NCBI GenBank assembly: GCA_964035545.1
Contig: OZ037773.1
Span: 3,749,751-3,813,750 of the forward strand
Reading direction: 5' to 3'
Origin: Bugula neritina
Lineage: Eukaryota; Animalia; Bryozoa
Length of the DNA: 64,000 nt
Numbering within the stretch: position 1 is the stretch's first letter; each line of letters begins with the position of its first letter. The notes under the pieces were generated by a model. The model made no database searches. It was not told the DNA's origin and saw only the letters and a list, made by a program, of their open reading frames with translations. Of the stretch, positions 1 to 64,000 are shown piece by piece. A program made the translations under genes and the position numbers.

Positions 1-1594
1 GAGCTCTGCTGGGAAGGGTGCTGCAACTCTACCACCCCATCCTTCTAATGTGGCTTGTGGGTTCTCTTCTCAAGATACTGGATTCCTACCAGTTGGTTTC
101 TACGCTTCTCCGATTCACCAAATCAGCAACTCTCAAGGCTCAGCTGTTACTAACTCTCACACAGATGGTTTTATGACCAACCACCTTGCTACTGCTGTCC
201 ACTCCCACACGAATGGTGTCATGACCAACCACTTTACTCCTGGTGTCAACTCCTATACGAATGATGTCATGACCAACCACCTTGCTACTGGTGTCAACTC
301 CTATACGAATGATGTCATGACCAACCACTTTACTCCTGGTGTCAACTCACACACGGATGGTGTTGCTGCTGCTACATCTCATCATGTAGCTCATACCAAA
401 GCAGAGAGCAACCAAGCTCCATATTCCAATCATACTCCATTAATGTCAAATCAACGGAGTCTTTGTTCGTTAGACATTGCATCTGACCTGCACCCCTGGC
501 CTTCGTTCAGTGCCGTGAGTAGACAACAGACCACCAAGGTGTCTGGGGGAGATAATTCGAGTCTGAATCTGAGCGAAGAAGTAAGTTAAATAATGCAAAT
601 GTATGTTAAACAGTGCAGCTGTAAGTTAACCGGTGAAGCTGTAAGTTAAATAGTGCAGGTGTGAGTTTAACAGTACCTTTGTGAGTTTCAGTAAAGTACA
701 TACAGTTGGTGCATACTCTGATAGGTTAGTACTCTGTATATGAATATATGAAAGCCTTAAAGTATTTAAGATAAAGTTTTACAGTAAGTTATAATCAATT
801 CACTAGGTTCATATTGTTACCTACAAACTATACTGTTACAACGTGATACTTGGTTTTACTTCCAACTCTGTATCTTTTGTTTTAGCTGAATGATAAACTT
901 TCTTTTCGGGAACTGTTATCTTCAGACAAGGTTTGTTTTAATCAATTTAAATCTTTGTGTTTTTATTCAAGGAGTTAATACTACTTTGATGTAGAGTCCA
1001 TTTTTACATTTTGCATCCTGGTTCATTTTTTTCCAATGAAAATGTGTGCCACTCCTTGGTCATAATTCAGGTATTTTTAGTTTACTTTTATCTACAACTC
1101 TTAGTAACATATAATATCAATAATTTTGTATAATATATAATATAATATAATGTATGGCATACTATATAATATATAAGGGTATATTATATAATGCATATTC
1201 ATTATCATCAGAACCATAAAATATGTATTTATCCAGGGTTATTCTCTCTTGTTTTAGAATTTAGATAGTGTGATGAGTACGGGCTCCAGCTTATCCACCC
1301 CGCCATCTAGTCTAGGTCAACCCAAAGAAAAATCTGTACGAGACGTGGTAAGTTGGCATCTGGGTGCCAGTTTGACAGTGTTTTATCTTATTACCAGAGC
1401 TAGTAATACTTTAGTGAGTAAGGTATAGTCACTAAATAACTGGTAGAGTCACTGGTAGTGGTAGTAGCAGCAGTAGTGGTGGTGCAGTAGTGGTAGTAGT
1501 AGAAGTAGTAGTAGTAGTAGTAGTAGTGGTAGTAGCAGCAGTAGTGGTAGTAGTAGTAGTAGTAGTAGTGGTAGTAGTGGTAGTAGTAGTAGTG

Positions 1595-1648
<54 letters not shown>

Positions 1649-1653
1649 ATAGC

Positions 1654-1684
<31 letters not shown>

Positions 1685-1740
1685 ATAGTAGTAGCAGTAG
1701 CAGCAGTAGTAGTAGTAGTAGCAGTAGTAGTAGTAGTAGC

Positions 1741-1772
<32 letters not shown>

Positions 1773-4700
1773 CAGCAGTAGTAGTAGTAGTGGCGGTAGT
1801 GGCGGCAGTGGCAGTAGTAGTGATAGGGGTGGTGGTAGTAGAGGTGCTAGTTGTAGTTTAGTCACTGCAGTAAGGGTATTTGTAGTAGTGTAGTCCCTAG
1901 GACACAGGTGCTTGGGGTAGTATAGTCACTAGGGCGCAGGTACTTGTAATTTCCTCTGTATTTGCAGATTATGGGCCAATAATCTACAACTGGAAGGCAG
2001 TCTCTCTATATCCCAGAACCATGGCTATGCTTGCCATCTCTTTGAATCTGATAACAGCGTGGAATATCAGTTAACTCTTATTGTCACAACACAACCTTAC
2101 ACATTATTTTATATTTATTATGCCGCTTGTTATTTTTCTTCTCTTTAACTACCTTTTACAGTCAGTATATTGCAATGTCTTGAGATACAATGTAATTGTG
2201 GAACCTTGTTTTTGCCGTTTTCCAACTATTCTTTATAATATGTTGTATATTGGCAGTATAGTTTTATTTGACTGTAAGAGTTATAAAAATTTGTCAGAAT
2301 TGTAAAGTTTATATTTCAATTCGAAAAAATTAATTTGCATTTTTTTTTTCATTTTGAAGTAATATGTCTGCTAGTTGTGGGTTTGAAGGTGACTGTTTGT
2401 CCGGTTCTTTATTCGCATCTCTTAAGGGAGTCAAAACTGTCAGAGATCCATCTTTCTGTACAAGAATATTTTCACCCCCTGATGTACTTTGGCTTTCCAT
2501 CTGGTTGCAGTTTTGGTGCTGTACATCTATGGGTTGAGGGTAAAAAACAGTGATTGAGATAATATTTTAGTTTTATGGATTTGCCTACTTCTTGCCTCAT
2601 TTAATTTTCCTGAGTTTTTTCAACATCTATTACTTTTCATTCCGATAATAATATGACCTGTTTCCACCTGTTGGTGTGCTATTGATAAGCATTTCAGACT
2701 GACTGTGGATAGTATTTGTCTGGCATTCTGACCATTGTACGAATAATAAAGCTTCTTTGCTTATATTCCAGCAATTTGATTGGTTGATGGTATGTCATCC
2801 AAGCTTTAAATCATCGATCAGAGGTGCAGGCGAAACAGCTCGATGTATCTTTATCGTGATGCTTGTTATTAGATTTAGACTTCACATTTCTGGGTTTGCC
2901 ACAGAAGATACGAGAATGTTCTGTTTCAGTACCAACGTTAGCATTTGATGAGATCGTATTTCCTGGCTAGTTGTTAACGTTTTCTACAAACTTCCATTTA
3001 CTCTAAATGCTTGTGTCTCGTTAGATTGGCTTTGGTTGATAAAGTAGCCGGGTTTCCTTGGTAGCTATAGCTTGAGATCTTTGATAGAATAAACATAGTC
3101 GAGTTTCTTCATAGTCGTCTCTCTGTCTTCTTTGGTTTGAGTGATAGTTTCATTGTATTAGCATGTCACAGTTTTTGTTCGGCTTGCCTCCCTCCGTTTT
3201 GAGAAGTTATAAAATGTCTATGTTAAGTCTGTGCTTCATATTAATGCAAACTTTCAACCTCAGATTCGAACCAATAGTTAGACTAGAGTCGCTTGCTGAT
3301 CCATAGCCAGCAGATGAAAAAGTGGATAACAGCGAAAGGTTTAAATATATAAGTTTCGAATATTCTTCGTGTTGCAAGTTTTGTCTGAGAAATGTATAAT
3401 TTCTCGATTTATTAAAATGAAAGCAGAAAACAGTTTACTATTCGAAGGGATGTTGATGCAAACAGGTTCTTCAAGTTGTCTGCCCTGGCAGTAGTGGGAT
3501 ATAATAATTTCAGAGTTAATATGACATTAGTAAGTCCTTGCATCCTTCAACTTTATTTTCATTATATGATGACTATTGTCAAAGGTTGAATATATTTTTT
3601 ATGAATGTCTACCAAATGTCTAAGGTGGACATTGTATTATGCTAATTTGTGCTTTTCCTACATAGTTGTGTTGTGAAATTAAACTCGTCAGCAGTCATGC
3701 AAAGATCATAATAAATAATATCTACAGAAACAATGCAGCAAAATTTTTCAATCTCTTCACTAGGTTTATAATGGTTTTACCTATTTTAGTTTTCCACGGT
3801 TGAGCTATGCATGTATCTTGTATTTTAATCAAGAAACTTGTTGCAGACACAACTTTGATACTTATTTAATTCATTCTTCAATATACGGATTTTCAGTTTT
3901 TGCTGTGCTGTCTTATTGTTGAATTGTTATGTGCACCTATCAAAAAACAGTTATGCTGATAGGCATAACTCAAAATTAAGTAAAGTTGTTCTCAGTGGTA
4001 TGAAATATAGTGTGTAGGTGGACTTATAAATAACATGGATAATATGCAAATAGAGCAGAGCTGTGAATACATAAAAAATACAAGTTGAAGGGACTTGGGT
4101 TGTCAAAGCAAGTGATCAACCTAGAATTGTAAAGCACAACCAGACCGAAGCCCTAATCCGAATAGGAGCTAGAGCTAAAGCTAACAAAGTTTGGTTGGGA
4201 CACCAAGTCCTGAGCTTCGTCGAAGATTATTGGTCAATAATTGAAGATAATAATTACCAAAATTTATTGGTTAATTAATATTTCGTAAATCTATTTTAAT
4301 ATTAATTTTTCTGGTAGTTTTTGTTGGTTTTTATATGATAGCTGGCATTACCAGCAGAAAAATAACAAAATTCAATTCTGAGTATCCAGAACGAATCGCA
4401 CTTAGTGTCACGCGAGTAGGCCTAATAATATTACTACCCGTAGCTAACGTCATGCTGTAGACATTAAGTACAAGTAAACATTGTTTAACAAAATATCGGT
4501 GTGTTAAATAATTTGTTTTATTACGGTTTGCGCTAAAATATTTTTCTAATTAAGCGATAATGTTATAAAAAAAAATAACTTTTAAAATTAAATTTACAAA
4601 AACCATTCTGTACGTCATCAAGTATACAAAGTAAACTAAACTAAAAGTGTAATACAAGGGAGATTAATCCTAAATCTCATTTGTACAGAATTTTGAGTCC

Positions 4701-7700
4701 TCCGTATATTTGTGTAAAAAATAATTTTGAAACATTTAGGAGTTGTCTTCTTTAAAAATTATTCGCAATCAATAATTCTTTCTGTTATTGACAGAATTCG
4801 TAGCGGAATTACATCTCTATCAGCTCATAACATCTACATACAAAGGGTCAAAGTTTACTACAAACTCGATCACTGAAAAAAACTGAAGATTTTTAGCTCG
4901 AAAACTAATAATAGGCGATTGTGCAGGTTTGTGCGGGTTTGTGCGGGCCTCGAAATCGATTTTTTAGTTTTTTAGGTCTTAGAATCAGGGGAAATTATCA
5001 TAATTATAACTAAACTTTATTCCATTTCTGAATTTAATGATACAATTACTTGATACTGATACTCACTTGATAGTAATAATAATAGTAATGCTGATGACAT
5101 TTATATTCATAGTTTTAAATTTAATCAAAGTACTTCAGAATAAATAGAATTAAGTAACCATTGAGGCGCAGTTTCAGTTTGAGTTAGTCAGTTACTGTTA
5201 GTGTTAGTGTTACGCTTACTGTTACTTTTAGTTTTAGTGTTATTCTTATTGTTAGTGTTACTCATACTGTTAGTGTTACACTTGCAGTTAGCGTTACAGT
5301 CACACTTAGACTTAGAGTTAGTCTTACTCTTAAGCCTTAGTCTTACAGTTACTCATAGTCATAGTCATACTGATGGTCATGGTGATACTCATACTGGTTA
5401 CATCAGTCTCAGACTTGCTCTTGGTGATAGTTTCCATTACTCATTAGTCATTAGTCTTTATGGTTGAGTTATTACTTATTAGTTACAAATATTAGTATTA
5501 CTTATTACTATAAGATTAGCCTTAGGTCTATAGCTATAAGTTAAATTTATAGTAATAACTAATACTAATACTAACACTGCAGATAAGCTCTTCCATCTGA
5601 TGTAAATGTTAATACATAGCAGCCAGTAACCTATTTATGTAACAGTAATAGGCTAATAGTTAAATACTAATAGTAATAGTAATACTGATAGGCAATAGCT
5701 ATTGCATATACTTCATATTATAGTTTTTCATTATAATTTTATTGTAAAACTAAATCTTAATCTATTACTATTACTATAAAATTAAACCTAAAGTTCTATA
5801 AGTATAACTATTATTATTAGTTTTATACTTAGTCTTATAGTTATACTAATGCTTACTCTTAATATTTTTGTCAAATTCAATGACTATTACTATTAGTATT
5901 ACTGTTAGTATTACTTTTAGACATTTCGATTTAGTATTTGGTATCACTTTTGCTATCGCTTTTACTATTATTCGTACTAATAGTATTATTAATTGTTTTT
6001 TATTTATTTTAATTTTATAAATACAATTAGTAATATTTATCCATTACTATTAATTATTCATTATGAATATAATAGCATTATATCATTGCAATATAACCAT
6101 TAATGATCTTTTTAGTTGATCTTTATTATGTCTGAACCAAAGCCACCCTCAGGAGCAAAACCAGCATCTTATAACCGGTCACTAACCAAACCAGTTCAAG
6201 CGACAGGTGAAGGAGAGGGAAACTCCACACTTGAGAATCTGAGTCAGCTGAAGTCTTCTGTTGGGTAAAAAATCTGCTTAAATCTTTGAAAACATTTATC
6301 TTTTTGTTTTTTTTCAAGCTGGAGTTAATAATTTTTAATGGCCAAAAGCATTTATTCATCCACAAAAACTAAGAATTCAGTTTTTTGATGTTATACAGCA
6401 CTACATTTAGCCTTGTTTTTTTCTGACTATCAGCTGTTGAAAAAGCATTATCTATTTTAGTGACTGGTTTGTTTTGTTAGGTTCAAATCTCGTGAGCATG
6501 GTGGAGTGCACATTGGTACATTTAAGTGCGTGGTGAGTATGTACGCATATTTTCAGTACTTTGCTTTTTACAATGAGTACATGAGTACTATATAGAAGTA
6601 ACTACCTGTATATGCTCGCTTACTAATCAGTCTGCTGTTACAGGCCCGCAATGTGCCAGAGGAGTACCTCTCTTCTCAATGCTTGAAATGGCAAGTGGCT
6701 TTCTGTGATCTAAAAAAGTCAATTAGCGAGCATGACTTGTTTTCTGTAGAGAACTCTTGCCTCTTCAGTGTTTCGTTTGATCCTCAGACAAAGACGTAAG
6801 ATTTGTTTTAATAATGTATAACTAACTGGTTTTTCATGTAAATATTATTCATTGCATCTTAGCCCATACATAAACGCCTGGAGTTATTTTTTTAGATTAT
6901 GCATTAAATAGAAAGTGCAACTCTATCACGTTGAGTAAGTAAACTTTAGTTCCCATTTCCATCCCCTTTAGATTGTTTTATTGGTACTAACTATGTTTTA
7001 TGTTTAAATATTAATGTTTGGGTGGTAACACTTCTACTAGTCTTACTATTGTGTGGGCTCTTTTGGATATATCTGTTGTCTGAAAATATCTGGTGTTTCT
7101 ATCAGAATTGGAATGAGGTCTTCTTTCCTGGTAGATAATAGTCATAGATAGTAGAGCTGCGTGATATAGAGGAACTTTATTATCTAATAGTGCAAATAAA
7201 GTGCTAGCTTAATACAGTAATCTGGAAAAGGATCTTGCGTTTAACATTGCCCATGGATCATGTAGAAACATTATTCATTTAGTATAATAAAATATGACCA
7301 AGCATGTAAACAGCTATTGCTAATTAATAGCTTTGTCTAACTACCATATTAACAATAGATTATAAAACTGCAGCATGCTAATATTAGATGAGTATAATAT
7401 TGGATTGAGTAGAAGAATTTGTGTTAGTAAGTTGTCTTACCTATCCCACATCCTATCACTCAAACTCAACTCCTCTTCTGTTATTCAGTTGTGGCTGTTG
7501 CTAGTTATTGAGATTTGTGATATTTTTTTATTAAGTTATTTCATATTTTTTTATATTCATTTCTTTTCATTTTAATGTAAGAATTTGACTAAACTTTCCT
7601 GATATTGTATAAATGAATTAGAACTCACTCATCCAAGTTTATAGTCGCTATCCCTGTGAGAAAACTCATGATGTAATTTTTTTTTAAAATCAGGCTAAGG

Positions 7701-10700
7701 ACTTATTCAGATATGGCACAGGAACAATGATGACTGGATGCTCTTCCTAACATCTCCAATGGCCTTTACTGGGTTCAAACCCATGACTCCGCGTTTACTA
7801 AGCCAGCGCTCTAACTCCTAGACCACAGCTGCTCCTTATTTATTATTGAAATTAGAACTGATTCGGTCTATGCCAATGCCTGGGTCAGATTAAATATTGA
7901 TTCAACATTATTTTAAACATGCTTCTTTCGACATTGTACGAAGGCTGTTATTGCAGGTTGGAAGTGAAAGTGAAACTGGGTATGTGTGGCTCAACGGACC
8001 CTGAAAAGATAGAAGAGCGGAGGAGAAAGCACAAACTTCTTCATGGTAACTCTTAGCATTAAAGGTTTACTTTTAGTGTGAAGTATTTTCTTAACTTTTC
8101 AGGCAATCTTTTTTATGAGCTCTGGACTTGAAGATGTAAACATATTTTCACTTAAAATCCTTTCACTTAAGGATACAAACTATTTAATAGTTTTTCCAAT
8201 TTTACACCTCTACCCTCAGTATGTTGCACGCAACCCTTGTGTTGGCTATTTCTATTTGCTATTTAGTACTTTAGTGTCACACATCTTTAGGGTTCTTATC
8301 ATTATTAATATGTGCATAGTTTTCAGTTCAAGGATTGTTTACTTTGTTCACAAGTATTTCCAGTCTTACAAGTTTGGTTTCTTTCTATAAGGCTTTGGTG
8401 AAGTTGAAGAGCATTATGGGGTAGGAGATGGTCATGTCGTTGTGCCGTTTGTAAGGCTTATCAACATACACACCAAGAAGGACATCTGCCGTGTACTCTA
8501 CCTGCCACCTATTTATGACTCCAGTAAGTAGTCTTTTGCTTTTTTGTTTCCTCTAAGTTTCATCCCCTCGGCTTTAGAGAGAATCTAATGTTTCCGTCAG
8601 AAGACTCCTATTTCATCATAAGTCTCTGAAACTAGTCATTTGCAGTGTTTAACATTTTTACATTTCGGCAAGTTTAAGCCATAAATTCACCACTGTTGGG
8701 ACAAGTTTCAAGGTCACTCATGATATCGTGATGAACTATTAATATTATGCGCACCAATGGTATCGATAGCATTTGTATTCAATATGTTTTAAGGTGTTAT
8801 AATAAATATTATTCGGGGGAGGAAACTTGCATATATCTACGATCTTCAATATGTTGAAAAGTGTTGTAGTGTGTTTTACCTTTGTATATTTCCTGTAAGT
8901 ATGATATTTCGTGCTGCCGTTTATACCATAATTATAATATGCATGTTGACAGTTTGGAAGAATATTCATTATTTTTCATTAGTCTGTTGGTTGTTGCAGA
9001 TGTATATGTTACTCCTATTGTGAAGGGCTGTCAGGCTGAGGAAGAGAGCTCTACTCTAGTTTTTCATCTCAAGACGTCAGCCAAGACCAGTGAGTTGGGA
9101 AATCAATTCTTTCATTTCCATAAGTAGACGTAGATAAAAGCTGTTCAAATATAGACTGGGCACCTGTTTTTTCTTTACTCTCTGGAAGACAGGCTGTGTT
9201 TTAGCCACGCTGTGTTTTGTAGTTGAATGGGTTGTGCTGAGCAATGAGTTGAAAGAGTTGGAACGGATTAAGATTCCCTCAAACAAATTTTTGGATAAGA
9301 AAGTAGAGGTTAGCTATAATTCCGAGGCCCTTCGAGGTTGCACTGATGTCTATGCTTCTCTTATGACCGTGAATGAACTGAGGAGTGAACCAGCCACAAA
9401 ACTCTGGTTCAACGGCCAAAGACTTCAGAAGCCAGGTACTGCGATATCTGCCACATTCATCAATATTATTTATTTATTTATTGTTATTATTTGTGTTAAA
9501 TCAAACTGATTATAAGTATTATTTTTATTTATTTCTGAGTATGTTGAAAAACGTAATATACTGATTGTTTGTTACTAGACAATGCCGCTCCTGTGACACC
9601 GGCTGTCCCACAGCAGGTCTCTCACACAACTGTAAGTCTTCTACTTGTCATATTCAAGTGTTAACTTAATATATTTCAATTGTTAATCAACTGCTCTATA
9701 CAGCATATTGTTTGTTGGAACAAGTGGCTATGGTTGTAATATAAGTAGTTATGGTTGTAATATAAGTGACTGTGGTTGTAATATAGGTAGCTAAAGTTGT
9801 AATACAAATGGCTATGGTTGTAATATAAGTGACTGTGGTTGTAATATAAGTAGCTATAGTAGTAATATGAGTTGCTATGCACTAATGTATTTTTTCTCGT
9901 TTTCATAACTGTTGACATTTGTTTTGATGCTGAAAATTTAGTGTTGCTACAACTCTGCCCAATCATGAAGGGGTATTGTCCAATTACATGGGGGGATATG
10001 TCTAGTTAGTAGTTTGTATTTGGAACTGGGTTTGTTAAACGATCCTTGAGATCATCTGGTGTGTCTGTTCCAGGCTGTCAGCACGCACCCCGTTGAAGTA
10101 GATGAGGTGGAAGTAGATGTTGAAGAAGATGACCTTGAAGAAGGTGACCTTGAAGCAGATGGCACCAGAACAAATGTTATGGCTGTTGATTTGGAAGATG
10201 TTCAGGTTAGTTGTGACGTAGTTGACCAATGCTTCACTGTGTCAGTTATAGATGCTTTGTAGAGCATATGAAATACATTGAAGTTTTATGCAACTATTTA
10301 TCCTGTATACTATTTTTCACCTTGATATTAATAGGATTCATGTATTACTGGTGATGGTGTGGTTACACATGAAGTCCACCCAAACCAAGGTACAGCCTTC
10401 CAACTATACTATCCTATGTTATTCTTGTTTTATGATTATGGAAATAGTATTTCCATGTAGTATTGCCAGCCTTGAGTGGTAATCAAATAATACAATAAAA
10501 CCCCAGTTTACATGGTCACACAGCTTTCAAAGCTCTCTCTAAGTAACTGTGTGGGAGAATAGAAGTACCACTCTCATACTAAGGTTGTTTTATGGTTAAA
10601 CAAATATTTATATTTTCATCAAAGTTTGTTGAGAAATCTAGAATTTTATATACCTAGTAATGAGTGTTGAAATTTTCTTGTTGCTTTTTTCTGTCTACAC

Positions 10701-13700
10701 GTTGTGTATCGGTGTTTATGTTAAATTGTAGATGCTATAGCAAGTCAGGCAGACATTCTTAGAGATGCTATTACGGAAGCAAGCATTGCAGATGAGATTA
10801 AAAGAGTAAGTAAATCTGCTTGTCATTTGATAGATTTCACTTTTTTCATAGAGTTTTAATTTCTTTCAAGAATTTCAGTTCGTTGAATTAAATTATCTAC
10901 TTGTCAGCAGCGGTGGTTTAGTGGTTATAAAGCTGGCTTAGCAAAAACAAGGTCAAGGGTTCAAATCTTACATTGTGTGTATTTAATTGGTGTTGTACTT
11001 CATTTTTCATAATTATAAACTGGTGTATCAGAATTATGTGCATTTGTTAAAGTGTGCCTTATCTGAGGAACCGCACTGTGGAAATTCTTCCCTTGCTGAA
11101 GACTTCAAGCCACGTCTTTGTGTAAGTTATCCCAAGCTTAAATGCAAGTTATTGCATGTTCGTGTGTAAGTTTTCTTATATTCCCGAGTAAGATATTTAC
11201 GGCTACGTGCAGATAATATGCTTCTGATTAGCTGGAAGCTCTTTTGATTCCCAGGATGTTACTTTTGTTCTGTTTTTGTCTTCTTCAGGCTCTAAGCGCA
11301 AACCCAGTAGACGAAGATGATGGGAAGTTGAGTCTTTTTGGTTCAGCTAAAGAGGTTAGTTTTTGGAGTTATCTTCTTTGCAGCATGTATGTTTGTAAGG
11401 CAAGTATTTCAATGAGATGGAAGTGAATAATCTTAAATAGTTTTTTAACTTGCATAATTTTATTGCAGTGAAATTTACTAAGTCTACCTTTTATAAGGCA
11501 TATGCATTAGAATATGTATCATATTGAAGGGTAAATATGGACTATGAGTGCATTAAATAATGTACCTGATACACATTTGTCTTCAATCACCAAAGAGTAT
11601 TGTTTACATATGATTATGTCAGTTAGAATGGGTATATCTCATGCTCTCTAATAATCCATGAGAGTGCAGGAAATATCTCACAATTGTGATAAAACTCAAA
11701 CTGACCTTTATTTGGTCTAAGGATAATATCTAGCTCTTAATTTTGTGTTTCTATTGAAAGAATGAGATTATGCGTCTCCCATGGGTTGAGGAGACTTTTC
11801 AGGAAGTGATGTCATCGGATAGCTGTGAGAATTACGACATGATGAAAGGATTCCCAGATTTGGGTTTGTAGATACCAGCACTATCTAATACAGTGCAAGA
11901 GCTCAGTCTAGAATCCTGTTGCGTTAGCCTTAAAATCTAAAGTTTAACTCACAGGTTGAAAGTGGAACTACACATTTCTGTACTTATATTCCTTAAAACT
12001 ATGCTATTTAAGCCTTGTTATTGTGATTAGTGTTATTATTAAAGACGTAATATATAAATTAGGTTTCTCTGATATTCTTATACTATTCTAGATGATGATG
12101 CCAATACTCCCTATGCTGTCGTTGAGACATATGGTGAGGTGAGTGTTTCAATTACCATGATTGGTTTTGCATTCTGCTGTCATTGTCGTAATATTTGAGC
12201 TATTTCAAGTGAAGCATATTACTCATAGGAGTAGACTGTGTTACATCCTGAATTATCTAACTATAAAATAGCCCTGTTTCTGCTTTGAGTTTGGTTAGTA
12301 GTTTAGTTTGTTAGTGATGTACAAGATTCTCTGAATTACATGCGTGTTATAGACAAGTGCTTTGTCCTATGGTTTTGAACAAACCAATCTATTCTTATAA
12401 GCTATAAGCTAACAAATGAACTAAATAAGTTATAAGTTAATAAATCTACTAGATATGTTTATAAGGTAGGGTAGGGTGAGGCTAGTTGAACAAAAACTTG
12501 CATTTTTGAGCGCAAGTTTCAAAGAATGTTTTACCAATCGAAGAACAGCACTATGAAAGTCAGTCATATGGTGCTGTCTTTGTCTATTGAAACCAAATGG
12601 ATAAACATTTTATTAACTATTCTGTGGTGAAAGATGAATGTGTTATGTTTATCTGCTTTAGGTTGAAAGTGAGTATACGGTTGAAACAGAAGATAAAAGA
12701 AGAGCATACGATGGAGGGGAAGGTGATGGAGGCGTGCTCAGTGAAGTAAGATTTGCAATAATTATCCCTTTGAATGAGCTTTTTTTCTGCATTCAGTGTA
12801 TCCTGAAGTTTATAACCAGTAAAATATTGACGTTGGTGTACGTTATAGCTCCAAAGGTAAACTAGAGATGACAGGCTGACTATCTATGATGTGGTTATTT
12901 GCTTGACAATTTACTACAATTTTCAGTGAAGAACTTTTGTCTTAATTCAAAGCCGTTTTGAAAGTTTTATATCTCAAGATTGAAAAGAAACTGTAACAAG
13001 TCACATAAAGGGCTAATTCAGATTTTCTCCTATTTTCAGCACAATAAGGCCGTGTTGGATGGACCGGTTATGATGGAGCTGTTAGGGTCTATCCAACCTC
13101 CAGGTTGTAGCAGTCATGCACATCCAAGAAAAGATTTACAAATTCCAAAGAAACTCCTGATTGAGCCACAGAGTACGAGAAGTTATGAAATGACTTTCAA
13201 GTCTTCAACCACCGTACGACCGCCACAACGTGATTCGCCATCCAACTGTGTGACTGATATACTAGGACAAAACTGGGGATTGGATCAGTTATTTGGTTGT
13301 GATAATTCAGGAGTAAGTGTGCTTCAACTTACCCATATCTAGTTGAAATCCGTAACTTACTCATATCTGGTCACAATCAATAACTTACTACCTAATTTCT
13401 AATTAATATTTCTCTCACGAGTGTGTGTGTAAATTAGTCAGTATGACAATTTATTTTAAGGGATATATTTGTAGAAACAGAGGGTTTAAGGATCTTAATC
13501 TGGGTTTTCTAGCTTGTAATTGAAGGTAGACTTGTTGGGAAAGTTAAGTTGCGTTTATACCTCTGCTGAAAAAAGTACCGAGTTTAAGTTAATAATGCTT
13601 GTCCGGGTACCCCTTTATAGTCAAGCTGAAACTCGTTGAAATCATATTGATGCGGTTGCTCACTTTCTGAAATTGAAATTTGACTCGCATAATAGCTATT

Positions 13701-16647
13701 TGATGCCCTTTGTAAACGTCGTGAATTAGTGAAGCGGAAAGCATAAAAGCGATAATTGAGAAGGCGTAGGTTATATAATTATAACCGTATAAGTACGTTG
13801 TCTAATCGCCAAAGTAATAACTAAATAACGATGTTTACAAGGAGTTATTACTCCTATTCTAAAATTGGCCGATTAAGTTATCACAGTACAAAAATTTCAA
13901 CGAGTGGCTTTTACAATGCAATGCAACTCGGAGAAATTTCAACCCGGCCAAATTGAATTTTTGACCGAAAATCGTGAAGGTATAAACGCAACTTTAAGCT
14001 AACAGTTAAGTTCGTAGTAGAAGGACTTGTCTATTTGATTATAGTAGTGCTACTAGTAATAAGGCTTCTAGGCTTTGTAGTAACTGAAAAATTATTCCAG
14101 ATTCCCAATTTACATACTGTTAGGCTGGGACATTGTTGGGTTCACTATTAAATAAAACTTGAAATAACGGATTTATACAATTTGGAAGCACTTTTTTCAA
14201 CTTATACTGTTTTGACCAAGAAAACCGGTAGCAATTTGACTTTCATATCACGTGTTAAGGAACCATCTGAACATGTTTTATTTATTCACGATATTTATTT
14301 AGAGTGAATTAATTATTTTGCGTCAAAGTTACTTTTAGAAAATAAGTTAGCATGAAGGAGTACTTCACAAGATTCACTCATTTCACAGTCAGTTACAAGA
14401 AGTGATGTAATCAATAGTTGATATTTTGTCTGGTGAATTACAGGTGTGCAATGACAGTACAAGACATGACCCAGGCACTGGAGCTACCACTCAACCAAGT
14501 GGTGGAGCAACCACTGGTCCAGCTGGTGGAGCCAACACTGGTCCAGCTGGTGGATCCAACACTGGTCCAGCTGGTGGATCCAACATTGGCCCAGGATACA
14601 CCGTCAACCAAAACTCTGCAGCTAATGAGAGTTATAGGGATGAATCAATACGTCTTGCGTGTACAGAGATGGTTAGTTGTGACATAACTACTTAGTTATT
14701 AGTTGGATGCTCTTTTGTTTCATGGAATATTCTTTGTTGAAAAAAACTTCAAAAATTGGCTCCAAATTAAAGTTTGAGAAAAGAATTTAAAAGTGAAATA
14801 CTTCCAGTGGTTTCATCTCAGATAGATGCTTCCCAAACCCCACATAAAATACATATATTGTACCAAAATAAATAAATTGCCATGTGGGAAGCGTTTAAGT
14901 TGGAAACTTAGCCTTGCGCCTAACTGGGAAGCATCTATCTGCAATGGCACCCTTCTAGTAACTACTAATTATAGGTGAGTGGAGGTCGTAAACTGTTGCA
15001 CTTTGCTTTGTGTTTTTTTAGTCCCTTTCTTTCTTGTAGCATTTGTCCTATGTAATATATCAAGAAATTTATCTTTCTGCATTATTTTTATCATTCTATT
15101 TAAAATGCTTTTATAACGGATTGTTTTGTAGCCACTGAAGCCTGTTGGCAACCCACACCACCGTACCAGGATGCAGAATCATGATACTGCTGCTCCATCT
15201 TCTACTGTCACCAAGATAAAGGTAGCTTTTTGTTTTATTGTGCAGAAGAAGCCACAGGCAGTTGATTAACCTGGTGTTGCTAGGATCTACTTTTCTTTTG
15301 AACAAAATCTTTTTCATCTGGTGTGCCATTTAGAACAGTTAATTAAGTTGTTTAGACTGTTGAGTAAAGTGTCAGCTGTTTAGAATGCGGAATAAAGTGT
15401 CAGAGTGGGGACAACACCTACACACCACTCATATGCACTAGTATAAACACTGGCTATACTGCAATATGTCACATTATCATTTTTCCTCTGCAATGTTTTC
15501 TCTTTCTTCATATAATAGCGTCCAGCGCTTACTGATGGCTTACAGCATTGGAGAAAAACACAGACTAAAACAGCTAAACCTGTGGCTGACCCACCTTTCC
15601 GCTGTGCTCTTGAAAAAAGACAAAGTTCCAGCCCTGAGCAAAGTAGCAGTTCTCGTGGCTGTAAGGTAGAGTATATCTACTGTGCTTGTCATCTCTCTCA
15701 CAATATATACTTCATGTATACAGCAGTTGATGCTGGGACCTCTTTTATAGATGCTTGTCATAGTAATAGTTCTATAAAACTGGCTCATGGATACCAGTAC
15801 ATAGCTTTGGCTGTGTTGTCTTCGCGTTGCCTTGTGTTCAAGTAATTGTTACAGAGTGGTAGCTCTGTGTTACCAGCTGATTGTACAGAGCTGCTCTGTC
15901 AATGTTATGTCTGTCTGTCTGTATCAGGAAAGGAAGATGTCATGCACCGAACCCCCTAAACCTGTCCCTATTACTGTGGAGTTTGCCTTGTCTCCTAAAG
16001 CCACTGGCGGTGGTGATTTTCCGCCCACAGTTCTGGATGATATTAGCCCACCGACCTCTCCGGAGTTGTTTCCCCTATGTACTGCTCCTCATATACAGCT
16101 GATGCAGGTAACAATCAATATGTCCATATGCTATATACATATATACATGTCTGATGTTGGTCGGAGGTCAACAGGCTATGAAATAGATTGTTAGTAATTT
16201 TTCAACAGAATTTTTCCAGGTACTTCCTTTATAAGAAAGCAGTTTCATGAAGCAATCAGTTGAGCTTCTCTTTCTTTTACTAAAATTTAACCTGAGTGTA
16301 ATGGCAAAGTGATCACTTCCACAGCAAATTCAGTGAATTGTTCAAATATTACTCCATAATATAACGGCTTTGTTGTTATGTCATTGCTCTCTTCCGTTTT
16401 AGTAATTCCTGGTTCAAAATGGTTGCCAAGATGCTGCTGTTGCTAGGTTATGTGTGCTTTGGTTGCTAGGGTGCAGTTGCTAGGTTATGTATGTTTTAGT
16501 TGCTGGGGTGGTGCTGTTGCTAGGTTATGTATGCTTTGGTTGCTAGGTTGCTGCTGTTTCTAGCAAATATTATGTGATGCTTGTTTTCAGGGAGACAGAA
16601 GAATCGCGAAAAAGAGTCCAGCTAAAAGAAAATCCAAGAAAAAGTGA
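1..16647 (+). CDS. Multi-exon gene (about 20 exons, 5' end outside window): putative divergent Rel-homology/IPT-domain protein with long low-complexity N- and C-terminal arms
   Basis: GT-AG exons at approx <1-580, 886-930, 1258-1348, 3264(or 3307)-3338, 6481-6532, 6644-6795, 7957-8045, 8392-8524, 9000-9089, 9222-9435, 9580-9631, 10074-10205, 10336-10389, 10732-10806, 11290-11354, 11761-11862, 12092-12138, 12662-12745, 13040-13313, 14444-14671, 15131-15220, 15519-15665, 15928-16107, 16591-16647 (GDRRIAKKSPAKRKSKKK*). From 3307 onward the exons join in one open frame; the 1348->3264/3307 junction is unresolved. Confidence 0.75.
163..356 (+). repeat. Coding tandem repeat, 48 bp (16 aa) x4, alternating A/B units
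   Basis: ATGACCAACCAC recurs at 173, 221, 269 and 317; the peptide alternates MTNHLAT.. and MTNHFTP.. Confidence 0.9.
581..690 (+). repeat. Degenerate 20-bp tandem repeat, each unit starting with a 5' splice-site consensus
   Basis: GTAAGT/GTATGT/GTAAGT/GTAAGT/GTGAGT/GTGAGT at 581, 601, 621, 641, 661, 681; the first is the inferred true donor. Confidence 0.8.
1452..1860. repeat. Intronic (GTA)n microsatellite with GCA/GTG interruptions, about 400 bp
   Basis: Direct reading; it generates the poly-Val and poly-Leu ORFs. Confidence 0.97.
5170..6100. repeat. Degenerate AT-rich low-complexity tract (TTAG/TTAC/TAATAG-like short units)
   Basis: Recurrent short motifs with no clean period; intronic. 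Confidence 0.6.
6481..9435 (+). other. Exons encoding the Rel-homology-like DNA-binding plus IPT/dimerisation-like region
   Basis: Spliced translation: ERFKSREHGG..HDLF..KLGMC..EKIEERRRK..PFVRL..LYLPPIYDS|NVYVTPIVKGCQAEEESSTLVFHLKTSAKT|IEWVVL..DVYASLMTVNELRSEPATKLWF. Its motif order follows NF-kB (RFRYxCEG, HxL, LGI, PIYDSK, GCVTGGEEIYLLCDKVQK, VFVQL..SEPxxF). Similarity judged by eye only. Confidence 0.55.
7635..7835 (-). mobile_element. tRNA-derived SINE, family A copy 1
   Basis: Minus strand starts GGAGCAGCTGTGGTCTAGGAGTTAGAGCG (A-box-like), then GGTTTGAACCC (B-box-like). Its body AAGAGCATCCAGTCAT..CTCACAGG is shared with copies at 30817 and 60414. Confidence 0.8.
9722..9860. repeat. 21-bp intronic minisatellite (GGTTGTAATATAAGTAGCTAT-like) x~6
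   Basis: Direct reading. Confidence 0.85.
10904..10972 (+). mobile_element. tRNA-like head of a second degenerate SINE (or tRNA pseudogene)
   Basis: GGTGGTTTAGTGGTTATAAAGCTGGC (A-box-like) followed by GGGTTCAAATC (B-box-like) at tRNA spacing; no convincing acceptor stem. Confidence 0.5.
14500..14592 (+). repeat. Coding 24-bp repeat (TGPAGGxN) x3-4 in gene 1
   Basis: ACTGGTCCAGCTGGTGGA(G/T)CCAAC units inside exon 14444-14671. Confidence 0.85.
14819..14941. mobile_element. Small inverted-repeat element (possible MITE relic)
   Basis: Perfect 17-bp IR CAGATAGATGCTTCCCA...TGGGAAGCATCTATCTG; no TSD seen. Confidence 0.45.
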
Positions 16648-16704
16648 CTCATGGTGTTCGAAATGTCACTGTTGATGTATCATCAATTACTATCACTGCT
16701 GTCG

Positions 16705-17137
16705 CTGTCAGTGTATCTACATATACTACTACTGTCAGTGTATCTGCATATGCTACCACTACTGTCAGTGTATCTACATATACTACTACTACTGTCAGTG
16801 TATCTTCGTATGCTACCACTGTCAGTGTATCTACATATACTACTACTACTGTCAGTGTATCTACGTATGCTACCACTGTCAGTGTATCTACATATACTAC
16901 CACTACTGTCAGTGTATCTGCATATGCTACCACTACTGTCAGTGTATCTACATATACTACTACTACTGTCAGTGTATCTACGTATGCTACCACTGTCAGT
17001 GTATCTATGTATGCTACCACTGTCAGTGTATCTATGTATGCTACTACTGTCAGTGTATCTACATATACTACCACTACTGTCAGTGTATCTACATACACTA
17101 CTACTGTCAGTGTATCTGCATATACTACCACTGCTGT
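16705..17137. repeat. 24-30 bp minisatellite (ACTGTCAGTGTATCTACATATACTACT) just 3' of the gene 1 stop
   Basis: About 16 units with a variable number of ACT triplets; it generates three overlapping repetitive ORFs. Confidence 0.92.
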
Positions 17138-17324
17138 CGTTCTATGGTCTCCTGTCACACATGTTAACATTTCATTCTTGCTTATTCCATATCATATATA
17201 GCAAAGCATGCTTCCGCATTTTTCTAGTAAGATTTATATTTTCTTACATATTTTCTAGGTTGCATGTTATTATTTTTAACCTGCACCGACTTTAATGTTT
17301 TAATTTGCATATCATTCCAGCAAT

Positions 17325-18346
17325 AGACCATGTAAGATTGGTACATTTAGTACCTTGAACCAATTCTAGATACTCACCACTATAACTTATATAAACTTCT
17401 GCAAGTTCAAATGCAAAATGCATACTTCTAGGAAATAGCTGTGCAACTTTTATTACATGCATTATTTTATTTCATATCTTAAATTTATGAATCATGAGTT
17501 CATTTTTCAAAATGTTTAAATTAAGTGCTTAAAAATCCATTTAAAGAATGTATTCCTGAAAAAATACCCTGGAGCAGTTTGACCACAACCCCAGCTGTTC
17601 TGGCAAAACACATTTAATGACATTTTTATTGACATAGTGGTAAATAAGCTGGTTGTTTTTGGCAGTTGGGTATCCACACGCTGTTCTGCAATTTTATACA
17701 ATTCTGATTGGCTGGACTCTACATGACCAGCTAATGATTGTATCTGATTGGCCTAATAATGCATTTGCATTTGAAAATGTAGAGTTTTTTATAAGTTATA
17801 GCGGTGATATTTTAGAGTTGGTACACGCCCCTTTTTGGTTAGGTTTTATAGTCCGATCATGCTGTAGTCATCTACAACACTTCAGTGTATGGGAAAATTA
17901 TTAGTATTACGAAATCTGTTCTGACTTAGTTTGTAAGCAACTATGTAGGCAGTTATAACTTAGGGTGATTTCATCAAAAGGCCTTAGAACATCAAATCAA
18001 CCAGTACTGCTACTTAGTTGTATTGTAAAGTAGTAGTGAGAGCATAGCACACTAGCACAGTCACTGAGCTGCAATGACAGTGGCTACACCAAACTTATCA
18101 GTTCTATTATAATATCTCATGTAAGGCATGTAAAAACACTAGGCTAGTCTGTTAGTATGTAGAGCAGTAGCACAGTTACAGCAGTCACACCACTCTATCC
18201 TGTCTACCAAGCGCAGAGGTTGCAATAATGATAATCATTTCATGATTTAGTTTTAAATCAATGCATACTACTAAATACATTCTCATAGCCTGGTTACTTT
18301 GCGTGCTTCAGTTTACTTTAATGTAATTATTTGAGAAATTATTTTA
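17325..18346 (+). repeat. Left terminal inverted repeat (about 1.02 kb)
   Basis: Reverse complement of 26299-27668 once the MITE is removed, with only scattered substitutions; mirror ORFs at 17653+ and 26992- confirm the match. Confidence 0.95.
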
Positions 18347-18837
18347 CATGCTCATTACAAATGCATTAGCCTACGCTATAACCGTAAATTATTTGCTTGT
18401 GTACCCACTACTATTTTATTTTAAATTTGTAGAACAGCAGTTGGTATTATCACCATGGTACCATGTTGATAACGCTTTCTTGTATACGATTTACTTAGCT
18501 AAACAGCATGATTATTCTACAAATGTAATGACATCAGCCATGCATGGGACAATATAGTCTAGTTTCTTTTAACTGTGAAGTAATGTTTTATGCAATTTGC
18601 CATGTTTTTGTATAAGTGATATTCAAGTTGAACTTCTCAGCCTCAAGCCATTGCTGGATGAAATATATGTACTTAGCTCTGAAACTAATGCAATAACTTT
18701 ACTAATGAGTTTTCAATACATGTTTTAGTCAGTTGAGAAAAATACAAAGGCTCTCTCCTAATAATTTGAAATGTTGAATAAATGGTCATTAAACATTGGG
18801 CTTGAACATTTTTTCATATTGTGTGATGCAACATGAT

Positions 18838-21816
18838 CATCATCATCATCATCATTAGCTGTCCTTCGTGTCCGAAGATGACTTCCGGTGAATCATGGTC
18901 CTCCATTTACATCTGTCTTTGCTGAGAGATTGCCAGCTACCAATAGGGATCTTCAGGTCTTTTAGATTGCGTTTAACGGTATCTTTGAATCTCAGTCGCG
19001 GCCTGCCAACACCACGGGTGCCTTCTTTCAGTTGTGAATAGAGAATTTGTTTAGGTAATCTAGAGTTATCCATTCGATGCACATGACCAGCCCATCTCAG
19101 GTTTTTTTGAATGAGTAGTTCATACATGCTGGGTAGATTTGCCTGTGCTAGAGTCTCCTCATTCGAGATGAAATCCCACCACTTCACGTTCAAGATCTGG
19201 CGTAGATGTCTCATCATATAGGTGTTGAATTTGTGAGCGGCTATCCTGTATACAGGCCAGGCCTCCGCTCCATAGAGCAGAGAGGACAGGACAATGGCTC
19301 TGTACACTGTACACTTGGTCTTGAATGACAGATCCTTATTGTACCACACTTTGGTCTTTAGTCTGCCGAATGAGATTGAAGCATTGGACATCCTTGTATG
19401 AATCTCTTCATCCATCTTGTTGTTGCACATCACTGTAGACCCAAGATATTTAAACTTATTGACGTTGGCAAGGTCTTCATTATCTATGCAGATACTGTCA
19501 CCACTGTCATGGGCTCCAGGTGCCGGTTGGTAGAGCGTTTCCGTTTTCTTGATATTGATCTTCAGACCAAAAGCTTTGGAAGCTCTGGCGAATCTGTCGA
19601 CTAATTCCTGTGCATTGCCATGGCTGTGTGCAACGAAGGCAGTGTCGTCAGCAAACATGAGTTCTCTAACCAATACTTTCTGTGTTATTGTTGTTGACTT
19701 GTATTGGTTCACATTGAACAGATCAGCTCCAGGTCTACTTTGAATCCAGACGCCTTTATCACAGTTTTCAAATGCGTGCTGTAGAACGGCCGATAAGAAA
19801 ATAGAGAATAGCGTTGGAGCCAACACATATCCTTGTTTCACACCATTGTTGACCTGGAACGACTCATATAACTCCTCCTTCAGCTTGACTGAGGCCTTCA
19901 TGCCAGTATGGAGAGCGCTGATAAGATTGGTGAAGTGACTGGGAAAACCGAGTTTCTGTAAGATCTTCCACAGGGTCGCCCGATCAACAGTATCGAACGC
20001 TTTGGTGAAGTCAATGAAGACCATGTACAGGGGCATATTTTGCTCGATGCATTTTTCCTGTATCTGCTTCAGTGCAAATATCATGTCTGCTGTTCCCCTT
20101 CCACTACGGAATCCACACTGAGTTTCGGGTAGGAAGTTTTCTGCATATGATGTCAGTCTATTTAGAAGGACACGAGCAAAAATTTTACCGGGAATTGAGA
20201 GCAGGGAGATACCTCTGTAGTTACCGCACAGCTTCCGATCACCCTTTTTGAAGATGGTTATAAGTTGGGCATCTTTCCAATCTTTAGGGACTACAGCAGT
20301 TTTCCATGCCTCCTTTATTATCTCATGGAGAGTACTTATTAGTTTGGGCCCTCCCCTTTTGATAACCTCAGGGTGAATACCATCAGAGCCAGGTGATTTC
20401 CCTTCACTTAGCATCGAAGTTGCCTTGATGATCTCTTCAATATCTGGGCAATCGTCCATCCAGTCCTGAATGGGAGCTTGTCTCAGGTTCTCAATGATGT
20501 TGTCATCAATATCTGGAGTCTCGTTTAGTAGCTTGCTGAAATGCTCTGTCCATCTAGCTAGAAGATCTTGTTTTTCTGTCAGGAGTGTTGAGCTGTCACT
20601 GGCCAGGAGCTGGTCAGGATGACTCACTCTTGGACCCCAAACAGTTTTCGTGCTTTGGTAAAAGCCTTTCATGTCGTTAGTGTCAGCAAACCGTTGCAGT
20701 TCAGCAGCTTTTGCCAACCACCAGTCGTTCTTGAGCTCCCTGCATCTTCCTGTGAGTTTTCTGCCAGCCATTCTAAGCTTTGACTTGTTCGAGCGAGTAT
20801 TCCTGGTTAACATGTCTGCTCTGGCCTTGTTTCTCTTCTGGATGAGTTCTTGAAGCTCATCATTATTCTCGTCAAACCAGTCCTTATGCTTCCTGCTGAC
20901 AGTGCCGAGGTGCACTTTTGACTCTGCATAAACTATCTCTTTGAATGCTCTCCACTTATTCTCTACGCCCTCTGGAGCAGAGTTCAGTTTCCCAGCAAGG
21001 GACTTTTCCAGTTCTTGTCTTACTTCCTCATTCTTAAGTCGAGAAACGTCCAGCTTCTGGCAAGGTGTTCTCCCTTTCTTCATTTTTCTCCTCACTCTGA
21101 GCTTAGCTTTTGACCTGATCATGATGTGGTCAGTACTGCAATTCGCCCCTCTCATCGCCCTTGTGTCCAGAATGTCTGGTAGATCACGTTGTCGTGTGAT
21201 AACAAAGTCGATGAGATGCCAGTTCTTGCTTCTCGGGTGCATCCAAGAAAACTTGTGAGCTGGTTTATGCTTGAAGAAGGTGTTGGTAATGCACAGTTGA
21301 TGTTCACTACAGACTGAGATCAGAAGTTCACCATTGGAGTTCAGGTTTCCGCAGCCATACTTGCCTATCACACCGGGCCAGGTTGAGTGATCTTGTCCAA
21401 CCCTAGCATTGAAGTCCCCCATGAGTAAGATCTTATCGGCTGCTGGGACTGATCTTAGAGCCTGATTCAGTTGGTCATAGAATCTGTTGATGTTTTCTTG
21501 GCTGTTTGTCATCGTGGGAGCATAGACAGCTATCACAGTGCACCGTCGCTCATCAGACAGAGGAACCCTGAGTGACATCAGTCTGTCGCTTATAGCCTTT
21601 GGCTCTTCGATTAGTCTCGAAACAAGTTCGTTCCTGATAGCAAGAGCCACGCCTGACTCACTGCGCTCAGATGCAGTTTTGCCACTCCAATAAATGGTGT
21701 GGCCTGACTCTTCACGAATGTTACCGGTATCTTTGAATCTGATTTCACTCAGTGCTGCAATGTCGATGCCATACTTCTGTAGTTCAGATGAAATGATTGC
21801 ACTTCTTCTCTCAGGT
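18838..21816 (-). mobile_element. RTE-clade (BovB-like) LINE, 5'-truncated, nested in the DNA transposon
   Basis: (TGA)n tail directly after the stop codon; CATGAT direct repeat at 18832-18837 and 21817-21822 (TSD); single EN-RT ORF. Confidence 0.93.
18855..21815 (-). CDS. APE endonuclease-reverse transcriptase ORF of the RTE LINE (no start codon, N-terminus truncated)
   Basis: Motifs DIAALSE, VYAPT, GDFNARVG, HLIDFVI, STDH, NYRGISLLS, QCGFR, FIDFTKAFD, GVKQG, LMFADD, FKYLGS, RWAGHV. The frame stays open upstream of the listed ORF (PERRSAIISSELQKYGIDIAALSE..). Confidence 0.95.
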   Translation of the reverse strand, partial: PERRSAIISSELQKYGIDIAALSEIRFKDTGNIREESGHTIYWSGKTASERSESGVALAIRNELVSRLIEEPKAISDRLMSLRVPLSDERRCTVIAVYAPTMTNSQENINRFYDQLNQALRSVPAADKILLMGDFNARVGQDHSTWPGVIGKYGCGNLNSNGELLISVCSEHQLCITNTFFKHKPAHKFSWMHPRSKNWHLIDFVITRQRDLPDILDTRAMRGANCSTDHIMIRSKAKLRVRRKMKKGRTPCQKLDVSRLKNEEVRQELEKSLAGKLNSAPEGVENKWRAFKEIVYAESKVHLGTVSRKHKDWFDENNDELQELIQKRNKARADMLTRNTRSNKSKLRMAGRKLTGRCRELKNDWWLAKAAELQRFADTNDMKGFYQSTKTVWGPRVSHPDQLLASDSSTLLTEKQDLLARWTEHFSKLLNETPDIDDNIIENLRQAPIQDWMDDCPDIEEIIKATSMLSEGKSPGSDGIHPEVIKRGGPKLISTLHEIIKEAWKTAVVPKDWKDAQLITIFKKGDRKLCGNYRGISLLSIPGKIFARVLLNRLTSYAENFLPETQCGFRSGRGTADMIFALKQIQEKCIEQNMPLYMVFIDFTKAFDTVDRATLWKILQKLGFPSHFTNLISALHTGMKASVKLKEELYESFQVNNGVKQGYVLAPTLFSIFLSAVLQHAFENCDKGVWIQSRPGADLFNVNQYKSTTITQKVLVRELMFADDTAFVAHSHGNAQELVDRFARASKAFGLKINIKKTETLYQPAPGAHDSGDSICIDNEDLANVNKFKYLGSTVMCNNKMDEEIHTRMSNASISFGRLKTKVWYNKDLSFKTKCTVYRAIVLSSLLYGAEAWPVYRIAAHKFNTYMMRHLRQILNVKWWDFISNEETLAQANLPSMYELLIQKNLRWAGHVHRMDNSRLPKQILYSQLKEGTRGVGRPRLRFKDTVKRNLKDLKIPIGSWQSLSKDRCKWRTMIHRKSSSDTKDS

Positions 21817-22113
21817 CATGATAGCTACAGAAAAAATGCCGATACCACCAAAATGAAGGCATTATATTTCAACACTGACTGCATACAATATTGATACTAT
21901 ATAACAGAATATTATGTACACATGAGTTAGCATTTTGTAAAATGAGTATCACGTCTGAGCTGCCATTTACTTTCACCCAAAATCCTTTTCAACAATCATT
22001 GAGGCAAGCAGATATGACAAAGTATAATAATATCAGACTTTTATTTACAAAGCATAGTGGTATAGCACATGCGTATACAATAGCACATCAAGAAGAATAT
22101 TATTATAAAAGTG

Positions 22114-23356
22114 CTACACTTCATCGGTTACCAACGGTGGCTGCAGATTACAGAGAGCACAACAGACTACCATTATCTTATCTAAAAGAGGTGCCAACAG
22201 TAAGCTTACACCCCCAGGACTATTTGAAATATTAAATTCCTTTATCCGTTTTATTGCTCTTTCAACGTGGAATCTAAGGTTAGCAATCAACTTAGTTTGC
22301 AGTAACTGCGCTCTAGTCATTTGAGAATGGCCTCTCTTCTCAGGTGGCATGGCCAACTTGGCTCCAGCTCCTATTAGCTCTTCTTCAATAATAAAGCCTT
22401 TATCTGCCATGACCACATCACCTGGGTTTATGAGACCCAAAAAGCCAGAATCATTAACTATGCACTTGTCTGAGGCTCTACCTCCCATTCCAGGTAAAAG
22501 GAAGCATATAGTGCCTCTGGGTGTGATTGCAACAAGGTATTTGATTGTATTTGATTTTTTATATTCACTCCACGTCAAGGCTTGTGCCAACTTCGACTGT
22601 AGCTTGCATATAAATATTTCTGTGCAATCAATAATGCACCGAATGTTGGGATACTGACTTTGAAAATTGAGAGGAGTGTTCAATTTCTCTCTAGGGGGAA
22701 AAATAATGAGATTTTTTAATTCTGTTGCTAGAATGGTTAATGTATCTTTGAAGATTTTTCTTGCTAGCATTCTAGAAATATAAAAAAGGTCAGCAGGCAT
22801 TTGAAACTGCAGACCTTGACGCAGCTTCATCAAAGCCAACAAAAGCTCATCTTGTCTTGTTAACTTTTTTCTGAGAGTAAGACACCTCATCTTTGGGCAT
22901 ATAAATCTATATAAAAGAATAAAAAATAAATTAACAGCTGGAAATTATATCAGTGTATGTTCAACATTTATTTAGTTACTCAGTTTATATTCATTTAGCT
23001 TAATCTGTGTCTAATAATTATAAAAATGGAATAAAAACTGTTATAGCCTCAAATAATTGTGCTAACTATAATCATTCCTTTATAATATTTTATGTTTAAA
23101 ATATTTCATAAGTGTTGCTATTTATTTTAGACACACAGCAGTAACTTTAATGCCACAGTTGCCTGTTGAGCCTTGATGCATAAAATTTTCAATTTTTGAG
23201 ATGGGTAAACATATTTTTAACACCTTAAACTTACAATATTTATATTTAATGATGATTTAATTTAATATATTATATTTTACTTAATTTTGTTTATTTTTAG
23301 TGCAGTTAATTACTGTATGAAACTATATAGTAGGGTGAGACTTTTTTAAATAAAAA

Positions 23357-23408
<52 letters not shown>

Positions 23409-24100
23409 AATGTGTGTGTGTTTTTAATAGTACGGTAATAAACTTTAAACTTTTACCTCGCTAAAGAAAAATATAGAGATCGTGTAGGTATTCCAGTGTA
23501 AAACTTGGTTCTTTCATCTGTTGTGGTAAATGTTTTGAAAACTTTAATTTTCCTAATAGCTGCCTTTTGTTTATACTTGGAAAATCCTGAGCTTTTTCTT
23601 ATAACTTTTGGTCCAATATTTAAACGCCTAGGACTCTTTTTTGCATTAGCTAGCAAAGTTTCTTCTTGCTCAGTTACCTCTAATGAAGTTTGACTACAAG
23701 GCTGGCTGTAAGATGAATTCTGTTGCTTTACATTTGTTGAATATATTTTCTGTTCTTTTCTTTTTCCAGCTGTTTTGTCAAAACCACTGTTTTCTGTGCC
23801 TCTTGAACTATAAGTTTTGGTGCATTTGTATCCCAAGTGAAGGGTTGGGTTTAGATTTCGCTTAGTTGGCTGACCATCTTTAAAATGTAAGGAGCAAACT
23901 CTAGAATGCTGTTTTGGAGTCCATAAATTTCCTAATTCATCCTTCCGATTTATTAAAACACACCAGTCGTGACGCTGTTGCTCATTTTTTCGTGGAAACG
24001 TATAGAGAGTGAAAAGATTCAATTGTGCAGGGTTGCTCTTTCGAAACTTTTGAAGTTTATAATCTCCATTATGACAGTTTTTAACTGCGCAGATTCTCAT
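22114..24100 (-). CDS. Two-exon THAP-HTH-DDE (DDE_Tnp_4/Harbinger-like) transposase, about 478 aa
   Basis: Exon 1 24100-23457 (THAP: CAVKNC..FP..W..RVCSLHF..PTL). A phase-2 GT-AG intron follows. Exon 2 22906-22114 (LLLALMKLRQGL HTH; IIDCTE, MADKGF, HVERAI catalytic D-D-E). The spliced length is 1437 nt, in frame. Confidence 0.9.
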
Positions 24101-25329
24101 GCCAATCTGTAAAATGCCAAACAAAATATTCAGTATTGGATTAGATTCCTACCAGAACAAAACCTGATATAACTAAATGTGTATTACAAAAGGTAGTAAG
24201 ATTTTTTTTCCCCAACATAAATGCTTGCATGCTGTAAAGTTGAGGAATATATCACAGATCTTTTGGAATATAAGTTGTGAACACAGTTTTGTGCTAAAGC
24301 CAGTAATTAATGTAGCCAATATTTGTGACTTTGAGTAAGTAAAAGTTGAGGAAATTTGATATAGTAGCCATTGTTGACTGAAACCTTCACCTGTTTTCAA
24401 AAAGTTGTGCATTTAATAAGAACAGCATTTGAATAATTGCTCACAAACATCTCAGCCCTTCACAGTAAACTGATTTAAATAAATCTATTTTTAGCCAGAT
24501 CTAGTTGGAAATGCGAAAAGTGAGAGACTAACAAATTTTTATCTATTACTAAAATACATAGACTGCATATGCTCAATAAATTTCTGTATTTTGCTACAGA
24601 ACTATCCAAATGTAGACAGAAATCACATGTTCAGCGACTGACTTTAGTTAATTATTGTTGTAATAGTTACTCACCTTTTGTGTAGCTACTATAATCCACT
24701 AAATCTTGTTATGAGATGAGTGTTAGTACCAGCATGCCAGAGTATGGTACAAACTAATGACGTACGCTGGGGAAACTATATTTTCTAAATTAGTTTCTGT
24801 TGTAAGTTTCTAACAGAAGGTATTTGTATTATAATAGCAAGCAAAACATAAGTGATATCCTTAGCAGATTTTACATTTACAGCATGAATGTTATTTCATC
24901 AACTCTGGTGTGATAATACCACAAAGTACCACATAAAAGTTTCAATTTGCTATTTATTCCTAACCCATCTAACATAAATATAGGCCATTGGTTGAGCTGG
25001 ATTTATGTAAATGATTGCAAGACACCCACAGTATTATTCACTCATGCTGTTGCAACAACGAATTTCTCATTAAAATTCCTGGTTCCCATTAGGTAGAATA
25101 TGTCAGCAAGCTCTGTGATGTGATTCATTTGCTTTCTGTTTACTGTTGGATTTAGGGTTATACCATTATTGTTAGGGTTACTGTCCTTATTTCCCTACCT
25201 CTGCTGGCTATGTAGCTACCTTTGGGCTATGCAGTGAATGTATACCATAGTTTGATACTCATCAGCTGCAGTAGTCTTAGAGATACAGCAAAACGCAGCT
25301 CAGTTTGAAAACTCCTCACAACTTTATCA

Positions 25330-25870
25330 AGTTAAGGACACACGTACTGACATGAGCAAATTAGTAAGCTCATTAATAAGCCCAGGAGACATAAGGTCTG
25401 TACTTTCCATTCAGCACGGGCCGCTCAATGGAAGCTAAAGCAAAACAGACATACTTAAATTTAAACAGCCCTCATCACAAGAAACTAACTGTTAGGGACT
25501 GTGGACTATTTTTGTCCACAGATTTTGCATTTTTAGGTGCTTCCCCTGATGGGATAGTGAGCTGTGAGTGTCACGGGAAGGCATTCTAGAAATTAAGTGC
25601 CCGGCTTTAGATGATTTCCCATCATTCAACACAGTTTCCTTTCTAAAAAAATCTTTTGATGGCACAAAGTCAATTCTCAAAAAGAAACACCAATATTATG
25701 GCCAAGTACAAGGTCAGCTTAAAATAACTAAAGCCGAATATTGTGACTTTTTTGTATTTACTGTAAGGGGAAGTCTAACTCAACGCATAACACATGACTT
25801 GAGATTTACGGAAACCATGTTTATCAAACTGTCCAGATTTTTTACTGATTATCTGAGCCCAGCATTTTAG
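25330..25870 (+). pseudogene. YqaJ-like (lambda exonuclease family) gene of the transposon, frameshifted
   Basis: Reconstructed SIQHG/RSMEAKAKQTY..CGLFLS..FLGASPDGIVSCECHG/EGILEIKCP..HQYYGQVQGQL..CDFFVFT. It needs two 1-nt frameshifts (near 25420 and 25577); the N-terminal part is not recognisable. Confidence 0.85.
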
Positions 25871-26298
25871 CTGCAGCATAATTAAAATGAGAAACCTTCG
25901 AAAAGCAGACCTGTTTTTCAGAATTGGAAACAAAGCCTTTAGCTGCAGCAAATATGCAGTGAAAATTAAAATACTGAAAGTAGGTCTTCCTTTGACAATG
26001 ATGTAAACATAAAGCCTTTATTTTGGACTGAGGTTTTGTGTAACTGCCACTGATTTAATATAAATATATGCATATTTTGTTTATATACATTAAATATTTC
26101 ATTGTTTTGAAATATATTATTTTTATATCAAGCCTTATTTTAATAAATAAATAGTTAATACAAAACTAGGTCAAATATGATCTGAAGATATTATAGAAAT
26201 GTAAATGGTTTTAATTTCTAATATATAGAACGCACACACACATAGATAAAAGTCTACATGCATTGTCTGTTGTTAACAACTGTTGACAAAATGCTAGC

Positions 26299-27668
26299 TA
26301 AAACAATTTTTTAAATAATTACATTAAAGTAAACTAAAGCACGCAAAGTAACCAGGCTATGAGAATGTATTTAGTAGTATGCATTGATTTAAAACTAAAT
26401 CATGAAATGATTATCATTATTGCTACCTCTGCGCTTGGTAGGCAGGATAGAGTGGTGTGACTGCTGTAACTGTGCTACTGCTCTACATACTAACAGACTA
26501 GCCTAGTGTTTTTACATGCCTTACATAAGATATTATAATGGAACTGATAAGTTTGGTGTAGCCACTGTCATTGCAGCTCAGTGACTGTGCTAGTGTGCTA
26601 TGCTCTCACTACTGCTTTACAATACAACCAAGTAGCAGTACTGGTTGATTTGATGTTCTAAGGCCTTTTGATGAAATCACCCTAAGTTATAACTGCCTAC
26701 ATAGTTGCTTACAAACTAAGACAGAACAGATTTCGTAATACTAATAATTTTCCCATACACTGAAGTGTTGTAGATGACTACAGCATGATCAGACTATAAA
26801 ACCTAACCAAAAAGGGGCGTGTACCAACTCTAAAATATCACCGCTATAACTTATATAAAACTCTACATTTTCAAATGCAAATGCATTATTAGGCCAATCA
26901 GATACAATCATTAGCTGGTCATGTAGAGTCCAGCCAATCAGAATTGTATAAAATTGCAGAACAGCGTGTGGATACCCAACTGCCAAAAACAACCAGCTTA
27001 TTTACCACTATGTCAATAAAAATGTCATTAAATGTGTTTTGCCAGAACAGCTGGGGTTGTGGTCAAACTGCTCCAGGGTATTTTTTCAGGAATACATTCT
27101 TTAAATGGATTTTTTAAGCACTTAATTTAAACATTTTGAAAAATGAACTCATGATTCATAAATTTAAGATATGAAATAAAATAATGCATGTAATAAAAGT
27201 TGCACAGCTATTTCCTAGAAGTATGCATTTTGCATTTGAACTTGCAGAAGTTTATATAAGTTATAGTGGTGAGTATCTAGAATTGGTTCAAGGTACTAAG
27301 CCTAGGGCCACACAGTGCGTATTTTCGCATGCGAAAATTGAAATCACAAGTAGCAAAGGTGTCCACTGTGCGCGTTGAGAAAACCTTCGCACTTGTCGCT
27401 CTGCATTTTCAACGCAAGTGCGAATCGTCTCTGTCGTCGTCACCTAATTGGCTGGTAGCTATTCAGCGAGCCCAATTTGTTTATTTTAGTGCTACATTCC
27501 GGTAAATTGCGTTTTATTGAAAGCGAGTGCGATTTAAAAATGAAAGCTTCATTTATCACGCATTACTGACGCTACAGTGGACACCTTTGCTACTTGTGAT
27601 TTTAATTTTCGCATGCGAAAATACGCACAGTGTGGCCCTAGGCTTAATGTACCAATCTTACATGGTCT
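26299..27668 (-). repeat. Right terminal inverted repeat, interrupted by a MITE about 24 bp from its tip
   Basis: Matches the left TIR on both sides of 27299-27644. Confidence 0.95.
27299..27644. mobile_element. MITE (probably PIF/Harbinger-type), about 345 bp
   Basis: About 70-bp TIRs AGCCTAGGGCCACAC..GTGTCCACTGT with 2 mismatches; TA/TWA flanks; absent from the left TIR. Confidence 0.9.
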
Positions 27669-27702
27669 ATTGATGACTATCTTCACTAGTAATGTGTTAT
27701 TA

Positions 27703-27841
27703 TTACTTGTGTTCTATTAATACTTGTGTTCTATTAATACTTGTGTTCTATTAATACTTGTGTTCTATTATTACTTGTGTTCTATTAATACTTGTGTTCT
27801 ATTAATACTTGTGTTCTATTAATACTTGTGTTCTATTATTA
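27703..27841. repeat. 17-bp minisatellite (TACTTGTGTTCTATTAA) x~8
   Basis: Direct reading. Confidence 0.9.
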
Positions 27842-28308
27842 ACTATGTTTTATTTGTACGTACTAGTTTTCTATAATCAGCTGTATTCTAATAATCCAAG
27901 TATTCTGTTAAAAAGCTGTATGCTACTCTGTCACAAATACATCATTTTCAGCAAATTTTGTGTCTATTTATGCCTCGTATTTCTTTTCATGAATACACTC
28001 TTCCTTGGTAGGTAGCACCCCAGCATAATTATCATTTAGCATAATTTCTATATTTACAAATATGTATTCTCAGAAAAGCACAGCACTATAATTAGAAGAT
28101 TAATCTTATAAACATGAAAATATAAAAGCTCCATTAAATAATGCACCAATCAAAACATCAAAATTATGTGATAATTTCTTTTCATGTTTGGTCAACTGAC
28201 ACCTCAGTTGTTGACAGGCTGAATAAATAGTGTAGACTGAGTATAAATAGTGTAGACTAAATTAATCGCATAGACTGAGAATATATTGCAGCCTGAGTAG
28301 GGCCAAAT

Positions 28309-31300
28309 TTATTTCTTTTCCCAACCAAGCCAAATTCCTCGAATGCTTATTCTTGTTGCCGTGTGTCTTCTCTCCAGAGCGGCTGGCTGTGGTACAGTGT
28401 GTCTTCTCTGTAATAGGGCTGGTTGCATAGCCACCCCTTTAGGAGGAACACAATATTTTGTAGAACAAGACCATAAAACTTTAATTATGCAACATCTTCA
28501 CAACACTTAAAATAGTACTTTCCTTGGAAGTGCTTGCTCTATAATCTACATCGTATATGAAAAGATAATATCAACAACATTCAACCCTCTATTCTAATGG
28601 AAATCAGACTCAATGATTACTATCATAATAGAGAGCTGAATATCAAAAGATCTCTCAAACTTGTTCGTGTCCCAAGAAATTACTTGAACGTGCAATCTTG
28701 TGAAAAATATCTAATAAAAAGTTTTATGTAAAGTATTAAACTATCTGTTCAGCCATTTGTTTTGTTTTATAATGCATGACTCAGTGTTTATGTCTTGAAG
28801 GGAAATGTAGAGTATTTTTTGGACCTTGCAAGCAGCTCGTTAGTTTTTCATTTTTACTTTTCAATTTACTTTGTTCAAGATTTCAGGAAGTAATTCACCA
28901 ATACATGTGAAAACAGATATTTTTTCATGGTGAATAATTGACTTATCAGAAATTGTAATATACATGCCTTCAGTGTTTGGAGTTTTCTTCTTTCTATAAG
29001 CCAAGAGTATGAGTAATAGCAGTACAACCACTACAGCTATTCCAACTACCAAAACTATTGTTTTAGGAAAGCCTCCACTTTTCTCTTTGTTTATCTGTTC
29101 AAAAAGTAGCCATAATGTATTGTAACACATGAAACCCATTTACTAACAAGTATTTCACTGAGTGGCTGTATACTGAAAAACAAACATAGGCTGTCCAGTT
29201 GCCAGGGCTTGCCTGCAACATGGGTTTTCATGTAGTTTTACTGCACACACTTCTTGATGGAATGTTAACGTTTGTGATTTTGCCAGTGGAAAAATCTTTT
29301 GTGTAAAAGAAGATGTGTTTTTCAAGCAAGAATTCTAATAAATTTGTCTTTGAGTCATGTCTGTAACAAATAGACTCAGAACACTGAAACTAAACTCGAG
29401 TTTATAGTTAGGGTCAAGAATTCTCAAAGAAATGCAAATCACAGGCTATGAAAACAGTGGCTGGTATGCTCATTGGCAACCTAAACTTCTACATGTAAAC
29501 TGGAAACCAAAGCAACGGCACTGGTTACAAGTCTTCTTCTAGCCCCTGTGCTCCATCTGAATAAGTCCTTAGCCTGAGTTAACAAAAAACCATTCCATTA
29601 GGGGTTTTCCCACAGCTAGAGATGGTGACTATAAACTTGTGTAAGTTAGAAACTATTTGTTTAAATGAATGAGCCTACCACAGCCTGAATGTTGGTCACT
29701 TGCACAAAGCTGATTTTGGTGGCTTCAGCGAGTAACAGCAACTTCGGCGACAGCAACACGGGGAACTCCCTGTTGGCAGCAACATCTTCATCTATCTGAC
29801 CATCTCCATCGTTGTCTTCACCATCATACAGTTCCTCGTCAACCAACCAATCACAGTCATTGTTTTGATTATCATTGACTTGCAGTTGTTGTGTTTTGCA
29901 GTCAGAATCTGATAACACAGAGTATTACTCTATATACTACACAGAGTACTACTTGAAACTACACAGAGTATTACTTGAAACTACAGACATTGCCTCCCTA
30001 TTGCTTCATATTATGTGAATATATTTTTCATATTATGTTATGAAAAAGTTGCATGGAATAAAGCCACAACCATAAGGTAATGCAAACAGCAACCACAAGT
30101 TCATTAGTATAGGTGTTTTTACAAATTCATTTAAAGCAATGATAACACCTTAACAGAGTACATACTTGGTATTACACAGAGTACTGCTCGATACTACACA
30201 GAGTGTTACAATTTTAACTTCAGACACCTTAAACTTTGTGAACATTTTATCTAGTTTAATGTATTAGTGTAGCTTGTGGTACTAGACATAGATTAAGTAC
30301 CAGTTAAGGTGAGTCTGAAGCCTCCCGGGTAACCATAAGATTCACCAGACTTTAGTCCATAGATGACAACTCCAAATGTAACTGTAGGGTTGTCATGCTT
30401 CAATAAATACACGCCACTTGTCACTGACAGTACGATGTGTGCGTACTTTATTCCTAAGATACAAATATTACATTGTTTATCATACGACTAATCAGAGGTT
30501 TAGAAACAGATGGTTGAGAAATGCAGCTTCTAGAAGGTTCTAATAGCAGAACATTACTATGGTTTCACACTATCAATTGAGCTGTAAAAACAAAATACAA
30601 GTATGTAACTTAATTTGCCTCTTAAATTTAAAGCCTAGAATTAGATTAAAGAAATATATTATAAAGAAGAAATTGAAACAGTAAGAGAGAAGGGTTTTAT
30701 TATACATGATATATTGTAAATAACTGTTGATAATAGCAGTTTACATTCTCAATGAGAATGAGATCATTTTTGCATATTTTATAATAATAATATATAATTA
30801 CAATTTAATAATAATAGGAGCAGCCATGGTCCAAGTCTAAGGGTTAGAGCGTTTGGTTAGTGAACATGTTTGGTTCGTGAACACGCAGTCATAGGTTCGA
30901 ACCCCGAAAAATGCCATTGGTGATGTTGGAAAGAGCATCCAGTCATAATTTCTTATGTACCTCATTTAAATAAGTCTTTAGCCCGATCTAACAAAACTAC
31001 TTTCATCGGGGGTTTCTCACAGGGATAGCAACTATAAACTTGTGTCAGTTTTTTTTCCGCTACCCGATCGCAAACAAGACAAAGCCGAGATAGATGAGAA
31101 TAGGTGAGAATATAATGATAATAATGAATTAATTGTTTACTTCAAAAATTATTCTTGGTTACCTGGGATATTGTAGTGTTTTATTATCTGTATTGCTTCA
31201 GTTTTTTGGGTTACAGAATCATTGTGAGTTTGAGCAAACAGATGTTGGCCATTCACCTAAAATACAGCATTGTCAAGAGTTAGCTGCCCACGGTGGATGG

Positions 31301-34300
31301 GTAGTAGCTCTTAAAACACATTTAGACTGGAAATAAGATATCATTGAGCTCTAATAATATCATCACATATTATTAGGCACTTGATCTGTTATAGGTGAAT
31401 TCGGCTGTTGTGTTTTAAACTCCAATAACCTAATGCATAACTTTCTACTTTGGTGTGTAAAGAAAAAGTTTCAACCATTAGAGCCTAACTTGCAACATTT
31501 CATAGATTTTTTACTGACTTATCCACAAATGAGTCTTTTTTACTTTTCTCTCTGCTTAGTTTATTTAAAAATTAAATTTAATAGATTTTTTTCAAATTTC
31601 AAATGATGTTTTCTATGGGAGGTGCTACTTGGAAGGTCTGCCGGTATCTCTCAATCTAGAATCTGACATAAAACCAGCTGCCAACAAAACTTTAAACAGA
31701 GTTGTACACAAGTGCTACTATTTAAACATGTCTGGGCTTGCCCGATGATTGCTTGCATGCCCAGACATGTTTAAATAGCATTTCATTAGCATTAAATTTT
31801 AAGCATTTGAGCAATAGATTAATTACGCTTGCATATTATGTAACTATCATATCAATATTTATGCTTGATGTTACCCAAAACATATATATTAGTAAAACTG
31901 CAAGCTATATTCCCAACTTGATAAGACAAATCAAAAAACTGTCTCTAGTATAACTGTTGCTAGAAGCTGACCTGAATGCCAGACGTCGCGTTCTTGTGTA
32001 CTAGTATTGAGATGAAGTGGTCAAACTCCCCAAACTGACTCTCCACTTGTATTGAGGATACGGTGTAAGCAGAGTCAAACTGTATCACAGCTGGGACTAG
32101 GCACATGAACGGGTCTCCATATCTCACAGTCCTGGAGGCTGAAACATTACGTGAAGCTGCATCTTCATTCATTCAATTTAAATATACTTCAGATACACCC
32201 TTCCAGACTAGACATGTGAAGATACTAACTTATTTAGTAACCGCGAGTTTCAATTAGTATAGTCATTATTTGAAATATAGGACATCTTATATTTTATGAG
32301 TAGGCAATTTCCTTTGTGACAATTTATCTCTGAAAATTTTATTTTTGCTCTAGATATGAAGATTTTGTTTTATTCTAACATTTCCACAGCCTCACAACAT
32401 GCAACATGGTTTAGCCATTAAAATATTTTGAGTTTCGTTTAAAATTTTAATAATTTTTGCTTGCGATTTTGTGTTTGAATGTTATGTGCTTTATTATATA
32501 GAAATTTTTTATGGTAGATTCAAAATATTGTTCGAAATCAATTTTTCCAAGAGATATTAAGCTCAAATTTTGACACCTACAAAACATTGATTGTGTTGGA
32601 GAAGTTGCTCAACATTGTCAAATCAAATTATTAAGTAAAGCTAGTAGACATGCCTTTCAAATAGGTTCTCTGAGTTTGCTAAGAATGCATGCTATTTTGA
32701 GGGTTCTAGAAGTTGTCTTCTTTTTCCAGCTTTTCTAAGTAAAAATATTGTCAACTTACACTCTAACCCAAACAATTTATTTCAATATAACTAATAAAAC
32801 AAATGATGTCACAACTCTACCTGACTTAGCATACTGGGCTAAAAGAATTGGTCTAGAACAATCCACAGTGGCATAGGCAGTTGAGGAGATGTTTTCAATA
32901 TGAACTTGACCTTTATTCAAGGTCACCATATGCTGTGTCTTGTTTTCAGTTTTCAAATATGTTATAACACAGATTGTCTCATCCTTCGCCCCTACAATTG
33001 TTCCAATAAAACTATTAGTTTTTGTTAAATATGATTGGAAATTCTGAAATCCTTATTAGTTAAGTCTTGGCATCAGTAATGAATGGTTTTACACTTTTAA
33101 AATTCAAGTGTAAAAGCTGATATTTATTATTACCATTAATTACTGCATAGCGTTTTTTATTAGTGAACTCAATGCACTACTAAATAAGAATAGTACTAAA
33201 CATTATTAAATACATGTAATAATAAATCAATTATAACCCAACCTAATGAATGGAAGTTAAATACTGTTTGACCTGCTGATTACGTATATTTACAAGCAAG
33301 CTTGTGCTTATTTATGTACAATATTAACATACAAATTGGAATATCAATTTATACTTACTGTATTTACTGTAATTACGCATATATCTACTTATTTTATTTA
33401 CACACTTTTTTATCAGTTATAATAATGATTAGTTAGAAGTGGTATTGGAAGTCAATTCTAAATTTTGATTTGGTTTGAAGTTTTGAGTTTAGAAGTCATT
33501 GAGTAATTCCAGGCTGAAACATCCCCAGTATTACCTATCAATCTGTAAATGTCTCCTGTAGCTCGTTTAAATATTGGTGCAACAATGAATGTTCTCCCCA
33601 GTCTACTTATGGGTGGCAACATTTCAATCATGTGATCTCCAGTGGCGCCATCTATAAAACCTCTTTTGTTTCCAGATGCCACAGCCACAGGGCAATCGCT
33701 TTTTACCTTCCAAAACATTATTGTAACGATTAATTGTCAGAAATTTTGCCACATAAGAGCCTAAAGTGCAGGAGTATAAAATGTTACAGACTTCTTATAA
33801 ATTTTAAAACTATCATAGTAAAAATAGTCTCTCTAAACAGCATAAAGTTCAAGGCACCTTCGAAAGGAGAGAATTTTGGTTAAAGATCAAGACCTAGTGT
33901 AATCCTTTCAGAAAAGTAGTGTTTTTAAATTAAAAACAAATATAGCTTATCAAAAAGAATTGACATTCAACGACATATTGAAAAAGCTCTGTAATATATG
34001 ACCAAGTAAATTACAGTCCCAAGTAGAGAATAGAAGAATCAGTTGTCAGATGGTAACCTGGATGTATGACAGTGATCTCTACTCACAACAGTGCCGGACA
34101 AGTCAATGTCCGAGAGCAGAGAGTAGGTGAGGAATTGAGTCAGGTTGACTGTGAGACTCTTGGATCTGTTCCATACCCCGTCAACCGGGTTGTAGTATCC
34201 ACTCAAAGCAGGAAACTCAAACTCGACACTCGTCTGTCTTCCGGAACAGGTCGCTGTTACCACTTGATTTTGTTATAAAAAATAGCAACATTGCAATATA

Positions 34301-37300
34301 CATCTTTGGTATATGCTCTATAGTTGAGTAATTCCAACAAAATGTGGATCATTACACAAAATCTATGTTACACGGTACACGGATATTGTTTTAGGTTAAC
34401 TGGGTGGCTCACTTTTTCACTCACCAATCGGAGAGAAAGGTAGCAAATAACTGACCAATCAGAAATGTGGCAACATGCAAGTGACCAATCAGAGATATAG
34501 TAGCATGTAACTTACCAATCAGAGAAGTAGCTTGAAGGCTAAAGAAAGTGTGGGCAGAAGCTGGTACAACATATTCCATTCCAAGGACATCTTTAGGTAA
34601 AGCAATCATGGCTTCAGTACTAAATCTTTATTAAAAAGATAAAATCAAAGCTATATCACGTATAAGAAATTCATATTTTAGCTAAATGTATATGAGATGC
34701 TTAAATATTATTTTATTCTGATAGGATCTGACTAAAAAGGAAATGAATTTAAATATTGATCGATTTATTACATATCACAGACATGAAAACATGATGCGAA
34801 ATTTAGTGTAAATGCTGGCTTTAATAAGTAGACATGAATAAAAGTGGAAAAAGTCAGAATTCTGTTGGATTATTTAAAATAAAAGATCATTTAAAGTGTA
34901 AGCATAGTTGATTAAAGAAAACATATCCGGTTTTTATGAAGTTACAGAATCTCCCTGCCACCAGGTTTATCACATGACATCACAGAGTTGACACAACATT
35001 AGTCTCTATGGTTACATACTAGAATAAACAAATGAATTGATTGGTTGAAGCTTACAAGGCGTTGGAAAATCCGTAAACAGCAACTTCCTGTTGGGCAACT
35101 AAATGTATGCTTTTCTTATCTACAGACACAACATTGTCGTCTTCAAGTATCTTTATAATGACATCTGGAGGAGCATCCACCATCGTGCCTTCTGGTTTTA
35201 CTTCTACCTAAACATAAAATATACAGTCATATACTTCAGCTGTGGTCCTTTACTATTAATGGTGATGAAATGCCACAGATTATTCACTTTCACACTGAAA
35301 CGCTATTTTTTTAAAACTGGAGTATATTTGTTGGTTTATAAGGTTTGGTACTGAATTGTTACTATTTTATGAACTTCTTTGTTAGTACAGCCTTTCTCAC
35401 TAACCTATATTCCATAACACATATTATTAGCCGTACCCAATTGTAGTTGCTAGTATACACTTAATATTTTATGTCACCTAAGCTTGAAAGTAGGCTGCAT
35501 GCGGATTTTTGTTTACTTCAAGTTCAAAAATAAAATTATTTTATAGTCAGACAACTCCCTAATTATTGTTAAACAATGAAGTAGAACAGCATGCACATGA
35601 GTTGTTCTCTCTACTTGGAATGGCCAGCTGTAGATGAAAAAGTTCACTTTGGTCACATGATGTGGTAATTTGCTTGTATTTTTCAACTTAAGCACTTGTA
35701 TTGAGTAGGCAATTCATAAAACCAAGTTTTATCTGGAATATTTGAGCTAACATTTGGAGAGGATTGGATTTGTACCATAAGCTTTACAAAGTAAAGTGAT
35801 GGCAGCTGTATCTCAATAGTATTTAACTTCTTTGTGTTTTGTGAGTCACTTACTGAGGTCATGTGATATCAAATCTGTGGGTCTTGGTATCATACGCCCG
35901 ACTCCCATATCAAATTGTATAGTAATGAATCAGAGCTATTTTACTAAAACCACAATCTTGAGTCAGAAGTCATACTCCAGGTTGGTGAGAGAATATTTAA
36001 TTTCAAGATTCTTAATTTAATTAAGTATTACATAATATTTTGTTGTGGTTAATTCTTTAATTTTTGGAGGAGCTTTAATAGAGTCACAAGGTCTGGGAAT
36101 GTTTACAAATGTTTAGAAATGCTTTGGAAACTGGATAGGCTCATGTAGTCCTAACAAAAACATTGTTTCATAAGTACACATCACTCAGTATTTATTACAC
36201 AGGATCATGTACTCCTCAGATGTGTAAATAAAGAGGGTTACACTAAAGGGATTTCACTAAAAGGTGCTGCTATATAGATTTAATAGTTGAACACTTGGTT
36301 TGACATGTATTCCCATATGTAAGTTATACACGCTATTGACAAATCTATGATATTTCCAAATTTTACAAGACCTGGTGAAGTTTTGTTCTACATTAGCAAT
36401 AACAACCTTGAATACCCAAGACTCTTATAGACTATTGAGTGGCCAACATTCTGACTAGCTATAATATATTCTGCTTATCAATTTATATCAAGCAAACCAG
36501 CTAATTTGTTAATTATTTTATATTGTTTATCAGCGCTGTTTTGCAGTGGTGAAGCTAGTTTAATATACCTGAACATCCACTGTAATATACCTGAATAGCT
36601 ACTGTAATATACCTGAATAGCTAAAGTAATATACCTGAACAGCTGTATTATGGAATGATACATGGGCCCAAAGTTATAAAATTACAGAAAATTACACCAA
36701 CATACAATAAATAACACATATATAACTTTTGTTGTCTGAAACATTAAAAATGAATTGAAAACTTGTGCCAAAATGTTTAACATTTAACAAAAAGCAGTTA
36801 TAAATATAACAAAGTTCAAAGTCTTTACCAGATAGCACTGGTTCTCAAAGTGAAACTTTCATTCAGTTAATTTGCGGGAAGATTTTTCAGTTAGATAAGA
36901 GCTAGTTCTGTGACAAAAGAAATAAGTATGCTGTGAGTTTATCGCACATGTTTGAGTTAATGATTGTCTTTCAAAAGAATAATACTTTTCTGCAGAATAC
37001 ATTTTTACAATTTGGAGAGTTTGTACTTCTTCAGCTTCTAGTAACAAAAAGCAATGTCAAACGGCAAAATATACTTATAGAGTGAATAATGCTTTTCAAC
37101 ATTTCTACTTAATAATTAAGAACTTATTAGGATCTTGGGTTATTTGCATAACTTAACATTGCAGAACTGTGTTCATTCCATTTTTTGCGTCCTTCTTACG
37201 AGAGTCTAACCGCAAAACTCTAGCTATCAGCACCTTACACATTGCGCAGTCAATGTGACAAGAAGAGTTGTCTGCCCAACAATATGTCACAGGCTTATTG

Positions 37301-38384
37301 ATACCCTGACACAAGCAGAGGACCCTATTCTGTTTTTTACAACCAACTGCCAAAATTGTGTTCTCATTGACATGAAATTTTTTTAGTTTACACTGCGTGC
37401 ATCATACAAATACATACAGTATAAAACTATCTTGGTTGCATGTAAAATTTACCCAGAACATATGTTATGCATGACATGTACATTGTAGGTGCAAAAAGCC
37501 TACCTGCAGGCATATAATGTATAAGTATATAATAAGACTTACCTGCACAGTTTCTGATCTGCTGCCTAAATAGTAAGTGATTGTGCAGTTGACAGAAGTG
37601 TTGGTGTTGTACGGTACAATCAGCATCACAGGTTGGGGGGTGGGTCGGTTGTCCCCAAATGTAAATATAAACTCTCTGCAAAGAGAAGCAAATGACTATG
37701 TCAAAAACACAGACATGCAAATACTTTTCAAACATAATGTGTCCAAATTATGAAGTCATAATTGAGTATCAATTTCAAGCATGCTGTGATCGTTATAAAG
37801 AGGTGAAAGAAAAGCTTGCTTACAAGCCACTATTGGTGGCTATTTTTACTCTTTTTCTTTACAAGACAAATAGTTTTGGTAAAATTATGTGCTTAGACTA
37901 CGAACTGATGTGTTATATGCAGTTCCATAACTCTATGAGCTATAGCTATGAGCTATAACGAGTCTTATAGTTCTACATGCTACAACCATGGGCTATAACT
38001 ATGTGCTATAGTTTTATGTGCTATAACTATGTGCTATAGTTCTATGTGCTATAACCCATATATTCCATGACTCCATAACTTCAAATGCTTGTAACTACAT
38101 TAAAAATTCTCCTGCTATTAAAAAGGATCATGTTTAAATCTCAATCAAACCATAATTTACAACATGGAATGCAAATCTTGCAGTAATCAACCAAATAACA
38201 TATTTCTTTTCGAAGTAATATTTAGAGAGAGTTATTCTACCTTTATGTGACTCATGTTTACCATGACTCACCTGCCTGCATAGTTGGGAGCTTCTAGTCT
38301 GGGGTACATCTCACTGAACACGTTGGTAGTGTGAGCGAACAGAACCACACAAATGATCTCTAACGCAGATTGTAAGAATGTCAT
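28309..38384 (-). CDS. IgGFc-binding-protein N-terminal-domain membrane protein (signal peptide, IgGFc_binding domain, acidic DxDxDG motif, TM segment, short tail)
   Basis: Spliced: MTFLQSALEIICVVLFAHTTNVFS..NYAGR|EFIFTFGDN..|..KSIHLVAQQEVAVYGFS..|..EAMIALPKDVLGMEYVV..|..DIDLSGTVV..|..VAVASGN..DHMIEMLPPISRLGRTFIV..|..GDPFMCLVPAVIQF..|..DCDWLVDEELYDGEDNDGDGQIDED..|TM IVLVVGIAVVVVLLLLILLAY-RKKK|tail ending ..GWEKK*. About 14 exons. Confidence 0.85.
29545..29642 (+). mobile_element. 3' fragment of SINE family A
   Basis: AATAAGTCCTTAGCCTGA..GGGGTTTTCCCACAG..ACTATAAACTTGTGT matches the 3' half of the 30817 copy. Confidence 0.6.
30817..31045 (+). mobile_element. tRNA-derived SINE, family A copy 2
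   Basis: GGAGCAGCCATGGTC..GGTTAGAGCG..GGTTCGAACCC, followed by the shared body. Confidence 0.8.
31718..31778. repeat. Perfect 20-bp inverted repeat (hairpin) in an intron
   Basis: CTATTTAAACATGTCTGGGC-N21-GCCCAGACATGTTTAAATAG. Confidence 0.85.
34421..34525 (-). repeat. 30-bp degenerate repeat x4 copying the exon end plus donor site (CTGATTG|GT)
   Basis: ACCAATC recurs in the blocks starting at 34421, 34451, 34481 and 34511; the true donor is in the 34511 unit. Confidence 0.75.
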
Positions 38385-38754
38385 GTTTAAAATCTCCAGA
38401 ATTCAGAAGAGATACTAATGTTGGTCAAGAGTGAACAGCTACAAAGTATTTAACCTACAAAATTACTTTTAATATTAAGTGATTTTATATTTCTACTGCT
38501 CATAGATTAAAAAAAACTTTTTTTATGAAAGTATATTTCAGTTTTTTTATTTACATGGAAAATTTGTAACATTAATGGCCTATAGGAATTATTAAACTTA
38601 TTAAATGAGTCACACAACAGCCTATAATATTATTTACTCACCCAATTTCATGCAAGCACCACCCTTATTTCCAGTGTACTTTTGCATGCATACCTACTGT
38701 GTTTATATTTATAGCAGATTACACTACATTCTGGTTAAATAGTGGCACACCAGT

Positions 38755-38832
38755 TTGCATTCTGATTGGATAGTAGCACACCATTCTGCATTCTGATTGG
38801 ATAGTAGCATAACATTCTGCATTCTGATTGCA
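38755..38832. repeat. 31-bp repeat x3 containing CTGATTG(G) (CCAAT-box-like) upstream of the IgGFc-gene start
   Basis: TCTGATTG at 38761, 38792 and 38823. Confidence 0.7.
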
Positions 38833-40250
38833 TAACAACCTGCAGGCTGCAGTACATCATGAATTCGCAGCTCAAGATGTTGGTTGCCCAGCACATGTTT
38901 TTGTTCTGACTGGTAAAAAAAGATGCACAAAAAAAGTTGGCAATTTGTAACTGTATAAGCTAATGGAGATATCATTTGTCTAGATCTATTACCAGTTGAT
39001 GAGCTGGTGTAGCAGAACTTGGCTAAGGTTTTGTTGCCTTACCACTAACTGTGTATATTATGCACTATTAGTACTATTATCACCAATATATACTATTAGT
39101 ACTATTACCATCAATATATACTATTAGTACTATTACCATCAACTGTGTATATATTATATGTACTATATTACCATCAACTGTGTGTATATTATATATAATA
39201 TATTACCATCAACTGTGTATATATTATATGTATATTGCTACCAACTGTGTATCTATGTACTATTATTCAGTACCATTACCACAAATTGTGTATACATAAT
39301 ATATGTTCTAATTATCACTACTACTAACAACCATGTGTATATATGCACTATTATTAAAAAAAGACTGATAACGAAATGGAGTGAATCTTTCTGATAAAAT
39401 ATCAGCTTGCATTGTTTAGAGTTCACACAGAAGGAAAAATGAATATTTTACAAGAGTTTAGTGTGCTAGTTTGACTCACTAAAAATCTCGACTCAAGACT
39501 TAATGGCGCCGAATAGATTACGTCTGATTGGTAGTTCATGGTTTAAACTGGGTGGGGAATGTTAGAGCTTTGCTAAGTAGGATGAGCAATTGGAAATTCC
39601 AAGTTTTACAACACAAAGCCTTTTAAAACCTACACATGACTGAAAAAGCAGCTATAATTCCAATGTTGATGACAAATTCAGAACACAACTTGACATATTA
39701 AATTATTTTATATTGAAATCAATAAGTAGTATATGGTATTTGATATAGACGTCAGAGATTTGTATTTCGTAGAGTGTATATACAGTGTATATGATAAGGT
39801 AAATGACTACAGCTGCTGTATAGCATACATATAAAGAATTATACTGTTACAAAGATATAATTTGATTTATAAAATCGATATCATAAAAAAACCAATTTTG
39901 ACAAAACAAGAGCCTAGAAACAAATAAAAGTTAATTGCATATAAATTATTACGTGTCTGTCATGCTGAAAAATCACCAAAGAAAATATTAATTGTCCTGG
40001 AATGTTAACATGTCTCAAAAAATTTGAATATAAAAAAACTCAAGAAATCTAAAAGCTGTAAAATACCACAATTGCTGACAGCTTGTAAACTCAAACCTAA
40101 CGCAGAGATCGCTTAAAACGAAATGTAGTTGATTGAAGGAAATGTTGAAAATATAATTTTAAATTTGGTATGCAAAATAGAATCCCTCGGTGAACTTGCA
40201 GCAAGCACAGAAAAGTTGCCACAAGACGGAGTAAACGTCTGACACAGGAT

Positions 40251-43200
40251 TCAGAAGTCTGTTTCCACAGGTGGGCCACGCTGGTCCCAGTCTTCTGTCA
40301 CCTCACTCATTGCATCAATGTCAGTTTCTGGGGGCAAGCGCCCTTCTCCAAATCTACCTGGGGGAAACCTCTCGTACTGCTCGTTTACACTGTTCTGATG
40401 ATGGTACACCCTCGGCGAGGAGACATCCGAGTCATACCCAGTGTTAATATCTCTGACAAGAGGGGACGGGTGGTAGGGGTGCCGGTAGCCAGCCTGAGGT
40501 GCGGGTGAAGTTCTCGGTCTATATAGCGGAGTTCTGTCAGCCTGATCCTCTGAGTACGTGGAGTCAAGGTCAGTGTCGAGGGGCTTCTTCTCGTCTGAGT
40601 ATTGACGGTGGTGGTCGTAGGGCCGGTAGCTGAGTGGCGGCTTACTCACACTGTAGTCTGTGTCGAATGAGTCCACTGACTTGGTGTCCATGGTGCTCAG
40701 GCTATCCAGCTTCCCCTCTCTAGGGTAGTACTGCGAGACGGGGCGCTGACGGGGCTGCGGCAGCGCGTCCCCTCTAGTGGCGGTGTTGTAGCTGGGCGGC
40801 AACTGCTCCGTGCTGTATTTTGGTGGAATGGGAAAGTTTGGCACTGATCCAGAGCGACTGGACGCAGACGGCTGCCGCGTGGTGGGCGGAGCCGGGCGAC
40901 TCGGTCGCTTTTGACTGTAAAGCTGCCTCCTCTTCAGCTCCGCTAGATCCATGGCAGGTTGGTAAGCCTGTGGCTCTGGTTCTGACGGTGGGGGTGGTCT
41001 CTGTAGCCGCCCCGTGTTGATGTAAGCGTGGTCATCGGCGTCACCGCTAGCTGTGACACCCCGAGAGGCTGGCTGGACGGCGCCAGGGCGGAAGTCCTCA
41101 TTAGTTGGCTGCCGGGGGGAGGAGAGGGTGTGTTTGGGGGAGGAGTGGTCAGTGCTGTAACCTTCATTACTGTAATCCACCCTGACCGGCGCCGTTGGTC
41201 TGTATCTGCTGTAGGAGACACCCGGCTCGACTGTAGACTGAGCACCCCGTGCTGCTATTACGGGTGGGGCTTGTGACGGCCCTGCCTCATGGCGTACTGT
41301 TTGAGAGTTTTCCTGATTCGTCACAGGATCGTAAGCTCTCATTGGACGGGAGATGTCGCTGAGGTCATCTCTGGAGCCTCTTCTTGAACTGTCCACAGAT
41401 CCAGCGTAACCTAGCAACAGACAAATATTAAAAATATGCTGTTTGTAAACTGGCAACTTGCCATATTTCCAAGCTAATGATTTTTATAATCTTGCAACAA
41501 AAGAATTACCACTCTACATCAAGCAGTGTTATCAGAACGAAGGAGGTTGTAGGAAAGAATAACATAAATTAACATGCCACATAACCCACATGGTTGATAG
41601 CCTATGGTCTAGGTAAACATGCAGAAGCGAGAGTAATCACAGTCTATAAACAAGTAAAAACTAAATGAAGGGTTTGCAGCTTGCCTAGAAGAGCAGCCAA
41701 ACTACACAATCACGAAGCTGTATAATGTTGGAGATCCTGTGATATCTAGCCGAGAGTATATAATTGCAGTGAATATACATTAGATTAGTACAGAGACAAT
41801 GGAAAACTAGCCGGTGAATCAACCACAGAGACGAAAGTGTAACAGTTAAAAGGAGTCTAGGATTTTTAGCCAAAGAGACCAGAAACAAGAATCACAGGTG
41901 GTGCAGCTGTAACTAATACCTTTTGGTGTTTTTGCAACAGACTTTACTGAAGCAGTAAGGGGGATATTTTCAGCCCCCACCTCACTATCAGTATCATCTG
42001 TAGAACCTGCCAATCAGAATGTAGGAACTTAAGCTAAAATCTGACAAAGTTGCGAGATTAGCAAATACTTGGGCCAGATGTACCTGATAGGAGGCTCAGA
42101 GTTTTGGGAAGTTGTCTTCCCAACATAGAAAATTAGAAGGAAATTATTTGTTGTGCAAATAATCAATGGAGAAGAAATAAAGCAACAACATTTGGCCACG
42201 GACTTCATTATCATAAGATTTTGAGCTGATAACCCAAAATGTGTTGGAAGAAAAATTAAACTTAATGTTTTTGGCGGCCAGTCTTGTATTCATCAACTCA
42301 CTGCAGAAGGATGCAGATGTAAACAAATGACGAGAGACGCACAGACAGACAACATAGCCACTTACCCGTGCTGGTGTAGCCGTTCTTCTGAGTCATTACA
42401 GTTTCGCTGTCGTCTGCATCAAAGTCAGCGTCCGTCTCGCCGACAGTGAAGTCTGTGAGAGCGACGGAATGAGTCATATCTCGCGTTGTGTTGCGACCTC
42501 TTGCCATTGGCCGATTAGCCAAGGCATCTGGAGAAAAGAGGAAGTAAATGTTTACTAAACTATTTCCGACACTATAGTAAGAAGATTACCTTCAAAATAT
42601 CTGTTAAGTTTCATCAAATTTTTAGAAGTTAGAAATCAAAATATTAGGAAAAGAGAGAAGGCAGTAGCATGTGCATTAGATTCAAATTTTTATCATTTAA
42701 AGATACCATTTATAATTATTTATCAAATTTTTTTCACCCTCGATTTAAAACAAAGCAAACAGAGCAGAACTAATTTCTTACTTCGAGATCCGTAGAGAGA
42801 GGAGGCAAGGTTGGTCTGGCTGCCCTGAGTGAGGGCGCCGTTGTTTATGGCGTATTTGTTGCTTCTGATGGATGAGCGAAGAGAGGCGCGACGCTCAAAC
42901 CGCTGCTCCTTGCGCACCTTAGCCTTGCAGAACCACATGATGACGAAGATGGCTGCGAGGAGCAGCAGGAACCCCCCAACTCCGAGCATCACCCACAGCA
43001 CGAGTAGGTCAGGGTCTGCTGGCACTGCGCCAATTTGATCTGAAACACAAATTTGTATTATTATATAAACACTGAGTATTGTATCTGTTTTGAATGATAC
43101 ATATTGCAACAATTATTGTCCTGCAGACGGTTCTATGACACACTATGACACTGCTTGGTGATACTTTCATGACACTTTGGTGATGTCACAGAGGGCATCT

Positions 43201-46200
43201 GCTGGACGATGCTTTTATGACACTTTGTGATGTCACAGAAAGCACCTGCTCGGAGATGCTTTTATGACACTTTGTGATGTCACAGAGAGCACCTGCTTAG
43301 AGATGCTTTCTTAACACTTCTGTGATGCCAAAGAGAGCACATGCCTGAAGATGACTTGCATGTCAATCCCTATTGCAATGGAGTAGGCTGGAAAAATGAT
43401 CAGCTCATCATAACAGATAAGCAGCATGTAATTAATTTAGTGTAAAAGTGCTACGTGACAATGCCGAATCACAAGGACTCATCTTATCAGTGGAGTTATA
43501 AGGGGAACTGTTAAATGACAACATATCATTGAGAGAGAATTAATGTTTATAACTCCATTGATGATTGAATTTAATGAAAGTTTCACAAAAGAGCACCTGC
43601 TTAATGATGACTGAATAGAATGACTCACCAGATTCACATACAAATGGCAGCCTGTCAGCACAGTCTGCCTCATCATATCTGCTGTCTATAACGACAGAGC
43701 ACTTGTCCTTTGGTCTCAGTTTCTCCGGCTCATCTACCCAGGCCCTCACCTGCTCACTGTAGTCCTGTAACATCAACACACCATACAGATAAACTGTCTA
43801 GCAGCTTGGGCCAACATGTCTTCACATTGCAATCTAAAGACGGCCTGAATAATTCTTATGTTACAAACACTTTTTCTTTGTTTAGTATTTTATGGATTCA
43901 GCAACTTTTTGTTGCGAATAAAATTTATTCTATTCTCAGCTAAGCATACAGTTATTTAATTTTGAAACATTTTTATAAAATTCCAGAAAATGAGAGACAA
44001 ATCGTATCACAATACCTATATTATATAATTTATGATATTGAAATAATAATTTTATACTAAGTAGAGAGCTGAGCTGTTTACTCCACACTAAGTAGAGAGC
44101 TGTAGTTGTCTCCTCTACACTAAGTAGAGAGCTGTAGTTGTCTCCTCTACACTAAGTGCAGAGCTGAGCTGTTTATTCTACACTAAGTAGAGAGTTGCAG
44201 TTGTCTACTCAATACTAAGTAAAGAGTTGCAGTTGTCTACTCAATTTGACTGAAGCTGACACAAACAAGTACCTGCTGAGTTGACTTGACAACTTCTCCA
44301 ATCTCCACCCAGAACTGGTTGTAAGGCTGTGCGATGGTGGACTTCTCCAGGGCACACAGCGCTTCAGCCTCCTCATAGGTCGCAATACCACCAAAATATT
44401 TGTAACACTTCTGGCTATTGGTCAGTTGCCAGCCAACCAGGCAATACCCTACAATGAAGCAGATAACCACAACTGCAATAATAGAAAATTCTAGTGCTAG
44501 AATGAAGTCTGTGTGGTTGAAGATTAGACTGTGTTCTATCAGTTAGCTCTAAAGCCGATCTTATCTCAAGTCTAAGACACAGTCAACAAGAAATGATTTA
44601 TCACTGACATATTAAAAAGATAGTCATAGTTTGATATATCTAAAAGTGCTACCATGAATAGTAAATGCAACAGAATTGTAAGCTCTACAAAAGACGAGCC
44701 AAAATTTTAGAGTAGCAAACCGTACGCATGAGGGACACACATGTAGCCGCATATTATATCTGTGCCATACGACAGTCAGCTGCATGAACAGGTGAAGTCA
44801 GCGTACCTGTCTCAAAGGAGCCTTCCATCTGGGGTAGTGAGATATTGTCTGCGTAGAAGCCGTCGTAGTTAATCATACTGAGGTTGGTGTCGTCCCGGTA
44901 GTCGTGCATGCGTGACTGGATTATCTCCTCCGTATTGTCTACGCCTATCTTGTGCCCCCAGTAGTTGTACATTGCATCCACCCTCATCGTAGGGTCTCTG
45001 AACGGCTTCTCGCTGGGCCTGTTGACAAACACTTGCCCATCAAAACTAGTAAACTTATTTGGAAAGACTTCAGAAAAGCTTTTCAATTAGCATCTAGCTT
45101 GAAGTATTGTATGTTACAAGTCGAGTTAGAACTGCTGATCATTTATCAGCTCTGACAACAAATATTTTAAACCAAATTTTATATAAGATTGCTGGTTTAA
45201 ACAAATCTATAAATATACAACTGTTATACAATTTTATCCAGACTTGGTTTATTCTACTTCCTGAGTTAAATCTGATAGCTTATAAATATGCATTTTATTT
45301 AGTTTGCCTTAATATTAGTTTTCACATGACGGCCCAATGTAGCATACTAGCCAATTTTCTCACTCGCCATCAGATAATATCCATGTTACTGTACAAAGGG
45401 CTTCTAAGCAGAACTGTTGACTATGGTAATGATGACTATGACAGTGATATTCACGATGTTAGAGATGATGGTGATGTTAGAAATAATAATGATAATGATG
45501 GTGATGACGAAAACAAACCGTTGAGGATGATAATGATGGTGATGTTAAAGATAGTGAAGAAACCACTATAACATCAGAGCCAGTATGTAAACAGTAAACA
45601 CCAGAAGGTAATGTGGTAACCACTTACCCTGTTCTGTTGTGAGTGGACATCTCAAAGTAGAAGCTATTCTCAAACCAGTTGTTGTGAATCTGTTTGCTGG
45701 TGTAGTGTCCGGCAGAGTAGAGCATTGTGTTATTCCCTCCGTGCTGGGATTGCTAGAGATATGAGTTAAACGAGTTGAAATACAACTAAACAGGAGGACT
45801 ATCAAGAAAACTAAAGTTTAAGTAATCTTAATAAAACCAGACTATTAGAAGAAGTATATATTGGTTGAAATGAACACAATGGATGAGCAGGTAATTGGGC
45901 TAAAACTCTATTTTCACCTCACTTTTAGCTTGGAACATTCAGCATCTTATTTTAAATTTAATTAAAGAGAACCGCTTGGACATGATGCAAAACTAATTCC
46001 AGGAAAAACTTGATCTCATTTAAAAAGTTTAAAAACTCTGTTATTTGTAAAATATAAGTGCTGGTAAAAAAGCCAAAACATAACCTAAACATAAACATTT
46101 TGAAGGAGAACTTGATTTCACCTGAAACTTGTCGCCGGGGTAGTTTGAGTAAAACTGGTTGTATTCTACAATCTGTTTAGAGGAAGTGATGTCATTAGTA

Positions 46201-49200
46201 GACCAGAGATCTAAGCCATGGGCTCCCTTGTTTCTAAACACAGTATTACCTAGCAACAGAACACAACGCAAACTATATTGCCAGCTAGCCTCATTGTTGA
46301 GTAGCGACATGAATATACACTAGAGATAGTGTTACTTATGTACATGAGACAGCGTTATTTAGTAATAGAGAAATAATAATATGTTGTCATCTAGCAACTA
46401 CAGTAGATATAATGTGTGACCCAACAACTACCAGCCCAAGTAGAATGTTACTTTGTGAATGAGTGTTGCAGAGGGGCAACATTATAGCACTGAGAAATGT
46501 ACAAAAGAAACAACAAACAACACAATGAAAGATAAGCTGTGCTCTGACCATTTTAATCTGCATTAGAACTTAGACTGAGTGAGAAACACACTAACCGGTT
46601 ACGTTGACTATGACGTCCCGCAGATCTACAGTGTTGAGGTTCTCCACTACGTTATCAACAACGTAGTTGAAGAGAATCTTCAGCTTCTGGAAGAAGTTGC
46701 CGTAGACTCTCAGAGCCTCTCCGTTTATAGTTTTATGGAATATGTTGTTAGATATGTTACCTCTGTCAACTTGGGATGAATCTGCGTACATAGAGAAGAC
46801 AACTTTTATAAAAGCAGACACATAGAGGCAACAACTCCTAAATGTGTGTTTTTATACAAATAGACACAAAGATGCCATAACTCTTAAATATGTGTGGTGA
46901 ACTGAAAGTGTCAATATAATAGTAAGTTTGCCATTCTGTCTGAGATGGCGTTAACCGATAAACCAATCAATGACGAGTATCATAACGACAGCTTACCCAC
47001 GTCAGCGTTCAACCACACAGTGCAGCTGCCATTGTTCTCCCCAAACATGTTGTTACTCACACTCAGAGCATCCACGTTCTGCGCCTCAAGCAGCACATTC
47101 TCCGAGGAGGTCAAGTTTAGAATGTCAAGGCCGTTCATTTTAAAGACATTTCCTGTCAAGCATAAGCATCTCAGAGTAGAGTGAACGTGTACTAGAGGTT
47201 AGTTGCTGAGTTATCTATCAGTAATACTTGAAAGAGATCATACCTGTCACAACAATACCAGGGTTCTTCTCGCCAACTGTGGAAAAGCGAAGTGCACCTC
47301 CCGCATTCTTGTGAAACTTGTTACCAATGATCTTGTGAACTCCTTCGGCAACTGTAAGCAGAACTCTCAGCGTGAGAAAGTCTAGTCTAACTAAGTTAAC
47401 TTTTACGATCGAATATAGTAAAAGTATTGTCTGATATACAACATAATATAGTAAAAGTATTGTCTGATATACTCCATAATATAGTAAAACTTGTTCCTGA
47501 TACTCCATAGTGATACCTTCGAACCAAATTGAACTTCTCTGACTCATGATCAGTAGATTAAAATATTCTAAAATTTTGGGCTTTCTGACTTATTCTAAAA
47601 CGTTTTTATGGCAATAGATGTTAAGACGAAAATAAAGCATCTATCAAAAATATGTTCAATTTAGCATAGCAGAAGAATTATGTAACTAGTGCTATCAACA
47701 TAGCAGACTGTGAGAGAGAAAGCAAACTGTTAGACAATATTATGCAGGAAACATACCAGCGTAGCTACTAGAACTAGGAGTTATCTCCGCAATGAAGCCG
47801 TGAGCGCCCCCTGCTGGACTGGCATGCAGGTGAAGTCCCATCATAAACTGTGGCTGATCCTGTTGAAACTCCACATCAAAGTATTCAGTTGTTGTATAGA
47901 GTTTGTTCTAAAACAGGGGAACACAATGCAGGTACACAGGCTAAATTAATTACAGCATATCAAACTATTCAACAGCCCTCTGAGATTAGCTTTAGGTTTA
48001 TATATGAGTATAGGCACTAAGTGGCAGGTCTCAGGCTATGTAATACTAGCTTCAGGTACACAAACGAGTAAGGGTGCCTACCAGTCCACCTGACTTTGCT
48101 CTTATATCTTTTATGAGCGCGCTGTCAACAAAGTCCGGGCCATCGAATATCTCCAGAGAGTTTCTGCTGAAGTCATCATGGAAGAGGTTAACCTACAATC
48201 GACAGATTAACCGGGTAATACATTATGCATGCATGGAGCGTGGGGCAATCACCCCATGAGAATACAACATCTGTGTTACCCAGTACACAGTCTACATTGT
48301 ACATCAAAGGGCGACCATGCTGATCCATTAGTTATAGCGTAGTCTGAACATCTGAGTGTTGAAAGTTACCATAGAAACTACACGTACTAAGAACTCAGGA
48401 GTTATCTTCTATTACACATACTTATGTAACACAATGTTTGAATAGACTCATACGTATAGACAAGACTTCAGGTGCATTGTGGGATAACACAACGCAAAGC
48501 ATGGATGACTCATACAACTATATCATTCTGCAGCAAGTAAATCAGGTGTCACCTGCAGAAAACGGATGTGAACTTTAGTCTTCTGCACACTGCGGAAGAC
48601 CTTGACACAGTTGACAATGTCGTCAAAGTTGTACTTGTAGTAGACGAGAACACGACGTCGCACGTCTATCACCTTTCGGGCGTCGCAGATATTAATCATG
48701 CCGTACACATCGTAGGGCACGCTGGACGAGTTGAGAGCTTTGAACGTAGAGTCTCCACTTCCTTTTCTTCCATTTAAAACTGAAAAACAAAATGCAGCTA
48801 CTTAGCAACAAGGTGGTATAACAAAACTATTCCACTAGTGAATTGTGACATCTCTTTCTCTCTGCAATGCTGGAATATAAAAGTTCTTCTGCTGTTCTGT
48901 TAGTTTATTATTGATCTTCTGCATATCAATGAGTTATTAACTTATTAATTGCTTACCAAAATAGTGTTTAGTTTGCTGTAAAACTATATATGGTAAGAAA
49001 ACTCAAGTGTCAATAAAATACGATGCAACCTCACATAATGCACCACAAGACATCTTAGCCTGTCTATATTGTGAAAGATGTTCTCTGATCACTTTATAAA
49101 AAGTAAAACTTAATTTTTCAGACAAAAAATGGGCCGACAAATAGTAGTTGAGTAAAAATAGCGATAACTGAAATACTGTGGAAATACAAATCATAACTTT

Positions 49201-52200
49201 TTCTAAAAATAATACATAGTTAACATGATCCTTCCAATAATTTTTGTATGTAATAACAGTAAATATTTAGCAACCCCAGAACTTACTAAGAACATTAACT
49301 GCGGTCCTAAGGTTGTTTTGGATGTGACTGTTGAGAAGGAAGATGTCCGACTGAGGTGATATGAAGTCCAGACCGCCGGCAGCGCAGTCTCTGATGTCGA
49401 TGTTGTACGTGGAGGGGGTGTGGTAGGTGGACATGACCGCTGACACTCTCTCGCCATGTAACACCCCTGTAAAGCATCATGATGTAACGTACAGTGACTA
49501 CACTACATTGTGTGTACCTTAAGAACTACTTAGAGTCCCCACACAATAAATATACAGTGTCTACATCAGCAACCTAAGTAACAACCCTGTAAGGCATCAT
49601 GGTGTTACAACATACAGCGTCTACAAGGCAATGCCAAGTAACATAACGCTGTGCTTAGCTTAAAGACTTAAGGACACCTCTGTATAGCATACAGTGTCTA
49701 CATTACATTGTGTGTTCATTAGTAACTTATAGTCACCACACGGTGGTAGTGGAACTACTATTGTATGCAATAAATGGCTAATAGTTTCTTCCAGCTACAA
49801 AAATGTCTGAATAAACTCACAATAAAGATTTATCGGCTAGAGTCCTACTATTTAAACAGGTTAGTAAATGAAACAATAATATAGCAAAAGCTTTAAATTA
49901 AACATTTACTAGAATGAAAACCAAATTGAACACAATTAACTTTCACCTTGAGTTTCAATTTTAACCAGCTATCCTCAATTCCACCAAGTACACAGTAAGC
50001 TGTGAGAACATCCACATACCTGCCCCAACAATCCGCACATTCCTCAGAGCAGACCTGGCTATGCTGTCATCCGACGCTGCCTCCAAAGAGTCGGTAGCGA
50101 ACCTGATGTTCCCCCAGTAGTCGTATTTCTCATCCAGGTTCCTCTCTCCGCATCTCATGAACACAAACTGCCTTTTTTGGCGGCACGTTTCCAGGTTATA
50201 GTTGATTTTCAGTGCACATTCGTGAACATCACTCTCGTGACCTTTGAACCAGACATCAATACACTGATTGGCTAATATCATGAATGAAGTGACTTTTCAA
50301 TAACCTTTGAACCAGACCACATTAGTGATTTTAGAGGCTGATTGGCTAATAATAAATTTCTTTGCCCACTGATTACACTCTATCATGTATGAAGTGACCT
50401 TCTAATGAGAAACTTATTAATACATCCTTTAATAGTAAGCAAAGAGCCCGATACTCTCAATATACCCAATAAGCTATTGATAATAGTTTGGAATGTGTGC
50501 AATAACTTCTCCCAATATTGAACACTTATTGAAATGAAATGAAAGTTATCATGAAGTGTTGAGGATGAATACAGGTGAGTAGAGAGAAGCAAAGGTGGGT
50601 ACAGATGGGTACAGGTGAGTACAAGTGAGTACAGGTGAATAGAGGTGGGCAGAGGTGGGTAGAGGTAAAAAGAGATGAGTACAGGTAGACGCAGGTGAAT
50701 ACAGGTGCAAGTGAAATAATAATGCTCACCTTTGCAGAGAAAGGTTCTCGTCCACATGTCCTTGTAGAGATTTCTGTCTACACCGAATGTGAAATACTCA
50801 TAGAGCTCACTGTACCTTACAGCTACGTTCCCAGGGTAGTGACCCATGCTTCTACAGAACACCTGGAGGAAGAAAAAGACTGTACTATTGGTGACGCAGT
50901 GAATTGGCCAGTAGAATATGATCGTGGAAGTTGACTCATGACTTGAAACATTTTTTAAAACCAGTAAGAAGTAGATCTGACAAAATTATAACTGAACAAC
51001 AGTGGTAAACAAAGCTAGCACTATTTTACTACACATCAACCAACATGATTTGTTTTACAATAATTTAACAGCGGAAGCCCCCCACCTCCGCTGTTCTGTC
51101 ATTGAATTGTGGATCACAGACTAAACTCCAAGCGTTGATGGTGTCATTATAGAGCTGAATGAAGCCCTCCTTCTTGTCCTCCCCTCCACACAGTCTCAGC
51201 CCTTTTATAGCCGTCTGTCTGCACAGACCGTCTGCTGACGTAATATTCGGAGGAGACAAACTTGGTTCCTCTCTTTTCACTCGCCCTAACAATGGATGAG
51301 CTCATGTGACTGTATGACTCAGAATGAAATAATTTCTTCGGCCAATCACCAAATTAGTTGGTAGAAAGACTGTAACTGCTCACCTGATTGGTAGAATAAC
51401 TGTAACCGCTTACCTAATTAGTAGAATAACTGTAACTGCTCACCTGATTGGCTGACTGCAGTTTTCTCAACAGGCAGAAAGCTGATGACTTTCTTACTAA
51501 GTCCGTTGGCCAGCAATCTCCCAAGAACTAGAAAGCCAATGTTTGGGTGGATATGAAAAGTCACGCCTGGTTCAATATTCAGTGTGACGCCTAAAATACA
51601 CACACAGTTATAGATGTAAGAAAATATACGATCACAATAAAACAATGTTTATGTAGCAATTATCAGTAATTTGCATTTGCTTTGGCAAATCACTTTTAAT
51701 CACGAAGATAAAAGCTCTTCTAGTAAATTGATGTCTACTCTTACTCGAAGGAACACTGATATCTTAAGTTACCAGAGGGAACAGTTATGTCTATAGTTAC
51801 CTGAGGGAACAGTGATGTGTATAGTTACCTGAGGGAATACTGATATCTATAGTTACCTGAGGGAATACTGATGTCTATAGTTACCTGGGAGAACAGTGAT
51901 GCCTAAAGTTACCTGAGGGAACAGTGATGTCTATAGTTACCTGAGGGAACAGTTATGTCTATAATTACCTGAGGGAACAGTGATGCCTAAAGTTACCTGA
52001 GGGAACAGTGATGTCGGAGACAACTTCATACGGCGCTGCCCGGTAGGGTATAGTCACAGACTCTGAGATAATTCCCCCTAGAGGGCGCTTCAGACTGAAC
52101 GACACAACTTCCAGTGGCTGGGACGACACCTAATCAGTATATAAAACTATGTTATAGATACAAGTTGGATTACGACTACGCACTATAAAAATGGCAGGAG

Positions 52201-55200
52201 AACAGTAAAACACATTCTACGTTCTGATTGGCTGCGCAAAACTATGGAGCACTTTGATTGGCTGCCCAATATATTTGAACGTACTTGCGAATTAAAATCA
52301 GCAGAGACCAGGAAAGGGGAGTATAACGCAACTGCGTAGTTGTTTCTGTCGTGAAAATCTACAATCTTTTCTCTGATCACTGATTGGTTAGTCGTGGACC
52401 AATAATTTTCTTCCACGTTCACCGAAGCTTGCAACGAGGACGAAGACACGTCAGCAATAAAAGTGTGCTTATACCCGTCATCAAATATGTTACGAGTTGT
52501 GTTCACCTGTAAAATACAACTCGTGACTTTAGCAATAAAATCATAACAGCTATAGCATTGTATAGATAGTATAATATCAACTGCAATAGCATGGTACAGG
52601 TAATATAATACTAACTGCTATAGCATTGTATAGGTAATAAATTACTAATTGCTATAGCATTTATTAGTAATATATTACTAGCTGCTATAGCATGATATAA
52701 ATAATATAGACATTAGTGTTGTAAGACAGCGTCTAAGGCGAATTAAATAGTTCAAACTTGCAATTATCCACTTGAATCATAATTGAGGAGAAAACTCCTA
52801 ATTATCTGGTTATTAGTTATAAAACTGCACACAAGTATACGTAGTTTAACAAACTACCTGCTGTACGCCTCTCAGGGCCATAGTATAGTCCAAGTTTTCA
52901 GTGTCTACGCTATTGGAGTTTGTTATTTGGCTGCTGATAGGCTGATTGGCCTGGAACCGGTTCTTATACACACTAGCAAGATGGTGCACTCCGAACTCAC
53001 TGGTGACAGATAAGATTTAAACATAGCCTTAGTACCAAGTACTAACCACATGAATACGAAGAACTTGGAACTATTATTCTATGAGGATTTGATAAATGTA
53101 AAAAATAACCAATTCACAAAACAAAATGAAAATTTGAGTATTGCAGAAATATTTTACATAAAAGCCAAATGCATCAAGGTAGAGTTGTCTTAGCTGAACT
53201 GAGTTAGACTCAACAACACGGCTTTCAGTCAAAAAGCTAATCTGTACGACAAAAAAACTTAACAAAATTCTCTTGTATTACAAAATCGATTCGTTAGAAT
53301 TGCGGTCATTCAATCTAGTTTTCATCACATTTACAGTACATACCGTTTACAGAAATGACTAATACTTTTAGCTACCTGTATTTAACTACTATGTTCTATA
53401 GTGAACAACTTATTTAAAGAACGCAAACAAGTTTCAACAAAACTTTATAGTAATCATATTAGTTTAGGCTTTCATCATCGCTTTATGCAACTAACTATGC
53501 CAATACATAACCTTCGTGAAAGGCATCAAACAACGACTGAACTATTACAAGATGATTTCAACGAGTTTCTGTGAAAGAGTGCTCAAATTACCGCAAACCT
53601 GAAACATTTCTCACTATAAACGCACCTTAAGCAATGCATGAAAGAGATTAGTAGATTTTATATAATCTTATATTGCAAACTGCACTCTTATAAATGGCAA
53701 TGAAGGTAAAATAACTAATAGAAACTAAGCTAAGATGTCGCATAGATTCACCTGTGACTAGAGATATCAATTTCCAGCATGAACTTCCCTCTGTTGTTGA
53801 TAATTTCATTCTCCGATATCAACATGGCTTTCTCTGTACCATTCAACTCTATCAAGCCTTACAATAAACATCAGCCAATGTTATGCAGCATTACAAACTT
53901 ACAATTTCAATCAGCCAATAAAGTGTACCATTACACATTTAAACTAATAATAAGAGCACCAGAGTCCAAACCAACCTTTATACGCGACGTTATTGTCAAA
54001 ACTGTTCCGGAAGATGGAGAGATTAGCAAACCCGCCTGAGATGACAAATCCAAAGTCCTTGTTGTTCACAAATCTGAATATATAAAATATACTGCAAGAA
54101 CTCCTAACTGATGACAACAAACATTCAGTCGTGTCTAGGCTAGGTATGCAGGTAAAACTGGACCCAATATGCAGGTAAGGTATAGCTGGAAAGTGCCGTA
54201 TACCTGCTTTGGTTGACCTCAACACTATGATTGCCGTTATCGTAGGGGTCAAGGATAAGAGGAAGTTCGATGAGCAGGCCGCCCCACCGGTTGTCCTCGA
54301 TAAGATTGTCGACAAATTTCCACCGCCACATGTTATTGGAGAAGTCAACATGATTGTGCTCAGCCACGATACCTCGTCCTACAAACCGTAGAATAGGTGT
54401 CAACAGATACATTGTCAACAGATACATTGTCAACATATACATTGTCAACAGATACAGTGTCAACAGATACGGTGTCAACAGATACGGTGTCAACAGATAC
54501 ATTGTCAACAGATACAGTGTCAACATATACAGTATCAACAAATACAATGTCAACAGATACAGTATCAACATATACAGTATCAACAGATACATTGTCAACA
54601 GATACAGTGTCAACAGATACAGTGTCAACTCTAATGCTTCATTTCTATTTATAATTTAATCTTTTAGTACATGGCATGCTTTTATATATAAAACTTAAAA
54701 GCATGCCATATAATATATTACATTTATGAAAAAGCACCGCCAAGTACAGTTCACTACATAAGAAACTATATAGTAGTTCTGTCTTTTAAAATGAATAGCC
54801 TCAAAATTTAAAACCCATGTTTAGTGTGTGTTTATTTTAAGATGCAACTAACCGTTAGAAGTGAATGTGCTGTTGTATATCTTGTACGTTATGTTTGCCA
54901 TTCTGTGAGACTGTTCAATGAGTTCTACTGTAGGCATGAACACTTCATTGTATTTGGTTAAACTCGGCACAAATATGGCTTCTTCGGTATTTCCTGTCAC
55001 AGTCACTTGATCTAGCACCACTTGCTCGTACCTGGATACATATAAATAAATTAATGTACAACGCATCTAATATATATTCATTCAAGAATGTTTATGGAAT
55101 TACGCGGCATACTGATACATACTTGACACGCGTAAACAGGTCCATGTTTTCATTGGATGGATTGTTGTAGTGCTTTAGAAGTAGTCCTCTTTTGTTGTTA

Positions 55201-56161
55201 GATGACTCACAATTCTGCAGACGAATAGTGGCCCTGATATTTTGGGGCACAGTGCCAGCAGTGTCCCTCACACTGTCTTCAGCTTCTATAGAAATAAGGC
55301 TATGTTTGACCATGTGATCAAACCTTAATGAAGTTATCTGTACAGTTTCTGAACCAAACAAATAAGAAATTATACAAAAATACAAATGGCTGGTTTGAAA
55401 ACATAAGGTGATTTAAAGTTTGATAAAACGACAGTTTCTTTCAAGCTTACAGTTCAAGAGGATAAAATACACAACATATAGCAATGGTTGCTTGTTTAAT
55501 TGGTTCAGAATAAACCAATTAGAAAGTTGTAGAACTTTACTGTGATAAGCTAAAGCCATTACCCAAGTCCCAACTGTAGTTATATAACGTATAGTATAAC
55601 AGAAATTATGCCAAGAGAAAACAACTTACGGGAGGAAACAGAGAGCATAAGACGACCAGACTTGGTGCCGTTGACAGAGTATTTTAGAGTGAGAGTATCA
55701 CTGGAGGATATGAGGGGCAGGTCCACATTGTCCTCTTCTATAGCTGTAAATGTTGTGGAGCCAATTCTACAAGGGAGAAAATGTGCTGATTATAGTATGT
55801 ATTCTATACACTGCATCCTGTATTCTATACACTACATCCTGTATTCTATACACTATATCCTGTATGCTATACACAAGATCCTGTATTCTATACACTACAT
55901 CCTGTATTCTATACACTATATCCTGTATTCTATACACTACATCCTGTATTCTATACACTACATCCTGTATTCTATACACTACATCCTGTATACTATACAC
56001 TATATCCTGTATTCTATACACTACATCCTGTATTCTATACACTATATCCTGTATTCTATACACTACATCCTGTATTCTATACACTACATCCTGTATTCTA
56101 TACACTACATCCTGTATACTATACACTATATCCTGTATTCTATACACTATATCCTGTATTC

Positions 56162-56225
<64 letters not shown>

Positions 56226-59200
56226 TATACCCCAAGTCATTGTATGACGCTACATAAACATACAAAACGCTGTTTTATTCCCCAATTAAAATAAGCGCTT
56301 TACATTACTTTATTAAAGTATAATAAAATGGATAACTAAGGTTATTGCATTAGAGTGTGGTGTTAGACATACTTGGTCTTGTCGCCATCGTATATGACGA
56401 GTCTCTCAATGTAAGTCTCTGGAGAATAATCTAGAACCTGAATGGTCACTCTCTGGTCGACAGCGGCTGCCTGAATCTCAAACATTATGTCATATTCCTC
56501 TACTCCGCCAGTGTTCATAGCCTGTAGGTACTTGACTTCCCCCACGGTTGATATCTGCTCAAAGAGAAAGTGTAAACTGTAGATACACCAGTCTGCACTC
56601 TGCAGTAAGTGTAAACTGCAGTATGCCACGCTTGTGTATGGACAGAGACTGTATACATAGGAATCTGCATTAGCACATTTGTAACAAAATCTGCAGAAGT
56701 AAGATGAGTAAATAACAAGTGAAATATGCAGAAAAATTATAACTAAAACAGCCAAGAATACAGAAATCATGCACAATATGTCAGGGATGATAATATTTTA
56801 AAACTATCTACATAAAAGCTAAAAATAAAAAGAATGAATCACATGACTATTGATATTTTAGACTATGAATAAAATAGGCATCTAACAGCTTTCACTAATG
56901 TCAGCATGTGATGCACAGAGACGAGACGACTGCATGTTTGGCATTGTCTGTATTCAGACTTGAAACATTGTTAAAAAAAATATCGATTTATACCAGATTG
57001 TAAATATCCATGAAGAATGTTAGCATGTACAAGATGTCTCCTGGACAACTCACTTGAATTATTGTATTGTCGAGGCTCTGATCTATAGAGGTCACGGTTT
57101 CCGATGGTATAGCCTTGCGGACATCAAAGGCGGTCAGCAGTGGAATAGACGGGTCGTAGCTGAACCCCGACTGACTGTTACCAGTGAAAACACAGTCTAT
57201 GAGAGTGAGATAACTGCTTCTTGTACTCAGTCCATCGCCTGCAGTCAAGAAATGTTGTAATAATTTTCGGCAAAACTCTGCACATGCTACCCCAGTACTA
57301 CATTTGCATACTGTATGAATGCTACCCCTTTACTGTACGGACATACTATATAGATGCTACCCCTTCACTACATGTACATACTACATAGATGCCACCCCTT
57401 CACTACATGTACAAACTATATAGATGCTACCCCTTCACTACATGAACATACTACATAGATGCTACCCCCACATAGTACTGTTTTAGTACTCACCCAGGTT
57501 ATGAGAGAAGGTAGATCTAGAAATATTATTGATGAGAGAAATATCCGGAGTTTCCAGCCCAAACGGCTCACTGTAGAGAATACTCATACCTGCGTGTCAA
57601 CAAAAGTGTACAATACTTTACCTGCAAGCTATTATACAATATAATATATATGTATAACTCTACCTGCATGCTAGTACACGCTTTACCTATAGACTAGCTG
57701 TAGCTAGCTTACGATATTCAAATTTTGTATGTAAAAACTTTCAAAATGTCTTCATAACAATACATAGATTCATTTGAAACACTAAATGCTGATGAAAACT
57801 ATCTAACTTCAAATTAGGAAACACAAATGCTTGAAATAACCTAAATCAGTGTGAGAGCCCCTTCGGCCAATCAGCACGAACCTGTGGAAGTTGATTTAGT
57901 GATGGTGAGGTCAGAGAAATAGTGGTAGTTCTTATCCACTTGCAGTGCTGGCACGTACTCATTGGTGAAATAATCCAGAAGCCCCGCCTCCTCTATAGTC
58001 ACATAACTTAGCTCAGATTTGGTGGCAGTGGCTACAATCTTCACTCCTGTACAAGACAGACACAAAGTATGTGAACGAATCAGCAAATAAAATTCAGCAC
58101 AACTAGAACCATTGAAATTTAAATCAATGTACAAAAGACAAATTATATTTACACAAATTAATAACAACCACTGAAAACACTTTCAAATTGCAGGTTTAGT
58201 ATAGACAGTTTATTTTCGAGCAGACAACTCCCACCAGTGATGTAGTAGTATATATATTACCTGCCCAGGTGGGAGGCACACACTTCATGGCAACATCGTC
58301 CTCGTGGGTACAGTCATTGAAGTCCCCATCTCCATCATGTATGCAGTCTCTGATATCACTATCTGACTCCATGCACCTGGGTATAGTGAGGATACGGTGT
58401 GGATACGGTGTGGATACAGTGTGGATACAGTGAGGATACAGTGAGGATACAGTGTGGATACAGTGTGGATATAGTGTGGATATAGTGTGGATACAGTGTG
58501 GATATAGTGTGGATACAGTGTGGATATAGTGTGGATATAGTGTGGATACAGTGCGGATACCGTGTGGATATAGTGAGGATACGGTGTGGATATAGTGTGG
58601 ATACAGTGTTAATACAGTGAGGAGATAGTGTGGATATAGTGTGCATACAGTGTGGATATAGTGAGGATACAGTGTGAATACAGAGATGACAAAATATGGG
58701 ACAGATATTCAAGTCATATTAAATGAGTCATAATGATAAACTAGGTCAAACCTGACGTGGTTGTATAGAATAGCCTGAGCTCTATTATAAGCCTGAGGTC
58801 TCTTTACAATCCAGCTATTAGGTAGGAGAGTGTAGCCAAAGTGCTGACAGACAATAGAGGCCTCTCTCATAGTCCACCCCTAAAATAAAATCTAAATATT
58901 TAAAAAGATTTAACCAATCAAAATCTTTGATACAACATATCATCCAATCAAAGCTGTTGTAAGTATAAAACACAAATACGCAATATAAATTAGAGTAAAC
59001 TTCTTAGTTTAAACTCAAAAAGTAAAAAGAACTTTACGTTTTAACTTTTTATGAAAAAAAAACAGTATGATGGCCGAATGAGATACTCTTAGCCTCAGAC
59101 TTGCCTTATTGCAGACTGTGGACCATTCACCAGTGAGGTTGAGTTCCAGTACCCCCTCAAACTCATTCTCGCCTTCTGTGAACCGTATCCAAAACAGGTT

Positions 59201-62200
59201 AGCCTGGCGCTCCATTTCTACTCGTCCGTTCATTATAATAGGCTGTTCACTAGACCCGACTGCATATATCTTTCCCTTGACTAGCACGCCAACAGTATTG
59301 TCAAATTGCAACTTTGTGCCTGTCAAAATACACTGCCGCAATTACTTACACCAGTCATTGTGTGATTATAACAAAAATGAACAATTATTAATATACATTG
59401 TTGAAGGCAATTCCACATTATTTTGTACGGAAACCCAAGCTAATTTACTTTTAGAAACAGCTTTCCTGTAATCAGGATTTAAACTCGGGCATTTCCCAAC
59501 CAGTAAACATAATTTTGACAACTCCACATAAAGCATCTGGTGAAATTATTCCTCCGCTTTTAAACATTATTATAAAAAAATCTGAACAAAAAAAGCATGT
59601 GTTAGCAGCAACACGTTACCTGGTGATAATTTGAACTCCTTGCTGCTAGGAATATTCACATCAGAGTCGACAATATACACTGTGTCTGGCTCAGATACAA
59701 AGTTACTCTTCAACTTTCCTCCCAGGTGTTTTGTACCTGAAACACCGAAACATACCTGGTAAATGTTCATAGAAACTAAAGACTACCGGATATTTATCTG
59801 CTCGTCACCAGTTCAACACAGCGTCAACTAATGTAATGTCTATTCATATATAATGTAGTATACACACAAACTATTGCTCCGAAATAACTGCTTCCCATAA
59901 AAACAGAAGACAATTTCTTCCAGATTCAACTGCTACAAATACCATTTCTGGTGAGTAGTTTGATGATTCAGAGTTGCTGTAGCACGATCTTCGCTAATAT
60001 ATAAACATACCACAAAAAACTTCGACAAAAATTACATTCATTTACACTATTAGTTTTATTTATACTGTTGGATCAACAAAGAGTCAAATTAAGTTTCTAG
60101 ATACATTATTTTGACTCCTTTTAGAGCGAGGGCCACTGAAATAGAATATTGGAGAGGAGGGTCAGACAACCCTGATTTAGATACATCATATGACCTCACC
60201 GTTCACCAGTCTTTCAAACTCTCTCGGATCTTTATTCCCGTCCCGAGAGTCCTGCTGATCATCCAGGTTGTTAGATTTCAGTGCAGGGTAGAAGTCAATA
60301 GACGCCAAGTTATACCTCACTTCCTGATCTAAGATCTTGCCTGTCGGACAGAATAGTGTCAAACTTGAGTTGCATTCATAGAATAGACTATGTACGCAGC
60401 ACAGACATTACAAAAAACTCCCTGTGAGAAACCCTTGATGGGGCACAGGAGCAACTATGACTGGATGCTCTTATTAACATCACCAATGACCTTTGCTAGG
60501 GCTAGAACCCATGACTTCGTGCCTACTAGGCAAACAGTCTAACCCCTAGACCATGGCTCCTCCCTTTGCACAGACATTACAATATTAGTTATATGTTACC
60601 CTAAGAATTTACAGAACAGCAGAGTGCTCCTAGAATACAGATATATGCACCAACAAACTAAATTGTATGTGACAACCAAAGTAGTATGACTGCATGATGA
60701 TTGGCTAAATAACACTTGAAAACTTTTCATTCTCCCATAACTTAGAAGAATGTCTACAGTGTACAATGCATTTAGTTGGTCCGGATGGTTACATCTCAAG
60801 CAAGTGATGAATGAAAAGAGCTTTCAAAAACAAATCAGTAACGACAGTTTATATCATCAGAGAACCTTACAGCTGATAAACTCACCAACTATACGCTCAT
60901 GATAGGCGCTGGGATCTGTTATAATAGAGGCACCCGAGGCACTGCCCCACCAGTTGAGAGTAGCGTTTATACTGATAGCAGTGTCTGTGCTGTGAGTAGC
61001 GAGTTCCAGCTGAGATGCAGGGTTTACTAGCTCATTGCGATTCAGCTTGATGTTACTACAATAGTAAAATATACCTACACTACAGTAAGATATACTTATA
61101 CTACAGTAAGATATACCTATACTACAGTAAGATATACCTATACTACAGTAAGATGTACCTACACTACAGTAAGATATACCTATACTACAGTAAGATTTAC
61201 CTACACTACAGTAAGTAATATCAATGCCACTGAAAATTATAGAATTAGAACGCAGAAATGACCAAAAATAAAAAAGTATAGCCTGAGTACCTAGATGAAA
61301 TAACGACCACAGCTCTAGCTCTGCTGCGGGGCTTCAGTATTGTCCCGCTGAAGGTTATAGAATTGTCTATCAGCCTGTTGTATCTGAAAATGAGATCCTG
61401 TGCCTGAGTCTGGGTAAGTCGTAGGTTGACTACATACGGTCCTGTGTTCTCCTTGAACCTGGCAGCAAAGTATAATACACCAATCATAGACAACGATACA
61501 TCCCTTTAACCAATAGAGTGACACATTACTAACCGCATGCTGATGAGCTCATTTGAGTACACTATTGCTTAGGAATTATACTAACACAGTGACCTCTACA
61601 CTCACACAATGACTTCTATACTCACACAGTGACTTCTACACTTACAAATTGCTCTCTATAGAGTAATCCACATATTTGTCCAGAAAAGCCCGATTTCTCT
61701 GAAGATCCGCTGTATTGTCTATTAGCAGCACGCCCTTGCTGTGAGAGGTGAAGGTCATATTCTTAATGATGCCGATCATACTCAGCATGGGGCTGACCTT
61801 GATGGCCTGGTAGGCGTTAGCTGACAGCGTGCTGAACTCCATACTGAAGTTCGTCAAACCTAGGAATAGCACCGTGTATGAAAGAGGGGTAAATAATAAT
61901 GAGCAGAAGAGAAAAGTGTATAGAAGAAAAGCTCAGTGAATGGTAGAACACGTTAGAGGTCATTGAGCACATCAGTGTGAGACACTTATATTGATAGAGA
62001 TCAAGGACAGTAACACAATGCGAGATACTTAGACTCAGGATTACACTGTGTCTGTAACTATTTAGCCCTAAAATCTAATTATGATAGAGAGATATGTAGA
62101 GCGCATACCTGATGCTACTCCGTAACATGAGAGTACGTGGACACCCTCCTTCCCATTTCTCGATATAACAGATGACTCGTTGATGACTAGTAACGAGTTG

Positions 62201-63947
62201 GCACAGTAATTTCCAACTCTCAGCCCAATATCAGAGTTGTCCTACCAAAAAAATATATCTATAATATAGGTCAGTTATGGTTATAAGACTTAGAAAATGC
62301 ATTGCACTTTGAGCAAATGTTTTTAATAAAAATCGAAAATTATAATATAAAGTATAGTTTATACACATATAGCATAATATAAAGTATAGTTTATACACAT
62401 ATATAGCATACTATAAAGTATAGTTTATACACATATAGCATACTATAAAGTATAGTTTATACACATATAGCATACTATAAAGTATAGTTTATACACATAT
62501 AGCATACTATAAAGTATAGTTTATACACATATAGCATACTATACAGTATAGTTTATACACATATAGCATACTGTAAAGTATAGTTTATACACATACACAT
62601 ACTATAAAGTATAGTTTATACACATACACATACTATAAAGTATAGTTTATACACATACACATACTATAAAGTATAGTTTATACACATACACATACTATAA
62701 AGTATAGTTTATACACATATAGCATACTATAAAGTATAGTTTATACACATATAACATACTATGCTGCAATATTATAGAGTACATATTGCAGCATATAACG
62801 TGCTAGATAATGTGGTATTATGAAGTATATACTACAGTATTTATTACATGAGATAGTGTAGTGATATAGAGTATATATTACTATACATAATATACTATAT
62901 AATGTAGTATTACAGAGTATATATTACAGTATATAATACACTAGGCATGCATACCTCCAGCTTAACGTTGACCAGCTCAGATTTCTGATGTCGTTCTTCT
63001 CTTGTTTTAAACTCATGGATGTAATCAATGTAAATCCCTACAGATGAAAAAGCTATTACCTAATTGATTTAGTAGTAAATTCATTCCCAACAAACATATA
63101 ATATTCACATTTTCTCATTACTCTCTAAATGGAATAAATGAATCTGAATTGTGCTGCTGATTCCACTCATTTCTAGTAACTCAACAATTGACCACGCAGA
63201 CTATGCCGTCATAAGAGTTTGCTATTCGGGTACAGCACAGCGCTATGATGACTTCATACATTGGCCTTACACATGCCAATTCATATGGACAAAAGGAAGC
63301 GGAAATTATTTCTTAAATAAACTAAATAAATTTCCAAGACTCTAGGTGAGGTCACACTAACCCAAGTGAGATAGGGAGGGAAGGCTGCAACACGTATTGT
63401 AATCCTTGACATAATTGATTAGGAATTACTTCAGAATCAGACGTTAGCATATAATCCACATTATTAGAACAGGTAACACTTACCTATCCCTTTGTTTCGC
63501 CGAGACGCGACGTTTCTCAGTACCCGTCTACCGCCCGAATAGGTGATATTAATACCGGAATTAGAGTTATCTTCCAGAACTGTGTTGCTCATATCTAAAT
63601 CACAAGCCCCGCCTCTGATTCGAAAGCCTCCACCATATTGATTTCTAGAAAATTGACTGTCCGTCACCTGCAACATGGTAGGTGGGAATAGAGATAGCGT
63701 TCCATGCTATAGAGTTTTCCGGTAATGGCAGAATGGCAAGCGATATCAAACAAAAGTATACTATTTGTATTACAGTATAGAAGGAAAGCAGAGTAAACAA
63801 CTGCTGACACAAGGTAAGCGGAGTAAACAACAACACATCTCTCAGCACACACCTTGACAAAGCTGCGGGGATTTTCAATCAGGACTCCATGCAGGTTGTT
63901 GTCTGAAGATGTCACTTGAGACAGGATGACGTCCTCAGCAGGTGCTC
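40251..63947 (-). CDS. bark: Protein bark beetle/anakonda-like giant type-I membrane protein (3' portion; 5' end beyond the window)
   Basis: More than 35 exons. Two SRCR domains (IRFTEGENEFEGVLEL..WSTVCNK..CTHEDDVAMKC; LRLCGGEDKKEGFIQLY..WSLVCDPQF), many Asn-rich parallel beta-helix repeats, CUB-like segments, a C-type lectin (CLVGWQL..KCYKYF..LPFVCE), a TM segment (LLVLWVMLGVGGFLLLLAAIFVIMWFC) and a Pro/Ser-rich tail ending ETDF*. Confidence 0.85.
43135..43335. repeat. About 47-bp intronic minisatellite x4
   Basis: ATGACACTTTGTGATGTCACAGAGAGCACCTGC units. Confidence 0.8.
44055..44245. repeat. About 32-bp intronic minisatellite x6
   Basis: ACTAAGTAGAGAGCTGTAGTTGTCT units. Confidence 0.85.
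50570..50710. repeat. 10-bp degenerate repeat (GAGTACAGGT-like)
   Basis: Direct reading; lies just inside the intron from the donor near 50727. Confidence 0.75.
51355..51450 (-). repeat. 30-bp repeat x3 containing the donor site (CAATCAG|GTGAGC)
   Basis: TGTAACYGCTYACCTRATTRG at 51371, 51401 and 51431; the true donor is in the 51431 unit. Confidence 0.8.
51767..52013 (-). repeat. 28-bp minisatellite x9 built from the exon 3' end plus donor (CATCACTGTTCCCTCAG|GTAACT)
   Basis: AGTTACC (one copy AATTACC) at 51767, 51795, 51823, 51851, 51879, 51907, 51935, 51963, 51991; the last unit overlaps the coding exon. Confidence 0.92.
54398..54629. repeat. 15-bp minisatellite (TGTCAACAGATACAG/T) x~15
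   Basis: Direct reading; adjacent to an acceptor. Confidence 0.92.
55805..56222. repeat. 21-bp minisatellite (CTATACACTACATCCTGTATT) x~17 followed by (TA)n
   Basis: Direct reading. Confidence 0.95.
57283..57470. repeat. About 35-bp minisatellite (ATAGATGCTACCCCTTCACTACATGTACATACT) x~6
   Basis: Direct reading. Confidence 0.8.
58381..58682. repeat. 11-bp minisatellite (GATACAGTGTG) x~27 abutting an acceptor
   Basis: Direct reading. Confidence 0.92.
60414..60567 (-). mobile_element. tRNA-derived SINE family A copy 3 (internally deleted) with 15-bp TSD
   Basis: GCACAGACATTACAA at 60399-60413 and 60568-60582 flanks a sequence homologous to copies 1 and 2. Confidence 0.85.
61072..61215. repeat. 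21-bp minisatellite (CTACAGTAAGATATACCTATA) x~7 next to an acceptor
   Basis: CTACAGTAAG at 61080, 61101, 61122, 61143 and onward. Confidence 0.88.
62345..62762. repeat. 32-bp minisatellite x~13 with an internal quasi-palindrome (TATAAAGTATAGTTTATA)
   Basis: Direct reading. Confidence 0.93.
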
Positions 63948-64000
63948 CTAAAAACACAAAAGAAACTCCACTACAACAAACAAATACAGGATGTGAGAGA

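Follow-up and report, generated by a model that had tools for sequence, protein, structure and literature searches.

Structure of the gene and its neighborhood

The window, i.e., the whole 64,000-nucleotide stretch of Bugula neritina DNA that was analyzed, contains on its plus strand, between positions 6128 and 10262, an unannotated nine-exon gene with a predicted product of 368 amino acids that ends in an acidic C-terminal tail (cf. Table 1). Exons 1-8 are bounded by GT-AG dinucleotides and give, once joined in phase, 306 stop-free codons, to which exon 9 adds 62 codons and the stop. The exons exactly matched the contigs of the sole public DNA run that contains this stretch, a run that is possibly the source sample of the window. 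The gene forms a cluster on contig C9 with two divergent but recognizable Rel copies, copy A (minus strand) and copy B (plus strand), and is hereafter called copy C (plus strand). Copy B's large C-terminal exon stops at window position 586, about 5.5 kb before copy C, which has the same orientation.

Table 1. Positions of copy C features (window numbering) and of the Rel-family genes compared with it (contig numbering where a contig is named)
Feature	Position	Strand	Remarks
Copy A	C9:3730167-3736584	-	
Copy B	C9:3743069-3750336 and on	+	RHD exons at C9:3743292-3748144
Copy B, end of large C-terminal exon	1..586	+	open frame from C9:3749362 into the window; context only
TATA-like box, putative core promoter	6016..6023	+	about 110 nt 5' of the ATG; pattern scan, AT-rich region
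Exon 1, coding part	6128..6264	+	ATG + 45 codons + 2 nt
Exon 2, Rel exon X1 counterpart	6481..6532	+	52 nt; entered via a phase-2 intron directly before Phe
Exon 3, X2 counterpart	6644..6795	+	152 nt, phases 0 to 2
Exon 4, X3 counterpart	7957..8045	+	89 nt, phases 2 to 1
Exon 5, X4 counterpart	8392..8523	+	132 nt, phases 1 to 1
Exon 6, X5 counterpart	9000..9089	+	90 nt, phases 1 to 1; first third of IPT-like domain
Exon 7, X6 counterpart	9223..9435	+	213 nt, phases 1 to 1; remainder of IPT-like domain
Exon 8, Pro/Gln/Thr-rich linker	9579..9631	+	53 nt
Exon 9, terminal coding exon	10074..10262	+	acidic tail, then ...VSVIDAL + stop
AATAAA, candidate polyadenylation signal	10494..10499	+	232 nt 3' of the stop; pattern match only
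Canonical Rel	C9:4685745-4690412		matches PF00554 and PF16179
NF-kB-like gene	C1:16852808-16856100		matches PF00554 and PF16179

The exons proposed in the initial annotation proved to be real, since they are GT-AG-bounded, join in phase and carry FKSREHGG, HDL, LGM, LPPIYDS, and KGCQAEEES, and the other motifs quoted there (TLVFHL, TSAKT, IEWV, VYASL, RSEP, and LWF) likewise lie in the spliced frame. Its limits had to be moved: a start had been placed at 3264, while no coding exon was found in 3264-6127 and the ATG lies at 6128, and the end had been placed at 9435, while the gene extends to 10262. Similarly, the "ER" that had been read before FKS is V-G in the spliced product, the "R" being a read-through of the acceptor AG-G.

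Exon 1 has a good ATG context (A at -3) and ends with ...LENLSQLKSSV and GG before the donor gtaaaa; the end of its product is similar to (I/L)E(I/N)L(E/S)Q(P/L), the strand located before RFRY. The TATA-like box at 6016 is weak evidence because the surrounding region is AT-rich. Exon 2 (FKSREHGGVHIGTFKCV) encodes a degenerate recognition loop that is 12 codons shorter. The R-x-x-R-x-R-x-x-C-E (RFRYxCEG) loop is defining for the Rel family and was established from RelA/p50-DNA complexes. It reads R-FRYECEGR in canonical Rel and G-F-K-S-R-E-H-G-G in copy C, where 12 codons have been lost after FKSREHGG when compared with the 88-nt exon found in canonical Rel and copy B. The residues of RxxRxRxxCE are thus lost, and the earlier description of a loop without Tyr and Cys holds for the whole Arg/Tyr/Cys/Glu set. 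Further downstream, exon 3 contains ...VAFCD...SEHDLFSVEN... with the HxL motif, exon 4 carries KLGM at the NLGI position and the basic cluster EERRRKHK, and exon 5 reads ...VRLIN...LYLPPIYDS, ending one nucleotide into the next codon. The IPT-like part follows with ...EEESSTLVFHLKTSAKT in exon 6 and with ...KLWFNGQRLQKP at the end of exon 7, whose last G precedes the donor gt. The tail in exon 9 has 20 Asp/Glu per 62 residues and a pI of 4.1. No ankyrin repeats were found, as had been proposed: the frame stops at 10262 after the acidic exon, and the downstream open frames gave no Pfam match.

Conservation of the reading frame

The segment 6128-10262 is a real coding gene. Its GC content is 46% in exons (44-58% in individual exons) versus 32% in introns. 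In the orthologous contig L021, which is about 9% diverged, all 16 of the 16 splice dinucleotides are intact, the frame remains open up to a stop at an unchanged position, and the ATG and the exon 1 donor are conserved; in exon 9 of that contig, the acceptor is identical, 12 nt are deleted without loss of frame, and the same codon is the stop. The exon indels relative to L021 (9, 18, 6, and 12 nt) are all multiples of three, as against 5 of the 32 intron indels (16%). In a third lineage, L020, exons 6-8 are still open, and the AG/GT of exon 8 is intact in both contigs. When neutral evolution was simulated, a stop-free frame survived in 7.7% of runs. Constraint is modest, since nucleotide identity to L021 is nearly equal in exons (91.4%) and introns (90.6%). 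The dN/dS ratio is 0.69 overall; the N-terminal domain (0.46) and the IPT-like part (0.62) lie below this value, and exon 1 (1.29) lies above it.

These values bear on the possibility that copy C is a decaying duplicate, that is, a relic of a Rel copy without a useful protein, whose frame stayed open by chance or whose constraint was recently lost. The overall and exon 1 dN/dS, the small difference between exon and intron identity, the loss of the DNA-contact motif, and the lack of a sequence profile match would all agree with decay. Nevertheless, we consider it unlikely, as the frame and splice sites are kept in three lineages about 10% apart, four of four exon indels are in frame, the stop position is retained, the GC step at the exons is sharp, and dN/dS in the N-terminal domain is 0.46; by our own estimate, the combined neutral chance of this is roughly 1e-4 or less.

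Exon-intron layout shared with Rel genes

The exon structures of five genes of this one genome were compared manually. The seven intron phases of copy C (2,0,2,1,1,1,1) are all shared with canonical Rel and copy B, and the six that follow X1 also occur in copy A and in the NF-kB-like gene on chromosome 1 (C1). In the comparison of copy C, canonical Rel, copy B, and the C1 gene, only the first three have a phase-2 intron immediately ahead of the Phe in FRY, and the copy B exon upstream of X1 ends in GG before gt, like exon 1 of copy C; the C1 gene has no intron before FRY, and its X6 is split. Exons X1-X6 measure 52/152/89/132/90/213 nt in copy C, 88/155/92/147/99/231 nt in canonical Rel, and 88/182/95/138/96/207 nt in copy B, while X2-X6 of copy A measure 170/104/132/99/219 nt and X2-X5 of the C1 gene 170/80/177/108 nt. 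The X2-X6 sizes of copy C differ by 0-15 nt from the nearest paralogue, and the 88-nt X1 of canonical Rel and copy B starts at the same codon position and phase as exon 2.

The motifs keep their distances to the exon ends as well, e.g., PIYDS and PIVDK both close their exons, and the phase-1 end of X6 lies just past the F.Y/W.F strand in every copy. The initial annotation had pointed to phase-1 introns at two such places, and the genome's own Rel/NF-kB genes indeed have them where PIYDS (PIVDK/PIHNST/PVHDQ) and TSAKT (KLPK/TRK/VTK) end. As a counterpoint, Ig-like domains in general often have symmetric phase-1 exons. Copy C has the exon-intron layout typical of the family, which does not formally define it but is common to the four bona fide members in the genome, and the exact retention of this layout makes copy C most probably a third, fast-evolving Rel copy.

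Sequence, profile, and fold searches

Searches based on sequence gave a different picture. Exon-by-exon Pfam hmmscan (E up to 10) returned no family, and six-frame scans of the genome with PF00554 (RHD_DNA_bind) and with PF16179 (RHD_dimer) found seven and six places, respectively, none of them at copy C; exons 6 and 7 were blank in Pfam. Exon-by-exon phmmer against PDB sequences was also blank, leaving exon 7 with no match to a solved structure. A local HMM built from the four paralogues scored -1.0 bits on copy C, no better than on shuffles, hhalign gave a probability of 0.2%, and full-length Smith-Waterman alignment a z below 1. The profile match that a Rel assignment led one to expect was obtained neither exon by exon nor by the local HMM or hhalign. 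Exon 7 matched only itself in its own genome, and among 1.84 billion representative proteins it had two matches, both fragments of exon 7 that were 82-87% identical. Rel proteins have a pair of Ig-like beta-sandwich domains, an s-type N-terminal domain and an IPT domain; an AlphaFold model of exon 7 alone had a pLDDT of 42 and was unusable.

A weak signal appeared when the alignment was anchored on exons. Against the four paralogues, copy C reached z 2.45 (15 of 1000 shuffles reach it, p 0.015) and its L021 orthologue z 3.12 (1 of 1000, p 0.001), values that are weakly significant and come from several such tests. The signal was confined to X1-X4 (IPT-like exons, z about 0) and was seen for exon 5 (X4) against canonical Rel (z 3.26) and for X2+X3 against copy B (z 2.66), with common derived motifs AFC and EN in exon 3 and EER.R in exon 4; in the IPT part, hydrophobicity patterns matched weakly (z 1.94). 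Copy B, taken as a control, had an exon-anchored z of 10.3, yet three of its four scanned exons were blank in Pfam, those of the N-terminal domain included. Copy B is clearly Rel and yet also mostly blank, which makes the absence of Pfam hits on copy C uninformative. Detectability by Pfam falls from canonical Rel through copy A and copy B to copy C; for PF00554 and PF16179, copy A scored 19-34 bits and the C1 gene 36-41 bits.

It could be argued that copy C is an unrelated, lineage-specific orphan gene whose Rel-like phases and exon sizes are coincidental and whose adjacency to Rel copies is due to chance. It shows no unanchored similarity to any Rel protein, the protein collection held only the two exon 7 fragments, and 1-1 phases are common. 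On the other hand, the probability that seven phases and five exon sizes match by chance is well below 1e-5, a rough estimate drawn from typical phase frequencies and the spread of exon lengths, the motifs are equally distant from the exon ends, the anchored similarity is non-random, and the gene directly adjoins two Rel paralogues on the same contig. We therefore regard an orphan origin as quite improbable. Least plausible of all is that the exons are spliced to the copy B transcript, either giving it a different 3' cassette or adding another Rel-like region to the protein: the strand and the distance of about 5.5 kb would allow it, further copy B exons might lie in between, and a stretch open in frame with the ATG begins at 6116, right after an AG, and runs into that ATG, but copy C has its own well-placed ATG kept in L021, a TATA-like box 110 nt upstream, and an AT-rich, repeat-rich intergenic stretch before it, and its exon 1 is the counterpart of the copy B exon for the N-terminal strand, which implies that a complete unit was duplicated.

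Probable origin and proposed role

Taken together, copy C is probably a nine-exon descendant of the Rel class that arose by local duplication and diverged beyond the reach of ordinary sequence searches. Its Rel origin is likely and is supported mainly by gene structure. The fast-evolving Rel paralogue of the initial annotation is thus partly supported, by intron phases, exon sizes, and clustering with two Rel copies, while the profiles did not recover it. The predicted protein would consist of an N-terminal domain (exons 2-5), an IPT-like domain (exons 6-7), a short linker, and the acidic tail. Such a protein would presumably be unable to read kB sites in the canonical way and would more likely act via protein contacts, e.g., by pairing with other Rel-family proteins, which might bring or block an acidic activation-type tail. 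The moderate constraint (dN/dS 0.46-0.69) would be compatible with a regulator that evolves fast and is restricted to its lineage, perhaps one that works in immunity. The decoy role suggested earlier is pure speculation, and the conserved acidic C-terminal exon would fit an activator-type tail at least as well.

More tentatively, copies A, B, and C might form a lineage-specific, fast-evolving Rel-derived set that is progressively losing kB-site recognition. Copy C would be its extreme member: with the Rel fold and an acidic tail of the activation type, it would act only through partners, pairing with canonical Rel or NF-kB to retarget, boost, or poison them under arms-race-like pressure. If this doubtful but possible reading were true, a family member would be identifiable by intron positions only, and similar "dark" Rel relatives may have been missed in other invertebrates.

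Animal immunity and development depend on Rel/NF-kB proteins as central switches, and the numbers given for them in surveys come from profile searches. Here, a conserved coding gene, probably Rel-derived, was apparently missed by all profiles tried and was seen via its intron positions, exon sizes, and neighbors; if its fold and expression are confirmed, invertebrate Rel repertoires can be undercounted. Copy C would then also be a natural Rel scaffold without the DNA-reading loop but with an acidic tail, with which roles of the scaffold beyond kB-site binding could be studied. The graded series of canonical Rel, A, B, and C in one genome is also a good case for studying transcription-factor domain erosion after duplication.

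Comparison with known systems

As described for Exalign (PMC2377436), exon-length and phase patterns can show relatedness where sequence comparison fails; the idea is the same as ours, although our comparison was made by hand. Among the relatives in this genome, copy A and the C1 gene share with copy C the phases 0>2, 2>1, 1>1, 1>1 and the final phase 1, and the recognition loop of copy A (FAFDPLTS) is degenerate too, but both genes are still matched by PF00554 and PF16179. Copy B has the phase-2 intron before X1 in common with copy C, as well as a Gly split codon (GG-G) where RFRY has its first Arg, but, unlike copy C, it retains a partial loop (KIRYLDK) and the full 88-nt X1, still matches RHD_dimer weakly (16.5 bits), and has a long C-terminal exon rich in Ser, Thr, and Asn. 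The NF-kB class (p100/p105, Relish) has a C-terminal ankyrin (IkB-like) region, which copy C lacks. Compared with canonical Rel (Rel class: RelA/c-Rel/RelB, Dorsal/Dif), copy C has no Pfam/HMM similarity, an HPH reduced to EHD, a loop shorter by 12 residues, no basic nuclear-localization cluster after the IPT, and a much shorter product (368 aa). Nevertheless, the two share (i) a two-part Rel homology layout followed by an acidic C-terminal region, without ankyrin repeats, (ii) identical intron positions and phases with very close exon sizes, and (iii) PI(Y/V)D(S/K) at the end of the same exon.

Gene model of copy C

When eight AG/GT-bounded plus-strand stretches in the AT-rich eukaryotic DNA of the window (C9:3749751-3813750, C9 being contig OZ037773.1, within a 216-Mb assembly) were joined in phase, 306 codons without a stop were obtained. 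With a ninth exon, in which 20 of the 62 codons are Asp or Glu, the predicted product of this gene, a putative diverged Rel copy termed copy C, comprises 368 aa (40.8 kDa, pI 5.2). GC content is 44-58% in each exon (46% pooled) versus 32% in the introns. All motifs quoted in the initial annotation are present in the spliced exons, except that the Arg placed before FKS is an artefact of read-through across the acceptor, the spliced residue being Gly. The start had been placed too far upstream: no coding stretch within 3264-6127 could be tied to copy C, and a candidate upstream exon at 3418-3466 was rejected, being out of frame at the join.

Within the coding part of exon 1 there is a kB-like decamer, GGGAAACTCC (6217-6226); it is the sole GGGRNNYYCC match in the first 12 kb of the window and probably a chance match. 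Intron 3 carries a tRNA-like SINE copy (7620-7840), at which the summed contig depth of a DNA run is about 650,000, compared with about 147 beside it, and inside which hundreds of variant contigs of that run end; this SINE belongs to a repeat family of very high abundance in the genome. Downstream of the large exon of copy B, a neighboring divergent Rel copy, a long trinucleotide repeat (1449-1890) encodes poly-Ser, poly-Val or poly-Leu depending on the frame, and it may be part of the copy B C-terminus or non-coding. Further along the window, the transposase and THAP frames form a Harbinger/PIF-like set, while the 401-aa frame, for which no Pfam match was found, resembles an exon that encodes the cytoplasmic tail of a large membrane protein; more minus-strand frames lie past it, with exons up to about 57000.

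Features of the window and Rel-family genes of the genome (window coordinates unless a contig is named; X1-X6, Rel-region exons)
Feature	Position	Strand	Basis or remark
Canonical Rel	C9:4685745-4690412		38-53 bits per exon, PF00554/PF16179 genome scans
NF-kB-like gene	contig C1		PF00554/PF16179 genome scans
NFAT-like match	contig C1		PF00554/PF16179 genome scans
Copy A	C9, ~20 kb upstream of copy C	-	PF00554/PF16179 genome scans
Copy B	C9, between copies A and C	+	last large exon reaches into window (1-586)
TATA-like box	6016		upstream of copy C
Copy C exon 1	6128-6264	+	in-phase AG/GT joining
Copy C exon 2 (X1)	6481-6532	+	in-phase AG/GT joining
Copy C exon 3 (X2)	6644-6795	+	in-phase AG/GT joining
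Copy C exon 4 (X3)	7957-8045	+	in-phase AG/GT joining
Copy C exon 5 (X4)	8392-8523	+	in-phase AG/GT joining
Copy C exon 6 (X5)	9000-9089	+	in-phase AG/GT joining
Copy C exon 7 (X6)	9223-9435	+	in-phase AG/GT joining
Copy C exon 8	9579-9631	+	in-phase AG/GT joining
Copy C exon 9	10074-10262	+	strong acceptor; 62 codons + stop
AATAAA	10494		downstream of copy C
LINE open frame	18858-21650	-	intact, 931 aa; endonuclease + reverse transcriptase
Frames beside LINE	22117-22890, 23456-24124	-	DDE_Tnp_4/HTH_Tnp_4 transposase + THAP domain
401-aa open frame	40254-41456	-	Pro/Ser/Tyr-rich; GC-rich island

Coding constraint and related versions of the locus

Among 1.84 billion representative proteins, two short, near-identical exon fragments were the sole matches to exon 7, and no full-length or distant relative was found. 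The fragments trace to two contigs, L021 (8.1 kb) and L020 (1.1 kb), of the same JGI metagenome sample (3300003318). This host-associated sample contains two distinct versions of the locus, which points either to several host lineages that are closely related or to haplotypes that diverge strongly. L021 is about 91% identical to the window across exons and introns alike, and it retains every AG/GT pair and the ATG, stays open in frame and has its stop at the same position. The four exon indels measure 9, 18, 6 and 12 nt; of the 32 intron indels, only 5 have a length divisible by three, and indel density is four times higher in introns than in exons. Against L021, the overall dN/dS ratio is 0.69, with exon 1 at 1.29, exons 2-5 at 0.46 and exons 6-7 at 0.62. 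L020, a third version differing by about 10% from both the window and L021, has exons 6-8 open and splice sites intact. A look-up of sequencing runs that hold this stretch gave one DNA run and no RNA run; exon identity is complete between copy C and the contigs of that DNA run, which may be the assembly's own source. 

A stop-free frame was obtained in 7.7% of trials in which the 79 substitutions observed against L021 were placed randomly. Copy C might be a relic whose frame survived by chance, but we regard this as unlikely, given the in-frame exon indels, the splice sites and stop kept in three lineages, and the low dN/dS of the core. Taken together, the GC step, the kept splice sites, frame and stop, the indel pattern and dN/dS show copy C, as far as sequence comparison goes, to be a protein-coding gene under moderate constraint.

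Profile and sequence searches

The initial annotation considered copy C a Rel/NF-kB-like protein, to be checked against the Pfam profiles PF00554 (RHD_DNA_bind) and PF16179 (RHD_dimer). This check gave no match: none of six single exons hit a family in Pfam (E ≤ 10), and the locus was absent from the matches of six-frame genome scans with both profiles. An HMM built from this genome's four Rel-family genes scored copy C at -1.0 bits, not above the level of 5000 shuffles; profile-profile alignment (hhalign) gave a probability of 0.2%, out of register; and full-length Smith-Waterman alignment gave z < 1. A phmmer search of PDB sequences with exons 5 and 7 gave no match, and when the 36-kb cluster region was searched with the spliced protein by tblastn, the self-match alone was returned. 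Exons 3 and 7 matched themselves in their own genome, plus one sequence on contig C2 (E 0.9). For exon 7, the ESM Atlas feature search yielded no usable match, and AlphaFold2, run on this exon alone with the two orthologous fragments, gave an unusable model (pLDDT 42). As a control, X2, X4 and X5 of copy B were also blank in Pfam, and its X6 reached just 16.5 bits. Since the exons of copy B are mostly blank, Pfam silence is expected beyond its divergence, and on this control a general Rel profile is not expected to detect copy C. Pfam detectability declines from canonical Rel through copies A and B to copy C. A literature search turned up no publication that deals with Rel copies this divergent or with the intron positions of Rel genes.

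Exon-intron architecture

The exons of copy C were settled before the other Rel genes were examined, and the models of copies A and B were rebuilt in this analysis. These two copies span C9:3730167-3750336, directly upstream of copy C, and both retain the Rel exon phases; their recognition loops read FAFDPLTS and KIRYLDK, respectively.

Lengths (nt) of Rel-region exons
Gene	X1	X2	X3	X4	X5	X6
Canonical Rel	88	155	92	147	99	231
Copy A	-	170	104	132	99	219
Copy B	88	182	95	138	96	207
Copy C	52	152	89	132	90	213
C1 NF-kB-like gene	none	170	80	177	108	split

The intron phases of copy C (2,0,2,1,1,1,1) are all common to canonical Rel and copy B, and the six after X1 also to copy A and the C1 gene. 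The introns also lie at the same residues as in the Rel genes of this genome: (i) immediately ahead of the Phe that opens FRYECEG (FKSREHGG in copy C), a position found in copy C, canonical Rel and copy B only, (ii) one nucleotide past PIVDK in Rel and PIYDS in copy C, (iii) one nucleotide past KLPK and SAKT, respectively, (ii) and (iii) being the two positions anticipated in the initial annotation, and (iv) one nucleotide past the Pro after the last strand in both. From ordinary phase frequencies and the exon-length spread, we roughly estimate the odds of a chance match in phase and size at well below 1e-5. 

Formal Rel membership tests on profiles and on the recognition loop came out negative, whereas copy C passes that on gene architecture. 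The initial observation is confirmed and its interpretation supported in part, with an origin that phases, exon sizes and intron positions make likely and a function that is hypothetical. That copy C is an orphan gene unrelated to Rel, alike in structure by coincidence, as the blank searches might be read, is improbable in view of the match in phase and exon size, the registration of the motifs and the neighborhood of Rel copies. The exons could also belong to the copy B transcript, for which there is an in-frame acceptor at 6116. This too is improbable, since the ATG is conserved, a TATA-like box is present and exon 1 has a parallel in the upstream exon of copy B itself. We regard the descent of copy C from a Rel-class gene as most likely, and the gene may also work like one.

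Residual similarity to Rel

Each exon was also globally aligned to its counterpart, with the query shuffled within exons as the null. In this anchored test the mean score of copy C against the four paralogues gave z 2.45 (reached by 15 of 1000 shuffles), that of the L021 orthologue z 3.12 (1 of 1000) and that of copy B, the positive control, z 10.3. The copy C signal is located in the N-terminal domain (X1-X4), with none in the IPT-like domain (X5-X6), and among single exons X4 scores highest, when aligned to canonical Rel (z 3.26). X2+X3 come nearest to copy B, at a local z of 2.66, and have the derived motifs AFC, EN and EER.R in common with it; both copies have a split Gly codon at the first-Arg position of Rel RFRY. 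When the IPT part was aligned by hydrophobic pattern, under a scheme specified beforehand, z was 1.94. These similarities agree with the structural argument; they are weak, come from several tests and are insufficient alone.

Proposed mode of action

The RFRYxCEG loop reads kB DNA in Rel-DNA complexes. In copy C, R-F-R-Y-x-C-E-G has become G-F-K-S-R-E-H-G, an alteration already recognized in the initial annotation, followed by a 12-codon deletion, and HPH of Rel is replaced by EHD. There is no basic cluster after the IPT-like domain, RRRKHK being present in exon 4, and, as also stated earlier, there are no ankyrin repeats. By analogy with Rel, canonical kB recognition has presumably been lost. 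The N-terminal domain probably still does something, since it is the most constrained part (dN/dS 0.46). Judging from these features, copy C would most likely act through partners, pairing with other Rel-family proteins, and would contribute or mask an acidic activation-type tail in such pairs, its C-terminus being an acidic exon whose position and stop are conserved. The role of a pure decoy, also suggested before, is possible and is not favored because the acidic exon is conserved. Copy C would be a case of homology visible only via intron positions, inside a graded three-gene cluster, and a precedent for taking exon patterns as evidence of homology is offered by PMC2377436.
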